A stretch of 64,000 nucleotides of DNA from Fimbriosthenelais zetlandica (Eukaryota). Numbering within the stretch: position 1 is the stretch's first letter; the number at the start of each line of letters is the position of its first letter. Under the pieces are notes generated by a model, which made no database searches, had not been told where the DNA came from, and saw only the letters and a list, made by a program, of their open reading frames with translations. Below, piece after piece: positions 1 to 64,000 of the stretch. The stretch is taken from contig OZ365115.1 of assembly GCA_977030845.1 (NCBI GenBank), positions 10,540,001 to 10,604,000 on the forward strand, read 5' to 3'. The position numbers were made by a program, and so were the translations under genes.

Positions 1-219
1 CAGCTAGAAACCTATGTCTAGAAACTATTATCGTAAGATCTTATGACACTGCTAATGGTGATAGTTAAATAAGTGTTTGAATGTCTCCCCAGCCAAGGTA
101 TTGACAACCATGATGGGCAAAAACGTTATGTGTAATTATTTGTAAGCATATATACATAATATTATATTATATTATATTATATAATATTATCACTAAAATT
201 TATTAACAAATTAACTTAC

Positions 220-3200
220 CAGGATCGTGATTAGTGTCAAAATTAGCCAGTAACCTGACTATACTGACAGGTTGGCTCCAGGAGTTTTCTCTTGCCAATT
301 CCACAAGAAACTCGTTCACATCTGGGCTCTGGATTTCTACAGATTCTGCCCACATACCAATTTCGTAACAGCCCTTCACATAATAGGTGTTTGGGTCCAC
401 ATAGTAACAGTAATCTCCATAGCCAATCCAATCATCAGAACAATTAAACCGCTGGGCTTTTTCATATTTATCTACAAATGGTGAGACAGCTCTTTACATC
501 TGACTTACATTAATGTATAAGGCTAAGACGTGGCATTTCTCCTGTATCGATCTCATGATCGATTAAAAAATAATGATATTCAATTCAGTCCTACGATTAT
601 CATTAGAGTAATTTTACTTTAAGGATTATCATTCAAGCTATATATGCCTACATACTTACAGGCGGGAGCCTTGCATATGAATGTTTCGACTTCACCATAG
701 CCGATATTACATGCTACATCACTCCAGTTCCCATTACTATCCATTATCACACATCCTAAGTCCTTGTGTGAAAGAGAATACTCAATTTGTGAAGAAACTC
801 CAACTTTGGCCCAGACTTACATGTTTATACTCATGAGACACTTAAATTGTTTTGCCGCCATCTTGGATTCCATGATCTTTGAAACTAGTTAGGCTAAAAT
901 CGTAATTCAAATATATTGTTTAGGAACCGGTATGCAAAAGCTTGAAACTTATATACCTTATCATTGCCAGGGCTTCCATATGCCCAGTTGCTGTATGTCA
1001 AAGAGTCTCCATTAGGCCACACGTATTCCAAACCTGAAGGTGTAGACATGCTCTGACGATCATTTCATATTTAGGCTACTTCATATATATATAATTAAGG
1101 AAGGTATGTGTAATAAGAGGTTGGTGGGGACTCAGTTTACAGAAATTAAAAGAAAGGTCCATTCAGGCCTATAATTGTTCTTCATTCCTCTGACTTTCCC
1201 CTTTGAAAATCTAAGAATATTAAGGAAGTTGTTTTAACATATTGATAATCTTACTTCTTTGATTGAGGAATGCTCCAATCCATGTTCTGTAGTTGCCAGT
1301 CATCATGCGTTTTATTAGGTTATTCTCTTCCTCATCGTAGATTGTGACCAGAGTACTGTTGATGCCTACACCCCTACAGTAAGCTTCAGCTTCCCGGCTG
1401 CTCCTTAACCTGCCCCCAACATACATCCTACCATAGCAGTTATCACCGAACATTACCCAGTCAGGCTGGCATCGACCTTAATGAGAGAAAAAAGTTACAA
1501 AAAAGGGGATAATTGGAACTAATAAAATACCCATCCAGAACCAGCTTGAATTTGAAGTTGGTATTTGTCACTCAAATAACTAGGGCCGACCCCTCCATTT
1601 CTACAATACTGGATCTACCCCTGCGACATATCGTACACCTTACAAAAAGGTTAGAATCTGATATGAGCTGACTCGATACAAGAAAAATCAGATGGTTGAG
1701 TCATCATAGGGTTTCTTTCGATCCAAATGGAAATAAAGTAGTTTACGGTTTTCTGGTGTCGACCTGTTCAGGTATACTCGTTCAAACAAACTGTTTTCAG
1801 CATTGTCTGCTGCGATGTAGCAGGTGTACTCTCCAAAATCAGACCAGTCCACACCACTTATCCTCAACATAGATCTAAAGGTGTAATAAAATGATTACAT
1901 CGAGCTAAAATATTCAAAAGAGAGATGCAATAATTATTTTGCTATTGCATTATAGGATTTTGTTAATTTACTTCTATCCCGAATACTTTAGGCAAAAGAA
2001 ACTCCTCAATTCATAACAAGGTACTAGTTTATAAATATCCTTCGTGTTAAAAAATCATGTTAATATTAACTTGTAGAATGGGAAAAAAATCTTTCAAATA
2101 GTTCAATTATTGCCTAGCCTATATATATAAACTTTAAAATTGTAAAAGAAACTGTAATGGCACCCTACAACCCATCAATATTTGATAGTGTTCATTAGGT
2201 TTGGCCTACCTCACGTAATACATGTCTTCTCCATAGAGCTCAACACTCATCCAACTGGGAGCATCCACGGTTCGGTTATTAACAAAGAGAGTCTCGTGAT
2301 ATCCTTGCGTTGTAACCCGTGACCATATTATGCTTGTTTCGTCTTGGCGGTGGTAATAAGTGTAGGCTGAACAATCAAAGTATGCATCTTCGTTGACAGC
2401 CTTTGTCAAGCTCTGTGGTATAGTTCTCCAGTAGATTGGTCCCCCAGGACCTGCAGTTAGGAAGGTTAGACTTTAACTCTTTAAATTCTTAAAATTTAAT
2501 TTCCAAAAATTTCAAGGACCAGATAATCATGAGGAAAGGGGTCATTGATATATGTAACGCTTCGTTCTAGAAGTTGACACCCCCTGCAATACAATAATGC
2601 AATGTTTTACCATTTTGGATGTAAAGCAATGTGTTCTGATGTCAACAGGGGTACAAAATGGAAAAAAGGAACATTTCACAGTAATAAATACAAAGTCCGC
2701 ATCATGCATAATTATTATGCCTGCATGTATGGTCAGTATAATACCCGTCACACAGAAAGGATGATCCGCGCGGGAAACGTCCCATATTCATACAGGGAAT
2801 GGAAATTGGCATTCAACTTTAAATTTAGTCAAGATAGAGGAAGGAATTTGCTACACTTTGGTGAAAAAACCTTTTCAAAATTCCAAGTAGAAGTGAAGAT
2901 GCAGCCTTCCAAAGTTGGCAAGGCAGAAATTTGGGAGAAGCGCTGATTACCCTGAGTATGGCAATTTCTCACCAGAAATATTAGTTTTATACCACTAATC
3001 CCCTTTATTCCAGAAATTATATAATGACACAATTCTTTGATTGTTTTCTTAATCTTTATCCGATTTTTATGAAGTAAACTTTATTTAGGAGATAGGATCA
3101 ACCTTTATAAAAGCATATACACTTTGATTAATGATTCCCCATAAAGCCGTTGCCATAGAAACGGAAAATTCGAATGATATCTATTTTGCCCAAATACAGG

Positions 3201-5991
3201 TAACCAAAAAACAATGATTAAAAATTAATTTTTTGACCAAAATAATATTTTCATTGTATTAAGGGTAAAAAATTATGAAATGTGTATTTTGACAATTTTT
3301 GAACTTTAAATTTAATTTTTTTAATTTTTTGGCCCAAATATTAGACCAAAAAGGGTCGAATTTTCATTATTTTTTCTGAAATTCTCCTATATTCGAACCG
3401 ACATAACTTCTTCCATATGTTAGGCATTGATATAATAGTTACATCGCTGGATTCAGTGAAAGAAGTTTAAAACAGTGATACCCCACATTTGAATCAAAGA
3501 ATACACATTAATATTCATCTGAAGTGTCAAATAATGGTCAAAATGGCTATTTTAAAGGTTGGCTCACTGCCTGAGAACCTCTAGCACTGTCACTCCCATA
3601 GGGATTGGCATTTGAGAGTTATGAATTCATAGACCTCTCAGCACTAAAAATCTCATATCTCAGCAACCAATAGGAATTTTTGAGAAATTCTTTCGATTTC
3701 TGGTTCTCCTGAACCTACTTATCAACAGTCGATACAAAAACCAACATCGGAAATTTGACCCCGGATCATCCTTTCTGTGTGACGGGTCATATATTTTACC
3801 TTCTGTTGTCCATTCTGGCCCGTCAGAATCTATAAGCCTGGCACTGTCATTCAAGCTGTTATGTCCATTGATGGCCTCAATCTCACATATGTATTCTCCA
3901 AAGTCAGAGCTGTTTACACCATTTATATACAGGTACGATCTATAACATATTCAAAGACAGTCACAAACAGGTTCATACTGAAATCTGAAATGTATCAAAT
4001 GACCGGTTGCAATTCGTCCAATGTAACCAAAGGTTAGTTTCCAAAACATCAGGGAATATCAGACCTTTCATGTCAATTATAATGTGATCAGCCTTAAGTG
4101 TTAGTTCAAAATCTATATAATCCTCAAACCATAATGAGCTGTGGACGGTTTTGTTCTTTATACAATGCAAAGAAATATCTCACTGAAAGTAATTATAATC
4201 ATATCCATAGATGCTGACGTCCATCCAGTGTGGGGCATCCTCACGTTGATCATTGGTAAACAGTTTCTCAGTTCTTGAGTCAATCTGCCTTGTCCATGTT
4301 ATGGTTACCTGGTCATTTGGGTGGTAATTGGTGTAAGCTGAACAATAAAATGCTACCCTAACATTAACTGATGCTCTAACATCCTGAGGCCTAAATTTCC
4401 AGGAAATTGGCCCACTTGGACCTGAAACAAGTGCAATAATTAATAAATTGTCCTTTTAATGTTAACAAATAATTCTGAGGGGCACACAATGGAAAAAAGA
4501 GGTAAATTTCACAGTAATAATCACCAAGTCTGCATCATCTGCCTGGTCAGTATATTTTACCTTCTGTTGTCCATTCTGGCCCGTCAGAATCTATAAGTCT
4601 GGCACTGTCATTCAGGCTGTTATGTCCATTGATGGCCTCAATCTCACATATGTATTCTCCAAAGTCAGAGCTGTTTACACCATTTATATACAGGTACGAT
4701 CTATAACATATTCAAAGACAGTCACAAACAGGTTCATACTGAAATCATCAGGGAATATCAGACCTTTCATGTCAATTATAACGTGATCAGCCTTAAGTGT
4801 TAGTTCAAAATCTATATAATCCTCAAACCATAATGAGCTGTGGACGGGTTTTGTTCTTTACAATGCAAAGAAATAACTCACAGAAAGTAAAAATAATCAT
4901 GTCCCCCGATGAGGACGTCCATCCAGTGTGGAGCATCCTCACGTTGATCATTGGTAAACAGTTTCTCAGTTCTTGAGTCAATCTGTCTGGACCATGTTAT
5001 GGTTACCTGGTCATTTGGGTGGTAATTGGTGTAAGCTGAACAATCAAATTTTACCCTAGCATTAACTGATGCTCTAACATCTTGAGGCCTATATCTCCAA
5101 GAAATTTCCCTCCTGGAAAGTCTGGCACTGGCATTCAAGCTGTTATGTCCATTGATGGCCTCAATCTCACATATGTATTTTCCAAAGTCAGAACTTTTCA
5201 CGCCATTAATATCCAACCTTAATCTAGAAAAGAATCACTTGCATAAGTACAAGCACTGTATATTGTAATTGTGATTAATACGCATTCACGTTTTTTACAT
5301 TAAAATGGAACTGCACTTCCTCACCCAAAGTACCAAAAATCATATCCATAGAAGCTGACAGTCATCCAGTTTGGGGCTTCCTCACGTTGACCATTAGTAA
5401 ACAGTTTCTCGGTTCTTGAGCCAATCTGTCTGAACCATGTTATGTTCACATGCTCTTTTTGGTGGTCAGGGGTATAAGCTGAACATTCAAAAAAGGCATC
5501 ACCCTCAACTGATGCTATGAAATTATAGGGTATGGATCTCCAAGAAAGTGGTCCACCAGGACCTAAGAAAGTAAAACACGTTTAAATAGTTTTTTTTTCT
5601 TTTCCGTCAATACTAAACCAGCTGACTGAATTATACTGAATTCGTGCATGAAGCTATGAATAATAAAATTGGATCTTTACCGTCTGTAGCACTACTATTT
5701 CCTGTCCATTCTGGGAGGGCAGTTGTCCACCAGGCACGCTCTGGATTAGAATTCCGCAACTCTTGTGAATTACTCACTTTTCCATTTTCACTCTCGGACC
5801 TTGTGTGTTCAATTGCTGAAACACAATGAAAACGGTCCTTTACTAAGTCATTATATAGAAAACAAACGCAGTATGTTTAGATCCCAAATAACCGTAATGA
5901 GTGACACTCACTGTATTACCAGAAAATAAATCAATTGATATAATTTACCCGAAACCAGCAAGATGAGTAGACAAGCAGCTCCTGGACCCAT
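220..5991 (-). CDS. Secreted 4xIg + 2xC-type lectin protein, copy A (last exon lies left of the window)
   Basis: GT-AG exons with consistent phases: 5949-5991 (signal MGPGAACLLILLVS), 5681-5815, 5325-5562, 4882-5223 (fused), 4561-4700, 4184-4421, 3800-3939, 2210-2450, 1747-1874, 1255-1476, 957-1033, 660-762, 220-471. Ig hallmarks F.CSAY..ITW and DFG.Y.C.I. Lectin hallmarks C.PDW..FGDNCY, W.NGDSLTYSNW, GCV...GNWSDVAC...FICK. Confidence 0.88.
2741..3789. mobile_element. Non-autonomous DNA transposon (MITE-like, about 1.05 kb)
   Basis: Perfect 26-bp terminal inverted repeats ACCCGTCACACAGAAAGGATGATCCG at 2743-2768 and 3762-3787. An empty paralogous site at 4545-4561 (ggtcagtatattttacc) implies a 4-bp AT-rich target duplication. 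AT-rich interior, no transposase ORF. Confidence 0.85.
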
Positions 5992-6048
5992 GTCAAGTCT
6001 ACAACAAATGGCCTTTCACTTTCAGTCAGACAACTGAAACTACGCCAG

Positions 6049-6055
6049 TTATATA
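6049..6055 (-). promoter_or_regulatory. Candidate TATA box of copy A (equivalent at 12823-12829 in copy B)
   Basis: TATATAA on the minus strand about 60 nt upstream of the ATG, conserved in both copies; no transcript evidence. Confidence 0.35.
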
Positions 6056-6645
6056 GCTTGATGTGTAATCTTGCCATGTACATCTGTCAGCTTTCACAAA
6101 CATATTTTAGTCGTTATGCCTAAATTCGTGTTCCGATTAGCACTATAGGAGATTGTAGTATAATGTGATTGGAAGGGACTTGAATTATTCATTTGTGTGT
6201 TCTGTAATCTCAACATCGGAACAGTTTCACAAGAGACATAAAGATATAATTGTACTGGAGCACATAGCATGATTATTAGTTATAGAGTTAAGGCTATGGG
6301 CTAAACCGTTTTCAATGAACCAGACCCCAGCTATTCATGGGAACTGAACAGCCATTTAAGAGGTGGTCAGCATACAGGGAACGCCTTCATTTCGATAACA
6401 CTGGCGGATGGCAAGTTGATATGATATGGAAGGCTAAAGATTATTATTTTGTGTTAAGGCCTAGACGCCTAGGTGGATGTCGGGCTAGGGTTATGGTTAT
6501 AACAATTTAATATCCGTATATTTCACCTCCGCTTTCCTATTCATTTACCTTGTTACTAAATTACGTATACACGATTTAGGGTCTTTGTAATAGTATTCCA
6601 ATCATTGCTTAAACTAAAGCTGAATGGATGACATTTGAGATTAAA

Positions 6646-6651
6646 TTTATT
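6646..6651 (-). terminator. Candidate poly(A) signal of copy B
   Basis: AATAAA on the minus strand about 110 nt after the stop at 6764. Confidence 0.45.
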
Positions 6652-6763
6652 ATGTATGTGGATATGTGTATTGGGGTTGCAACCCTGGTTCACATAATAT
6701 GCTTCCAGTATCGATCATTAAATGATCATTAAATGAATGCAGAAAAAGTCATGTCTTGAGCTG

Positions 6764-9700
6764 TTATTGCTCATCTGAGACCCAGGATGGGCGCCGACAC
6801 ATCGTGCCCATACCGGCGCCGGCTGAGAGTACCGGCCGCCAGGTGCCCGTGGCGAGGTCTAGGTCGATACCACGGACATTGTCCCTCATGTCCACATCCT
6901 CACCAGCTGGGAAGTTCTTATATTGGAAGAAGTCATAGCTAGCGTCCCACCGCCAATCTAGTAAATAACAAGATGTATATATGTTAATAATAAGTATCTT
7001 TTGGGTGCAATTTTTCACTTCCATGTGGATGATCAGGGGTCAGTGTTCTGCTGGCAGTGTGTTAGTGACAGTGTACTGGGGGTATTCTGTTGGCGGTGTA
7101 CTGGGGACAGTGTTCTGTTGGCAGTGCACAGTTCAAATGCCTTGACATTTAATTGGAGTGATTGCAGTCTAATTCTTATGCTTTTACCAGCTAGAAACCT
7201 ATGTCTAGAAACTATTATCGTAAGATCTTATGACACTGCTATTGGTGATAGTTAAATAAGTGTTTGAATGTCTCCCCAGCCAAGGTATTGACAACCATGA
7301 TGGGCAAAAACGTTATGTGTAATTATTTGTAAGCATATACATAATATTATATTATATTATATAATATTATCACTAAAATTTATTAACAAATTAACTTACC
7401 AGGATCGTGATTAGTGTCAAAATTAGCCAGTAACCTGACTACACTGACAGGTTGGCTCCAGGAGTTTTCTCTTGCCAATTCCACAAGAAACTCGTTCACA
7501 TCTGGGCTCTGGATTTCTACAGATTCTGCCCACATACCAATTTCGTAACAGCCCTTCACATAATAGGTGTTTGGGTCCACATAGTAACAGTAATCTCCAT
7601 AGCCAATCCAATCATCAGAACAATTAAACCGCTGGGCTTTTTCATATTTATCTACAAATGGTGAGACAGCTCTTTACATCTGACTTACATTAATGTATAA
7701 GGCTAAGACGTGGCATTTCTCCTGTATCGATCTCATGATCGATTAAAAAATAATGATATTCAATTCAGTTCTACGGTAATCATTAGAGTAATTTTACTTT
7801 AAGGATTATCATTCAAGCTATATATGCCTACATACTTACAGGCGGGAGCCTTGCATATGAATGTTTCGACTTCACCATAGCCGATATTACATGCTACATC
7901 ACTCCAGTTCCCATTACTATCCATTATCACACATCCTAAGTCCTTGTGTCAAGGAGAATACTCAATTTGTGAAGAAACTCCAACTTTGGCCCAGACTTAC
8001 ATGTTTATACTCATGAGACACTTAAATTGTTTTGCCGCCATCTTGGATTTCATGATCTTTGAAACTAGTTAGGCTAAAATCGTAATTCAAATATATTGCT
8101 TAGGAACCGGTATGCAAAAGCTTGAAACTGATATATAGGCTAAAATCGTAATTTAAAATTCAAATATATTGTTTAGGAACCGGTATGCAAAAGCTTGAAA
8201 CTTATATATATTATATACCTTATCATTGCCAGGGCTTCCATATGCCCAGTTGCTGTATGTCAAAGAGTCTCCATTAGGCCACACGTATTCCAAACCTGAA
8301 GGTGTAGACATGCTCTGACGGTCATTTCATATTTAGGCTACTTCATATATAATATAGTTAAGGAAGGTATGTGTAATTAGAGGTTGGTGGGGACTCAGTT
8401 TACAGAAATTAAAAAAAAGGTCCATTCAGGCCTATAATTGTTCTTCATTCCTCTGACTTTCCCCTTTGAAAATCTAAGAATATTAAGGAAGTTGTGTTAA
8501 CTTTTTTTTAAATCTTACTACTTTGGTTGAGGAATGCTCCAATCCATGTTCTGTAGTTGCCAGTCATCATGCGTTTTATTAGGTTATTCTCTTCCTCATC
8601 GTAGATTGTGACCAGAGTACTGTTGATGCCTACACCCCTACAGTAAGCTTCAGCTTCCCGGCTGCTCCTTAACCTGCCCCCAACATACATCCTACCATAG
8701 CAGTTATCACCGAACATTACCCAGTCAGGCTGGCATCGACCTTAATGAGAGAATCCTACACTAAGTCTCACCTCTACATGTCACTTTTGTGACGCAGATC
8801 TCTTTTTAAGTCTTCCCATGATGCCCCAATCATTCATAATTTTAATATTTGTATCGTATCACCTCACCTCTCCTCACTTCACCACAAACCCCCCGACCCC
8901 ACACTGACACCCCCGCCCCCTGGGAGGTTTAACCAAAGGGGAGTGGGGGCGGGGGGGGGGAGGGTTACAAAAAAGGGGAGAATTGCAACTGATAAAATAC
9001 CCATCCTTCCAGAACCTTCTTGAACTTGAAGTTGGTTCTATGTCACTGAAATAACTAGGGCTGACCCCTCCATTTCTACAATCCTGGATCTACCCCTGCG
9101 ACATATCGTACACCATACAAACAGGTGAATCTGATATGAGCTGACTCGATACAAGAAAAATCAGATGGTTGAGTCATCATAGGGTTTCTTTCGATCCAAA
9201 TGGAAATAAAGTAGTTTACGGTTTTCTGGTGTCGACCTGTTCAGGTAAACTCGTTCAAACAAACTGTTTTCAGCATTGTCTGCTGCGATGTAGCAGGTGT
9301 ACTCTCCAAAATCAGACCAGTCCACACCACTAATCCTCAACATAGATCTAAAGGTGTAATAAAATGATTACATCGAGCTAAAATATTCAAAAGAGAGATG
9401 CAATAATTATTTTGCTATTGCATTATAGGATTTTGTTAATTTACTTCTATCCCGAATACTTTAGGCAAAAGAAACTCCTCAATTCATAACAAGGTACTAG
9501 TTTATAAATATCCTTCGTGTTAAAAAATCATTTTAATATTAACTTGTAGATTGGGAAAAAAATCTTTCAAATAGTTACATTATTGCCTAGCCTATATATA
9601 TAAACTTTAAAATTGTAAAAGAAAATGTAATGGTACCCTACAACCCATCAATATTTGATAGTGTTCATTAGGTTTGGCCTACCTCACGTAATACATGTCT

Positions 9701-12700
9701 TCTCCATAGAGCTCAACACTCATCCAACTGGGAGCATCCACGGTTCGGTTATTAACAAAGAGAGTCTCATGATATCCTTGCGTTGTAACCCGTGACCATA
9801 TTATGCTTGTTTCGTCTTGGCGGTGGTAATAAGTGTAGGCTGAACAATCAAAGTATGCATATTCGTTGACAGCCTTTGTCAAGCTCTGTGGTATAGTTCT
9901 CCAGTAGATTGGTCCCCCAGGACCTGCAGTTAGGAAGGTTAAACTTTAACTCTTTAAATCCTTAAAATTTTATTTTCAATAATTTCAAGGACCTGATGAG
10001 GAAAGGGGTCATTGAAATATGTAACGCATTTTTTCTACTTATAAGTTGACACCCCCTGCAATACAATAATGCAATGTTTTACCATTTGGGGCGTAAAGCA
10101 ATGATGTATGCCCCGATACAATGACCACACAATGTTATTTTTTAATGGACCCAAACTTTGTGTTCTGATGTGAACAGTAATCCTAGAAGATTTGTTTCGT
10201 CTATTATTCAATGCTTCAAATTACATATTATATGTGGGAGCCTGCACGAGAATTTTACCTTCTGTTGTCCATTCTGGCCCGTCAGATTCAATAAGTCTGG
10301 CACTGTCATTCAAGCTGTTATGTCCATTGATTGCCTCAATCTCACATATGTATTCTCCAAAGTCAGTGTTGTTCACACTTTTTATTTGCAAGATTGATCT
10401 AGAAATATGTAATGATAATATTAAATAAATCTTGAACAGGTACATCTGGGGTTCCCTTATTAATTGAGAGGTGTACTTATTAATTGAGAGGTCTAATTAA
10501 AAAGTTTAAACGACTGATAAAATCAACCTAAACCTTCTAAAAAGATCTAAAAATGTAAGCAGTGGTCTTGATCTGTTCTTTAAAATGTAACTCATAGTAA
10601 ACTCACAGAAAGTAAGAATAATCATATCCCCCGATGGTGGCATTCATCCAGTGTGGGGCATCCTCACGTCGATCATTGGTAAACAGTTTCTCGGTTCTTG
10701 AGCCAATCTGCCTTGTCCATGTTATTGTTACCTGGTCATTTGGGTGGTAATAGGTGTAAGCTGCACAATCAAATTTTACCCTATCATTGACTGATGCTTT
10801 GACATCTTGAGGCCCATAGTACCAATAAATTGGCCCACTTGGATCTGAAACAAGTGCCATAATTAATACATTATAAATTGTCCTTTTAATGTTAACCACT
10901 TATTCTGAGGGATATTAAATGTATAAAAGAAGACCTGTAAATTTCACAGTGATAATCACCAAGTCTCTATTATCTGCCTGTATGGTCAGTATTTTACCTT
11001 CTGTTGTCCATTCTGGCCCGTCATATTCTATAAGTATGGCACTGTAATTCAAGCTGTTATGCGCATTGCGGGCCTCAATCTCACATATGTATTCTCCAAA
11101 GTCAGAGCTGTTTACTCTTTGTATATACAAGTACGATCTAGAACATATTCAATGACAGTCACGAACAGGAGATAACAGGTTCATACTGAAATCTGAATTT
11201 TTTACAATGACCGGTGGCACTTCGTCCAATGTAACCAAAGGTTCAGGGAATATCAGGCCTGTTCTTTATAATGCAAAGAAATAACTCACTCAAAGTAAGA
11301 ATAATCACGTCCATAGATGCTGGCGTCCATCCAATGTGGAGCATCCTCACGACGGTCATTGGTAAACAGTTTCTCAGTTCTTGAGTCAATCTGTCTGGAC
11401 CATGTTATGGTTACCTGGTCATTTGGGTGGTAATACGTGTAAGCTGAACAATCAAATGTTACCCAATCATTAACTGATGCTCTAACATCTTGAGGCCTAT
11501 ATCTCCAAGAAATGTCCCCACTTGGATCTGAAACAAACTAGTGCAATAATTAATCAATTTTCCTTTTAACGTTAACAACTAATCCTAGGGGTATAAAATG
11601 GAAAAAAGAATGTCAATTTCACAGTGATAATCACAAAGTCTGCATCATATTATGCCTACATGTATGGACAGTATATATTTTACCTTCTGTTGTCCATTCT
11701 GGCCCGTCAGATTCAATAAGTCTGGCACTGTCATTCAAGCTGTTATGTCCATTGATGGCCTCAACCTCACATATGTATTCTCCAAAATCAGAGCTGCTCA
11801 CGCCATTAATATTCAACATTGATCTAGAAAAGAATCACTTGCATAAGTACAAGAACTGTATTTATATTGAAATTGTGAGCAAAAAGTCAATTCGATATTA
11901 TATTCGACTAATATGCACGCATTAACATGGAACTGCACTTCCTCACCCAAAGTAATAATAATCATATCCATAGAAGCTGACGGTCATCCAGTATGGGGCT
12001 TCCTCACGTTGACTGTTAGTGAACAGTTTCTCGGTTCTTGAGCCAATCTGTCTGAACCATGTTATGTTCACATGCTCTTTTTGGTGGTCAGGGGTATAAG
12101 CTGAACATTCAAAATAAACATAATCCTGAACTGATGCTCTGACGTCATAGGGTCTGTATCTCCAAGAAAGTGATCCACCAGGACCTAAAAAAGTAAAACA
12201 CGTTTAATATTTTATTCTTTCTTTTCCCGTCAATACTAAATCAGTTGACTGAATTAGTGATTTCGTACATGAAGTTATGAATAATAAAATTGGATCTTTA
12301 CCGTCTGTAGCACTACTATTTTCTGTCCATTCTGGGACGGCAGTTGTCCACCAGGCACGCTCTGGATTAGAATTCTTCAACTCTTGTGAATTACTCACTT
12401 GTCCATTTTCACTCTCGGACCTTGTATGTTCTATAGCTGAAAATGTCACCATTCGTGAAAACAATTGCAAAATATAAGATATTCGTTACATTGAAATGTT
12501 CAAAGCAATGCTGCACCAACAATAGGCCGCATTATTGTTTGATGTTCAGTGGATCCTCTTACATAGCAATCTAAACACTATCGACAGACACACAATGAAA
12601 ACGGTCCTTTTACTAAGTCATTATATAGAAAACACACGCAGTAATCTAGATCCCAAATAACCGTAATGAGTGAAACTCACTGTATTACCAGAAAATAAAT

Positions 12701-12760
12701 CAATTGATATAATTTACCCGAAACCAGCAAGATGAGTAGAGAAGCAGCTCCTGGACCCAT
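6764..12760 (-). CDS. Secreted 4xIg + 2xC-type lectin protein, copy B (complete, about 842 aa, 15 exons)
   Basis: Exons 12718-12760, 12302-12436, 11947-12184, 11684-11823, 11290-11527, 10998-11137, 10607-10844, 10259-10398, 9683-9923, 9220-9347, 8519-8740, 8219-8295, 7840-7942, 7400-7651, 6764-6957. Sum is 2529 nt (843 codons), phases are consistent, ends ...CRRPSWVSDEQ*. No transmembrane segment seen. Confidence 0.9.
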
Positions 12761-13571
12761 GTCAAGTCTTCTATACAACAAATGTCCTTTCACGTTCAGT
12801 CAGACAACTGAAACTACGCCAGTTATATAGCTCGATGTGTAATCTTGCCATGTATACATATGTCAGCGTTCACAAAATTTTTGTATTCGTTATGCTTAAA
12901 TTCGTGTTCCGATTAGCACTATAGGAGATTGTAGGATAATGTGATTGGAAGGGACTTATTTTTTGTGTGTTCTGTAATCTCAACATCGGAACAGTTTCAC
13001 AAGAGACATAAAGATATAATTGTACTGGAGCACATAGCATGATTATTAGTTATAGAGTTAGTAGGCTATGGGCTAAACCGTTTTCAATGAAACAGACCCC
13101 AGCTATTCATGGGAACTGAACAGCCATTTAAGAGCTGGTCAGCATACAGGGAACGCCTTCATTTCGATAACACTGGCGGATGACAAATTGATATGATATG
13201 GAAGGCTAAAGATTATTATTTTGTGTTAGTAAACATAAACATGTACATTTAGACTACACTTAGAATAATTCACCTGCATTAAACCATGATACTCAGGGGC
13301 GAAGGAAACAGGGGGCACAGGGGCTATGGTCCCCTACCACAGAATTTGGGAGGCACAGTGCCCCCACCCCACCCCATCTCCAACCCCAACACCAATCAGT
13401 ACTATTAACTTGTCATAATTCATCGGAATTGCCCTCCGATTAATATTGAAAAAAATATTTAGGTCCCTCCGCACTCCCCTCAGAAACTCAAATGACAAAA
13501 ACACAACGCCCAACTCAAGACTGCTATAGGCCGAAAAAATATGTCGTGATCCAGGGAAAAGCGACTTACAA

Positions 13572-13636
13572 GACAGGGAATAGAAACCCAGTCTTTAGCG
13601 TCCCGCGCCGCTGTCTTACCTCTAGACTACCTGGCT
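13572..13636 (-). mobile_element. Degenerate tRNA-derived head, mirror copy of 15740-15803
   Basis: Reverse complement reads gccaggtagtctagaggtaagac...ctgggtttctattccctgtc: A-box intact, B-box mutated. Confidence 0.55.
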
Positions 13637-15739
13637 CACAGGTAAGTCTACTACATCCCCACACATTTAGCCTGAACCGACCAGGACAAGTATTTATAAT
13701 TATTTCGCCCCCGGGCCCCCTCCCTGGCCCCAATCTCCACCCCAATCCCCATGTCTATCCCTAGAACTCCCTTCAAAACCACCAGCCCGATTCGAAACGG
13801 CTAACCTGTTAAAATTCCTTGGAATAGCCCACTCTGTAGGTACTGCCCATAGGCTCCAATGTTAAAAAATATTTAGCCCCCCGGACCCCTCCCCGGCCCC
13901 CAACCTCCACCCCAACCCCCATGTCCAACCCCATCACCCATCCCAACACCCTCCTAAAAATTCAGCCCGATCCTATGCTTTTAACCCATCTAAATCCCTT
14001 GAATTCATCAAAAGTGTCCCGCCCATAGGCTCAATGTTAAAAGTCACTCACGATTACAGGAATGTGTTCCACAGAGCCGGTTTGCTAGCCCACACCAATC
14101 GGCTCTTTCTCTACTTGATATGTATTATTTTCACTCGAAACGACGGTTCTGTATGACTTATGATCTCTACTGATAAATATCAAAAGAGCAGAGACGTAAA
14201 ACGAGGATAACACCGATTTCTGCGATATTGCAAATCGGCCTTACGTATACCGGCCTATAATTTGGCCTTTTAAAAACCTTAACAGCGCCCTCTCAGTAAA
14301 AGTCTAAAAAGTTGAATAACTCTGTAAATAATGGGTCTAAAATTACAATTCAAACGGATTATTCTTAGTTGGGAGATCCTTCAGATGTCTATGTGGTTTT
14401 TGTTCCAATAAAATTTGTTTAAAATTTCTGATTTTCAAAATGGCCTGAATTTCTTCATTTAGCATTGGAGTCAATGGAAGGAGGCGGCCGAGCGCATGTG
14501 GCGACCCGAGATGCCGTTGCGGCGAAAACGTGAACTACTATAGCCTACGGCAGCCAGCATAGTAGAATCTTAGAGCATGGCCTGTGTGACAAGCCTCGCC
14601 TTCCAGCCGGGATAGAGACTTGGGGCTCAGGGCCTAGGTGGATGTCGGGCGTTGGATCGGGTGGTGGTTGGGGGGGGGGGGGGGGGTGGGGGGGGGGGGG
14701 GGCAGGACAAAATAAAAGAACAAAGTCTAAAACCCGTAGGCCTATAAGCCTAAATGTTAATTTTGCCCTCAATCCCACCACCAATCTTACTCACTCCTCA
14801 TACCCCGAATCCCAAGTATTATCCCACTCCACTCCTATAAGGCCTATAGCCAGGGCAGGAATAGGTATCATTCGCTTGATCATAGTAATGTAGTTCATCT
14901 TTTTGCCGCTGCTAATCTCGAGCCCCAAGTTGTTCCCGGCTGGAAAGCGAGTTTTTTTTATTCAGGCTATATGCTGGCTTGTACATGGTAGTTCACGTTT
15001 TCGCCGCTAGGGCATCTCGGGTCGCCACATGCGCTCGGCCGCCTGCTTCCATTGACTCCAATGCTAAATGAAGAAATTCAGTCCATTTTGAAAATCAGAA
15101 ATTTTAAACGAATTTTATTGGAACAAAAATCACATAGACATATGACACGTCTCCCAACTAAGAATAATCCATTTGAATTGTAATTTTAGACCCATTATTT
15201 ACAAAGTTATTCAACTTTTTCGACATTTAGTGAGAGGGCGCTGTTAAGGTTTTTAAAAGGCCAAATTATAGGCCGGTATACGCAAGGCCGATTGGTCAAC
15301 TTCTTAGAAATCGGTGTTATCCTCGTTTTGCGTCTCTGCTCTTTTGATATTTATCAGTAGAGGTCATAAGTCATGGATAACCGTGGTTTCGAGTGAAAAT
15401 AACAGATATTAATAGAGAAGGAGCCGATTGGAGTGGACTGGCAAACCGGCTCTGTAGCACACATCCATGTAATCGTGAGTGACTTTTAACATTGAGCCTA
15501 TGGGAGGGACACTTTTGCTGAATTCAAGGGATTTAGACAGGTTAGAAGCAACGAATCGAGCTGACATTTTGGGAGGGAGTTTGGGTGGGTGCTGGGGGTA
15601 GACATGGGGGTTTGGATGGAGGTTGGGGGCCGGGGAGGGGTCCGGGGGCTAATTTTTTTTTAACATTGGAGCCTATGGGCAGTACCTACACAATAGGCGG
15701 TCCAGGCTAAATTTGAAGGGTGTGGTATACGGACCTGTG

Positions 15740-15803
15740 AGCCAGGTAGTCTAGAGGTAAGACATAGACCTGGAACGCGAGGGTCTGGGGTTCGATTCCC
15801 GTC
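15740..15803 (+). mobile_element. tRNA-derived (SINE-head-like) sequence, not a functional tRNA
   Basis: A-box/D-arm TAGTCTAGAGGTAAGAC and B-box GGTTCGATTCCC; acceptor and anticodon stems do not pair. Confidence 0.65.
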
Positions 15804-18699
15804 TAATTAACCGTTTTACTGCCGCAAGGGTAGCTGCACAATATTATTTACACGGCCTAGCAGTGTTGATTTGCTATTTGTTTTTCGTGTGAGTTGCCGT
15901 GCATGGGGAGGGGAGTGGGGTTGGGGGCTGATTAGTTTTTCTTCATTTATCGGAAGACAAAAGTTTAAAGGTTAAATAGTGTATGTTCCACTCAATACAG
16001 TGGCGGAACCGGGATCCTGTTGAGGTACTGTCCGCCCCCGCCCTCACCATTATATGGATGTGTGCTATAAAGTCGGTTTGCCAGTCCACTCCAATCGGCT
16101 CTTTATCTACTGAAAGTGCGTTAAAAACGCCCTGCGCCTGTTCAAAGGCGCCCCGAACGTTCGCCGAACGCCAACTGCATGGACATTGCATTTAGTGTCA
16201 TTACATTAGAGAGCGAGACAGAAAATTAATCCATCTGTTTTAATCTTTTATTGAATAAAGTGGTACCGTATTGTTGCCTTGAAGGCTGTGTGCATACATT
16301 TTCTCCAGTAATTTTCAAACCTTTAATACAGGCCGACGACGATGTCTTCATGTTTCACGACAACTCTGGACTTCACTTCGTGGCATCACATGTTAAGTCT
16401 CGGGCGTATAAAACACCATACCTAAGGTTCCCATTATAGGCCTATAAGATCATATCATAATATTCATGAGGAATCAATCCAAAATTATATTACCCTCCGT
16501 TGTGTTCAAGCCCTCAATAATGTGGAAGGCAATAATTGGGTTAATTTTGCTTGTTAAACTAGGAGGCCTACAGCGTCTTTTCCTTAGTTCTTTACCTACA
16601 TTTCGAACGGTAGCCTATTGCAATGGAACATTAGACGAAAATATTGGACAATTTTGGGTAAATAGCCTATAGATGTTACTTTAACAATATGAACATTGAA
16701 ACGGCCAGTTAATATTCCAGAATAAAATATTAGAAATTTAGTATATAGTACAGTGGTGGAAAAGTACAGAATTCGGCACATTTCACTTGGTTTTGATGCA
16801 GCCCAATTATCTTTCTTAAACAATATTTAGCAGGAAAGATTGTTAGGTTCACATAATGATAATCTGTTATATTATTGCACAATGGTTTCATGATATGCTT
16901 AGTAAAATGACTTTGTAAGAGCTAGTACGTACAATCCGTCCTACGATACGTGGCATATGACCCCCAATGTCCTCACTATTTCAGTATAAATTAATTAATC
17001 GTATTAATTATAAACAGCCATTTTTACAGGCAGAATAATGGTATCATTTTTCTAGTTTCTATCAATGAGAATTGTCCCATTTCTCTACTTTTTCTGGACA
17101 CCAGTGAGTTGGTCAAACAAATAAAATTGGGTGAATATAATACATAAATAAAGTGCTGCTTCGTAATAATAGAAGATGAAAATATTAATTCACAAAAGAA
17201 GGTAGATGTAAGCTGGGCCACAATTACTAAGTTATATGATCCATGGTACATAACGAGGAACCGATCAATTTCAATTCTCATGTATTTACATAGACAGACC
17301 ATTCTGCAATCCAGTTTAGAACAATAAGATATATACACCTTTTTCTATCATCCCTGCAGTAAAACTGAAAGAACGTTCACATCTTCTGCCGTGTTTCACG
17401 AATATATAAAAATCAATATAATACAATAAATGAACCGCATTTAACTGTGACATAATTCCTTTTATGATAGGAGCACAAATGTGGTAAATTAAGTATGTTT
17501 GAAAGAGCAACCAACATCACATATAATTTGACCAAGATATCACTTGCCATGATTTGTGACAAAAAACTATAAATACACTAAAGTATAGAGTGCAGATAGA
17601 TTCTTAACCTAGAATACTCATAAATAAACTTTGATTTATACAACGTTCTGAGAATGACAACTCTGTGACTATTCCTGACTTGCTCCATCAAATAATCAGA
17701 TGGTTTCTACATACTCAGATTGAAATTTAGTTAAAAGAAACACGCAATGTAATACTCATTAAAACCTTTTGAAAACATTAAGTAAAAAGCGAAATGCTCG
17801 CAACATGCAACGATAAAAAGGGAATGGCTCAAGGAAACTAAAAACTCTCAATTCGGGATAGTCTCAAATATAATAACATCGTAGGCACAATATATCAAGA
17901 AAATAAATTAGAAATACTTAAAAACAATTGAACGTTCTGTGAGTGAGGTCCTATTATAATTTACATACAAAAGCTGTTGAGTGAAATTTGTGTACAGCAT
18001 CTACCTTCTACTATTACAATTTCGATACCCATAAAAACAAGAGAAAGGTAGATGGGAATAATCCAAATTAATCTGAAATTAATCAACAAACTAAATGCAA
18101 GTGAAGGAAGAAGAAACTCAGCAGAAATAAAAATGCAAAGACAGACTGCTACATTTGGCTAATTGCTCAAGACATAGTATCATTGTACAGTAGTAACCAT
18201 TTTGAGAATAAGCTCACAGCACAATTTTAGTAAATATTTTTTTTAAATGTATAGCTTTATAATTATGAACACAGTGCTAAGTCAAATCGGAAAGTGCTGA
18301 AGGAAGCATACATGGCAGGCTTAGTTAAAGCAATTGGTTTGTATGTCTCTATCCAGTATAGTGTGTCTGCATCTCACTCTAAATCCAACAGGCAAAACCA
18401 GTAAATATTTGTTATCCTTATGCCTTGCACAATTCTACGTTCATGTTCATTCTACGAAGGCTTCAAGAGTTTAATAGAGAGATAAGCTGAAGCTACCAGT
18501 ACCTGCCCTTCCAGGAAAAATAGAATTACTCAAGTCCTATACAGCAGGAAAAGTGGTAGTTGCTGTCATTGCAGGACAGGAAGAGGTGAGAAGAGGAGGA
18601 GTAGGAAGAGAATGAGGAAGAAGAGAAGGTGTTGGATTGTCCAGCTAATCTAGTGAGAGAGGCAGGAAGTATGAAACCCCCACTCCACTCCCGGCCAGG

Positions 18700-21600
18700 C
18701 TACTCATTCTCTGACAAGTCAGAAGCCATTTCAAAGGTATCGTTTTGCTTCCAAAGACTCATAGTCCGATCACTGCAAACAAGACAAGGAGAAAGGTTAA
18801 GAGCAATAACGAGACATCAAACAATGTAATCTGGACAACATGCTTCCTTCAACATGCAAAAACCAAGCCAAAGATGGGAGTCTAACTATAATGGGCCGCA
18901 GTGGAAATATAAGACTTCAAGGGGATCACTTTTCGCTCGAGGGCTTGGGTGGTACTGCAGTTTTGAAGGCTAGCTCACCGAGTGGATCTTCAAGAATTGT
19001 GGCATTATATTGGTTAGGACATAGACATGTACATAAGCTGATTTATTATAAGAATACATCCTCTCACTTCATAGAACAATGACTGTCTTCTAGCGTAACT
19101 AAATACCACTATATATTTTCCCTCCCAAAATCCCATACAAATTATATGAAGTTCTTAAGAGTAGTCATAACACTTAAATCTGCCTTAACTCCTCATACAT
19201 GGTGAATATGTCAAATCTTAAAGGTAGGAATGAAAGATCTTATCTCGCTTAATTAGGCTTAACAGAAATCAAAAGGATGTTGTTTGAGTACAGATCAGGT
19301 ACAGTATGACATAGTTAGGGTATGTCTACATGAATGGTTACAAGAGAATACTGAAGCCAACCGGATTAAACTTAACGATATTCTAAATGCACTTGTTATG
19401 CTTTGACTCATTTCTAACATACATTTTTTTCTGTTTTGAGTATTTTAAAACCGACCCAAATGCATGATTCTTCGAACGTGAAAATTCACAATGGAATGAA
19501 GATTCTATTAAATGGTTAACAGTCTGGACCATTGGGATGGAACATTCCTAGAAATTCCTTATAAAAATCGCTGGCTTCAGCATATAGATAAGATGTTCAG
19601 TAATTACTTGATTTGAACCACTTAATAACACACAGTTAATAAATCTTTTGGTATTTGATTTTACATTAATATTCTTCATGGAATAAACTATATCACACAG
19701 AAGCAATCATTACAAGCCTCTGATATTCTAGTGTCTTTGGTTATGAATTGCATTTCCACAGTTTATGCGTTAGCTGTATGGAGCAATAATAAGAACAGGA
19801 TGAAGTACATTTTTCTTTTAGATGAACACATCTTCAGGCATACAGTCCCATGACGGTTCCCACAATTTGATACCCGATTCACTGCGAATGCAGAAAGAAA
19901 CATGAAAAGTGAAAAAAGTAACCATTAACTTCAAGCCTTCACGACGCCAACATGCAGATAAACGATAGATAAACGACATATATAGACTACAGGGAATTGG
20001 TGGTTTCTATCATTCAATTACAATTGCTACTAAAGTTTACAAAATGTTGATATGTCTTAGGTTTGTAATTGTTTTTTCTTTATTTCGAAAATCCAAGTTC
20101 TTCAGTATAATTGATCAATGAATTTCAATTTGCACATGGATTAAGTGTGAGTGAAAAAAATAAATGTGATTTTTAGAAGAATAATTATATCATGCATGAG
20201 CTGGCAGAATGAACTCCCGTGTTTTAGAAGGAGACAGTGGAAAGTGGCAAGAAGTACGATGAAGAAATAAAACAAAAATAACTAAGACCCAAAATATTTT
20301 GATGTATGAAATATTCAAATTGAAAGTGAAGGAAATAAATCAAATCTAAAATAGAAACATCGATTAAACACATAGCAACTTATATTTTGCCTATATGTCA
20401 AACAATATTTTAAACAACGACCAAACAACCACAATTCGTAACGGCAACAAAAAGCAGTGAGGAAAGATGGATTGAATACTGAAGGAGAGGTCTGACAAAA
20501 TGTCAAGCTGGGTAAAAGCTCATAAACCAAGCAAAATCACAAAGTAATCCAAAGAGAGAAGCAAAGGTTTTTTTTTTCAGCGAAAGCTCTTTCATATAAG
20601 CAACAAAGCAAGATCAACACAGGTCAAGATCAAAACGGTGTCCTAACAAAATCTTTCCAATCATTCTTAAGGTAAATCCTTACAAATATGTAACTATAAA
20701 TTTCAAACTTCAGCCAAAACGTAAGACATAATATACAGACTTAAGTACATGTATATATTTCATAACTTAAATTCTAGCTTAAACAGCGTACACTAAAACA
20801 TGGAGTGCCATGCAGGGAAGACAAATATCACAAGAATGTCACAAATTTAAACAAAAATGATCTACAAAATTGAAGGTATACTTACTTAGAAGCGGTAAAG
20901 ATGAGAGAGGAGTTGGTAGTAATGGCGTTGATTGGGGACTTGTGGGCGTGGATTTCACCTAACTGTTGACAGCTGTCTATATGCCAGACTTTAAGGTAAC
21001 CTCCGCGACAACCTGACAGCAGACAGTTACCGCCCGGCATAAAGGCCAACCCACAGATCCAGTCCTTGTGTGAACTGTTAATCGACTGTCAGAAGAGAAA
21101 GAAATACATTCATGATTATATTATCTATATGATTTACCCAAAATTTAAAGGAATGCCAAACACTTGGTATACAGTTATTATTCCTAGGTAGTTCTGAACT
21201 TAGTTGATTTCCCTACAAATTATAGCTGGCTAAATCAATTCCTGAACATGATAAGTCTCCCCAGTCAAAGGGCAGCCATATTTTTTCATCAAGTGTTTAG
21301 CATCCCTTTAATTGTACATGTGTATTAAATACACTAGGTAAACTGGACATCTTTCTTTTTAAGAAATCTTGACAGATGTGGACATCAGAAGATCTTTATA
21401 AGAGATTTGTTAGAAGATAATAACTTACGTATTGGAGCTTTTGTTCAGCCAAGTCCCACTTTTTGATACAGGAGTCCCGGGAGCCTGAGAAGAGTAGGTC
21501 TCCACCGAGACAGAGTGACTGTATACCGTCATAATGTGGTGGCTCCAGGTTGTACTTGGGTGTCATTACTCCTACTGAATCTTCCTCCATCTCAAAGACC

Positions 21601-24600
21601 TGCAATATAGGATAAAAAATATCAAATTGCATCAATAAAATAATTACCAACATACCTAAATGTCTAAAGATTTATGCTTACAAGAAGGAAATAACCACAA
21701 GACACGAAACAAAGTTGAGATAGCAGATTTAAGCAGAATTTTGATGAAGTAAAATAGTGATTTTTCCTTACCTTGATATAATGGTCCTTGGATCCTGTCA
21801 CCACACAGATATTACCATCAGCTGTATCAGTGTCATCTACAGCGAGAACCATGACAGCAGCTTGATGTCCTCCTGACAGCTTACCCACTGGTTTAAACCT
21901 GAACAAAACAAAATAGTTTTACATCAGAAAATAGTTTTACATCAGAAAATAACATAGACGCATCGAATGACATATACAGGCCTATATATATCATCCACAG
22001 AAATTAAAGATACTTTCATTTTGAGAGAAAACGAATACGAAGTCAATGAATAGACTACATTCTTCTGGTAAACTAGTGGATTATTTTTGTCTTCATTTAG
22101 CCCAGTATTACGTACATTCTCATGTCCCATATCCTGACAGTATTGCCGGCAGCAGAGTAGAGTACAGTGCCTGTAGAGTTGAGTTGGATGTCGTTGATCT
22201 GGGTCTCGCCGGCGGGGCACGAGACCTGACGAGACGAGGTATTAATCTGTAACGGTCCATCAATCAGCATCCCCGATGACCTGAAACACACATTATACTT
22301 AGATAGTACACTCCTGAGGACGTTGGTGCACGATTTTAGCCTGCACAAGTTTTGTTTTGACTCCATTTTAACTATTTTGTCTCGGTCATGGCCTGTCCAA
22401 AGCAAGGCACGGTATGATGGTTTTTAATGCTAGTTAGAATATCATCAAATATCATGTCAAATCTGTTATACCTGTTACTGATATCAAATGAAACTTTTAT
22501 GTATTAGCTTTTAGTTTTACTCGATCTTGTGATATTTTTTTCATCCAGGAGTTTTTAGTTCCGGTGTTTCTCGATTTTCTACCTGCAAATGATTTTAATA
22601 CAGTACCTAAAAGCAAATAAAAATATAAATACACTAACCAGCGTTCCTATATGCTATCATATAGACCTACTCTACCTATCTGCACCCTTTTAGATTATGT
22701 AAGCTCACGTAATAATAAAGTGACCGTGCGCTGGCGCCCTCACAGCAATATACGGCAAAGTTCGGAACTAACGCTCGATGGGCCGTCGATAGCAATATTC
22801 AAACGGCGTTTGTAGATTTACCCAATTCGGCCAAGATTGATATTAGCCGTACTGGTAGATTTTTCCATGGAGAATTTGTCACATCCCCTGTTGGCTGTAA
22901 ACCGATAAATGGCGAGAAAATGGAAGCAGTGTTGTTGTTGTGATCGATAATAGGGGGGTTGGAGGCTACTTCCGGGGGTCGGTAAGTGGATCTTAAAAGT
23001 TGACCGTCCTGTGGCGGCCTCGGGTCCTATACGGTAAACGAAGGAACTAAGATAAGTTCACTTTCGGCCCCATGCTACTACCCCACCACCGGCAAAATTA
23101 GGAACTAATATCGCTCGGGCGTCGCTTGGAATTTTCAGACGGCGTTTATAGAATTATGAAAGCACCTAAATGAACCAAAACTGAAATACGTCGGTAGATT
23201 TTCATGAAGAATTTATCGCATCCAAAAAAATAGAGCCTATAGGCTTACAGCCAGAGAATGAAGCCAATGATTTTGTTGTGAGCGATAATAGAGGCTTTGG
23301 CGGCTACTTCCGGAAGTCACTTGAAAAAATGGTGCAAAAACAGCGGTTGTAATGGGTAGAGCGCCACGGTTCCTGCGAAAGCCGCGTGATGGCATCACAA
23401 ACAAAATGGCGGCTGTCAGATTGACGTTGGGTGCAGTAGAACGAACTTCTCGCATCATTTAGCGATTTTCTAACCACAAACTCCGTCTATTGCAGGTATA
23501 AACACTTATTGTCTATTTACATGTTGTGTTTTGAGCCCATTGAACTGAAATATATCTCAGAAAACGCTGCTTGAAGTTTTGACAGGTGCGACTACCCCAC
23601 CACCGGCAAATCTGGGAACTAATAGTCAATGCTAAGTCAATGGAGCACCGCTTGGAATTTTCAGACAGCGTTTATAGATGTATGAAAGCACCTACATGAA
23701 CCAAAATTGAAATCCGTCGGTAGATTTAAGGTACATCTACTGAATTGACTTCTAAACTTTGTCTAAACCTCCCTAAACTTTGCCATAGATTCCTCAAAAT
23801 CTGAACCCACTTGAGCAGCGAGCTGCTGGGGTACACATTCTACCCCAGCTCAGATTTGAGTAAAATTTTCAGTTATACTTGAATAGATATACTCACACTA
23901 AGGTTTTGATGCATTTCTGCCCCTCACGTACATCCCACAGTTTGACAAAGTAAGTGGAGGCGGTGTAGACAAGCTTGGTGTCCTCACTATAGCGTACCTG
24001 ACCTACATTATTAGGATGACCTTCCAAGGTCAAGATCTCCTCACCTGTTGTCAGATCCCAAACCTTTGCTGTCCGATCTGAAAAAACAACAGTAAATATT
24101 AAAAAAACTATGCTAAAATAGCTGGGATTAAAAGTAGGGGTGGGGTGTTCGGATGCTATCAGAGCGTTTCAACGTCTGTTTCTCAATTATTTTTTCCCCT
24201 AAAACTAGATTTCCACTTTACCTTTGCTGCTACTGAAGAGAAGGTCTTCAGTGGCAAATACAGACAGCACGGCTTTGGTATGGCCCTCCGCAGTGTGGGA
24301 ATGGACGAGTGGACTGGACTTCAACGGCAATGGTTTAGGCAACACCGGCATGATGCTCCCTCTGATGACACGGACAAAACAAGGTCATTACTTATACTGC
24401 TAGAAAAATCGTCATTTAAATAAGGATAAATTAACACATTTGACAGTGATTTCAATTTTCCAAATAATAAAAAATAAAAAAATAGAAAATTAATTATCAT
24501 TCGTAGCAAAAATAAAACAAAATTACTCATGATTTCAAATTATTCTGTGGGGAGCCAAGGCCTCTATTTTAGACTTAAATACTAAAAAGTTGGTAAAATG

Positions 24601-27600
24601 ATTTAGAAAAGAATGCAAATGGAATCTAACTTAGCATATTGTGCGATAACTATAAACAAGTTTTAGAGAAGTTCTTGGTGAAAAAGGCAGTGGGGATGAG
24701 ATGTACTTTAAACTAGACAATAGAGGTATGCTTTATACATAGCGCCTTATTTACACAGCCTTTAACAAAGTCATCAATGGAAACTTGGATGAGGACAATA
24801 AAGAAATGAGTAAAGATAATGAAGATAAGATTACAGAGATGGAAACCCCAGAATTTAGAGGAGAAGTAATTTTGTATCATAAGGATACCAGACTATTTTC
24901 ATCAGCTATTTACAAATTAATATGTATCAACTCAATCGGTCATCCATCATCCAGAACTGGAAGCAGGAGTCAAAAGTTCCTATTTTCTGTACAGTAACAT
25001 CCGTGTCAACATGATTAACATATTTTAAGGAGACGGGCAGGGTTAAAAAGTGCAGTGACATTGATATGATTACATTACAATTAACCAATACTAACAATAC
25101 TGGACAGTGTTGGGACATTGTGAGTGTCACATATAGAAGTGAGGCGGTGATCATTAAATGTCTCTCAAGCTGGCCTTCTCTTATTAACATGTTGCTCCAT
25201 CCACTCTTGGACATTATTTTAGGCAGGAGTCCCTAGATGTCATTTGATAAAAACAATTGTCTTTTTTGGCAGTCAAAGGGGTATCTGAGGGCATTATTTA
25301 CATGTTAAGGACATGCTATGCCATGCTTTATGGATGCTTTCTAAGTTAGTCTACTTGAACCAATGCTCCTTATCATGTTATAAGAGCCATTCATATCTAC
25401 AGTTCGAATTTGACTGAAATATCAGATATTTCAGAAAAAGGTAAATTTGGGGATATTAAAAAAAACTGTCAGAGAAAAACTGATAAATAACATAACTGAT
25501 AAATTTAAAACAAACGAAAGAACATTTTTTATATTCTTCTCAAAGGCAACTCTTGAATTTCATTTCAATTTTAAATTATTGAATTTTGGATTTTTTGAGA
25601 ATACGGGCTTTCTCGGGAGTCAATGTCAGGTAGGTGGAGAGGTTACCTGTTGGGGTGGGTAATGGACTGATTGTTACTGGTCAGGCGTGAAAAGACGTTT
25701 CCTTCTCTGGCTTTCCGCGCGGTGGACGGGGAGGCGGGCGGGGTGTGGCCCTCACCCAGTTCACTGCAACTGTATGAGAGAGAGCAGGGTGCATGCAGCA
25801 ATAATGATTACACAGCGTGAGACTTGTAAGCTAGAGATAGTGAGAGTAACAGTGAGGAGGTCTCTACAACAGTATCAATTAGACACACCACACCTTGAAA
25901 CATTGGCTGTGACAGAGCTACCAGCTACTACCGGTCTTACCATGCTATCAAATCATGAGGGGGTATTCATTTGGAAAATTTCACAAAAACTGCAGATTGA
26001 TGTCATCTAGAAAATTTCGCAAATTTAGATTTGAAAAAAAAGGAGTAAAATATGAGACTGAGACGGCAGGAGCTGGTATCTCCGAAATCAAAAGCAAAAA
26101 TAGCTGGCTTCTTCATAATAAGTTGTACTCAGTATACGTATAGACATTGCCTATAGTAGAAAACATTAATATGTTACACTAAATGGCCAAAACAAGTTAT
26201 GTTCATATCTGACATTTTCAAGCCAATTAGTTACGAAGATAACAAAGATGAAATTTGCAATGTTCATCAAAAAGAGTACTCATATAATTTTGAGATGAAA
26301 TACTCAGATTATTTTAAAGAAAAGGTAAATATTTTTTCAATTTTACACAAATTTTGGGGCCAGCTGGGACAACAGTAATGATTAGGACAGACAATCAATG
26401 TTAGTTGTTTTTATGAAAATCGTGAAAGATGTGAAACCATGCAGTGAATATTGAATATATATGAACATGTATATATTTAATATAGTCACATAATTATAGT
26501 GATGGATAGATATAGTGATGTAAAATAATTTTGAACTGGAAGAAATAGACAAAATAGTCACAAAGAGCCATTAAAATGTATCTTGCAAAACAGCAAAATA
26601 TTTTCCCCAATCTACACTAATTAATAGACAGATTTGGAGGAGTTCCAAGGAGGACTAATGTGCTAATTATATTTGGAAGTCTAGAGCTAGTTAATCCAAA
26701 CCAGACTATCTGATCACCCATATATCCAGCACTACCTACTTCTAATCCTACATGGCCAACACTGATGGGCAGGGAGCAGAGCCTCAATGGTAGTAATTAC
26801 CAAGTACATTCGCACGCCCCTTATTAGTGATTTTCTTTTAACAATAGAATTGATAAAGCCTTTAGACTTTCCTCCCCAAATTGTTGTTCCATGAATGGCC
26901 CAGTCCCCCGAACTAGTATAATAGAGAGCATGGAGGTATTAAGAGTGATTAAGGCTTGCTATGGGCTTTCCCTCTCGTTTGCTCTTGTCCCTCAGACTAA
27001 GCCAAGTTCTGGGCTAAGTAGAAGGTTTCCAGCAGTCACACCTCCCCCACACCCACAACAAGCAAGTTTTTTCTCGTCCAATAACACCAGATACAATGTA
27101 ACACAAGGTACTCCAGCGTGTAATATGCCACAACTAATGTTAAACCACCATCCCGCTACAGTCACGATGATGTGCAACGGTTTCACTGGGTTAATTCATC
27201 GTACATATGTGAATGTACTTTGAAATGATTCCAGGTATTTTGACAAAAAAGCAGCTCGGACGTCATAAAAAGTGGATAATTGTTTCATACATGGAAAAAG
27301 CTTCTTTAACGCAAGGATTTATTATAGATTTGGAAATATTAATGTTTCCAAGTTTGGTCAATATTTAAAGGATTGGATACTGGCATGAGGAAACGTATTT
27401 TGGCTGCGCCATTGAGTAGGTATGCCAATACAAATAGCAATCTCACGGAAAACAAAATCACATTTTTCAATCTAGGGTAGTCATTTATTATCCCATTGGC
27501 TACAAAAAGTCTCCTCCTTAGCTGCAAGACTAATGCTAGGAAACAGAGGAGACCCTTCTACTTGAAGACTAATCATTCAGTTTGAAGATATTGAGTGGGT

Positions 27601-30600
27601 TAGATAGGGTCGCCGGTAGGCAGGGCTGGGTGGTGTTTTTTTCCAGATAAGAAACATATTACAGATGTTTAGTGGACTAGTTATTAAAATATGCTGGTTG
27701 TGGTGCTACTTTATTAATGCTAGAGGTGCGGTGCCTATTGTCATTTGATAGCCTGGTCTTTGTCTGGAGGGTGTGGGAATAGGAATGACTGGTGGTGTTT
27801 AATGTGGACGTTACAGGGTCATGCCCACAATGAATACATCCAGGTAGGTCTGATTTATAATACATGTGTAACATATATTTGTAACATGTGTTTACTGAAT
27901 GATATTTATCAGAGGTTTATTATCTGAGTGGCATGAGTCAGGATTTTATTAGATATTTGGAAATACAATGCAGAACAACAATTAGGTCGAATAGTAACGG
28001 CCCCAAAAGTGCAACAGCATTGGTCTAAGATACAATTTAAATGATTAATTTATTCGTAGGTCAAACTATACTTCAAATTTTAAGCGATTCCTACTAGCAC
28101 GAGATTATACGCAGTTCTATCATACACTACATTTTTAATGGAAAAACCCAAGACAATTGGCATTCTCTGCTCAAGATTAAGAAGATTAAGGTAGATTATG
28201 TAGATTAAGGCTGAATTATCAAACCACCATATTATATGAAACACATTGCCACCATTGGCTTTAGCCAGATAACCTTTTCACCCATGTAATATGAATACAT
28301 GTATCATGAAAAGAAATCCGAACCTTCCCGTGGGCAGTTTATACGAAATCACAGTAGTAGCTTGGTTTAATGAAACCAAACTTTTCATCTCGAGCATTTC
28401 AATATCCAAGGATTAACGCAAAGTGGAACAAAGTTTACTCCTTAACCATAGACCTGTAGAGAAAGAGATATCGTAATTTTGAGATTTAGGAACCAATAAG
28501 CCTTAAAGGCATTCTAAGAACAGAATAAAAAACCTGTCCTAATTGATCTCCAATAATTATCACTTTCTATTTTTGTGATTGAATGGCTCATTGTGTTTTG
28601 ATGGGTTGTGCTATCCCCTCACATAAAGATGACCTTTAGCCAGGTGTGGATTTACTGGTTGATGTGTCTGACACCACGTCACATTAGTCATGCAACCCTT
28701 GATTAATAGCCGTTTAATAAATGGGTTCTATTTTTATACATCCTCAAGGTGGAACTGTCAGGGACTCGTTTTCCAGTGAATATTATCAATGGAAATCTTT
28801 TACCTTTCAAAGATTCAAGGACAAGTCGCAAGTAATAGTCAAAACAACTCATATACTTTGCAGTAAAAAATCATCCATTACATGGATTAAATGAAAATTT
28901 AATCAGGCGAATAGCTGATAAAATACAAGACCAATTTATCAGTCTCTGGCCTGCATGGCAGGCCTCTTCACAAAGTCAATGAGCTTTGATAAGCCTGACA
29001 GAAGTATGAATAAGGATATTTAAAATGAGTTCTCATTCTCTAACCAATAGTAAAACAAGGTTAGATAGACAAAAGCTGTGCTGGAGGACCTTCTATTATT
29101 GGGTTGTTTGGCAAATGGTCCCTGCTCTCAATCGAGCCATGTGGAATTCCCACTGATATTAAGCCATGCTGAAGCCATGTAGGTTGTCGGCATATATATT
29201 AGAAATACCCAATATATTAGGAACGATGTTGTGTTTACGGGATGCTAATAAAATTATATATGATTTGTTAGCGGGGGTTTTCCAAGACTTTAGAAGGAAA
29301 TTCGATATCATGATGAAGACCAGTACTTTTTTCAGACAGGATTTAACATTTTTATAACACATCGCTTATTAATTGCAATCTTCTACATTTGCAGAGCCAG
29401 CCACCATGAGTGGGAGTCTGTCAGTAAAGTCACCTGAGGCCATCTTTCCTGATGACAGTTTTCAGATTATACCATGCATCAGCATGGCACAGTCACAGAA
29501 TGACGTGGTGGGTAAGGTGACGTCACCAACCGTCATGTGGGCCATGCCGCGCGATATGATGACGTCAGAAGGGGACCCGCCACAAGGACCGAGTTTACCT
29601 GAGCGACTCACAGCAGCTCCTCTACCTGACATCACTGACACTGTCCTACACAATGACACAGACTCACCCAAGCCACTCTCTAATGCTGAAAGGTGAGCCT
29701 CTCAAAGATAGGAATGGTTCCCGCAAGACAGAAAATTAGCCCAAATAACTGGAACTACAGTTTTCCGAAAAGTAACATGTTCAAGATATGCGCTCTTCAG
29801 AAAGGTTATAAATTCTCAGCACAGCTCTCTAGGGCATGTAAAACAATAGTATGTCTATATATTGGGACAGGTAGCATAGTTTGTATTAAACGTATTAGCT
29901 TCTAATCTCTAGGCTTGTGTTTGGCCAATGAACAATAGATATTATAAATCCCACATTGAGGTCAATAGAAATATTGTAAAATGATAACTGGAATACATTT
30001 AGTTCAGTGGGACTAGAACTGGGTCCTGGGGAGTTAATCCACACATGGCATTGAAATCCCAATGTATACAAGTAGTGCAGCAGATCTAAAAAACAAAATA
30101 TTACAGAAGAATATCTAATTGAAATTATTCGTTCAATGGCAGTGGGCCCTGGAGGGGGGGGGGGGGCTTTTTTTTTTTAAAAAAAGATTAAAGGGACGAG
30201 TGAGGTACAGACCTTGCCAAGAGGAGTTGGCAATGAAACTCATCAATATATGATAATATACGTGGTAGTACCATAATACTGAGACCTGCCACTTTACTCA
30301 GTCAGCGATCAAGCGAAGCATGTCTAAACCAAGCAATAGTCTGTTGTCTGATCATTTGCTAAGAGCTTGATAATAATAGAACAGTTGGGGATATGACACA
30401 GGAGAGCGAGGAACTTTTGCACAACTCAATTTCGGAAAAATATGGTAAGATCTTCTTAAAATGAGGTTTTCTTATCATTGGCAGGACCTGGAGAAAGTGA
30501 AGAGACCATGAAGGGTGTTAATTGAGCTGATTGACTTTCAGTGATCAGTGATCAACTCTCAGAAGCGTGGGAGTTTAAAATTTGATCGAGGCGATTACGA

Positions 30601-33600
30601 GTACGCTCTGAATATATCAAACTCTAAAATACATGGTTTTGTTTTTTGCAGAGTGTTGGTGAAGCACAATGTGGTAGCCAGGCATGCACTCAAGACACAG
30701 AATGAAGACCTTAATCGACAATTCACTAGGATAATGGCTGCTCACGCTGCACAAGAGCGCCTCATTCAAGCTGAACTTCGCTCCATCCAACAGCATACGC
30801 TTTCTCCTGCTGTTGGAGCAACAGCAAGTGCTGTGGATTTCTCACAGATCATGAGTAGCCCACGTAATCTGAGTGCCTCCAATGGCAAATATTTCATCTC
30901 TCCTTTCAACCGGCATAAGGTGGCAGTTCCTAAAGGGGACTCACCCTCGTCCGTATCCTTACCATCGAGTCTAGGCCACAGTAGCCTGGGGGATGAAGCA
31001 CAGGGGAAATACAGCTTGTCCTCAAGACCTAAGATTGGGAAGATTGGAGTGAAGTCAGGGAATGTTAATGTCACTATGGCGGTGACTACTGGTTCAGGTA
31101 CAACCACAACAACCATGACATCAACTCAAGGGATGAGAGTCCATACAACACACACAAGTCCTGCCCTCAAACTAAAACAGACGGCCTCTGGGGGCCTCAA
31201 ACTCCAGCCTGTCAACTTACAACAAGTCAACGGAGCCATCAGTGAGATGAAATCCAAAGGTGGCAAGCCTGTCCGGGTCAAAGTTCAACTTAAGGTCAAA
31301 CTTCCACCTTTGAAATCTGGCAAGCAAAGCCCCATGCTGCCTCAACCCAAGTATGACCCGTCCCAGCTACAAATGCAGCAGGCCAGTGGCTCTCCCTACA
31401 GACAGAAGCAATCCATCAGATTTAGTTCCTCCTCACCAAAGGACATTGCTAAAGAGGAAGCCTCAAGTTTCGGTTCCCTCCGCAAGATTGATATAGTGTT
31501 TAGTGGTGAGAGGGCAGAAGCTCGATCAGTAACACCCCCAGAGACGCCTCCCATGGCATCAACAAACGAGTATGAGAACAGGACACTGGTGCTTCGTTGT
31601 GCTGATGGCACACTATGTCGTGTACCAATAGGCGGCACCAACAAACTCCAAAAACTTATAGCAGCCAGAGATACTTCAGTCACACGTAAAAGCAACTCCA
31701 GTAGCAAAGGTCGACAAAATCCAATAGAAGGCCTCACAGGCAAGTCCATGCTCAAGTCTTGTTTGAAGAAACCACGATCTAAAGTATTCCCAGGACTGAA
31801 AAAATCAGTTCACTTTGCTCCTGATGTGATCGAGGTAAACAGGGAGAGTAAAGAAACAGAACTGCAGCCCACTGTGAAAATTGGTTCCAAATTCTATACA
31901 ATCAAACTCCCGAACATCAAGTCTTTACAACATGTGCCTGTAGCCAGTGACAGATACGCTGTCAGGTCTGTGACTCTACTCCCCAAAATCCCCGAATTAA
32001 CGGAGGATTTTAGGGGTGATTTGGATGCCATAGAGGACATTGATGAGGGTGATTCCATCAATGATGATGGGGAGGAAAACGAGAGTGATGTACCTTCTGA
32101 AGATAGACCATATGCTGCTCGCAGGCGGATAAGTATCAACAAAGATTCAGATGAAAAGCTTCCTAAGTACAAGGATGTGGTTTTACAAGTGAGGATGAAA
32201 AAGAAAAAGACACCGAGCCCGTCACCAGACATGGCTCTAACTGCACCTACTCCAAGTCCAGATGAGTTCCAGGAGAGTGAGACTAACCCAGGGAAATATA
32301 TGGTTTCTAAAGTCCATGATAGATGGAAAGTGACAATAAAAAACAGTTCGCTCATATGATGGTCGACCTAAGAGTTTGTGGATAGCTGTGATATAATGCC
32401 TTTCATATAATTATATGAATCCTTGGCCACATAAGAATCTGTGATAAACTTTCATTCATCAAAGATAACCAGGGACACTTAATTAACTACTCTGGATTAG
32501 GAAAGTTCAAGCTGCTGAATTGTTTTTTTAGTAAAGTCAGAAGGAATTCTATGTAATTAATATTCCACTCAGCTTTGGTATTTTAATGATATGGAAAGCT
32601 AGAATTCAGACACTCTGTCAAAGACAAGAATTACTGAACTTTCAATACTTGATGACATATATATTAGCTTCTAACTGACATTACTTTTTGTAGCAAGCAT
32701 TTACCAATGAACTTAAGATGAATGTTCAAGCAGGACACACCTGTAAATTCAATCTTGCAGGGTACAATTGGATATTTCTTAGTCAGGTTATATAACTGAT
32801 ATTCTAAAAAACTGTGATACTGCAAATCTTAGCCTTGTTATCTGTGAGGTGAAGTACGAAAATGTATGCATTTATAACACATATTATTGTGCATGAATAA
32901 GAATAAAGAGTAATGTTGATTATTCCTGTACCTTTTGCATTCAGCTTTTTCAATATGAAGAATGCAAAACATACACGGAACAACAGCAGGTATGGGGAGC
33001 TAAAATGGAGCTTAAAATGGTCTTAGCAGGGAATGTGAAACTGGGTAGACAGAAGCAAGACAGAGGAATGAAAGCCTGAAGGTTGTTGTACTCACATAGA
33101 ACTTTGCCTGGAGAGAGAGCTGGAGGAAGAGTTGGCTTTCCTCCTCATGGTTGGGGAAGGTTCAGGCATGGAGACCTTGGACGGGGCAGGGTAAGACTTC
33201 CTCATCAGGCTGGGACTGGGTCCTGAGTCGGGCAGTGCTCCTGTCAAACTCCTGGCAAAGGAACAGTCATTTTACAATAACTAAAATGTCCATACAGTCA
33301 ATCCCACAGTAAATGACATGCTACATATGCGCCATCTTGCGCCTAGCTTTAGGCGAAATCTGTCGAACAGTGAAATTTCCAATAGCATTTAAATAGAATA
33401 CAGTGAAATGATCCATTGAACGTTGGCAGATAAATGGGAGAACGTACCTTGACATGGCACCATTTTGCCTGACTGTGGCAGTACCAGAAGTAGAGGCGGG
33501 CCTGATGGGGTTTACGGCTGCGGTAGCGCCTTTAGCAGCAGTAGGGGCTAGCGGTGCGGGCCCCTTGGCTGCAGAGGACGGTAGGACTACTGGTTTAGGA

Positions 33601-36600
33601 GCCACAGGTGGTGGGACAGACGAGTTGGACGAGGGCTTAGGCGGTGGCTGAGGTACTGGTGCCTGAAAAATAACCGTTTATCATTCTTAAAAACAGCTTC
33701 TTGGACCAGGCAAAGAGTAGGGACATTAAGCTTGGACCAAAATTGTCCAGTTTTTTTTTCTATTTAATCGGGAAAACTGTAAACTCAGCTCTGTTGATTT
33801 CACTTTCACAATGATGTCTACTTTACATTTTAATGAGATCTTGCTGAAAATATCATTCCAATAAATCAAAATGAAGATGGATTGATACCTTATTGATGGC
33901 AATGAGAGGAGGTGGGGTCCTGGCTGAGGTGGTGGGCGGTGTCTGTGGTGATGCCAGTTTTAGCGTCACTGACGATGTCTTGATACCAAGAGAGAGGGGA
34001 AGAGATTTAGGCTTCAGACTGTCCGCGTCCAGGCTGCTGGCTGTACTCTTCTTTTTATCTGGGCCTGAAGTCTCTGGTACAGGTAAGATAGGGGAGCCAG
34101 GTTCAGCAGGTGATGTCCCGGCATACAACAACTCCTGAGCTGTGGCTGTCTTCCTCCTAGCCTAAAAACCACCAACATAGTCAAATTAGAAACTGATCTA
34201 TGTCTTTTACCAATCTTCATGATTCCTGGGAGTTATAAATGTGGAAGTAAACACTCAGATTTTCATATGGAATGTGAATGGCAATAGTGAAATACCTTAT
34301 CTTTAGCTCGTCCTGAGAGTGACTCTCCTGAGCCTGTAGTGCTCCCTCCTGGGGCGGTGAACAGGGCCGCAGTCTGCGGATTGATGGGGCGGAACGACGG
34401 CTCCAACAAGCTGGTAATCCCAATAGTTGATGAGCAGCAAAAGACAGCATTGGAGGGTTGAGGTCCAGGTGGTGGTGTTTGTGTGTTTAGAGACCATGTG
34501 GAGGCAGCATACCGAAGACACCCAGCATTCCAGGCGTATTCGGACAAGCAACATAAAGGAGGAGGAAGGGGCAGGCACGAACACAAAACACGAAACGGTA
34601 GACACAGGCACATGAAGGGGTGGGGGTCGGACAGACACAAAGAAGAGAGAAAGAGAAAGAGAAAATGCAACATAAGGCTGTGTTCAATACGAATTGTACA
34701 AATCATGCAGGTTGATGTGGAAATGTGGTTATCTTTGTCCTCACTGCTTTTGGTAGTCTAACCCTGATTAATATTTAGAGCTATCCTCAAGTGTAGTGTT
34801 TGGGTCCTTACATTGAAGTTATGTAATATTAGGTGCCACATATATAACGCACACAGACATACACACAGCCAGCTGGTGGACATGTAACGGGGGAAACGTC
34901 CATTGTGCTTCAATAAGGTAAGCAGCAACAAATATGAGTGACTTATAATATACATATATATTAATTAACAAGTAGTGAATCGTAGTGGATGTGTGGACCC
35001 TGGATTAATGTACCCTGAGTGTCTAGCATCTGCGTAGTTAGCTATGTTTATAAGCTTAACAACTAAGTCTCAACATTAACACTGACTGGGTATTTAGCTC
35101 TTTACCCTCAAGCTTAAGCAACAATACTGCTCGTCTCAAATCGAGTCATGCTTACCCTATACTCTTTCAATTAATACTGCATAATACTAAATTGCTGTTC
35201 TAACTAGATTAGCTGAGAAGGTCAACAGATAAGTCAACAAACTTTGTGCGTTAATTTGTGCATACTAGCCTAGGCATTATATACAGTCTGAATCTTATAA
35301 AGGGTCATATTATAAATATCTATATCTCTTATACCCTGATTTAATGTGTAATATGTAAGGTGCTATACTTTCTAAATATCACAATAATGAAAACAGTGTC
35401 CCTTCTGTAGGGATAAGCTAACTTGCGTTATTAGTTATAAAGTTGAAGATTTAGATATATATCATATTCCCTATACTTTAAAGATAGCAGCACAAACAAA
35501 AAATTCGAATGCAGACAAATCCGACAATATTTTGGTAGGGGTTGATTCAATTAATTTGTTATAGAATCATTTGATAAATACATGTAAATTACTATCCTTG
35601 GCACATACGGATTTTTCTTTTCAAGGCCGTCGGTAAAATTCTAAAATTTTTGATGCACCAAAACAGGACCAGCCAAAAATCAAGTACTGATCCATATAAT
35701 CCGCAAACCTGATGTTTTCGAGAAACAAAATAAAGTGGCAATTTCTGAAGGCAATATCAAATATAGACACCAAACTTTCAGCATATTCATTAAACATGCA
35801 CTGCAAAATATTTGTTCCCAAAGGCATTGATCTGTAAATCAACAATCAACAAATTGGGCTCCTTTAGGAGCAGAGTCAAATGGCACTTCACAATAGAGCG
35901 TGGTCTAATATATACTAACTAGTCATGTATCTATGTTATAAGGCATTCCAGGAGTCCTATAGGGGCGTGTAAACAACACTAATTGGTCTACTATCTAAGC
36001 ATATCACAGACACTAACAGTTATAGCAGATTCTGGCAATCTACCGACTGGCTCCTAAACTAAAATCTGAGACTAATCAACAAGGATGCAAGACCAAGAAA
36101 GAGGTCATCTTCAAAATACAGAAAGAATAGTGATTCCCGTTCAAATGTTTTGAAATTTTCAACAAAAATAAGATGCAAAATAGGCATGACCAGCATTCTT
36201 CCAAAAAAATAAAACCTTTCGATAAATCATAAAAAAATGAGAATACTAATTTTGAAGATGGGTATATATTTCATATATCATCCATTAAAAATTGTTTGAG
36301 GAATTGGTGAGTTATTTTTGAAGCAGATATATTTTAGTTAAGGATATAGAGGAGAACAGTAAGGCAGAAGAGACAGGCTTGTGCCAGGTCTTTAGCAAAG
36401 GCAATAGCCACAAGCCATTGTCAGGAAGAGAGATAGTGAAACAGAAAAAAGAAAAATAAAACTATTGCGGCAAAGCAACAAAAGTCACTACAACACATAG
36501 GACCACCACGTTTGTGAATTTGGGGGACATAGGATTTTTTCCCCGGGGAAGCATTTGGGAGAGAAAAAAAATAAAAAAGAGAAAAATAGAAAAAAGTGTT

Positions 36601-39600
36601 AGTAATTTTCCAATCTGACAGGATCGAGTCTGTATGGAAGAAGGTCAGATGGTGAAGATGGCGTATTTACATTACACGATTATAACAGACCTGTGCATGG
36701 TTAGTGGATTCCAGATTAATTCACCTGAACCACAGCCAGAGTATTAATTAAAGCAGGGAAAAGCTGAAAACTGAGCATCATGGCACATGCTACCTTCTGG
36801 TGCAAGATATTCTGGATGAGTAGAACACCAGGGGAGGCCCATCAAGACAACCAGCCATACTGGTCATTATACAAGACTGAAGGCGGACTCAAGAGTGACT
36901 TTTGTTCTTTTGCTTCGTTCTCCAACAAATTCTTCCAGGAATTCTAATTCAATGAGGGACTTTCCAATTAAGTTAGTTATTGTAAAGGCAATAGTCATGC
37001 AGTCTTATCTATTGTATAAAAACGGTAAAGGCCATAGTTCGTCTCCTATGATGGAATTTTTGAGACCACCAATAAAAAGTCCCTCATTGTGAGATGGTGA
37101 ATGAACTACACTGATGGACGTAGAAGCAGCGACATGTAATACTATATCTGACGAGTGGTGTTAGACTGTTAGTAGCCAGAGAGAAGCAGAAAGCATGGAC
37201 AGTGTCAACTTGTGAGGGTTTTTGGTGGCCAGCAATAATAAAGAAATACTGAAAGCTTGGTGTGTTTCAAAGAGACTGTCTTCTCTCCTATTAGAGATAA
37301 TTCCTTCTGCTTCCAAAAAACTAACCTACAATCTCTCATGAGCTATAAGCGGTGGCCTGAATTTTTTGAAGAGCAGATTGCGATTCCTCAAAGCTTATGG
37401 ATTATTGCACTGGTTCATGGCTTCCTTTTAATGTTAACGATTTGGAATATGTTTTAAATCCTTGCTATTTTTAGGGGGTGGAAGGTTGTGATACTGACAA
37501 AACAAGTGTGAGGTGTTCATAAACAAAGAGTGGTACCCATGATAACCTAAACCAGTGTTTCTATCAACTCAACACAGGATTGACGGGGATGACACAGAAC
37601 AAATATCAGAACATTTCCAGATGATAAATAATTTGGCCTCCATTCAAAATATGACCCAGAAATGGGTAAAATAGTCACTTCTCTGCTTACTCAGACAATA
37701 AGGAGTACGTAATGTGTTACATCATATATTTTACTCGTAAAAATACACTTCTAACCAATAGGTCTATCACCATTTCTAACCAATAGATCTATCGCCATTT
37801 ATAGCAAAAATGGAGTCCCATACATCAGAAAAAAATCAAGATTGATGTTATAAAACTTTGCAATTTAGCAAATCTGATTAAAAGGGAGCGTTCATTTCAG
37901 GAACACTGGAATTTCTTCTGCAGACAATATTAATTGGCATCTTAAAGGACTTGAAAATCAATGTTCTGATGTACGAGTTAGGAAACTATGAGTAGGTCTA
38001 ATTTTCTCTGACAGCTCATTATCAAGTGGCTCACCTGTCTATGGGGGAAGCTGCACCGGAGCTACTTCCACTGCCTGTATCACTATCACCTGAAGAATTC
38101 AAGCTCAACAGTTGAAATATTGAAAAATATTACAACAAATTTTCTTCAAGTTCTAGAATCCATACATTTTTATGTATCAGGTTCCTGGTAATTATTATAA
38201 TATATTTTGATCTAAACAGATGTATTGAATAATAAATATTTGTCTGTTCACTACATAAGCTCGAACTTACCAGTAGGATCTTTCATCCATGTTTGGTCTA
38301 AGATAATTCCATATTGTTCTGGATTTTGCTGAACCATATAATGACACATCTGTACAGCGAAGTCATGCTCGTTCTTCTGTTGCTGGAATTTGGCTTTAAA
38401 TTCTTTATTTTCTGTGTCCTTTTGGGATGCAAGTAGACCCTGTAAAAGAACATCTCAGATATTATAACTCTGAAAATATCAAATAATTAACTAGTAATGT
38501 TTTTATCACACCATTAAGTACCAAACCTATATACCTAAATTTCCTATAAATTTCTATAAATTGAAAAACAGAGTGCAGCAATTGAGCTATGATTATCCTG
38601 AATTAAAAGGGAAAAGTTTCCAGGAATAATAATTAATTTAAAATATTAAAATATAACAAATCATTACCTTTGAAATGACAAGGTCTAACACATGTTGTAA
38701 AAGGTATTTGCTTTCTTGTAAACTGACTTCCGTCAATATGGAGTTCGGATCCTCTTCCTTGAATGAGAAAAAGATAGCAAAACCACCTCTGTACAAAGAG
38801 TCAACTACATGAAAATAAGTATATATATTATGCAAAAAAAAAATTTAAATTAGCATACCCTTTTTATTTCTATGTGACTTTGAACTACCTACAAGCGATG
38901 TAAAATTATGTCTAATTTTTGTTATTTTAATTTAATATTGCTTTCAGGTTTTCATTTTTCCATACAGTAGCTAGCCTTTTGTATGAAAGTGTAAATGGAC
39001 CTGAATAGGACAGGCATAATAAGCCATTATTAAGGAGCCCAAACGGACTAAATTAAACAGATGTATTTGAATCTACGTGATATATCTAGGTGAAGGCGGT
39101 ACACCGTTTAGTGTGATTAGGATAATAGATAAACAGTTTAAATTACATTCTGTATTTAGACTTATATCGTGGCTAAATGGGATTCATGGAAAGTTGTGTA
39201 CAGAAAGACGGACATCACTCGTGGGTTGGACGGGATTTTGCTTTTTTTTTGCATTGAGTAAAAGTGTATATCCTGGAAACAAATTCTATAGGAGACAAAC
39301 GAGTAAAGCTCAGAAAAAAAACTAAAAAAAACCAAATCACACTTTATTTTGAAGTCAGAAGTGAAGACAAAATGAGTGGTGAGAATTTCGTGAAAGTTTT
39401 AGCTTTAGTACACAGCAAGGCATAGATAGTACTTTCGGAATTAAACTGTCACTGATGTTAAAATTATTACTTGTTACTGCAAAGCGTGTACAAACAGACA
39501 AGCTTCAAAACAATGTCTCAATGTCTACTTATGGGAGTAAATTAGTAATATATTAACTTATATAGAGCTTGGTTATTAAGAATAAAAATAAGGAACGTGC

Positions 39601-42600
39601 CATTCTTATAATTAGGTCCTCGCCCTGGCAAAATAAATATTTATCCCGGTTTAACGAGGACTCTCAAAAGAATGTGTGATAAAATTCAAAGTACACAGGC
39701 TTTTTCGTTCCTACATCAGACACAAAAGTATTAACAACACTTTGAAAAGTAAAACCTTTTTGAAAGCGTGCGAAATTAGTCCCGTCTTGCAAAAATTCAA
39801 AACTGGTTAAATCAAAATGACCTTGAAAAAATATGCCCATTTAATAATCTAAAATGAATGCAAAAAAAGTGCTATGTACAGTTCAAGCACAAGAAAATGA
39901 ATAGAATTTTCTTTAAAATTCTGAAAAAAAGAGAGAATAAGTAAATGAAGTTACCTTGGTCTCTTCATACTGCATGATATAGGACTGGCAGTCAGCTATG
40001 TTGTCTTGTACATAAGTGATGTTATCACGGAGGGTTTCTATCTGCTCGTTTAGTTCGCCTATAGTCTCAGCGTCCTGTCCCTCGCTCACTGCCACCTCTT
40101 TCTTCTTTAGGAATTTTTCTAATTTCCCACTAACATGATCGCGATCCTAAGATACATAAAATAGGAATGGCATGAGAAAATCTCAACAATATCCTTTCAG
40201 GGAGAGTGGTAAGACATACAAGAAAGAATAATTACTTTACCAAAAGTATATTTTAATGACTTCTATTTATCTATAGATGTTTTATTATGAAAAGGAAGTA
40301 ATTACCTTGAGCCATCTTTCCATGTCCTTTTCCATGTGACTAAGTGTCTGTTTTTTCAGAATGATAGAGGAAACCATCTTCTCCAAATGATCCCACTTTT
40401 GCTTGGCAATCTTTGGTGAAAATTCTTTCTTCTTTCTAGCCACATTGCTTGTAACTATACCAAAAAGAGAAACAAGTAAATCAAACCATAAAATTATGCA
40501 TGATTTGTTGCATTATTTATATCTGTTACTTAGGGAAAAATAAATTATTCATATATTACATGAGGATTAAAATACCTGCGGTAGATGTCCTATGGTCGTA
40601 CTTGCCCACCCTGCCGGCAGTTTTGGCAGACATGTTTCTTGTTGTTCTTTTCCGTAATGACTCCACCTCTTCCTGTTTTCTTCTAAGAACTAATTCCTTC
40701 TGTCTCTTATCCGCCTCTAGACGGCTTATTTGCGTGTCCTTCGTTCTGTGTTCTTTGCGTAGTTGAGCTATTTCTTTTTGTCTCTTCAGTTCACTTGTCC
40801 GACTCTTCTGAGACTCTTCTTTTATTTGATTCATTAGTTTAACCTGGAAATGAATTTGAAACATCATTTAAGACTAAATATGCATGCCTTAAAGGGGAGA
40901 AAACCTGTACAAATATGTATACACATGGAAGCTTTTTAAAATCACAATTCTCATGTTTAAGACACTGGGACTTGGAGTATAGATGTTATACCTTGTATTT
41001 TTTCATGTCGGTGAGTTCTCGTTGTAAGGTTGACAGTTGTCGCTCATACTGGGCCTGGTTACGGAGCAGCTTGGCGTGCTCTTTCTTGGCCGCCTGTAGC
41101 TTCTTTAACTCACTCTTCATGTCATTCAGCTTCTTCTGGTAGTCATCCTTTATCTTCTTAGCTTTGTCACTAACTTGTGACTCATTACTACCTGTTAGAC
41201 GAACAAATCAATATCCATCAATCCAAAACCTTATTTATAGCAAGTGATGCAAAATGTCATCATTTTTTTCAACAGCCATGTGCAGATTTATGAAGTATTT
41301 TGGGTAAATCTACCATCAAAGTATCTGCGGATACCAGAGGATATTCTTACAAACAATTCCTATCAAACTTCTCAAATTCCTATCAAATTTACAGCCATGA
41401 TTTAAATAATATTCATTCAAAGATTGTGAAAACAGATTTTTCGGCTGTGTTTCCAGAAGGCTACTAGAACTGGTTCATTATGTCAATAGTTTTGGATTTC
41501 AAGGTGTTAAGGTTAATTACTTAGATTGCCCAGGACCCTGTCCCGCTCTATCTCTGTCTGTTTGATGCGTAGCTCTAGTGTACAGAGTTTCTCCTCATAC
41601 TGAGTCCTCATGGCTTGAAGTCTCTTCTGGGACATCTCTAACTCCTCCACTAGCTTCTCCTTGATGGAGATATCACACGTCAAGTCCGCCAGGTTCTCAT
41701 GCAGCGCCTCTGTCCCTAGTAACAAAAGTAAGTTAAACATATTCAACAAATTTAAAAAAAAAAAGGTGAGTATGAGTAATGAATCAAGCCAGAACTACCA
41801 AAACATCAAGTCAATAATAGATGATAGATGTCTGACAACAGACACTATTTGTACTGTTCATCAAGCCATATTGTCCCGATGGGTCGAACCATACGTTTAA
41901 AGCCAAATTGAGCGGGTTGGTAAGGGATGGGGAGCAGTGTATAATTTGCTTTAGGAAATGAATTAATCTTTGGTTCATTTATGAGAATAGATCTATATTT
42001 AATGACCCAAAACTTTGAAATATATCACACTTCTTTCATTTGTCTCAATGTACAATTATCATCTTGATTCAACTCAGATATCTTTAAGTAATGAACTAAA
42101 AAATATTGTTATGTGCAGACTTATGAAGCATTTTTCAATTGAGTGTATGGGAGGGTGTGTATGAGATACTGTAAGGGTGTCCTCCCTTCCAGATTTCTTT
42201 TTCAAGTGCAGATAATTTGAATGCCTTGCAGTGGTATGCTCAAAGAAGAAAAATGGTATTAAATTCGTTTTAAAAAAATGTTCAATGTTCGGCCACCAAA
42301 AGCAAGAGATGAGTTAGAGTGGCCGAGATGCATTTCCAGTAAATGCAGGAGAAGATGGACATGATGCTCATTATAAAAAACAGACAAAACAAACACACAA
42401 TCAGACATGAAAACATAAAAAAATACAAAACACAGACCACAGACAACACAACATGCCACATCCCATCGATAGGAAAAATATTTTTAAATGACCTGAACTG
42501 TATAAAAATCTTTAGAAAAATACAATGTATGTCGTAGAAAATCACTGATAAGACGGCCTGGGCACCCACAAATATCCATAGGAAAATATTGGTAAAAATT

Positions 42601-45600
42601 ATTTATAGATTGGATCTAAAATAAGGACACATCTAGAGACTCACGCACAATGAAAATGTATATGGCATGACATTCATAAATTAAAAGTCGCTTACATTTG
42701 CCACAAAAAACATCGGACATTCATAGGAGGACAAGTAATGACAGATCGATAATGAAAATAAAACCCAAAACAAAACTGAAAATTTTAGATAGAAAATGAT
42801 ATGCCATGATATGAATATATTGAGAGTGGAATTAAAGAGAAAAACAGACAAGTGGAGCAGAGTGTATGTTCTTTATATTGGAGTGATCTACCCTAGCCTT
42901 CATGCAATGTGCCTGGTTTTGGGCCAGAATACACTCAGCAGATTATGCTATCGACTCACCATTCATTGAAGTCTACCAAAGAGGCATCGGCGTACTTGTA
43001 TAGTTTTTTGAGTTAAGAACTCAACAGAACCAAATGACTGATTACTCTCGACGAAATAATGTTTGGTAAAAACTTTCAGTTATAATAGTCTAAGGAGTAA
43101 CCAATGACCAGCTGATAGAAAGTTCGGCTGAGTGTATTCAAGGCCTAATACTTACTGTAGGCTAATTCATCTTCTGAGTCTGAGAGGTGGGAGTTCGGAG
43201 AAACAGGCAGCAAACAGTAAAACTTAAACCAAGGCATTTTTGTCATATTTTCCCTGGACCCAAACTGCCAATATATACTTTGTAATTTGGAGTCTACAGA
43301 TAATACAAGAATCAATATGTTTCCCAAAACCTCCCATCTGACTTGGTCACTTAATCTCATTCCTTTTATTTTAAGTATTTAAATGGACGTTATCCTTGAT
43401 GTTGATTTCTGAATTATTTTTGAATTATGAGGAAAATCTCGATGCATTCAAATTCAACTACCACTTATATCATATCAGGCATTCCGTGAGATAATGATAT
43501 ATATCTTCACTCCCTTTTCCTTAAAATACCAAATTATTTTAAGCAAAAGAAACTGTCATTTGTCATCACACAAAATGGCATGACCACTAGAATGCAAAAA
43601 GGTCCATGTCAAATTTCATGACTAGCCTAGTAACCGACCCTCCATCTTTAGATCTTTATTAGCTGGTTCCGTGACCTTCAGTGGTGACCTTTGACCCTGC
43701 TGTCTGACCTTTGACTTCCCTTTAGTCCTCTTAGGTCTGTATTTTACTGGAATAATGTCTCATCTTTAATATACCTGAGCAATATTCTCCGGAAAAACGA
43801 ACTAAATTGAAACAAACTTTGGCGAATGCGGCTGCAAAAGAATGCAAGCAAAGCTTTTCCACCCTTTAATACATATTCACACTAGACATTAATTTAATAT
43901 AATTGTTAATCGAAGACCGGACTCAAAGTAGAGTGTTGGTATTAGATGGCTATATAATCCTACCTTCTGTGTCTGAGTCTCCACTACTTAAGTCATCTAG
44001 CTCATCATCGTCCTCATCTTCATCATTTTCCTACACAAAACAAGAGAAACAAACTTGTATAAAAAAAATTGAACGTTGCCTGTATATAATAAAAAATGAT
44101 GATATGAAGTAGAAATACATTATTCCAAGTATGCACAGTCATCTTGAAATATTTACAAAACCGAAATAACGACAGAAATCCTTTTAAAGAGAAACCCACC
44201 TCGTCCTCCTCGTCATCACCGTCTTCCTCCTTGTCCTCTAACATTGATGACGTCATAGATGACGTCATAGCGTCGTCGGTTTTACTGTCATCATCACTAA
44301 CGTTCTCCTTATCACTTCTGAAAGCAAGACAAGATACAAAATGAGGAACCATGGCCCACACTCAAAATCGACACCAAAATGAGCAGACATTTCCATACAT
44401 CAAATCTCTAGGTATAAACCCTACTTACTCTTGACTGGCTTGACTGGAGGCTTGCATTCTTTTTGTTTTCCGCTTTAACCGCCTGATGTCCCTTTTGGCC
44501 TCCTCTATAAGTTCACTATGGTTAGTTACACTGGACTCAAACGATGCTGACGTCATAGGACGAGCGACGCCGATCATGGGGCTGCCACCTATTCGTGAAG
44601 GCGTGCGTAGACTAGTCCTTTTTAACGACTCAACAAGAGCCTCAGTTTCTACTAATTTGGATCTGAAAAACAAAACAATAGGCTGCATTTTTTCTATTTG
44701 GAGTGGCTCATCTTGGCCGAGCTTCTACTAAGAGTGGCTCATCTTGGCTGAGCTTCTACTAAGAGTGGCTCATTGGACCGGGCTTCTACTGAAAGTGGCT
44801 CATTTGAACCGGGCTTCTATTGGGAGTTGCTCATATGAACCGGGCTTCTATTGGGAGTTGCTCATCTGGGCCGGGTTTCTAATGGGAGTTGCTCATATCT
44901 TGTCGGATCTTTGCTCATCTGGGTCACTGGGCTGAGCTTCTATTGGGAGTGGCTCATCTGGATCGAGCTTCTATTGGGAGTGGCTCATCTGGATCGAGCT
45001 TCTATTTGGAGTGGCTCATCTGGGTCGAGTTGTGACTCACCTGAGTTCCTCTATTTCACCGATGTAGCCTTGGACCATCTTGGAGATGTCTAGGTTACCA
45101 TCCTCGCCTACAGGACAGCTGGCCATGGCTGAATCAGCCAAGAGCTGGGTGTTCTTAGCTGTTAACGAATCTATCGTAGCCTGCATTGCCTGGAAACGAA
45201 CAGAATATTCGTTCATGAGACTACAGTGTATGTAGAAAATAAGTTGTATTAACCGCCGAACAATCGAGCGGTGTTTCTGTATCTGAATAGATTAAGAGCC
45301 TATTTTCCTATATAATAAAGATTGACTTACTTTGATACGTTGTCGGAGGTTGTTGTTTTCAGTCTGCAGCATGGTGTTCTCATGGAACATGTCATTGACT
45401 GCCTCTACACCATCTTCTCCTACACGTCTCCTACCCTGTAACAACCAATTACTATATTACATGCAATTCTATGAATTATAATTATCATCTTTAACATAAT
45501 TTTTCATTCGGAAATGGAAGGTATAGTATATTTACCGTTCTGTACTCCATTAATTCTAGTTGTAGTTCAGATATCTCTAGTCTGAGAGCAGCTATCTGTT

Positions 45601-48600
45601 TGCTCGTCTTGTCTTGGTTCACCACCACTTTGTTCTTTATGTTACGCGCACGGTTGGCATACTTTAAAGTGTTCAGTGTTTCCATAAAATCACGATCAGA
45701 CGGTGAGACACAGGCAATCATCAAGGTCCGACTGGTGAAAGAGAATATTCTAAGTTAGATATTACACAGATATAGATAAATTACAATGGGATTTTAGAAA
45801 CAACCAACCCAATTATCAATGACCAGAGGTGCAAATCTGTTTTCTAAAAACTATTATTAATATAGACATGGATTTTTTCATTTATAAATGGTTTTTAAAA
45901 TATTTTTAATGTGTATCATAGTTTGACCTACAAGAAATCTTTGGTTTGCATTATATTGGAGACTGACTCACCTATTCCCGCCTAATGAGTCCTGCAGGAG
46001 GCGAGTGACTTTAGAATCTCTATAAGGAACATGACTGCCTTTCTTTGTCTTGTCACCTAATGCTGAGATTACATTACCTAATGCCAACTGTAAGGAAATC
46101 AAAATATAATCGTTACTCAATAAATGTTACTTAATCATGTAACATCAACATGGGTCCTATAACTCAAAGGGTTCAGTTCAAAATTTTCGGCCCAGCTTGA
46201 CGTACGCTCATGACGCCTCCTTGGATCATCGTGGTGAACATTTTAACAGATGTCTTTAATATTAATGATTTAAATTTTAGTGGGCAACATCTGGCCTCTA
46301 CCTGATGAGAGATGTACTATGATGTTTACTAGGACCGGTATATATATATATATTCCCAGTGATACATTTTGATCCCAATGGATGAAGTTTCTCCCAGGGT
46401 CTAAACGTTAACACATGTCTATAAGTAGAGGTGATTTATCACTATTTCCAATGAATACCGTTGAAAACATTTCTGTTGAAAAAAATATTTTTAACCCAGG
46501 CCTCTCATATGATGCTCTTTCACATAGGTTCGCTATACATAAAGTAGTTAATCCGTAGGGTATATAGGGTAGATAAGGGCTGATCCTAATCCCCTCCAGG
46601 GCCGGACTATGATAATCCCATGCTGCGCCTATATAGTGGTGTACACAATAACTTCACCTCTCTACAGTTAGTCCCTCATCCTAGTCAGCCAACATCAAAA
46701 ATCAACACAAACACAATATATCCTACTCCACTGACAGCCGTAGTAAGTCCCAAGACTCAAGAAGCTTTCCTCTCTTACAGTTTTGTATCCCAAACTCCAG
46801 TGGGAAAGTGTGTGCTGTTTAAAAAGTGGTGAAATAGCCGTGAACTTTTTCCACAACTCAAGTTGACTCTGGCTGAGTGAATGAGTGGGTGGGTGAGAGT
46901 AGGAAGGAGTTGAGGTTAAGGTGAGAGGGGGCTCAGAAATGAGGGGATGTGGCAGCTGAGGTGTAGTGGGTGGGTGTGGGTGGGAGGGTGGGTGGGCGGG
47001 TGTGATCAGCTTAGGTGGCTATCAGCAATTGACTTCAGTCTAGACTAAATAGAGTCCGACTTTGAACTATATACAATATATTATTGCATTATGGAACTAT
47101 CGATTCTATTTCCCCTGTTATATTGAAAATAAGGAGAAAGGCGCAAGGATTGAATAAAGGAGGAACGCCGAATTTCAACACCAAGCTTGTTATTTCAGGG
47201 AAAAAATATTCTCTAGTAAAACAGTGGGACTAAAAGGTATAATTATAGGGTTCCAGGTCGTGGACATGTTAACATGTACAGGCGTAAATACATGTATACA
47301 GACTGGGTATTGGAAGGTCCAGGAATAAGTAATTAAGTTTGAAAGATCACAGGCTCCTCCCACCTAAACCTAAAGCCTATAAGTAACAGCTCCAGCTCTA
47401 CCTAATACCCACCTACATAAACAACCTCAACCATTATTCCCTCAACATGTTTTGTCGGTGAATTTGAGGGAAATATTTTTAAATTTTCCGACATTTCATC
47501 TTGTTTCATCTTTGAAAAACATCAAGGAATTCACGATTCAAATTATTGCAGCGCCACTAAGATGTAGAGGTCTTAAATTATAGTCCCTGTGGTCTTACCG
47601 TTTACTGATTTAACATATAACACAGACTGGAAAGTTGAAAGAAAACAGAAAACAGAAAAAAATACTTTTGATGTTTGGCTGAGGGTTGTACTGCTACTAC
47701 AGGTGTTACTCGTAGAAGACGGGCCAGAAGCCAGGCAAAATGGACAACACCTGTGGGTTTCAGGGAAGCTGGTAGTGGAAAACCTCAGCCAAAATGGCAA
47801 AATGGGGAAACAAAAATTGGAAAAGAATATGCCGGAGCAAAGGTAATGGCTGGTAAGCGGTTGGGCTAATGCGGAGAGACGCCAGAACCATTATTCTTCA
47901 TCTTTCACTTTTTCGCATCATCTTTTGGAGAAAAGCTGCGTCAATGTCAGTGGGGAAAAATTTACGAGTTAACAAGTTCTCCTTGACCCAAGTAATAAAC
48001 AAAAGGTGTTACGTAAATAGGAGAAATAGTTATAGGAGGTTTGTTTAGGGTCAACAAAAGCCGGGGACGAGCATTAAGCCGCCTGGAATAGAACATGTAC
48101 ACGTGTATAAGTAATAGAGAGGATTCCAGACCCTGCTATAGTGTGGACCGGGTTTCAAGGTGAAAGGGGATAAAAGGTTCAACTCAGATTCACTGAATCA
48201 TGTTTACTTAACAGTATAGTAAACGTATATTCGGTACAGGTACAATTCTTGAATCTTCAGGGTACATTGTACCAGGGGTACCGTATATTTAACTGAGGGT
48301 ACATTTCCCCTGGGATACATTTCATAACTCATAATAGATTAAAATACAAGGAAATGGCCCCCAGCTGATGTGCAAAGAAATGGTGAGTATAGATTTTTTG
48401 TCAGGTAAACATGATAGATTCTACTACATGTATCCACTTGATGTTTGGTTTATGATCTTATTTACCGTCCCATCACCAGGTAGGTATCTCTATAATGATC
48501 GCATGATAGAGCTGGGAGGAATTCAAGTAAACATATGGCCAACAAACTATAACACCTACACCTACAAATCATGGCAGGTTCTGACAGATCACCAAAAAAA

Positions 48601-51600
48601 ACAACCCCAAAAAATCCATACAAACTCCTGTAGACCGAACTATAACAGCTCTACCCATCAGGTCTCCTATACTCCATGACAGCAAAGATACAATGCTTAA
48701 CATCAATACAGACCCATGTAATGCTCACAGAGTATACCCCACACAGGTTGACGACTAAACCTATTAGACTTAATTCTCTATCCTCAGTTGTCCATCAGTT
48801 AATATATAAGAAATAATATATATTTGAAACTAAGTTGATTTTGCATGGATTCTATTACTTCGCATGTATTTCCTGGTTATTATCATAGGCTTATAAGTAG
48901 TTCTAAAATATATTATCAGAAAAAAATCAATTGGCCACATGAGGTATTGTAATTATTATAGGCTGGAGCAGGGAGAGCCGGGTGAGAGATAAGGGTAATG
49001 TATGTATTCACCCCTGTCCTGGTGGGCCAGCTGGATGTCATACATAAAGTAGTACATCAATACATACACAGGTGGCGGTATGCTGCGGGAGACTTAGAGA
49101 GGGGCCAATGAGATCAGAACCCCCTCTAAATATGTGCTAAGGGATATCATCAACAACAAGTGGACCTTTTATAGCTCAATGGATTAATGACGAAAGTTCA
49201 CAAAAGTGTAGTTGGTAGAGACACCGGGGTAGATATTACCCAGACTGTGCCTCGAACCCGCCACCAGCTACCCTCACTACCACACCCCTCAGGCAGTGCT
49301 GTCAGTGTGTGTCTGTAGTAGGGGAGGGGGGAAGGTTGGTGGTGGGGGGGTGGGGGTTGATGGCTATACACAGAAGTGTAATAGGGTGAAAGCCTACTCC
49401 CAGAAACCAATGAAGCATGAAGCAACCACCTCCAGGTAAAAGCTAAGAGTAGGGGTAGAGTGGGGGGGGGGGGGGGGGGGGGGGCTGTGAGGTGGGAGAA
49501 GCTGGTGGTTGGTTCGAGGCACAGTACAGGCTTTAGCTTTCACACCTGCAGCACACGCTCTGTCGTGCGCCTATTGTATAGGGATTTGGGGCTGGGTGGG
49601 GGAGGGGAGGGTTTAGTATGAAGAGGCACTTGGCTAGGGGTACTAGTAGGTTGGGGGGGGGGGGTTGTTACTGATCTTAGCTGGTGGGAGGTTCGAGGGA
49701 CAGGCCTTAGCTTTCACACTTGCAGCAGACGCTCTGCAGGGGAAGTTGGGGAGGGGGGTGGTGGTTGTTTAGTTGGAAGCTACAAGTAACCCATTCAGGT
49801 GAACATGTGTAAGCACACCAGCAGGTAGAAAGCTTCAGGGGGGGGGGGCAAAAGATATATGCATTTCCAAACACCCCCTCCTCACCACTGCCCACTGGTC
49901 AGTCACAAGCTGTGGTGCCTCAGCAATTATATATTCAGGGTGAAATCTTCACTCAGTTCAAACCTCGGTGACCAATAATCCACCGGCAATAGCCGAAGAG
50001 TCAACGGAAACCACCAAAGCAGTGTATTCAACTATCTTCGAGTAAAGTCATGATTATTATTACAAAATTACCCCATCCCGGCTTCTTTCTCTTCCATTTG
50101 ATTTAATATAATAGGGAGCCCCAATTGGCGACAGAAATGGCTCCTGTCCTTTGAGGTGTGGAGGCCTGTATCAAGTGTATTTGGACGTCCATCATCGGCC
50201 TTGTTTTTGATGAGTTACATGTACAGGCTGACTGAGGGCTGGCGGAGCAAATCACTTGCTCAACCCTGTACAACAGGTGTCACTAGTTCATACTCCCTCT
50301 ACACTTGGCGCCATCCCGTGGACAACCCTAGAACTAACCTTTCAATGACTTGGCGCCATCTTCTGGGATTAATCGGAACTTTCAAGGCAGATGCCGGCGC
50401 GATACGGATAGGATCCGATTATTTAAGACCAAAGTTATTGAAAGGCATGAACTGTAAATTTGATTATATATAGGGGTCAGTATGAGTATGGGAAGTAGCG
50501 ATGGGAAGTCACTCACCAAACCACAGTTGATAGAGATGCCCTCCTTGGCGCGGTCACCTGTCGCCCCTGTCCGCTTGAGGCGCTCTGAGCCGGCCAGATC
50601 CACAAAGTGAAACTTAGCCGTCAACGTCTCAAACTCACTGGTTACCGACTTCTCCATGTCTTCCTCCCCTTCACCATTCTGACAAATAAATATAAGGGGG
50701 GTTAGTCGAACCAAACATGAAATAATTATCATAAATCATTTAAGCTAAAGTTAAAATAACTTTCATAATAGTAAGTCTCCAGATATGTTTGCATCCCTTT
50801 TCTATTATATTTACAGGGTTCCCACTGACTAATTTAGAATGTCCTGACCAATTCTAATAATAGAGATAATAAGATAAGTTTTTCCTCTTTCAGGTGGGAC
50901 TTACCTGTTCTATGGGGGCGACCCGCTGTTGTTTTATGAGGAGAGTGAAGATGGCGTGAGAACGTGAAGACTGGGCGTTCATGTTGGTACTCCCGGTGGT
51001 TCGTGACAAGGCGCCAATCTTCAAACATTGCATCGTCTGATGACACAGAGAAAAACATAAAGATATAGCAAAGATATGGTTTCACATGGGGTGATGCATA
51101 AATCATGTATAAACATACGATATATTTATTAGCATATTAATTATTTAGAACAACAAAGCCCTTATAAATGTGTGAAGCTATTGTATATGGAGCACTGGTT
51201 CTGAATTGACTTTTATGGATTTCCAAGTGTAATATTTAGAAATGTCTATAACTGAAATTCAATTCGAGTAAAGTTCACGAGAACTTACATCCTGCAGAGA
51301 GGAAACACTTTTTGTTGTGATTCCAACTGTGTATATTTCACCATAACTGTCTTCATGGATTTTGATATGCGATTTTTTGCCCTAGAAAGAAAAGTTTTAC
51401 TTTCATTAACAAGCTTGAAATTGATGTAAAGTAGCCACAATATGATAAATTGAATCATTTTTACATTTCAGAAAATAAGAGTAATATTACCTTTTCTGAA
51501 GGATCCCTTGTGGTGTCTAGCAAATCATTAATTTCTTCATTATACAACTGCAAGTAAAAGAAAAGAAAATTATATTATTTATGGTATTTAAGTAAAACAA

Positions 51601-54600
51601 ATGGTATGGGTATTAAGAAGACAATTTAACAAAACTCTTCAGCCATTTCCTGTCAAAAGAACTTTTGTTTCGTCTTCGAAGAGGACATATAAAGGAAACT
51701 AGGCATAATGTTACCAGTAATCATTAATAATCCCATTTCCCCTGCCAGACTAAGCTTTAAAAATCCACTAAGCCATTATAATATCATCATGACATACCCG
51801 GGAAAGTTTTACAAGACAGTCTCACACCTCAATGATTAACCTCGTTAAATCAGGCAGCGTTCATCTTTAGAGATCAAGTATTCATTTGCATTACCAAGAA
51901 TTCTCATGATTCATATAGAATATAATTATAGAATTAATTCATCGGAATAGACTGAAGGTAATTATGTACCTCCTGTCCAGGTCGCCAATTACAATCAGCC
52001 TAAAACCTGTGTATATAACAAAGACCCTCTGTGAGAGAAAGATGTGTTTTGAGAGGCAGACTGAAAATCATAGATGAGTACCAAAAAACATACTTAAAAC
52101 CTGAATATTTACTTAAAAACTTAATATATAAATCCATCGTTTCTTAATGCCGGTTACTATATGTTAAAATAATCTTTGAAATTTAAATATTTCAAAAATT
52201 CCCTTTTTGACATGCAAGGACTAAGTGCTTTCCAAACATAGAAAAAGTAAAATCTTTAGTTCTAGGCCCATAGACACCAACTCAACACCTAAATCCATCT
52301 TTTTGTAATTCCTATTCCACTATGTGTAAAGTGAACATTTTCAAACTTCTTTCTAGACTCTTGTCTCTAAGCAAGGAAACTCTAGTACTGGTCCTTAACT
52401 CCTGTCACAACACAGCCTCCTAGCCCTCTATTCAAATTCTCCAGTCCTGCAACCACCCACCATGCAGTCAGCCCTGTTGCCATAGCAACTGTAGAGGGTA
52501 GACCCCCTAGACTTGACCACAACTGCTTGGCTACACCACTAACCATACTCACACCCACTCACCAGGCACCCACCAGTTTCCCCCCTAGACTTGACAACAA
52601 ACCCCTTGGCTATATATAATTCTTTTGAACAATCACTTATTGTGTCAAAGTAATCAATTTCAGGCTAATGTTTTTAAATATGAGAGAACAAAACTAAACT
52701 CTGGATGGGTATTACAAATTGTAGATTCAGATATTCTCTATTTTATACTTAACTTAATTCTCTCAGTGCCAGGAGGCATATAAGTTTCACTGTTACATGT
52801 GGACTCAAATGCTTCAATTACAGAGATGTGTCATTGCTTTCATTAAAAAGAAGCTGAACATTTAATTTTGCAATCAATCTTCTCATTGAATAGAGGCCAT
52901 TGTTATGATTGACCAGCAGAGTTATTCATTGAATAGTTCAAATAAAAAATAGGCTTAATGAAAGAAAGACTTAGGCAAGTCCACTAATCCTTAGCCCCTC
53001 CAAGTGAGCAGTGGAGGGCGGGGGGCTGCTGCAGGTGCTACCTTGACCTTCATGTTTTAAATATTGTGTATTGTAGGCATTAGAAAAAACAATGACTGGA
53101 ATGCATAATGCAATACATGTATGCAAAGGTCTATTTATGTGCTTCAATCTATCTAAGTCATACTAAGCTCTATCTTTAAAAATAAACTTGACAGAGTGAA
53201 AAAAGCATGAAAATATTGACCAATATGGAAAATATTAAAAAAGTCATAACAAATCAACTTATGAGTGGAATGCATAATGCAATATAGGTATCAACAGGTC
53301 TTTTTATGTACTTTCATTTATCTAATTCATTCCAAGCTCTATCTTTTAAAGTAAACTTGCTGGATTGAATAAACTGAAAATATTGGGTTAATTACTTTTT
53401 ACATCATTGTTTCATCATGTTTTGTCATGAAAATAAACAAAAAGAAATGACCACCTTATAAATAACAGCCAAGGGTAACTCATGTACTAAGTGTTTTTTT
53501 CTCAGAATAAAAACCAGGAAGGAGATCGATTTTAAGTGATTTCATCCCCCTGACCTAATTCCACGTAAATAATTAGGTCAAAGGTCAAATATGTATGTCA
53601 ACTTATAGTCCATCATGTATCTTTACACTACATACCATTCATCTTATTCTAGATCCTCATGGGTCCCAAAAAAATTACAATCAAATTTTACCAATTTGGC
53701 TGGTTTGGTGACGTCATGTGACGTTATGTGATGACGTATGACATCCATTCATCACATGTGACCACTTCTTACTATGGTCTACAATATGTGTGAAAACCAG
53801 ATTCCTAGCTCTAATATAAACCCGTTTTTCATCAGTTGTCTAACTACAACAATAATAAAAAAAAAAAAAAAAATAATAGTGTAGAACAACGAGCACAAAA
53901 TCTACAACCCCATTTTCCCCATGAAGGGGAAATGGGATTAATAAAGTTAGGACAAAGTTGCTCTAGTAATACTCTAGGTGGCGGTAGTGAGCTGTGGACA
54001 ACCTCAGTGGAATATCGTCTGCTCTTTTGACCTAGTTACATTCTAAATAGTACTAACCCAGAGAAACATTATCATTTATTTCAAGCCCGATATGCCGTAA
54101 CTTTAAAGCACCAATTCTCAAAAATAGCAACATAAATCTGAATCATGATCATTGTTGTATCAGCCTTCAAACTTGTCACTCAATGGCATAAAGATTGTGA
54201 GCTGATATGTTTAGGGGAGGGTCAATGGGAGAAGGAGAAAGAGAGCGAGCCACAGCTGGCACATCAGCTGTTTCTATCTGTGTAGATGGCCAGCTCATCT
54301 GGCCTAGTTGCCGGAGGCAATACAAAACATAACCTTTATAACAAAATCATTTATATGTAAGATGGCCTTATAGTTATAACCAACACAATATGGTACGGTG
54401 GATATAATGCCAGATGCTTGTGTACATTGGACATAAGGCAGCTCACATAGCATGCTTATCAATGATGCTCCAGATAGACAAGTAAATTGCCGTTTTTATA
54501 CACTTTTTAATTCAGTCTTTACTCGATTTGACGTGGTCTTAACTCAATTTAACGTCGAAATTTACTAAAGAATTAACCAAACTTGTATATATCCCTTTAA

Positions 54601-57600
54601 CGCAGTCACAAGAGGTAGAAATAGTTATGAAATCATATAAAGATTATGACTCATTGCTTAGTTTATTTAGGTAAATGCTACCAACACATGGTCAAGCCCT
54701 TCAGGTATATGAACGCAAAAATTCTGCCAATTAAATAAAGTGACAAGGCAGGAAGTTACTGTACATATGAATGCATGATAAATGATAATATACTAAAGAA
54801 AACAGGAAGGTTGGTTGTTTATGTATAGAAGCAGATCCTGTAGTAACCATGACATGCCTGTAAAATAGTAAATGCCACTGGTTGACCACAAAGGAGCGCT
54901 TCACCACAGTATGTGATACTATCTCCAGCCAGAAGTTCAGGCTTCACAACACTAACGGATCTCAGGCTGGCATCATATATCATGATAGAGTCAAATAGGC
55001 TTCATCGTCCACAAGTGAGCACTGCAGGCGACCTTGCCAACTGAGCTAACGCCCTTACCCAAAGCATTCTGATTAAGGTTGCACTAAGCAATTTGTCTCA
55101 AACAATTCATTTGTACACCTTTATTAATACTCTCTCAATTCATTTGTACACTTCTATTAGTACACTCTATCCCTTTTTTGTCCTCTATACCAATGGTCTT
55201 CAGGATTCCTCGGCCTTCGCCCTTGAAACCCTAAATCCCATAGAGCATCTAGTGCTCATATCAACCTGTGCTCTATTCTCTAATTATTATCCAGTGGTTT
55301 GTTAGCCAGAGCTTTTTCAGACGCCAATTAATAACAAATTCTTAAAAATTTGAAGAAATACTTTGACGAATACATGAGTAGTCGTTTCTAGTGGAACCAA
55401 CCCTTATTTTGATGGACAAACAGTAGAATATTGTGAGAGGGAGACGAGGAAGGTTTCTGTATGTGAGGGAGCAATGACACATGTCTGAGCTATGTGTGTA
55501 TAAGACATTGCAGGTTGTGTGTGTGGGCTCAGCCAGCCGTGGAGGAAGACCTGTGCCATCTTACGTGAGGAGAACAGGTGTGCTAGCTGGTATATATAGA
55601 CATGCCAACAGGTAAAGAGCAGCAGGAGCAACAGGTCATATATCTGTAACAAACGTCAGTTTCAGATAATAATATATAGGGTTATAGGGGTGGGTATGAT
55701 GGGTGGAGCGAGGTAATGAATGAATAGTTGGTTTTTAATTTTTGCCATACTAGCTGGAGGGGGGGGGGGGGTGGGTGGGTGCAAAGACGAGAGTATGGAT
55801 GGATTCGGGGATGAATGGATGGATGGATGAATGGATGGATGAATGGATGGATGGATGGATGGGGGCAGTGTCAGTGGTTGGAAGGATGAATGGGAGGTAT
55901 GGATGACGGAATAGCTGAATGTGAGAATCAATAAAATCGTATGTCAATGTGACCGAAAAAAACTGTTGGAAAGGCCTACCATCTATTTCTAAAACTCTAG
56001 ACTGGTGGGTTTATAAGTAGAGGGAGATAGGATCAGAATGATTGAGGTGAGTGACATGTTAGAACCGTCAGCTCTTATAACAGGTCAGATGCATGATTCA
56101 ATCAGTACACAGGTACACTACCTCTACAATATCAAGCCTCCATCAATTAGCCATGCCATACTGCTCCCCATACGGTTACAGCACCTTATCTCACTCTATA
56201 CCTGTAATGTATATATACCGCAGAGAAGGCGGCACTTAGAATGTCACTTGGTCGGTATATGAATTTACTGTAACCTCTTTTTTTAAGAGTGAATCTTTCG
56301 GACTCAAGAAATTTTCTCAATTCAACGAGGTATTTTCCTCATTAAACCTCAATGATTTTACACATGTTTGCATAGAGGTGAGTCTCTAAAAAAACTGAGA
56401 TTTTCGACATCTCTTAAATGAATAATTTCACTAAATATGATGGAGAAAGCTAATGGGTAGGAACATAGATTGAAGTGTGCCCCATTGGGTTACATGAAGA
56501 GAGCCCGAGGCGAGAAGAGGAGGGTGTAAACCGGTCCTCCATCACCCATGAGAGACTTCGTGTTTAACCCTTTCCAGGTTAAAACTGTAATTAATAACTC
56601 CAGATTACAGGTTGTAAGGGTTTCAAATGATGGGTTAGAGTTCCAAGGGTTAAGATCTTTCCGGGCTACCTGGTACAGATGGATTATTAAATACATTAGT
56701 ATAAGAGTGGGAGGGACATGAGTGATGCATCCTGTCATGTCTTAATAGTCATGTTAATGTCGTGGCTATATGGAAGTATAATTCAGGGTTTCACGATCTG
56801 AACAGGAGAACAAAAGATTGACTCTCACTATATTTAAAGAGATCATGTATATTCATATTTATCATAACTGAACAAGGACAAGGCCATATTGGAAAGTACT
56901 GGACCGATTTCAGACCAAGACTGTCAGGTGATAGGAGAGTTCATGCATGTAGTAATCTTCAACAATAGACAGCTTAATTATAGGTTCATATCACTTATCA
57001 GATCTATCAGTCTGCTCTCATGCATTCAGTCGATTCTTACATCAAAATTATTAATAAATTCATTCCAGAATGACTGTCTCTTATTAATGAACATATCCCT
57101 CCAGGGAGGTCTAAGATTCTGATAATATCCGTTATTCAACCATAAAGAATCACTTAGGAAAATGCTAATCGTGAGTTCACAAATTATTATCATATAATTT
57201 GAGTCATTTTAGATAAAGATTAGATTTTTGATACATTCCATTCCCAATAATATTATATATTATAGGGAATGGCATATATAGCTGGGGTCTATATAGCCAT
57301 CCTGTACCTAACAAACTCCTGTTTATTCTGGGTACAAATTATCCACACGTGCTGAATTCAGTCTTAATGCACCACCTGAACTCAAGCATCATTTAAATCG
57401 ATTTCACAAACGAATAGCTATCTTTTGTATATGAAGTAAGACCTCGGAATAGCCATCCAATTATAGCCTGGATGTCTCTCCACCACCAGGTCATTTCACC
57501 CATATTTCGTCTGAAATTCCCAATGGGATTTCACTGGAATAATTCCCTTCATTTTATGTCATCTTATCCCATGGATGAACTATCTCAATGCTGAAGTGCC

Positions 57601-60600
57601 TTCTCTTATGTCATTTTGCAGCTGTCTTGATGATTATATTGCTTTAAAGAAGAGGCCCCTCGAACTTTCTATTACTGAGAGTCATTCTTGGTGTAAAAGC
57701 TTACATATCTTGGCCAGGATTCTCAGGTGTATTCGGTGAAATAATGTGGCCCCATACTCCCCATAATTACCCTACTTGCCTCATAATACATGCTCATACC
57801 GTATATAATTAATGATCTAATTGTATAATAATTTCTATCATATATTCCTGTACAGGTAAAACACTCAAACAGCGGAAATTGCTGCCAATAAGGTAACACG
57901 CAAAAAATACACCTAAGACCTCGAAAAGCCTTTTAACTTTTAACTGTATTAAAAGCTAGAATATTCAATACAGCAACTAAGTGCAAACAAAAAAAGGTCA
58001 CAGACGAGGAAGTTTTTCATGACATCTACAGTTTTGCCATTTGTGACTTGCATAAAATATAAGGTTTGGGAGCAACCATTACCCTGAGCGATGGGAGGAA
58101 AAGAAAGCTTGGCAGTTTAAAAGTCATTACTCCAGACGAGAGTGAGAACAAAGTTCATGTTGGGGAGACAGGTCTGTGGAGAGTGAGTGGATATGATTTA
58201 TTCACACCTTTAAGCTGGAGCAGTATTCACAAAGATACTTGCCTAAGGTAAACCCAAAGAGCCACAGAGCAAAGACACTGAGTTTATTTCAGGTCACGGA
58301 ATAAACCAAGAGACCCAATAAAATAATAATGTCAAATTTCATCTCATAAATGACAATGTAAATATAATCAAACATGTGCATTCATGTGGATTATAAGCCC
58401 AAACTTTAGACAAAGGAACCTTATTAGAGACAGCTTTAGAGTTGAATCAATTCATTTCACATTATATCCATTCCACAGTAGTAGAATATACCTTTGTAAG
58501 CAAAGATTTATAAAGATGGATTTGGCTATGAGCATCATTTGGATCCCGTCGGACCATCATCACACCCCCACCCCCCACCATCACACCCAACCTCTATGTG
58601 TGAGGTGCAAGACGAGCCAATAACTCAAGCAACAAACGACCATCAATCATGAACCTGGCCTCCAAGCCAGCCATGTGAATGGTGGGAAAAATTATATTGG
58701 CATTATAAATGTTTTAATGTCATTAAATGCTCTATATTTCATATTAAAGGAAAAACATCTATATTTCAACCTCAATCTAAGTCTATATAGGGCCTGAATG
58801 AGGTTGCACTTGCACTTTAGATAACCGTGCCAGGCCCCTTTCCTTCCAAAGTAGGCTTATTATATCACCTATATTTTCTTGAACTCTGCACTTACTGTGC
58901 ACATCAGTTCTATTATATGTAGAACCGTAATCCCTTTACTCTGAAGTAGTGCCTAAAGGAACAGTCTGACAAAACATGAAGTAACGCTTGGCCACGTAAC
59001 CACCTCCCTCCAGGCAAATCTGGCACGAGGTCAAAGTAACCAACCTTCTGCTCATTGCCATAAAATCTATCATTCACATCTACATGTAGGTTCTATTAAG
59101 TTTTTAAATTGGAATGAGTCACTGGCTTTAGGATGGACAGACCAACACTTGTGATTGATTCTTTGCACACCTGAAACTATTCACAAAAATATACGGTAGA
59201 TGAGTCAGAATAATTCACAAATGGAAATTCTGGAACCAAGCTGACAAGCATCCATCAGTCACATAAACGAACGGTCAGCATTAACAATGGACACCCTAAC
59301 CTCTGGTGAACTTTGTCATATGAAAAATTTAAAATTTTGACATTTCAGACGAAATTCAAGTGATGTTCTTCTTATTAGGTATGATGTGTCAAATGATTGA
59401 CATGTTGGCAAGTCGCAGCTACACCTCCAGGCATTACAATTACGATGCTGGACTATATCCATTGCTTTCCTATCCTAAAATTTCAATACATCAAACTGCC
59501 GTTTAGCAAGCCAAATGTTCGCCATCAGTTTTGTCATAGATGAAAGTGGAGGCAAGTCGATAGAGACTCAAAATATCAAGTCATTATGCAATAAAATAAT
59601 TGGAGATTTAATGTTTTAATGATGAGTATAGCATGTAGATGTAATCAGTAATCAGACTATAATCATTGACTGACGTGTCTGACTTGGGAGCATCAATAGC
59701 TCCTGGCCAGGCACAACCTGTCCTGCCCTCCGGCCATCTCCCTCCAACCTGCTGCAACCTGCAGTTTCCTCTCTCCAAGTAATTTATTATTAACAATTTC
59801 ACTTGGAATACACTTAACATGTGTCTATAGGGATAATGTAAATCTGATTTGCTAAGATCAGAGACTTTTAGGTTATAAATTGCCTGCGGGCTCACGAGTA
59901 AATGATCATGTATCTTTCAAATGATACACAAGTAAATCCTTCTTAAAAAGTAAGGAATGGAATCTTGCTTTTGAGACTACACCTGGATTTGTTTGACTCG
60001 TTTTGCTTTAACAGTAGCGTAAATGAAAACTGATGCCAAAGGTAGCTGACACCGTAGGTCTAGATGAGCAAATATATGAAAGAAGTGCTGTTTTGTGTGG
60101 GTGTCTATTTGCCTTCAATATTGACACACAGCTTCTACATTGAACTGATACATCCAGTAGCCAAGCTCGGTGTAGACTTGTGCTCCCAGTACATTTTTTA
60201 TTATCAATTATTCCTATTTACACGATATATTTCCTGGTACTAATATTACATGTGGTATATTTTTTATCTGCAGCATAGATCAAGTATATGCCTGGCTTCT
60301 GTAAAATGAGGCTACTCTGTGGCCTTGCACTGAACCTGCAAATGTGTGAACTAGGAGTTCCTTGGGGAGGTATAGTGGCAATAAGCAATGGTCAATTCGG
60401 GGTTTGAACCTTCGACCTTTGCATGGACCCGATGCACTAATTGAGCTAACTCAATACGATTGCTATACAGGATTTCGTTAAATAAATTCCTCGCAAGGAG
60501 ATGGACTTGTGCAAAGCTAGACTTGGCAGCCTACTGACTTAAGACTTGAGAGGCAACCTTGCTTGCCCTGAGGGTTAAACATCCATCCTAATGACAAGAT

Positions 60601-61808
60601 GTGTCATTGCATAACACAAATAATAACCTTTAATCATTGAAACTAGAACATCTTATTGTCATCGCTCAGGTTGGATTGTCAATCAATGAAGATAATCTAC
60701 CAGAAAGGTGCTACCATTATAGTGGAGATTATGGAAAATGGAAATTAGCAGTCAACTAATCCTTGTGCTCAGATTCAAATCCTGACAGTGGCCCTCGGGT
60801 CATAATTACACAAATTGGTCGTATATTGTCTAATTTGGGCGTAACCAGTTTTGTCCTGAGACGTTTTGAAATTCGGTCCAGGAAAAATTATATAAATGAC
60901 TATTTTTCAGTCAGAAAATAACAAATAGGTACATTCACTTCACGTAAGAAATAGGTACATTCACTTCACGATTAGTGTCTGATTTTTTAAGAAAAAACTT
61001 GACTGATTTTGGCCGTGTTGTACCGAGTAAAACTGGCTCGCTCTCCCATCTAACAGTTAGCTTTGTAGAGTAATGGACATGGGTCAGTTAGAGGGGATGT
61101 AATGATGGCAAGCCTTGCCAAGACGAGATTGGCAGGGGGGATTATATCAACCACAGGTCATGCAACCTGACACTAGCCCAGCGACCACTACCTGACAAAC
61201 TAATGGGGAGGAGAGAGGAAATAATCTAAATTTAGTTACAAAAGTCACCTGCAGCAATAAGAGAGAGTGGAGTTTTTGATGGGAAAGGTAAATCACAACA
61301 TGGTGATTTACCATTCCACAACAATGACTCAGCAATCATCCCGGTATTAGCTGGTCTGAGTGAAACTTCAAAGTACATAATGCTGGGATATAAGGCCTTC
61401 ATTTTGTGGTTTTTACCTCCAATTATTTGGAAATTATTGGTATTTTGTACATTCTTTATAGCAATACTGCTTAAGGAAACACTCCCCCAAAATATTTTCA
61501 ACGTTTAATTTGTTTCTGCGAATACCCTGATTTCTTTGATCAGATTTAGCCCAAATCTTTACATATCAGTAGTAGTTTTACATATATTCATTTTTATATG
61601 GAGATTGCTAAAGGGGAGAACTTACCTCCATAAACTGAGCATTGACTTTAAAGTCTGGGACGGGTTGATTATTGTCGAGCGCCGCCTGTCGCCGCTCATC
61701 TATACCTTTAAATAGACACTCTACAGCTCGTGGAATGATGCCCACCTCTTCAGGTGAGATGGAGAGGTCAAAGCCTGTCCCCATGCTATACGTTTTGCCA
61801 GAACCAGT
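18700..61808 (-). CDS. KIF21: Kinesin-like protein KIF21 (KIF21A/B orthologue); 5' exons lie beyond the window
   Basis: 32 phase-consistent exons, 4869 nt: 61626-61808 ([13 protein letters not shown]-loop), 51491-51547 (LYNEE), 51289-51381, 50905-51036 (SSRSHAIF), 50517-50678 (DLAGSER), 45972-46087 (HVPYRDSK), 45536-45731, 45331-45435, 45041-45189, 44429-44662, 44200-44317, 43964-44030, 41521-41715, 40992-41191, 40576-40843, 40306-40454, 39955-40146, 38668-38757, 38271-38439, 38035-38089, 34296-34410, 33889-34161 ([13 protein letters not shown]), 33448-33662, 33096-33251, 25647-25769 (NVFSRLTSN), then WD40 exons 24222-24361, 23897-24077, 22116-22280, 21772-21898, 21429-21599, 20886-21085, 18700-18772. 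Motor + coiled coil + C-terminal WD40 is the KIF21 architecture. Confidence 0.96.
19818..19881 (-). CDS. KIF21: KIF21 alternative (proximal) terminal coding exon
   Basis: Acceptor tttctttctgcattcgcag, phase 2 matching exon 20886-21085; reads (N)[20 protein letters not shown], paralleling the distal (N)[13 protein letters not shown]...*. Confidence 0.7.
22740..23730. repeat. Degenerate tandem repeat, about 3 units, in a KIF21 intron
   Basis: Recurring blocks: actaccccaccaccggcaaa (~23077, ~23591); ggaattttcagacRgcgtttataga (~23128, ~23654, degenerate at ~22795); gataatag...ggctacttccgg (~22947, ~23284). Confidence 0.75.
29406..32359 (+). CDS. Nested antisense gene in KIF21 intron 25770-33095; about 664-aa low-complexity protein with PP1-docking-like motifs
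   Basis: Exon 29395-29692 (acceptor tctacatttgcag, Kozak GCCACCATG at 29406, donor ag|gtgagc, phase 2) joins in frame to exon 30652-32359 (acceptor gttttttgcag, phase 2, 568 further codons). AATAAA at 32902-32907. Confidence 0.82.
43156..43179 (-). CDS. KIF21: Candidate 24-nt KIF21 microexon
   Basis: ctcccacctctcag|actcagaagatgaattagcctaca|gtaagt; phase 1-1 like the host intron; encodes DSEDELAY, matching the acidic neighbourhood. Confidence 0.6.
43639..43746 (-). CDS. Possible 108-nt KIF21 cassette exon
   Basis: Phase 1-1, open: [36 protein letters not shown]. The donor (g|gtcggt) is weak and the sequence contains ggtcaaaggtca repeat-like motifs. Confidence 0.3.
44700..45030. repeat. Minisatellite, about 11 copies of a ~31-bp unit (gagtggctcatctggMYcgagcttctaYtRR)
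   Basis: Directly visible tandem array occupying most of the 378-nt intron 44663-45040. Confidence 0.92.
49237..49900. repeat. G-rich low-complexity region with three copies of a short repeat (one inverted)
   Basis: agctggtgg..ggttcgaggca/ga-cag at ~49500 and ~49680, reverse complement at ~49237-49270; several poly-G runs. Confidence 0.65.
53095..53390. repeat. Degenerate tandem duplication, about 170-bp period
   Basis: ggaatgcataatgcaata...aagctctatctttWaaaRtaaacttg...gaaaatattg occurs twice. Confidence 0.75.
53450..53945. mobile_element. Unclassified interspersed-repeat fragment
   Basis: ggtcaaaggtcaa and tgacgtca-rich body ending in an (aat)n/poly-A stretch; family cannot be assigned without a library search. 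Confidence 0.4.
55795..55862. repeat. (GGAT)n microsatellite
   Basis: Directly visible ggatggatggat array with ggatgaat variants. Confidence 0.92.
60399..60452 (-). mobile_element. tRNA-derived SINE-like fragment
   Basis: Reverse complement gagttagctcaattagtgcatc...ggtcgaaggttcaaaccc has A-box-like and B-box-like motifs; too short and unpaired to be a tRNA. Confidence 0.45.
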
Positions 61809-64000
61809 CTGAAAAAAAATAACAGAAATACATTTCAAATATGTAAATATCTACAGGTCTCCGAGAACACGGCTAGCAAACAGGTAAAAATACAGGAATT
61901 ATAATATGAGTCCAAAATAAGGTTACCAAACAAGTGAAAAAAACAAGTCCAGAACAACCTCAGTCTAAAATAATTTAAGCAAACATGTAAATACATGTAT
62001 AGGCATACATGAATATTATCACTAAAAAGACTAAAACATTCTGAAATATTAGCCACATGTATTCTCTGCCAAAAACGTTATTAACATTTGTTGAAGATGG
62101 CAGAGTTTTGCCATGAACATCTATTAATATTTCTAAGATCATTACTTTTACATAATAGAGAAATATCTCCTCCTGGGGGAGGATTACATAGGAGGCCAGC
62201 GCTAGGTCAGCATGGAAACACAATCAAGCTGGTCATTTGTCTTGATGTAAATGCCGGTAAGTGGGAGCAGATGGTGTCAGACATGGCTACTGAGTCAGCA
62301 ATAAGCATGAAGCATGGCTATCAGACATGGCTGACATGTAATGTACATGCTCATAAAACCAGCTACAAATTTCCCCCAGTGGTTCCCAGCTCCATGCCTC
62401 TGGGATGCTCCTTTTGCTCTTTTTTTTTGTGTTGTGTAAATATCAATGATAGATGACATACTAAGCATCCCTCAGAGGATTTCCCCTCAGATCTCGGTCC
62501 AATAATGATTATTTAACTCAATTTATTAATTCCTGAATTGGCAGAGAGATGGACATTTAAATACTGACTGAAGAATATCAAGCAGCCATTATTTTCTAAC
62601 AGTAAGAGTGGAGACAATGGTGGATGGAATTGAATGAATGAAGAGGTCGACAGAGAGTACCCTGGTCCTGAATGATATATGGTTAGTTTATTTAAAACCA
62701 ACCCTGGGTAACCCTAACAACACAGCAGCTAACTAATGCACTACAGGCTACCCAGACTAACATGGTCAATGACGGGGCATCATGTCCACACCTGACCTTA
62801 TCATGTACTCCCTCACCTGCCCTGACCCTGGATTGACCTTTATCTCTGACCCTAATAGGTCAATGTCCATTTATGGTTATAAACATCAAGCCTGTGCTTC
62901 TGGATGGACTTACATTTTAACAATCAAATACTCATCAATCTATATTTAGACCTGAACGTGATGGTATTAATTGTATTTTTGCAAGCAAGTAAATCAATTT
63001 GCAATTGTCACAAGTGCAGATTTAGGAGCAAATGATTCAATTCCAAAATGATAGGTGATGGAGCAATGAAAAGTTGCTCAGAGCTGGGAAAATATGAAGA
63101 TTTATAGTCCTAGTGCAGTTTGTACACACATCACCGTCCCAGAAATAATGATGCTCACGGGGAGACAAGTCTACACAGGTGAACCATCAGTGTTTTAGCT
63201 GGAGTTAAACCTTCCTCTCCGCCTCCATACCTTTCATTTTCAACACTCATCTATATCAGTTGCAAGTATAGCTTCCCAAAACCACCCAAAAACTTTGGGA
63301 TTTTTGTCTGTTTATATGTTTAAGTCCTGAGATAGCTGGCAGATTGGTGCTCATATAGCCCATATAATGATTTCTTAACACTTGGATAATGGGGGATTTT
63401 GAGATATATATTTGTGGATTGAAGAGTTAGGTAGTTGGGTGTCAGGTGGGTATTGAGGTGTTTAGTGAAGCCTGGAGGAGGTCGGGTGTCATTGTGTACT
63501 ACAGGGGTAGAGACGAGGTTACCAGTATTGTTCTCTCAGTCTCCTGGCCCGCAAGCCTCAGGCCTGGGCTCCACTAACTACACTCCCTATACTGGCAATC
63601 AATCAGCAATCCTATATCTACTACTTAGTCATCTTTTTTTTAAATTCACCAAAATGCTGAAATGGTTTCTGGCAACCGAAATAGTATTAGGTTTATCTTT
63701 AATTGGATTTCTTGAAGAATTGTTGTAATTGACATGGAAATCAGTTTGGTGGAACCAGGCCCTTAGTTGCTAAAAAGTTCTGGGTCAGAGAGATGATCCG
63801 AGGTATAGAATAGGGACTTTTTATCCAGATATTGGAATATATATTATGATTAAAAATGACAGTTCGATGCCACACAGCATGAATTCATAGCTAGGAAGTG
63901 CTGCTTGTACAATTATATGTCGGGATTTGCACCTTGTTTTTCAAACGGAAACCCTAGTATAAGGAAGAGGAAACGTCCGAAAACAAACAACCACAAACAT

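Follow-up and report, generated by a model that had tools for sequence, protein, structure and literature searches.

Two intact genes, A and B, lie head to tail on the minus strand of the 64,000-nucleotide stretch of contig OZ365115.1 analyzed here (the window), and each is predicted to encode a secreted protein in which four V-like immunoglobulin (Ig) modules precede two C-type lectin-like domains (CTLDs). The genes are recent duplicates, and the pair is not a large diversified repertoire. We found this secreted layout of four Ig modules and two CTLDs in no paper and in no protein of a library of 1.84 billion representative proteins, in agreement with an earlier suggestion, made from the letters of the DNA (the sequence-only reading), that the architecture may be undescribed. 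We tentatively regard the pair as a soluble, opsonin-like Ig-lectin recognition or bridging protein, with humoral defense as its most likely setting, an explanation that we prefer while placing it somewhat short of an even chance.

Gene models and copy number

Both gene models have GT-AG junctions and open frames. Gene B runs from 12760 to 6764 in 14 exons and encodes 797 aa; its second Ig4 exon uses the sole donor that gives an open frame into CTLD1. Gene A encodes 785 aa and runs from 5991 to 220 in the window, with its last exon beyond the left edge (Table 1). The second half of Ig1 and the first half of Ig2 are fused into one exon in gene A because an in-frame deletion took out the intron together with 12 codons. 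Each gene has a conserved TATA box of its own, 64-69 nt upstream, and a poly(A) signal past its stop codon. The sequence-only reading had proposed a protein of 842 aa, a length that neither model has, and an interval of 220-12760 that covers both genes but misses the last exon of gene A. At CTLD1 exon 1, where gene A uses a GTAAG donor, the GT that gene B has three bases upstream of this donor reads GA in gene A.

Table 1. Features of genes A and B in window coordinates; negative numbers lie left of the window.
Feature	Position	Strand	Remark
Gene A TATA box	~6055	-	
Gene A exon 1, signal peptide	5949..5991	-	
Gene A Ig1 first exon	5325..5562	-	
Gene A fused exon, Ig1 second half and Ig2 first half	4882..5223	-	
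Gene A Ig2 second exon	4561..4700	-	98.6% identity to gene A Ig3 second exon
Gene A Ig3 first exon	4184..4421	-	
Gene A Ig3 second exon	3800..3939	-	
Dispersed repeat, ~1.04 kb	2743..3780	.	short terminal inverted repeats; in gene A Ig3/Ig4 intron
Gene A Ig4 first exon	2210..2450	-	
Gene A Ig4 second exon	1747..1874	-	
Gene A CTLD1 exon 1	1255..1476	-	GTAAG donor
Gene A CTLD1 exon 2	957..1033	-	
Gene A CTLD1 exon 3	660..762	-	
Gene A CTLD2 exon 1	220..471	-	
Gene A last exon (CTLD2 exon 2)	-231..-424	-	contig 10539577-10539770; 231-424 bp left of window
Gene B TATA box TATATAA	12823..12829	-	69 nt upstream of ATG
Gene B exon 1	12718..12760	-	ATG at 12760, signal peptide, phase-1 donor
Gene B Ig1 first exon	11947..12184	-	strands A to D
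Gene B Ig1 second exon	11684..11823	-	strands E to G and linker
Gene B Ig2 first exon	11290..11527	-	
Gene B Ig2 second exon	10998..11137	-	
Gene B Ig3 first exon	10607..10844	-	
Gene B Ig3 second exon	10259..10398	-	
Gene B Ig4 first exon	9683..9923	-	
Gene B Ig4 second exon	9220..9347	-	exon end ACC, donor GTAAAC
Gene B CTLD1 exon 1	8519..8740	-	C0, C0', C1, WIGAF motif
Gene B CTLD1 exon 2	8219..8295	-	SPG at EPN/QPD position
Gene B CTLD1 exon 3	7840..7942	-	C2, WSD, C3, C4
Gene B CTLD2 exon 1	7400..7651	-	
Gene B CTLD2 exon 2	6764..6957	-	with TAA stop
Gene B AATAAA signal	6646..6651	-	112 nt past stop

Self-BLAST paired window positions 1-6456 with 7188-13228 at 86-98% identity and a period of ~7.19 kb, and unique sequence joins the two copies. 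A search of the whole 447-Mb genome confined each exon type to genes A and B, giving exactly two copies. We looked for a third copy in the left flank of gene A and found none, and neither the window nor this flank contains N gaps. The claim of at least two head-to-tail copies is thus upheld by the self-BLAST and the two gene models; the idea that the array may extend to the left failed, and the words "family" and "array" do not fit a genome-wide paralogue count of two. The left neighbor of the pair is a PI3K gene, and no immune-gene neighborhood was found there. The ~1.04-kb dispersed repeat is private to gene A, the insertion being absent from gene B.

Ig modules and C-type lectin-like domains

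The predicted proteins begin with M-G-P-G-A-A followed by a hydrophobic core of 7-8 residues, a putative signal peptide recognized by eye and from hydropathy. The maximum Kyte-Doolittle 19-residue mean (1.39) falls at this N-terminus, and because the core is the sole hydrophobic stretch in each protein, no membrane segment is predicted. The protein would be of ~90 kDa, acidic and tyrosine-rich, with 11-13 N-glycosylation sequons, and the cysteine count of gene B is even. Signal peptide, Ig modules and CTLDs take up the whole coding length, and link, EGF, CCP, FN3 and collagen modules are absent from that length in either gene. Gene models, domain matches and hydropathy together support what had been proposed for the protein, namely a signal peptide, four two-exon Ig modules, two lectin domains and secretion without a transmembrane segment; the two-exon pattern is broken by the fused exon of gene A.

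Each Ig module of 126 aa is encoded by an exon of 238 or 241 nt and a second of 140 or 128 nt, with phase 1 at both module boundaries. The alignment of the eight modules shows in every one the B-strand Cys, the C-strand Trp and a D-F-G-x-Y-x-C motif, which fits the F-strand pattern D-x-G-x-Y-x-C. Pfam scans were run on ORFs and exons: the ORF spanning the second half of Ig1 and the first half of Ig2 scored 29.7 bits for V-set (cut-off 26) and 24.9 bits for I-set (cut-off 23.7), and single Ig first exons fell below the cut-off. Whole modules aligned across the exon junction to single Ig domains, the best being a full V-set domain of P0058. By these sequence criteria, the modules belong to the immunoglobulin superfamily and are of V/I-set type.

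CTLD1 is, from its sequence, a clear C-type lectin-like domain. Its exon 1 alone matches Pfam Lectin_C at 24.0 bits (cut-off 22.6), PDB sequence matches include DEC-205, PLA2R, NKG2D and CLEC10A, and the translation contains C0, C0', C1-C4 and WIGAF, as in the six-cysteine long form. CTLD2 appears to be a very diverged second CTLD. The top PDB matches of its exon 1 are all CTLDs at marginal E values of 0.03-0.06, this exon matches CTLD1 by BLASTP with E=1e-4, and the language-model neighbors of both CTLD2 halves are Lectin_C clusters; Pfam gave no match to CTLD2, and its last exon has no PDB sequence match.

At the canonical EPN-or-QPD/WND positions, assigned by pattern rather than structure, CTLD1 carries SPG/WSD. 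CTLD2 has only four cysteines (C0, C0', C1 and C4), so that the C2-C3 disulfide is missing, and no recognizable Ca2+ site. Because of these features, sugar binding is not predicted by the canonical rule. Working bivalve lectins can carry WSD and odd first motifs (PMC12842671), and CTLD1 may therefore still bind sugar.

Divergence between the two copies

The differences between genes A and B are concentrated in Ig1-3, with 89.5 nonsynonymous and 30.5 synonymous changes (dN/dS 0.72). The copies differ by 9-17% there, and their intron sizes differ too. The 3' halves are 95-99% identical; from Ig4 through CTLD2 we counted 5 amino-acid differences in 405 codons (dN/dS 0.21). Ig4 and both CTLDs are near-identical between the copies and under purifying selection. 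Synonymous sites and introns are 6-fold more diverged in the Ig1-3 region, where dS is 0.15 as compared to 0.025 in the 3' half and intron identity 83% as compared to 98%.

Within Ig1-3, variation falls in the A, D and E strands, whereas the B-C-C'-C'' and F-G regions are conserved, with strands assigned from sequence patterns; the would-be CDR-like loops (B-C, C'-C'' and F-G) are thus among the conserved stretches. The variable segments, which were chosen post hoc, have a dN/dS of 1.13, not significantly above 1, and the conserved segments one of 0.41 (p=0.007 for <1). Immediately ahead of the exon junction inside the module is a variable patch rich in tyrosine.

The second exons of Ig2 and Ig3 in gene A are 98.6% identical and their introns 96% identical, and both of these modules are nearest to Ig2 of gene B. 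The middle Ig modules evolve as whole two-exon cassettes of 378 nt, running from phase 1 to phase 1, that are exchanged and duplicated. The locus is thus recombining, as had been claimed. The accompanying term "diversifying" is not sustained by the dN/dS values: since synonymous sites and introns of Ig1-3 have diverged as well, and dN/dS is 0.72 overall and ~1.1 in the variable strands, the pattern points to module exchange and relaxed constraint rather than to demonstrated positive selection.

Relatives and possible functions

Our library search returned only generic multi-Ig proteins of at most 36% identity and no protein combining Ig with CTLD. Among the 83 nearest Ig relatives there was no CTLD and no CREP- or FREP-like protein, and Pfam listed no fibrinogen domain among the nearest Ig relatives scanned. 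CREPs, which belong to the gastropod VIgL proteins, are defined as having, behind a signal peptide, one or two IgSF domains and then a single lectin domain at the C-terminus (PMC10875847, PMC5433772), and in snail plasma they bind parasite surface proteins (PMC5433772). They share with the pair secretion, the order of N-terminal IgSF and C-terminal C-type lectin domains, and lineage-specific tandem or multi-copy genes. They differ in having fewer domains than the four V-like Ig modules and two CTLDs found here, in numbering 4-11 genes per snail genome beside dozens of FREPs, and in their mollusc hosts, ours being a probable annelid. The pair is therefore not a member by definition, as the contrast drawn with mollusc VIgL proteins had implied, and because the 83 relatives include nothing CREP- or FREP-like, the likeness to CREPs, compared here by description, probably reflects similar design rather than common descent.

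The best working model for the proposed mechanism is PcLec3 of the crayfish Procambarus clarkii, a secreted protein of Ig and CTLD domains only, whose CTLD binds bacteria and whose Ig binds haemocytes, which promotes phagocytosis (PMC4944128). At 252 aa it is smaller, and it has a single Ig and a single CTLD (PMC4944128). No sequence relationship between PcLec3 and the pair was detectable in the searches made. The immulectins of Lepidoptera have two tandem CTLDs. These dual-CTLD proteins (mentioned in PMC5117596, PMC10312389) are likewise secreted and their motifs are often non-canonical, but they are confined to insects and lack the Ig modules that precede the CTLDs here. VCBPs of protochordates, humoral mediators at the gut surface, join two V domains to a chitin-binding domain (PMC4757023); they too are secreted and combine V-type Ig domains with a carbohydrate-directed domain at the C-terminus, but they lack CTLDs. 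VCBPs form a polymorphic multigene family in which it is the V domains that vary. CTLD and Ig also occur together in other extracellular proteins, among them the vertebrate lecticans, a Drosophila CTL that has several Ig and FN3 domains, and BSCLT of Botryllus, in which the CTLD comes before the Ig (PMC4944128). These have another domain order or extra modules (link, EGF, CCP, FN3) absent here. We rejected lectican identity, since lecticans combine N-terminal Ig and link with C-terminal EGF, CTLD and CCP. In our reading, the pair is a lineage-restricted Ig-lectin chimera that arose by convergent assembly, outside the families of snail CREPs and crayfish PcLec3.

If the pair has the recognition role that we prefer, the protein would be a soluble extracellular molecule that serves in bridging or recognition. 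Fixed partners would be held by two conserved parts of it: the CTLD pair, probably in a non-canonical way, and the B-C-C'-C'' and F-G regions of the Ig modules. The variable A, D and E strands of Ig1-3 could then drift or diversify freely. The role in humoral defense is modeled on PcLec3 and the snail CREPs, with which the pair would share its two domain types by convergence. A distinctly possible, if on balance doubtful, alternative is a non-immune extracellular protein, either a component of matrix, adhesion, mucus, tube or cuticle or a fast-evolving reproductive protein of gamete recognition. Its CTLDs would have protein or mineral as ligand in place of microbial sugar, with the Ig array as a spacer or adhesion rod. 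Neither CTLD has the canonical EPN/QPD and WND set, and many CTLDs have ligands other than sugar (PMC7618208, PMC12842671). The two copies, the acidic and tyrosine-rich protein and the housekeeping neighbor on the left side (PI3K) also fit such a role, and a dN/dS partly near 1 with no detectable orthologues is typical of reproductive or secretory lineage-specific proteins too. However, matrix-type modules are absent from a coding length filled by Ig and CTLD, and where the function of a soluble Ig-plus-lectin chimera has been tested, it is mostly an immune one (PMC4944128, PMC5433772, PMC4757023).

We consider it quite unlikely that the genes form a diversifying, recombining immune-recognition family like FREPs or CREPs with Ig1-3 under positive selection. 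The clustering of mostly nonsynonymous differences in Ig1-3, the dN/dS of the variable strands, the module exchange visible within the genes and the position of the tyrosine-rich patch would all agree with it, but there are only two genes, dN/dS does not significantly exceed 1 and the CDR-like stretches are the conserved ones. Moreover, dS and intron divergence rise together in the same region, so that much of the pattern is accounted for by the history of mutation or exchange and not by selection. Very improbable, too, are the readings that the assembly created the second copy, through a collapsed or duplicated haplotype, or that one or both genes are unexpressed relics. The identity of the 3' halves is within the allelic divergence of some marine invertebrates, and gene A has a fused exon and an intronic transposon; against this stand the gap-free sequence of window and left flank, the divergence of Ig1-3, the unequal intron sizes, the private transposon and the unique joining sequence, as well as intact frames, splice sites and promoters in both genes and the purifying selection visible on the 3' half.

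A broader proposal, which we rate as unlikely, is that the annelid lineage independently assembled a soluble Ig-plus-lectin recognition molecule whose three N-terminal V-like modules diversify by germline cassette swapping. A VIgL-like design would then extend beyond the molluscs, crustaceans and tunicates in which Ig-plus-lectin-type proteins are described. Variation would sit on the ABED face (A, D and E strands), the CTLD pair would be fixed as effector or anchor end, and two-exon cassettes would swap within and between the two genes.

Two head-to-tail genes

The window DNA is AT-rich, animal and free of gaps. Comparing the window with itself revealed a tandem duplication that repeats at an interval of about 7.19 kb. 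The copies agree best in the 3′ part (95–98% identity) and at the 5′ end (94%) and less in the middle (83–92%), and all coding signal is on the minus strand. Using GT-AG junctions, open frame and agreement across the repeated Ig modules and both copies, we built a splice model, sequence-based only, of two head-to-tail genes, A and B, each predicted to encode a secreted protein with four Ig modules (Ig1 to Ig4) and two C-type lectin-like domains (CTLD1 and CTLD2). The 842-aa product proposed in the sequence-only reading is corrected to the lengths in the table below. The span assigned there, 220-12760, does take in both genes, except that the last exon of gene A lies outside the window.

Features of the tandem locus and its surroundings (window coordinates; negative values lie left of the window start)
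Feature	Position	Strand	Description
PI3K gene exons	about -11500 to -4280	plus	catalytic-loop exon GDRHNDNIM...HIDFG
Gene A, last exon	-231..-424	minus	taken from genome sequence
Gene A	5991 to 220 in window	minus	785 aa
Gene B	12760 to 6764	minus	14 exons, 797 aa
Tandem duplication, copies	1-6456; 7188-13228		
Open stretch in intron 1 of genes A and B	5634-5876; 12207-12485	minus	shared open stretch
Dispersed repeat	2743-3780		gene A, Ig3/Ig4 intron
Insertion	8753-8964		gene B, Ig4/CTLD1 intron
Inverted repeat, arms	13835-14565; 14967-15690		upstream of gene B

The duplicated unit takes in about 470 bp of promoter; a TATATAA box is kept 64-69 nt upstream of the ATG in both genes, and poly(A) signals lie past both stop codons. 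An in-frame deletion in gene A, which took out an intron and 12 codons, has joined the second Ig1 exon to the first Ig2 exon. We also considered a broken donor (GT to GA) at CTLD1 exon 1 of gene A and rejected it as a defect; a GTAAG donor 3 nt downstream is common to both genes, stronger and in the same phase as the upstream GT. Genes A and B also have in common an open stretch in intron 1, about 80-90 codons long and without relation to Ig or CTLD; it is probably an old repeat or exon relic, and the gene model does not need it.

When the whole 447-Mb assembly was searched in six frames with four different exons, each exon type turned up in genes A and B only. Together with the self-comparison, this search bears out the earlier claim of at least two head-to-tail copies and fixes their number at exactly two, too few for the family that had been proposed. 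It had also been suggested that the array may extend leftward, but a third copy was rejected there: the 15 kb to the left contain only the last exon and 3′ flank of gene A, followed by exons of a PI3K gene, which ends about 3.8 kb from the gene A stop codon. The C-terminal PI3K exons resemble a C2 domain by eye, and the features of this left-hand gene suggest a class II PI3K.

A 730-bp inverted repeat, its arms 90% identical, lies just upstream of gene B and is a possible foldback element; the low-complexity, G/C-rich sequence flanking it yields poly-Pro or poly-Gly on translation.

Ig modules and lectin domains

Exon 1 encodes a short signal peptide, whose hydrophobic core is the sole hydrophobic stretch in either protein; the proteins therefore have no membrane anchor. 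They are acidic overall, with 8% tyrosine and 11-13 N-glycosylation sequons. Each of the four Ig modules is 123-126 aa long and consists of a 238/241-nt exon followed by a 140/128-nt exon. With phase 1 at the start and end of each module, duplication or exchange of a module leaves the reading frame intact. All eight modules show the residues typical of Ig domains, namely B-strand Cys, C-strand Trp and D-F-G-x-Y-x-C. Domain searches were made with exon-by-exon sequences, and Pfam returned V-set and I-set above cut-off in a single ORF covering parts of two modules. Whole modules, exon junction included, each match one Ig domain, the best match being a full V-set domain.

CTLD1 scores above the Pfam cut-off for Lectin_C from its exon 1 alone, and its PDB matches include DEC-205, PLA2R, NKG2D and CLEC10A. 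With six cysteines and a WIGAF motif, its sequence is clearly that of a long-form CTLD, carrying SPG and WSD at the positions of EPN or QPD and WND in sugar-binding CTLDs. CTLD2 is much more diverged: exon 1 gave only marginal matches, all of them to CTLDs, and reached E=1e-4 when compared with CTLD1; the last exon gave zero sequence matches, and the C2-C3 disulfide is absent. Both halves nevertheless adjoin Lectin_C clusters in a protein language model, and we regard CTLD2 as a probable CTLD. The exon models and hydrophobicity thus uphold the layout first proposed, with signal peptide, four Ig and two lectin domains and no transmembrane segment, the second lectin domain being the less certain part.

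Divergence between the copies and module exchange

Genes A and B encode intact secreted Ig-plus-CTLD proteins whose C-terminal half is strongly constrained. Across Ig4 and both CTLDs, only 5 of 405 residues differ between the copies (dS 0.025, dN/dS 0.21). For Ig1-3 the values are dS 0.15, dN 0.11 and dN/dS 0.72; synonymous sites are six-fold more diverged here, so that the excess is not limited to replacement sites. Intron identity between the genes is 83% inside Ig1 and 98% inside Ig4.

Modules pair one-to-one at the ends of the genes (A1 with B1, A4 with B4), whereas A2 and A3 both have B2 as their nearest module. A2 and A3 are 98.6% identical in the second exon and 96% in the intron, and we therefore conclude that whole cassettes have been copied within genes since the duplication. 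Within modules, two blocks of alignment columns carry the variation: 1-25, from the A strand into B, and 69-91, which covers strands D and E and includes a tyrosine-rich patch; the predicted B-C, C'-C'' and F-G loop stretches are conserved. Pooled dN/dS of the variable segments was 1.13, not above 1 in a binomial test and a generous value because the segments were picked after the alignment was seen. The conserved segments gave 0.41 (p=0.007 for <1). Tests for positive selection by the Nei-Gojobori method gave no domain or segment with dN/dS significantly above 1. In our reading the pattern reflects cassette exchange together with a relaxation of constraint on one sheet, and the variable segments may possibly be under positive selection. 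Of the recombining and diversifying array first proposed, module exchange is visible in A2 and A3, and diversification under selection found no significant support.

Each gene also carries an insertion missing from the other. The one in gene B, about 200 bp long with a C-rich/G-rich palindromic core, accounts for the chief indel in the 3′ halves, which are otherwise 95-98% identical. The dispersed repeat of gene A is about 1.04 kb long with terminal inverted repeats of roughly 30 bp. Among 499 first-look candidates it has at least 46 further genomic matches (about 40 full- or part-length copies) at up to 99% identity, and thus resembles a non-autonomous DNA transposon with recent activity.

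Relatives and possible function

An exhaustive HMMER search with a 118-aa Ig ORF against 1.84 billion representative proteins returned 83 matches, all at ≤36% identity over the matched stretches bar one, which reached 52% over a short 20-residue stretch only. Those scanned with Pfam proved to be multi-Ig or Ig-FN3 proteins of a generic kind, and a domain resembling CTLD1 or CTLD2 is absent from all 83. A close orthologue with four Ig domains and two CTLDs is therefore absent from that library, which evidently lacks this genome's own proteins, and an Ig query could miss relatives recognisable only by the CTLD end. A homologue search with CTLD2 exon 1 found zero candidates sharing words, a result of little weight as it covered proteins of 53-168 aa. 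In the literature searched, neither a protein with 4 Ig domains and 2 CTLDs nor an Ig-CTLD lectin from an annelid was described. The suggestion that the architecture is undescribed has thus held up, and the layout was probably assembled independently.

Secreted Ig-plus-lectin chimeras are a classic case of invertebrates reinventing recognition molecules, as in snail FREPs and CREPs, crayfish PcLec3 and protochordate VCBPs. If immune, the A/B pair would be an annelid example, larger and different in architecture and independently assembled, and would offer a small, tractable two-gene system for the shuffling of Ig modules as phase-compatible exon cassettes. We infer that the two proteins may act as soluble extracellular bridging or recognition molecules. 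The best tested model is PcLec3, which promotes phagocytosis by binding bacteria through its CTLD and haemocytes through its Ig domain (PMC4944128); plasma binding of parasite proteins is described for snail CREPs (PMC5433772).

Nearly as likely as such an immune role is a non-immune secreted one, in matrix, mucus or tube, or reproduction, which would make the pair simply a lineage-specific secreted protein. The housekeeping neighbours, the copy number of only two and the non-canonical CTLD motifs all speak against the immune reading. The motif argument is tempered by reviews, in which lophotrochozoan CTLs are reported to be capable of sugar binding despite WSD and unusual first motifs; CTLDs also have many non-sugar ligands (PMC12842671, PMC7618208). 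To call the pair a diversifying immune system goes beyond the present data and is not justified.

Among known systems, insect immulectins carry a tandem pair of CTLDs, as the A/B proteins do; lecticans have extra modules, none of which is found here. The VIgL family was reportedly defined by Dheilly et al. in 2015. CREPs and other VIgLs are gastropod proteins that combine a signal peptide with one or two IgSF domains and a single lectin domain, the CREPs being encoded by 4-11 genes alongside dozens of FREPs (PMC10875847). The A/B pair differs in domain numbers, copy number and nearest Ig relatives, and is not a member of this family. With VCBPs it shares the design of V-type Ig plus a sugar-directed domain (PMC4757023).

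What the first reader, a model, noticed from the sequence alone, without database searches (positions are those of the whole stretch)
29395..32907. Unrecognised ~664-aa gene nested antisense inside a KIF21 intron
A perfect Kozak ATG, canonical phase-matched splice sites, a 1.7-kb stop-free exon in AT-rich DNA, and AATAAA about 190 nt before the next KIF21 exon all support a real gene. The protein is S/T/K/P-rich and probably disordered, with a short coiled coil ([12 protein letters not shown]...[11 protein letters not shown]), an acidic patch and basic clusters; I recognise no family. Convergent overlap with a kinesin host implies transcriptional interference or mutually exclusive expression (nested genes are often germline-specific; inference).
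Basis: partly seen in the sequence, partly recalled or inferred. Interest (0 to 1): 0.75.

Follow-up and report, generated by a model that had tools for sequence, protein, structure and literature searches.

The report
Conserved disordered-protein gene nested in KIF21
This is a real, single-copy gene sitting backwards inside an intron of a KIF21-type kinesin gene; it has stayed there in at least three animal species and makes a mostly unstructured protein whose best-kept segment looks like a docking site for protein phosphatase 1. This is an ordinary kind of gene, but a family with no name yet.

Summary
The start ATG is at 29406. Coding exon 1 is 29406-29692, the GT-AG intron is 29693-30651, and exon 2 is 30652-32359. 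The junction is phase-matched and the product is 664 aa. The only AATAAA lies at 32902-32907.

The exon-2 open frame (604 codons) is by far the longest in the 64-kb window. The gene lies antisense in a 7.3-kb intron of a kinesin-motor plus WD40 (KIF21-type) gene.

A related species has an ortholog (49% identity) with the same start codon, splice sites and phase, in the same host intron. A third, far more divergent contig keeps the same acceptor and has KIF21 exons downstream on the opposite strand.

Two haplotypes of the relative give dN/dS of 0.15-0.28. The gene is single-copy in its 447-Mb genome. It has no Pfam, PDB or Atlas match.

AlphaFold finds only one confident N-terminal helix. The rest is basic, S/T/P/K-rich and probably disordered.

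The most conserved block carries a canonical PP1 docking module ([11 protein letters not shown]), the only such motif in each ortholog. A complex prediction with a stand-in PP1 gave weak support (0.58, best control 0.01).

Expression could not be tested because no sequencing run was listed. The scan had noted only this same stretch, not other DNA.

Verdict: a real gene and a new, unnamed family of a familiar kind.

The parts
29395..29405 (+). 5' untranslated part of the first coding exon. It follows an acceptor-like polypyrimidine tract plus AG (29380-29394), which implies an upstream non-coding exon that I did not locate.
   Evidence: The relative has the same arrangement (tctcttctcttttcag, then 10 nt, then ATG) with an in-frame TGA between acceptor and ATG. 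That fixes the ATG as the start.
29406..29692 (+). Coding exon 1 (95 codons plus 2 nt). Weakly conserved: 30% identity to the relative, with a shared SF.Q..P....AQS..DVV motif and a PLS.A.R end.
29693..30651 (+). GT-AG intron of 959 nt, about 2.8 kb in the relative. It contains a G12/T10/A7 homopolymer run.
30652..32359 (+). Coding exon 2 (568 codons plus the TGA stop). 49% identical to the relative over 99% of its length.
30656..30796 (+). N-terminal amphipathic helix, protein residues about 98-144. It is the only confidently folded element (pLDDT about 90). A moderate heptad pattern suggests a possible dimerising coiled coil.
30869..30922 (+). Conserved short motif SNGKYF(I/V)SPFNRH. The third species has QYFTSPY at the corresponding place.
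31256..31330 (+). Conserved basic block [24 protein letters not shown] is invariant in all three species.
31574..31663 (+). Conserved block [23 protein letters not shown]. It is modelled as a beta-hairpin plus helix, at low confidence.
31745..31756 (+). SILK-like tetrapeptide SMLK, 15 residues before the docking motif (KKSVHF). The relative has HVLK and the third species PILK. Each copy departs from the [GS][IV]L[KR] consensus at one position.
   Evidence: Consensus as given in PMC9813921.
31799..31837 (+). Candidate PP1 docking module [13 protein letters not shown] (RVxF followed by a hydrophobic pair). It lies inside the longest conserved block (31793-31897) and is the only region alignable by BLASTP to the third species.
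   Evidence: Consensus from PMC4794898. Complex prediction.
32285..32353 (+). Conserved C-terminal block [16 protein letters not shown], shared with the close relative only.
32360..32907 (+). 3' UTR ending at the only AATAAA (32902-32907) between the stop codon and the host exon.
33096..33251 (-). Host KIF21-type exon on the 5' side of the host intron, in host orientation. Acceptor AG is at 33253-52 and donor GT at 33095-94. It is conserved in the relative (68%) and recognisable in the third species (34%).
25647..25769 (-). Host KIF21-type exon on the 3' side of the host intron. Acceptor AG is at 25771-70, with a second AG 6 nt further on; donor GT is at 25646-45. It is conserved in the relative (61%).

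Best explanation
This is a genuine, single-copy, protein-coding gene with at least two coding exons and a 664-aa product. It lies on the plus strand, wholly inside a 7.3-kb intron of a minus-strand KIF21-type kinesin gene.

The nesting is old. A moderately diverged relative keeps the gene in the same host intron and orientation. A third, much more diverged species keeps the same acceptor, with the host exons next to it on the opposite strand.

The protein is basic (pI about 9.6), rich in Ser, Thr, Pro and Lys, and mostly disordered. It has one N-terminal amphipathic helix that may dimerise. After that comes a collinear series of short conserved motifs.

The best-conserved motif is a canonical protein phosphatase 1 docking module: a basic pair, then [ST]VHF, three residues, and a hydrophobic pair, preceded by a SILK-like xxLK. 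My proposed mechanism is that the protein is a PP1-interacting scaffold or targeting subunit. It would hold the PP1 catalytic subunit through this module, while the other conserved motifs and the helix bind substrates or set location.

Shown here: gene structure, conservation, purifying selection, nesting, and the motif's presence and conservation.
Inferred: PP1 binding (my odds about 0.45-0.5), dimerisation, and any cellular role.
Odds that it is a real protein-coding gene: about 0.95.
For: Gene reality
- The 604-codon open frame has a chance expectation of about 1e-13.
- Splice sites are canonical and phase-matched.
- The ortholog P0001 is 49% identical over 99% of exon 2.
- The relative has the same acceptor position and phase.
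- It also has a matching exon 1: same start, in-frame upstream stop, same donor phase.
- Codon-position identity is 0.59/0.72/0.38 with dS saturated and dN 0.43.
- The relative's two haplotypes differ at 20 synonymous and 12 non-synonymous codons, giving dN/dS 0.15-0.28 and binomial p = 1.5e-5. The two haplotypes are 2% divergent in the CDS and 5% in the flanking DNA.
- The gene is single-copy and has no paralog.

Nesting
- Host exons flank the gene in the window.
- They flank it in the relative on both sides.
- They lie downstream, on the opposite strand, in the third species.

Disorder
- AlphaFold2 mean pLDDT is 37, and only residues 2-48 of exon 2 are confident.
- Composition and hydropathy agree.

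PP1 docking
- Each ortholog has exactly one match to the strict RVxF consensus, at the same aligned site.
- KKSVHF and KKTVHF also fit the extended six-residue consensus used in PMC4794898.
- That consensus appears in only 0.5-0.7% of shuffles of these proteins; the five-residue form appears in 3-6%.
- The motif lies in the only block that still aligns to the third species.
- The spacing to the following hydrophobic pair resembles the RVxF-PhiPhi arrangement described for most PP1 regulators in PMC9813921.
- Complex prediction, using residues 355-450 of exon 2 against a giant-virus PP1-type phosphatase, scored 0.58 in the median of 3 runs, with best control 0.01. By my reading, the phosphatase's RVxF pocket residues are conserved. 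The tool's verdict was 'weak support': the runs agree in at least 38% of contacts and partner pLDDT is at least 39. The mark was reached by 51 of 78 solved complexes and 2 of 108 mismatches, but scores of 0.60 or less are weak.
Against: - There is no expression evidence of any kind; no run was listed.
- No promoter or 5'UTR exon was found, and no conserved non-coding block lies upstream.
- RVxF-type motifs are short, and the loose form occurs by chance in about a quarter of proteins (PMC4794898). Conservation of the motif is also not independent of conservation of the block around it.
- The SILK-like element misses the consensus in every species.
- The complex score is in the range the tool calls weak. 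It may reflect the model's memory of solved PP1-peptide complexes. It used a heterologous viral phosphatase, and no interface was reported.
- The AlphaFold alignment was only 4 sequences deep, so low confidence does not prove disorder.
- Only three species carry a detectable homolog in about 1.8 billion cluster representatives, so the breadth of the family is unknown.
Confidence: 0.55

Rival explanations
1. It is a real, conserved nested gene, but the KK[ST]VHF block is not a PP1 docking site. The block would instead be a binding motif or beta-strand for another partner. The protein would act as some other kind of disordered basic scaffold, for example a nuclear, chromatin or microtubule-associated factor.
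For: - All the evidence for gene reality applies here too.
- The protein is basic, with KKKK and KKPR clusters.
- Several other equally well conserved blocks have no PP1 connection.
- Short-motif matches are error-prone (PMC4794898).
- The complex prediction is only weak support.
Against: - The extended RVxF consensus is rare by chance (0.5-0.7% of shuffles).
- The motif is unique in each ortholog, at the same aligned site, and has the usual basic N-flank and downstream hydrophobic pair.
- The stand-in PP1 scored 0.58 against 0.01 or less for the controls.
- Pfam found no tau/MAP repeat or any other domain.
Confidence: 0.4
2. It is not a functional protein-coding gene. It would instead be a chance ORF, a decaying pseudogene, a transposon or virus-derived ORF, or a non-coding antisense transcript of the host.
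For: There is no expression data. There is no known domain. Very few homologs were found in very large databases.
Against: - An open frame of this length is not expected by chance.
- The frame is intact in three species, with conserved splice sites and phase.
- The coding-type substitution pattern and dN/dS of 0.15-0.28 indicate selection on the protein.
- It is single-copy with no repeat or transposon signature.
- Conservation is far stronger in the plus-strand frame (467 bits) than in any antisense frame (about 50 bits or less).
Confidence: 0.03
3. The ORF is an unrecognised alternative exon or alternative product of the host kinesin gene rather than a separate gene.
For: It lies inside the host transcription unit.
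Against: It is on the opposite strand to every kinesin and WD40 exon. The minus-strand frames across it are closed: the longest is 157 codons and poorly conserved. It has its own ATG, splice sites and poly(A) signal on the plus strand.
Confidence: 0.01

Closest known systems
Disordered PP1-interacting proteins that dock through RVxF plus a PhiPhi pair (examples named in PMC9813921: spinophilin/neurabin, GADD34/R15B, RRP1B, KNL1, NIPP1)
   Same: A single RVxF-type motif fits the strict and extended consensus. It sits in a region with no confident fold, has a basic N-flank and a hydrophobic pair three residues downstream, and has a SILK-like element upstream. It is the best-conserved part of an otherwise fast-evolving protein.
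   Different: There is no sequence homology to any of these (no Pfam or PDB hit). The SILK-like element is off-consensus in every species. Binding is only predicted, and weakly. No substrate-binding or localisation domain is recognisable.
Nested (intronic, opposite-strand) protein-coding genes of animals
   Same: The gene lies wholly inside one host intron, on the opposite strand, with its own start codon, splice sites and poly(A) signal. The host-guest pair is kept together across species.
   Different: The arrangement itself is not unusual. Here it is kept even in a species where the guest protein retains only about 36% identity over about 87 residues. Neither partner's expression has been examined.
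Host: KIF21-type kinesin-4 (motor, coiled coil, C-terminal WD40 propeller)
   Same: The window carries kinesin motor exons, whose best PDB matches include KIF4 and KIF7, and WD40 exons in one minus-strand series.
   Different: The nested gene shares nothing with the host in sequence. No functional link between them is shown.

Membership tests
RVxF-type PP1-interacting proteins | Sequence matching the RVxF docking consensus (strict [HKR][ACHKMNQRSTV]V[CHKNQRST][FW]; extended form with two leading K/R) | tested here: met
   KSVHF, KTVHF and KTVHF: one per ortholog at the same aligned site. The window and the relative also fit the extended form; the third species does not (VKTVHF). Chance rates are 3-6% for the strict form and 0.5-0.7% for the extended form. 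Consensus from PMC4794898.
RVxF-type PP1-interacting proteins | Motif lies in an accessible, disordered stretch | tested here: inconclusive
   AlphaFold2 pLDDT is about 30-40 around the motif. The alignment had only 4 sequences, so low confidence is not proof of disorder.
RVxF-type PP1-interacting proteins | Accessory motifs: a PhiPhi pair downstream and a SILK motif ([GS][IV]L[KR]) upstream | tested here: inconclusive
   VI (window, relative) or VK (third species) lies three residues after the F. Upstream are SMLK, HVLK and PILK, each one residue off consensus. Definitions from PMC9813921.
RVxF-type PP1-interacting proteins | Physical binding to the PP1 catalytic subunit that depends on the motif | tested here: inconclusive
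   Prediction only: score 0.58 (three runs 0.58-0.61), best control 0.01, verdict 'weak support'. It used a viral PP1-type stand-in and gave no interface. Real binding cannot be tested with these tools.
Nested intronic gene | Whole transcription unit inside one intron of a host gene | tested here: met
   The CDS and poly(A) signal (29406-32907) lie between host exons 25769-25647 and 33251-33096. The 5' end of the transcript was not located.
Nested intronic gene | Independent transcription from its own promoter | not testable with these tools
   No sequencing run was listed. No conserved upstream block or CpG-rich region was found.
KIF21-type kinesin (host) | Kinesin motor and C-terminal WD40 repeats in one gene | tested here: met
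   Pfam PF00225 hits in four minus-strand exons and PF00400 in two. The exons are collinear on the minus strand. I did not build a full spliced model.
Any Pfam family, including tau/MAP tubulin-binding repeats | Profile match at or near the gathering score | tested here: not met
   There were no meaningful hits for the window protein, P0001 or P0003. PDB sequence and profile searches were empty. The Atlas gave no usable hit.

The most novel reading that the evidence does not exclude
The guest protein is a lineage-restricted PP1-targeting subunit whose long co-residence with KIF21 is functional. On this reading, antisense nesting would couple or oppose the expression of the two genes. The guest would bring PP1 to the kinesin or its cargo and so control the motor's phosphorylation state. 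That would make this a host-guest gene pair with linked regulation and linked biochemistry.
Probability: 0.07. Interest if true: 0.6.

Novelty: new member of a known kind. Interest (0 to 1): 0.3.

Why it matters
The result turns an unverified ORF into a well-supported gene model, with its exact exon structure and two further species that carry it. It also shows that a fast-evolving, domain-less protein can be traced across deep divergence by its fixed position inside a conserved host intron.

It gives a concrete, cheap hypothesis to test: motif-dependent PP1 binding. If that holds, it adds a new family to the PP1 regulator repertoire of a poorly studied animal lineage.

It does not bear on any long-standing open question. 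Nested genes and RVxF-bearing disordered proteins are both common.

Tried and rejected
Expression
- Two searches for sequencing runs (whole gene, then exon 2; a first attempt at the second failed) listed none. Read laying was therefore not used, and expression, strand and junction usage are untested.

Homology searches
- Pfam, PDB sequence and profile searches and the ESM Atlas gave nothing.
- The word-based protein search found only the close relative. Run with P0003, it found only P0003 itself.
- The exhaustive HMMER search also returned P0002, a 1286-aa protein made of repeats. It matches only the VKLPPLK region nine times over, and I reject it as spurious.
- Cluster look-up gave no names.

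Literature
- Searches for the two sample accessions, and for KIF21 with 'nested gene' and 'intron', found nothing.

Organism
- I could not identify the organism of the window or of either relative. Earlier notes of the scan did not name it.

Promoter
- A search for a conserved promoter or 5'UTR exon, by blastn against the relative and by CpG profile, found nothing.

PP1 partner for the complex test
- The genome's own PP1 catalytic genes are split into short exons, so they could not be given unaltered to complex prediction.
- I used an intronless PP1-type ORF from a giant-virus metagenome bin instead.
- I judged its RVxF pocket residues conserved against human PP1 numbering recalled from memory, not from a tool.

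Other
- A tau-like KIGS...HVP resemblance was considered and dropped: the spacing differs and Pfam does not support it.
- Rfam and a tandem-repeat scan of the intron found nothing relevant.
Full report
**1. What is in the sequence**

- An acceptor-like tract ends at 29394.
- The ATG is at 29406, in a gccaccATGa context.
- The donor GT is at 29693-94 and the acceptor AG at 30650-51.
- The junction is in phase 2 (AG+A = Arg).
- The TGA stop is at 32357-59.
- A single AATAAA lies at 32902-07.

The spliced CDS is 1995 nt and encodes 664 aa with no internal stop. The stop-free stretch that holds exon 2 is 604 codons. The next longest in any frame of the 64-kb window is 164. At the window's base composition, the expected number of such stretches is about 1e-13.

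**2. The host gene**

Minus-strand open segments form a collinear series.
- P-loop, switch II and neck exons lie at about 61.8, 50.7, 46.1 and 45.7 kb.
- Coiled-coil exons lie at about 41.8-39.9 kb.
- WD40 exons lie at about 24.4-20.9 kb.

Pfam confirms the kinesin motor in four exons and WD40 in two. The best PDB matches of the neck exon include the kinesin-4 members KIF4 and KIF7. A motor followed by a WD40 propeller is the KIF21 architecture.

The two host exons nearest the finding are 33251-33096 and 25769-25647. Both have canonical splice sites. The gene therefore lies antisense within a 7.3-kb host intron.

**3. Conservation**

*The relative.* A search of 5.8 billion proteins returned one hit, P0001. 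It is 49% identical over 99% of exon 2. It comes from a 3.6-Mb contig of an ENA assembly (L001).
- That contig has the acceptor at the same codon and in the same phase.
- About 2.8 kb upstream it has a matching exon 1. The ATG-Ser start is the same, the donor phase is the same, and an in-frame TGA lies between the acceptor-like site and the ATG. This fixes the start codon.
- Exon 1 is only 30% identical. Exon 2 shows eight blocks of at least 80% identity, separated by divergent, indel-rich linkers.

*Host exons in the relative.* Downstream of the ortholog, the host's exons follow in the same order on the opposite strand. Walking 9.5 kb upstream on the second haplotype found the host exon equivalent to 25769-25647 and the WD40 exons. 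The relative therefore keeps the gene in the same host intron, which is about 19 kb there.

*The third species.* The exhaustive HMMER search of 1.84 billion cluster representatives added only P0003 (E = 9.8e-4). BLASTP aligns 87 residues of it at 36% identity. Its 5-kb genomic contig (L003) shows three things:
- the same acceptor position and phase;
- the collinear motifs: N-terminal helix, YF.SP[FY], VKLPPL, the K[ST]VHF block, and [DE][RK]Y...LPKI;
- two host linker exons downstream on the opposite strand, recognisable by ARRKTAT and PSPS..RKS.

The nesting therefore predates a deep split.

**4. Selection and copy number**

Between the window and the relative:
- identity by codon position is 0.59, 0.72 and 0.38;
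- dN is 0.43;
- dS is saturated.

Between the relative's two haplotypes:
- 20 codons differ synonymously and 12 non-synonymously;
- dN/dS is 0.15-0.28 depending on method;
- the binomial p is 1.5e-5 against the neutral expectation;
- divergence is 2% in the CDS and 5% in the flanking DNA.

The plus-strand frame is conserved far better than any antisense frame: 467 bits against about 50 or less. The gene is single-copy in its 447-Mb, 79-contig genome. A profile search found no distant paralog. No repeat, transposon or RNA-family signal lies in the intron. Together these rule out a chance ORF, a pseudogene and a mobile-element ORF.

**5. The protein**

No Pfam, PDB or Atlas match exists for any of the three proteins.

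AlphaFold2 on the four-sequence alignment gives a mean pLDDT of 37. One confident helix covers residues 2-48 of exon 2. A few low-confidence hairpins fall in the conserved blocks.

The protein is basic (pI 9.6). It is 12% Ser, 8% Pro and 9% Lys. It has no hydrophobic segment that could be a signal peptide or membrane span. The helix has a moderate heptad pattern, with 7 of 14 core positions hydrophobic. Dimerisation is therefore possible but untested.

**6. Proposed mechanism**

The longest conserved block (31793-31897) begins with KKSVHF. The relative has KKTVHF and the third species KTVHF.
- This is the only match in each protein to the strict RVxF consensus.
- In the window and the relative it also fits the extended consensus [KR][KR][ACHKMNQRSTV]V[CHKNQRST][FW] that PMC4794898 used as a high-specificity screen.
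- Shuffled versions of these proteins contain the extended form in 0.5-0.7% of trials and the strict form in 3-6%.
- A hydrophobic pair follows three residues later. PMC9813921 describes this RVxF-PhiPhi arrangement for most PP1 regulators of known structure.
- Upstream, all three proteins have an xxLK element (SMLK, HVLK, PILK). It resembles the SILK motif but does not meet it.

The genome's own PP1 genes are split into short exons. I therefore tested docking against an intronless PP1-type phosphatase from a giant-virus bin (L009).
- By my reading, its pocket residues correspond to those of human PP1. That numbering is from memory, not from a tool.
- The prediction scored 0.58 as the median of three runs, and the best control scored 0.01.
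- The tool calls this weak support. The runs agree in at least 38% of contacts, and the partner's pLDDT is at least 39.
- The mark was reached by 51 of 78 solved complexes and 2 of 108 mismatches. Passes at 0.60 or less were more often wrong than right unless the guess was already likely. A pass may also reflect memory of solved PP1-peptide complexes.

I put PP1 docking at a little under even odds. The main rival is that the block binds something else.

**7. What remains open**

- No sequencing run was listed for this sequence. Transcription, the 5' exon, tissue pattern and any interplay with the host are all untested.
- I could not name the organism.
- Only three species are known to carry the family. 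Whether that reflects restricted distribution or sparse sampling is unknown.

**8. Verdict**

The observation and the core interpretation are correct. The thing itself is a familiar kind: an intronic nested gene encoding a fast-evolving disordered protein. It belongs to an unnamed family, and motif-dependent PP1 binding is a testable hypothesis for what it does.

Noticed in passing
window 25763-25771 (minus strand): The host exon's acceptor has two AG dinucleotides 6 nt apart (acAGttgcAG). This could be a tandem acceptor that adds or removes two codons of the kinesin linker.
   Followed up: no
L009 1830-2786 and 3300-4184: A giant-virus metagenome bin encodes a 318-aa PP1-type phosphatase, 78% identical to the animal PP1 core exon. 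The residues I take to be the RVxF pocket are kept. A collagen-like GPPGP-repeat protein is encoded next to it. Seventeen other viral contigs carry similar phosphatases.
   Followed up: partly
L001 versus L004 (two contigs of ERZ25767047): The relative's assembly holds both haplotypes of this locus. They are about 5% divergent in non-coding DNA, with a roughly 2-kb length difference downstream of the nested gene (L001 14900 aligns to L004 16911).
   Followed up: partly
window 30150-30186: A homopolymer run of about 12 G, then about 10 T, then about 7 A lies inside the nested gene's intron.
   Followed up: no
window 13300-15700 and 49200-49900 (minus-strand frames): GC-richer stretches have open frames full of proline runs (PPPPPP) in several frames. 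They look like low-complexity or repeat-derived DNA rather than exons.
   Followed up: no
window 31894-32355 (minus strand): A 153-aa ATG ORF runs antisense to exon 2. Its conservation is far weaker than that of the plus frame, so it is a by-product of the plus-strand gene.
   Followed up: yes
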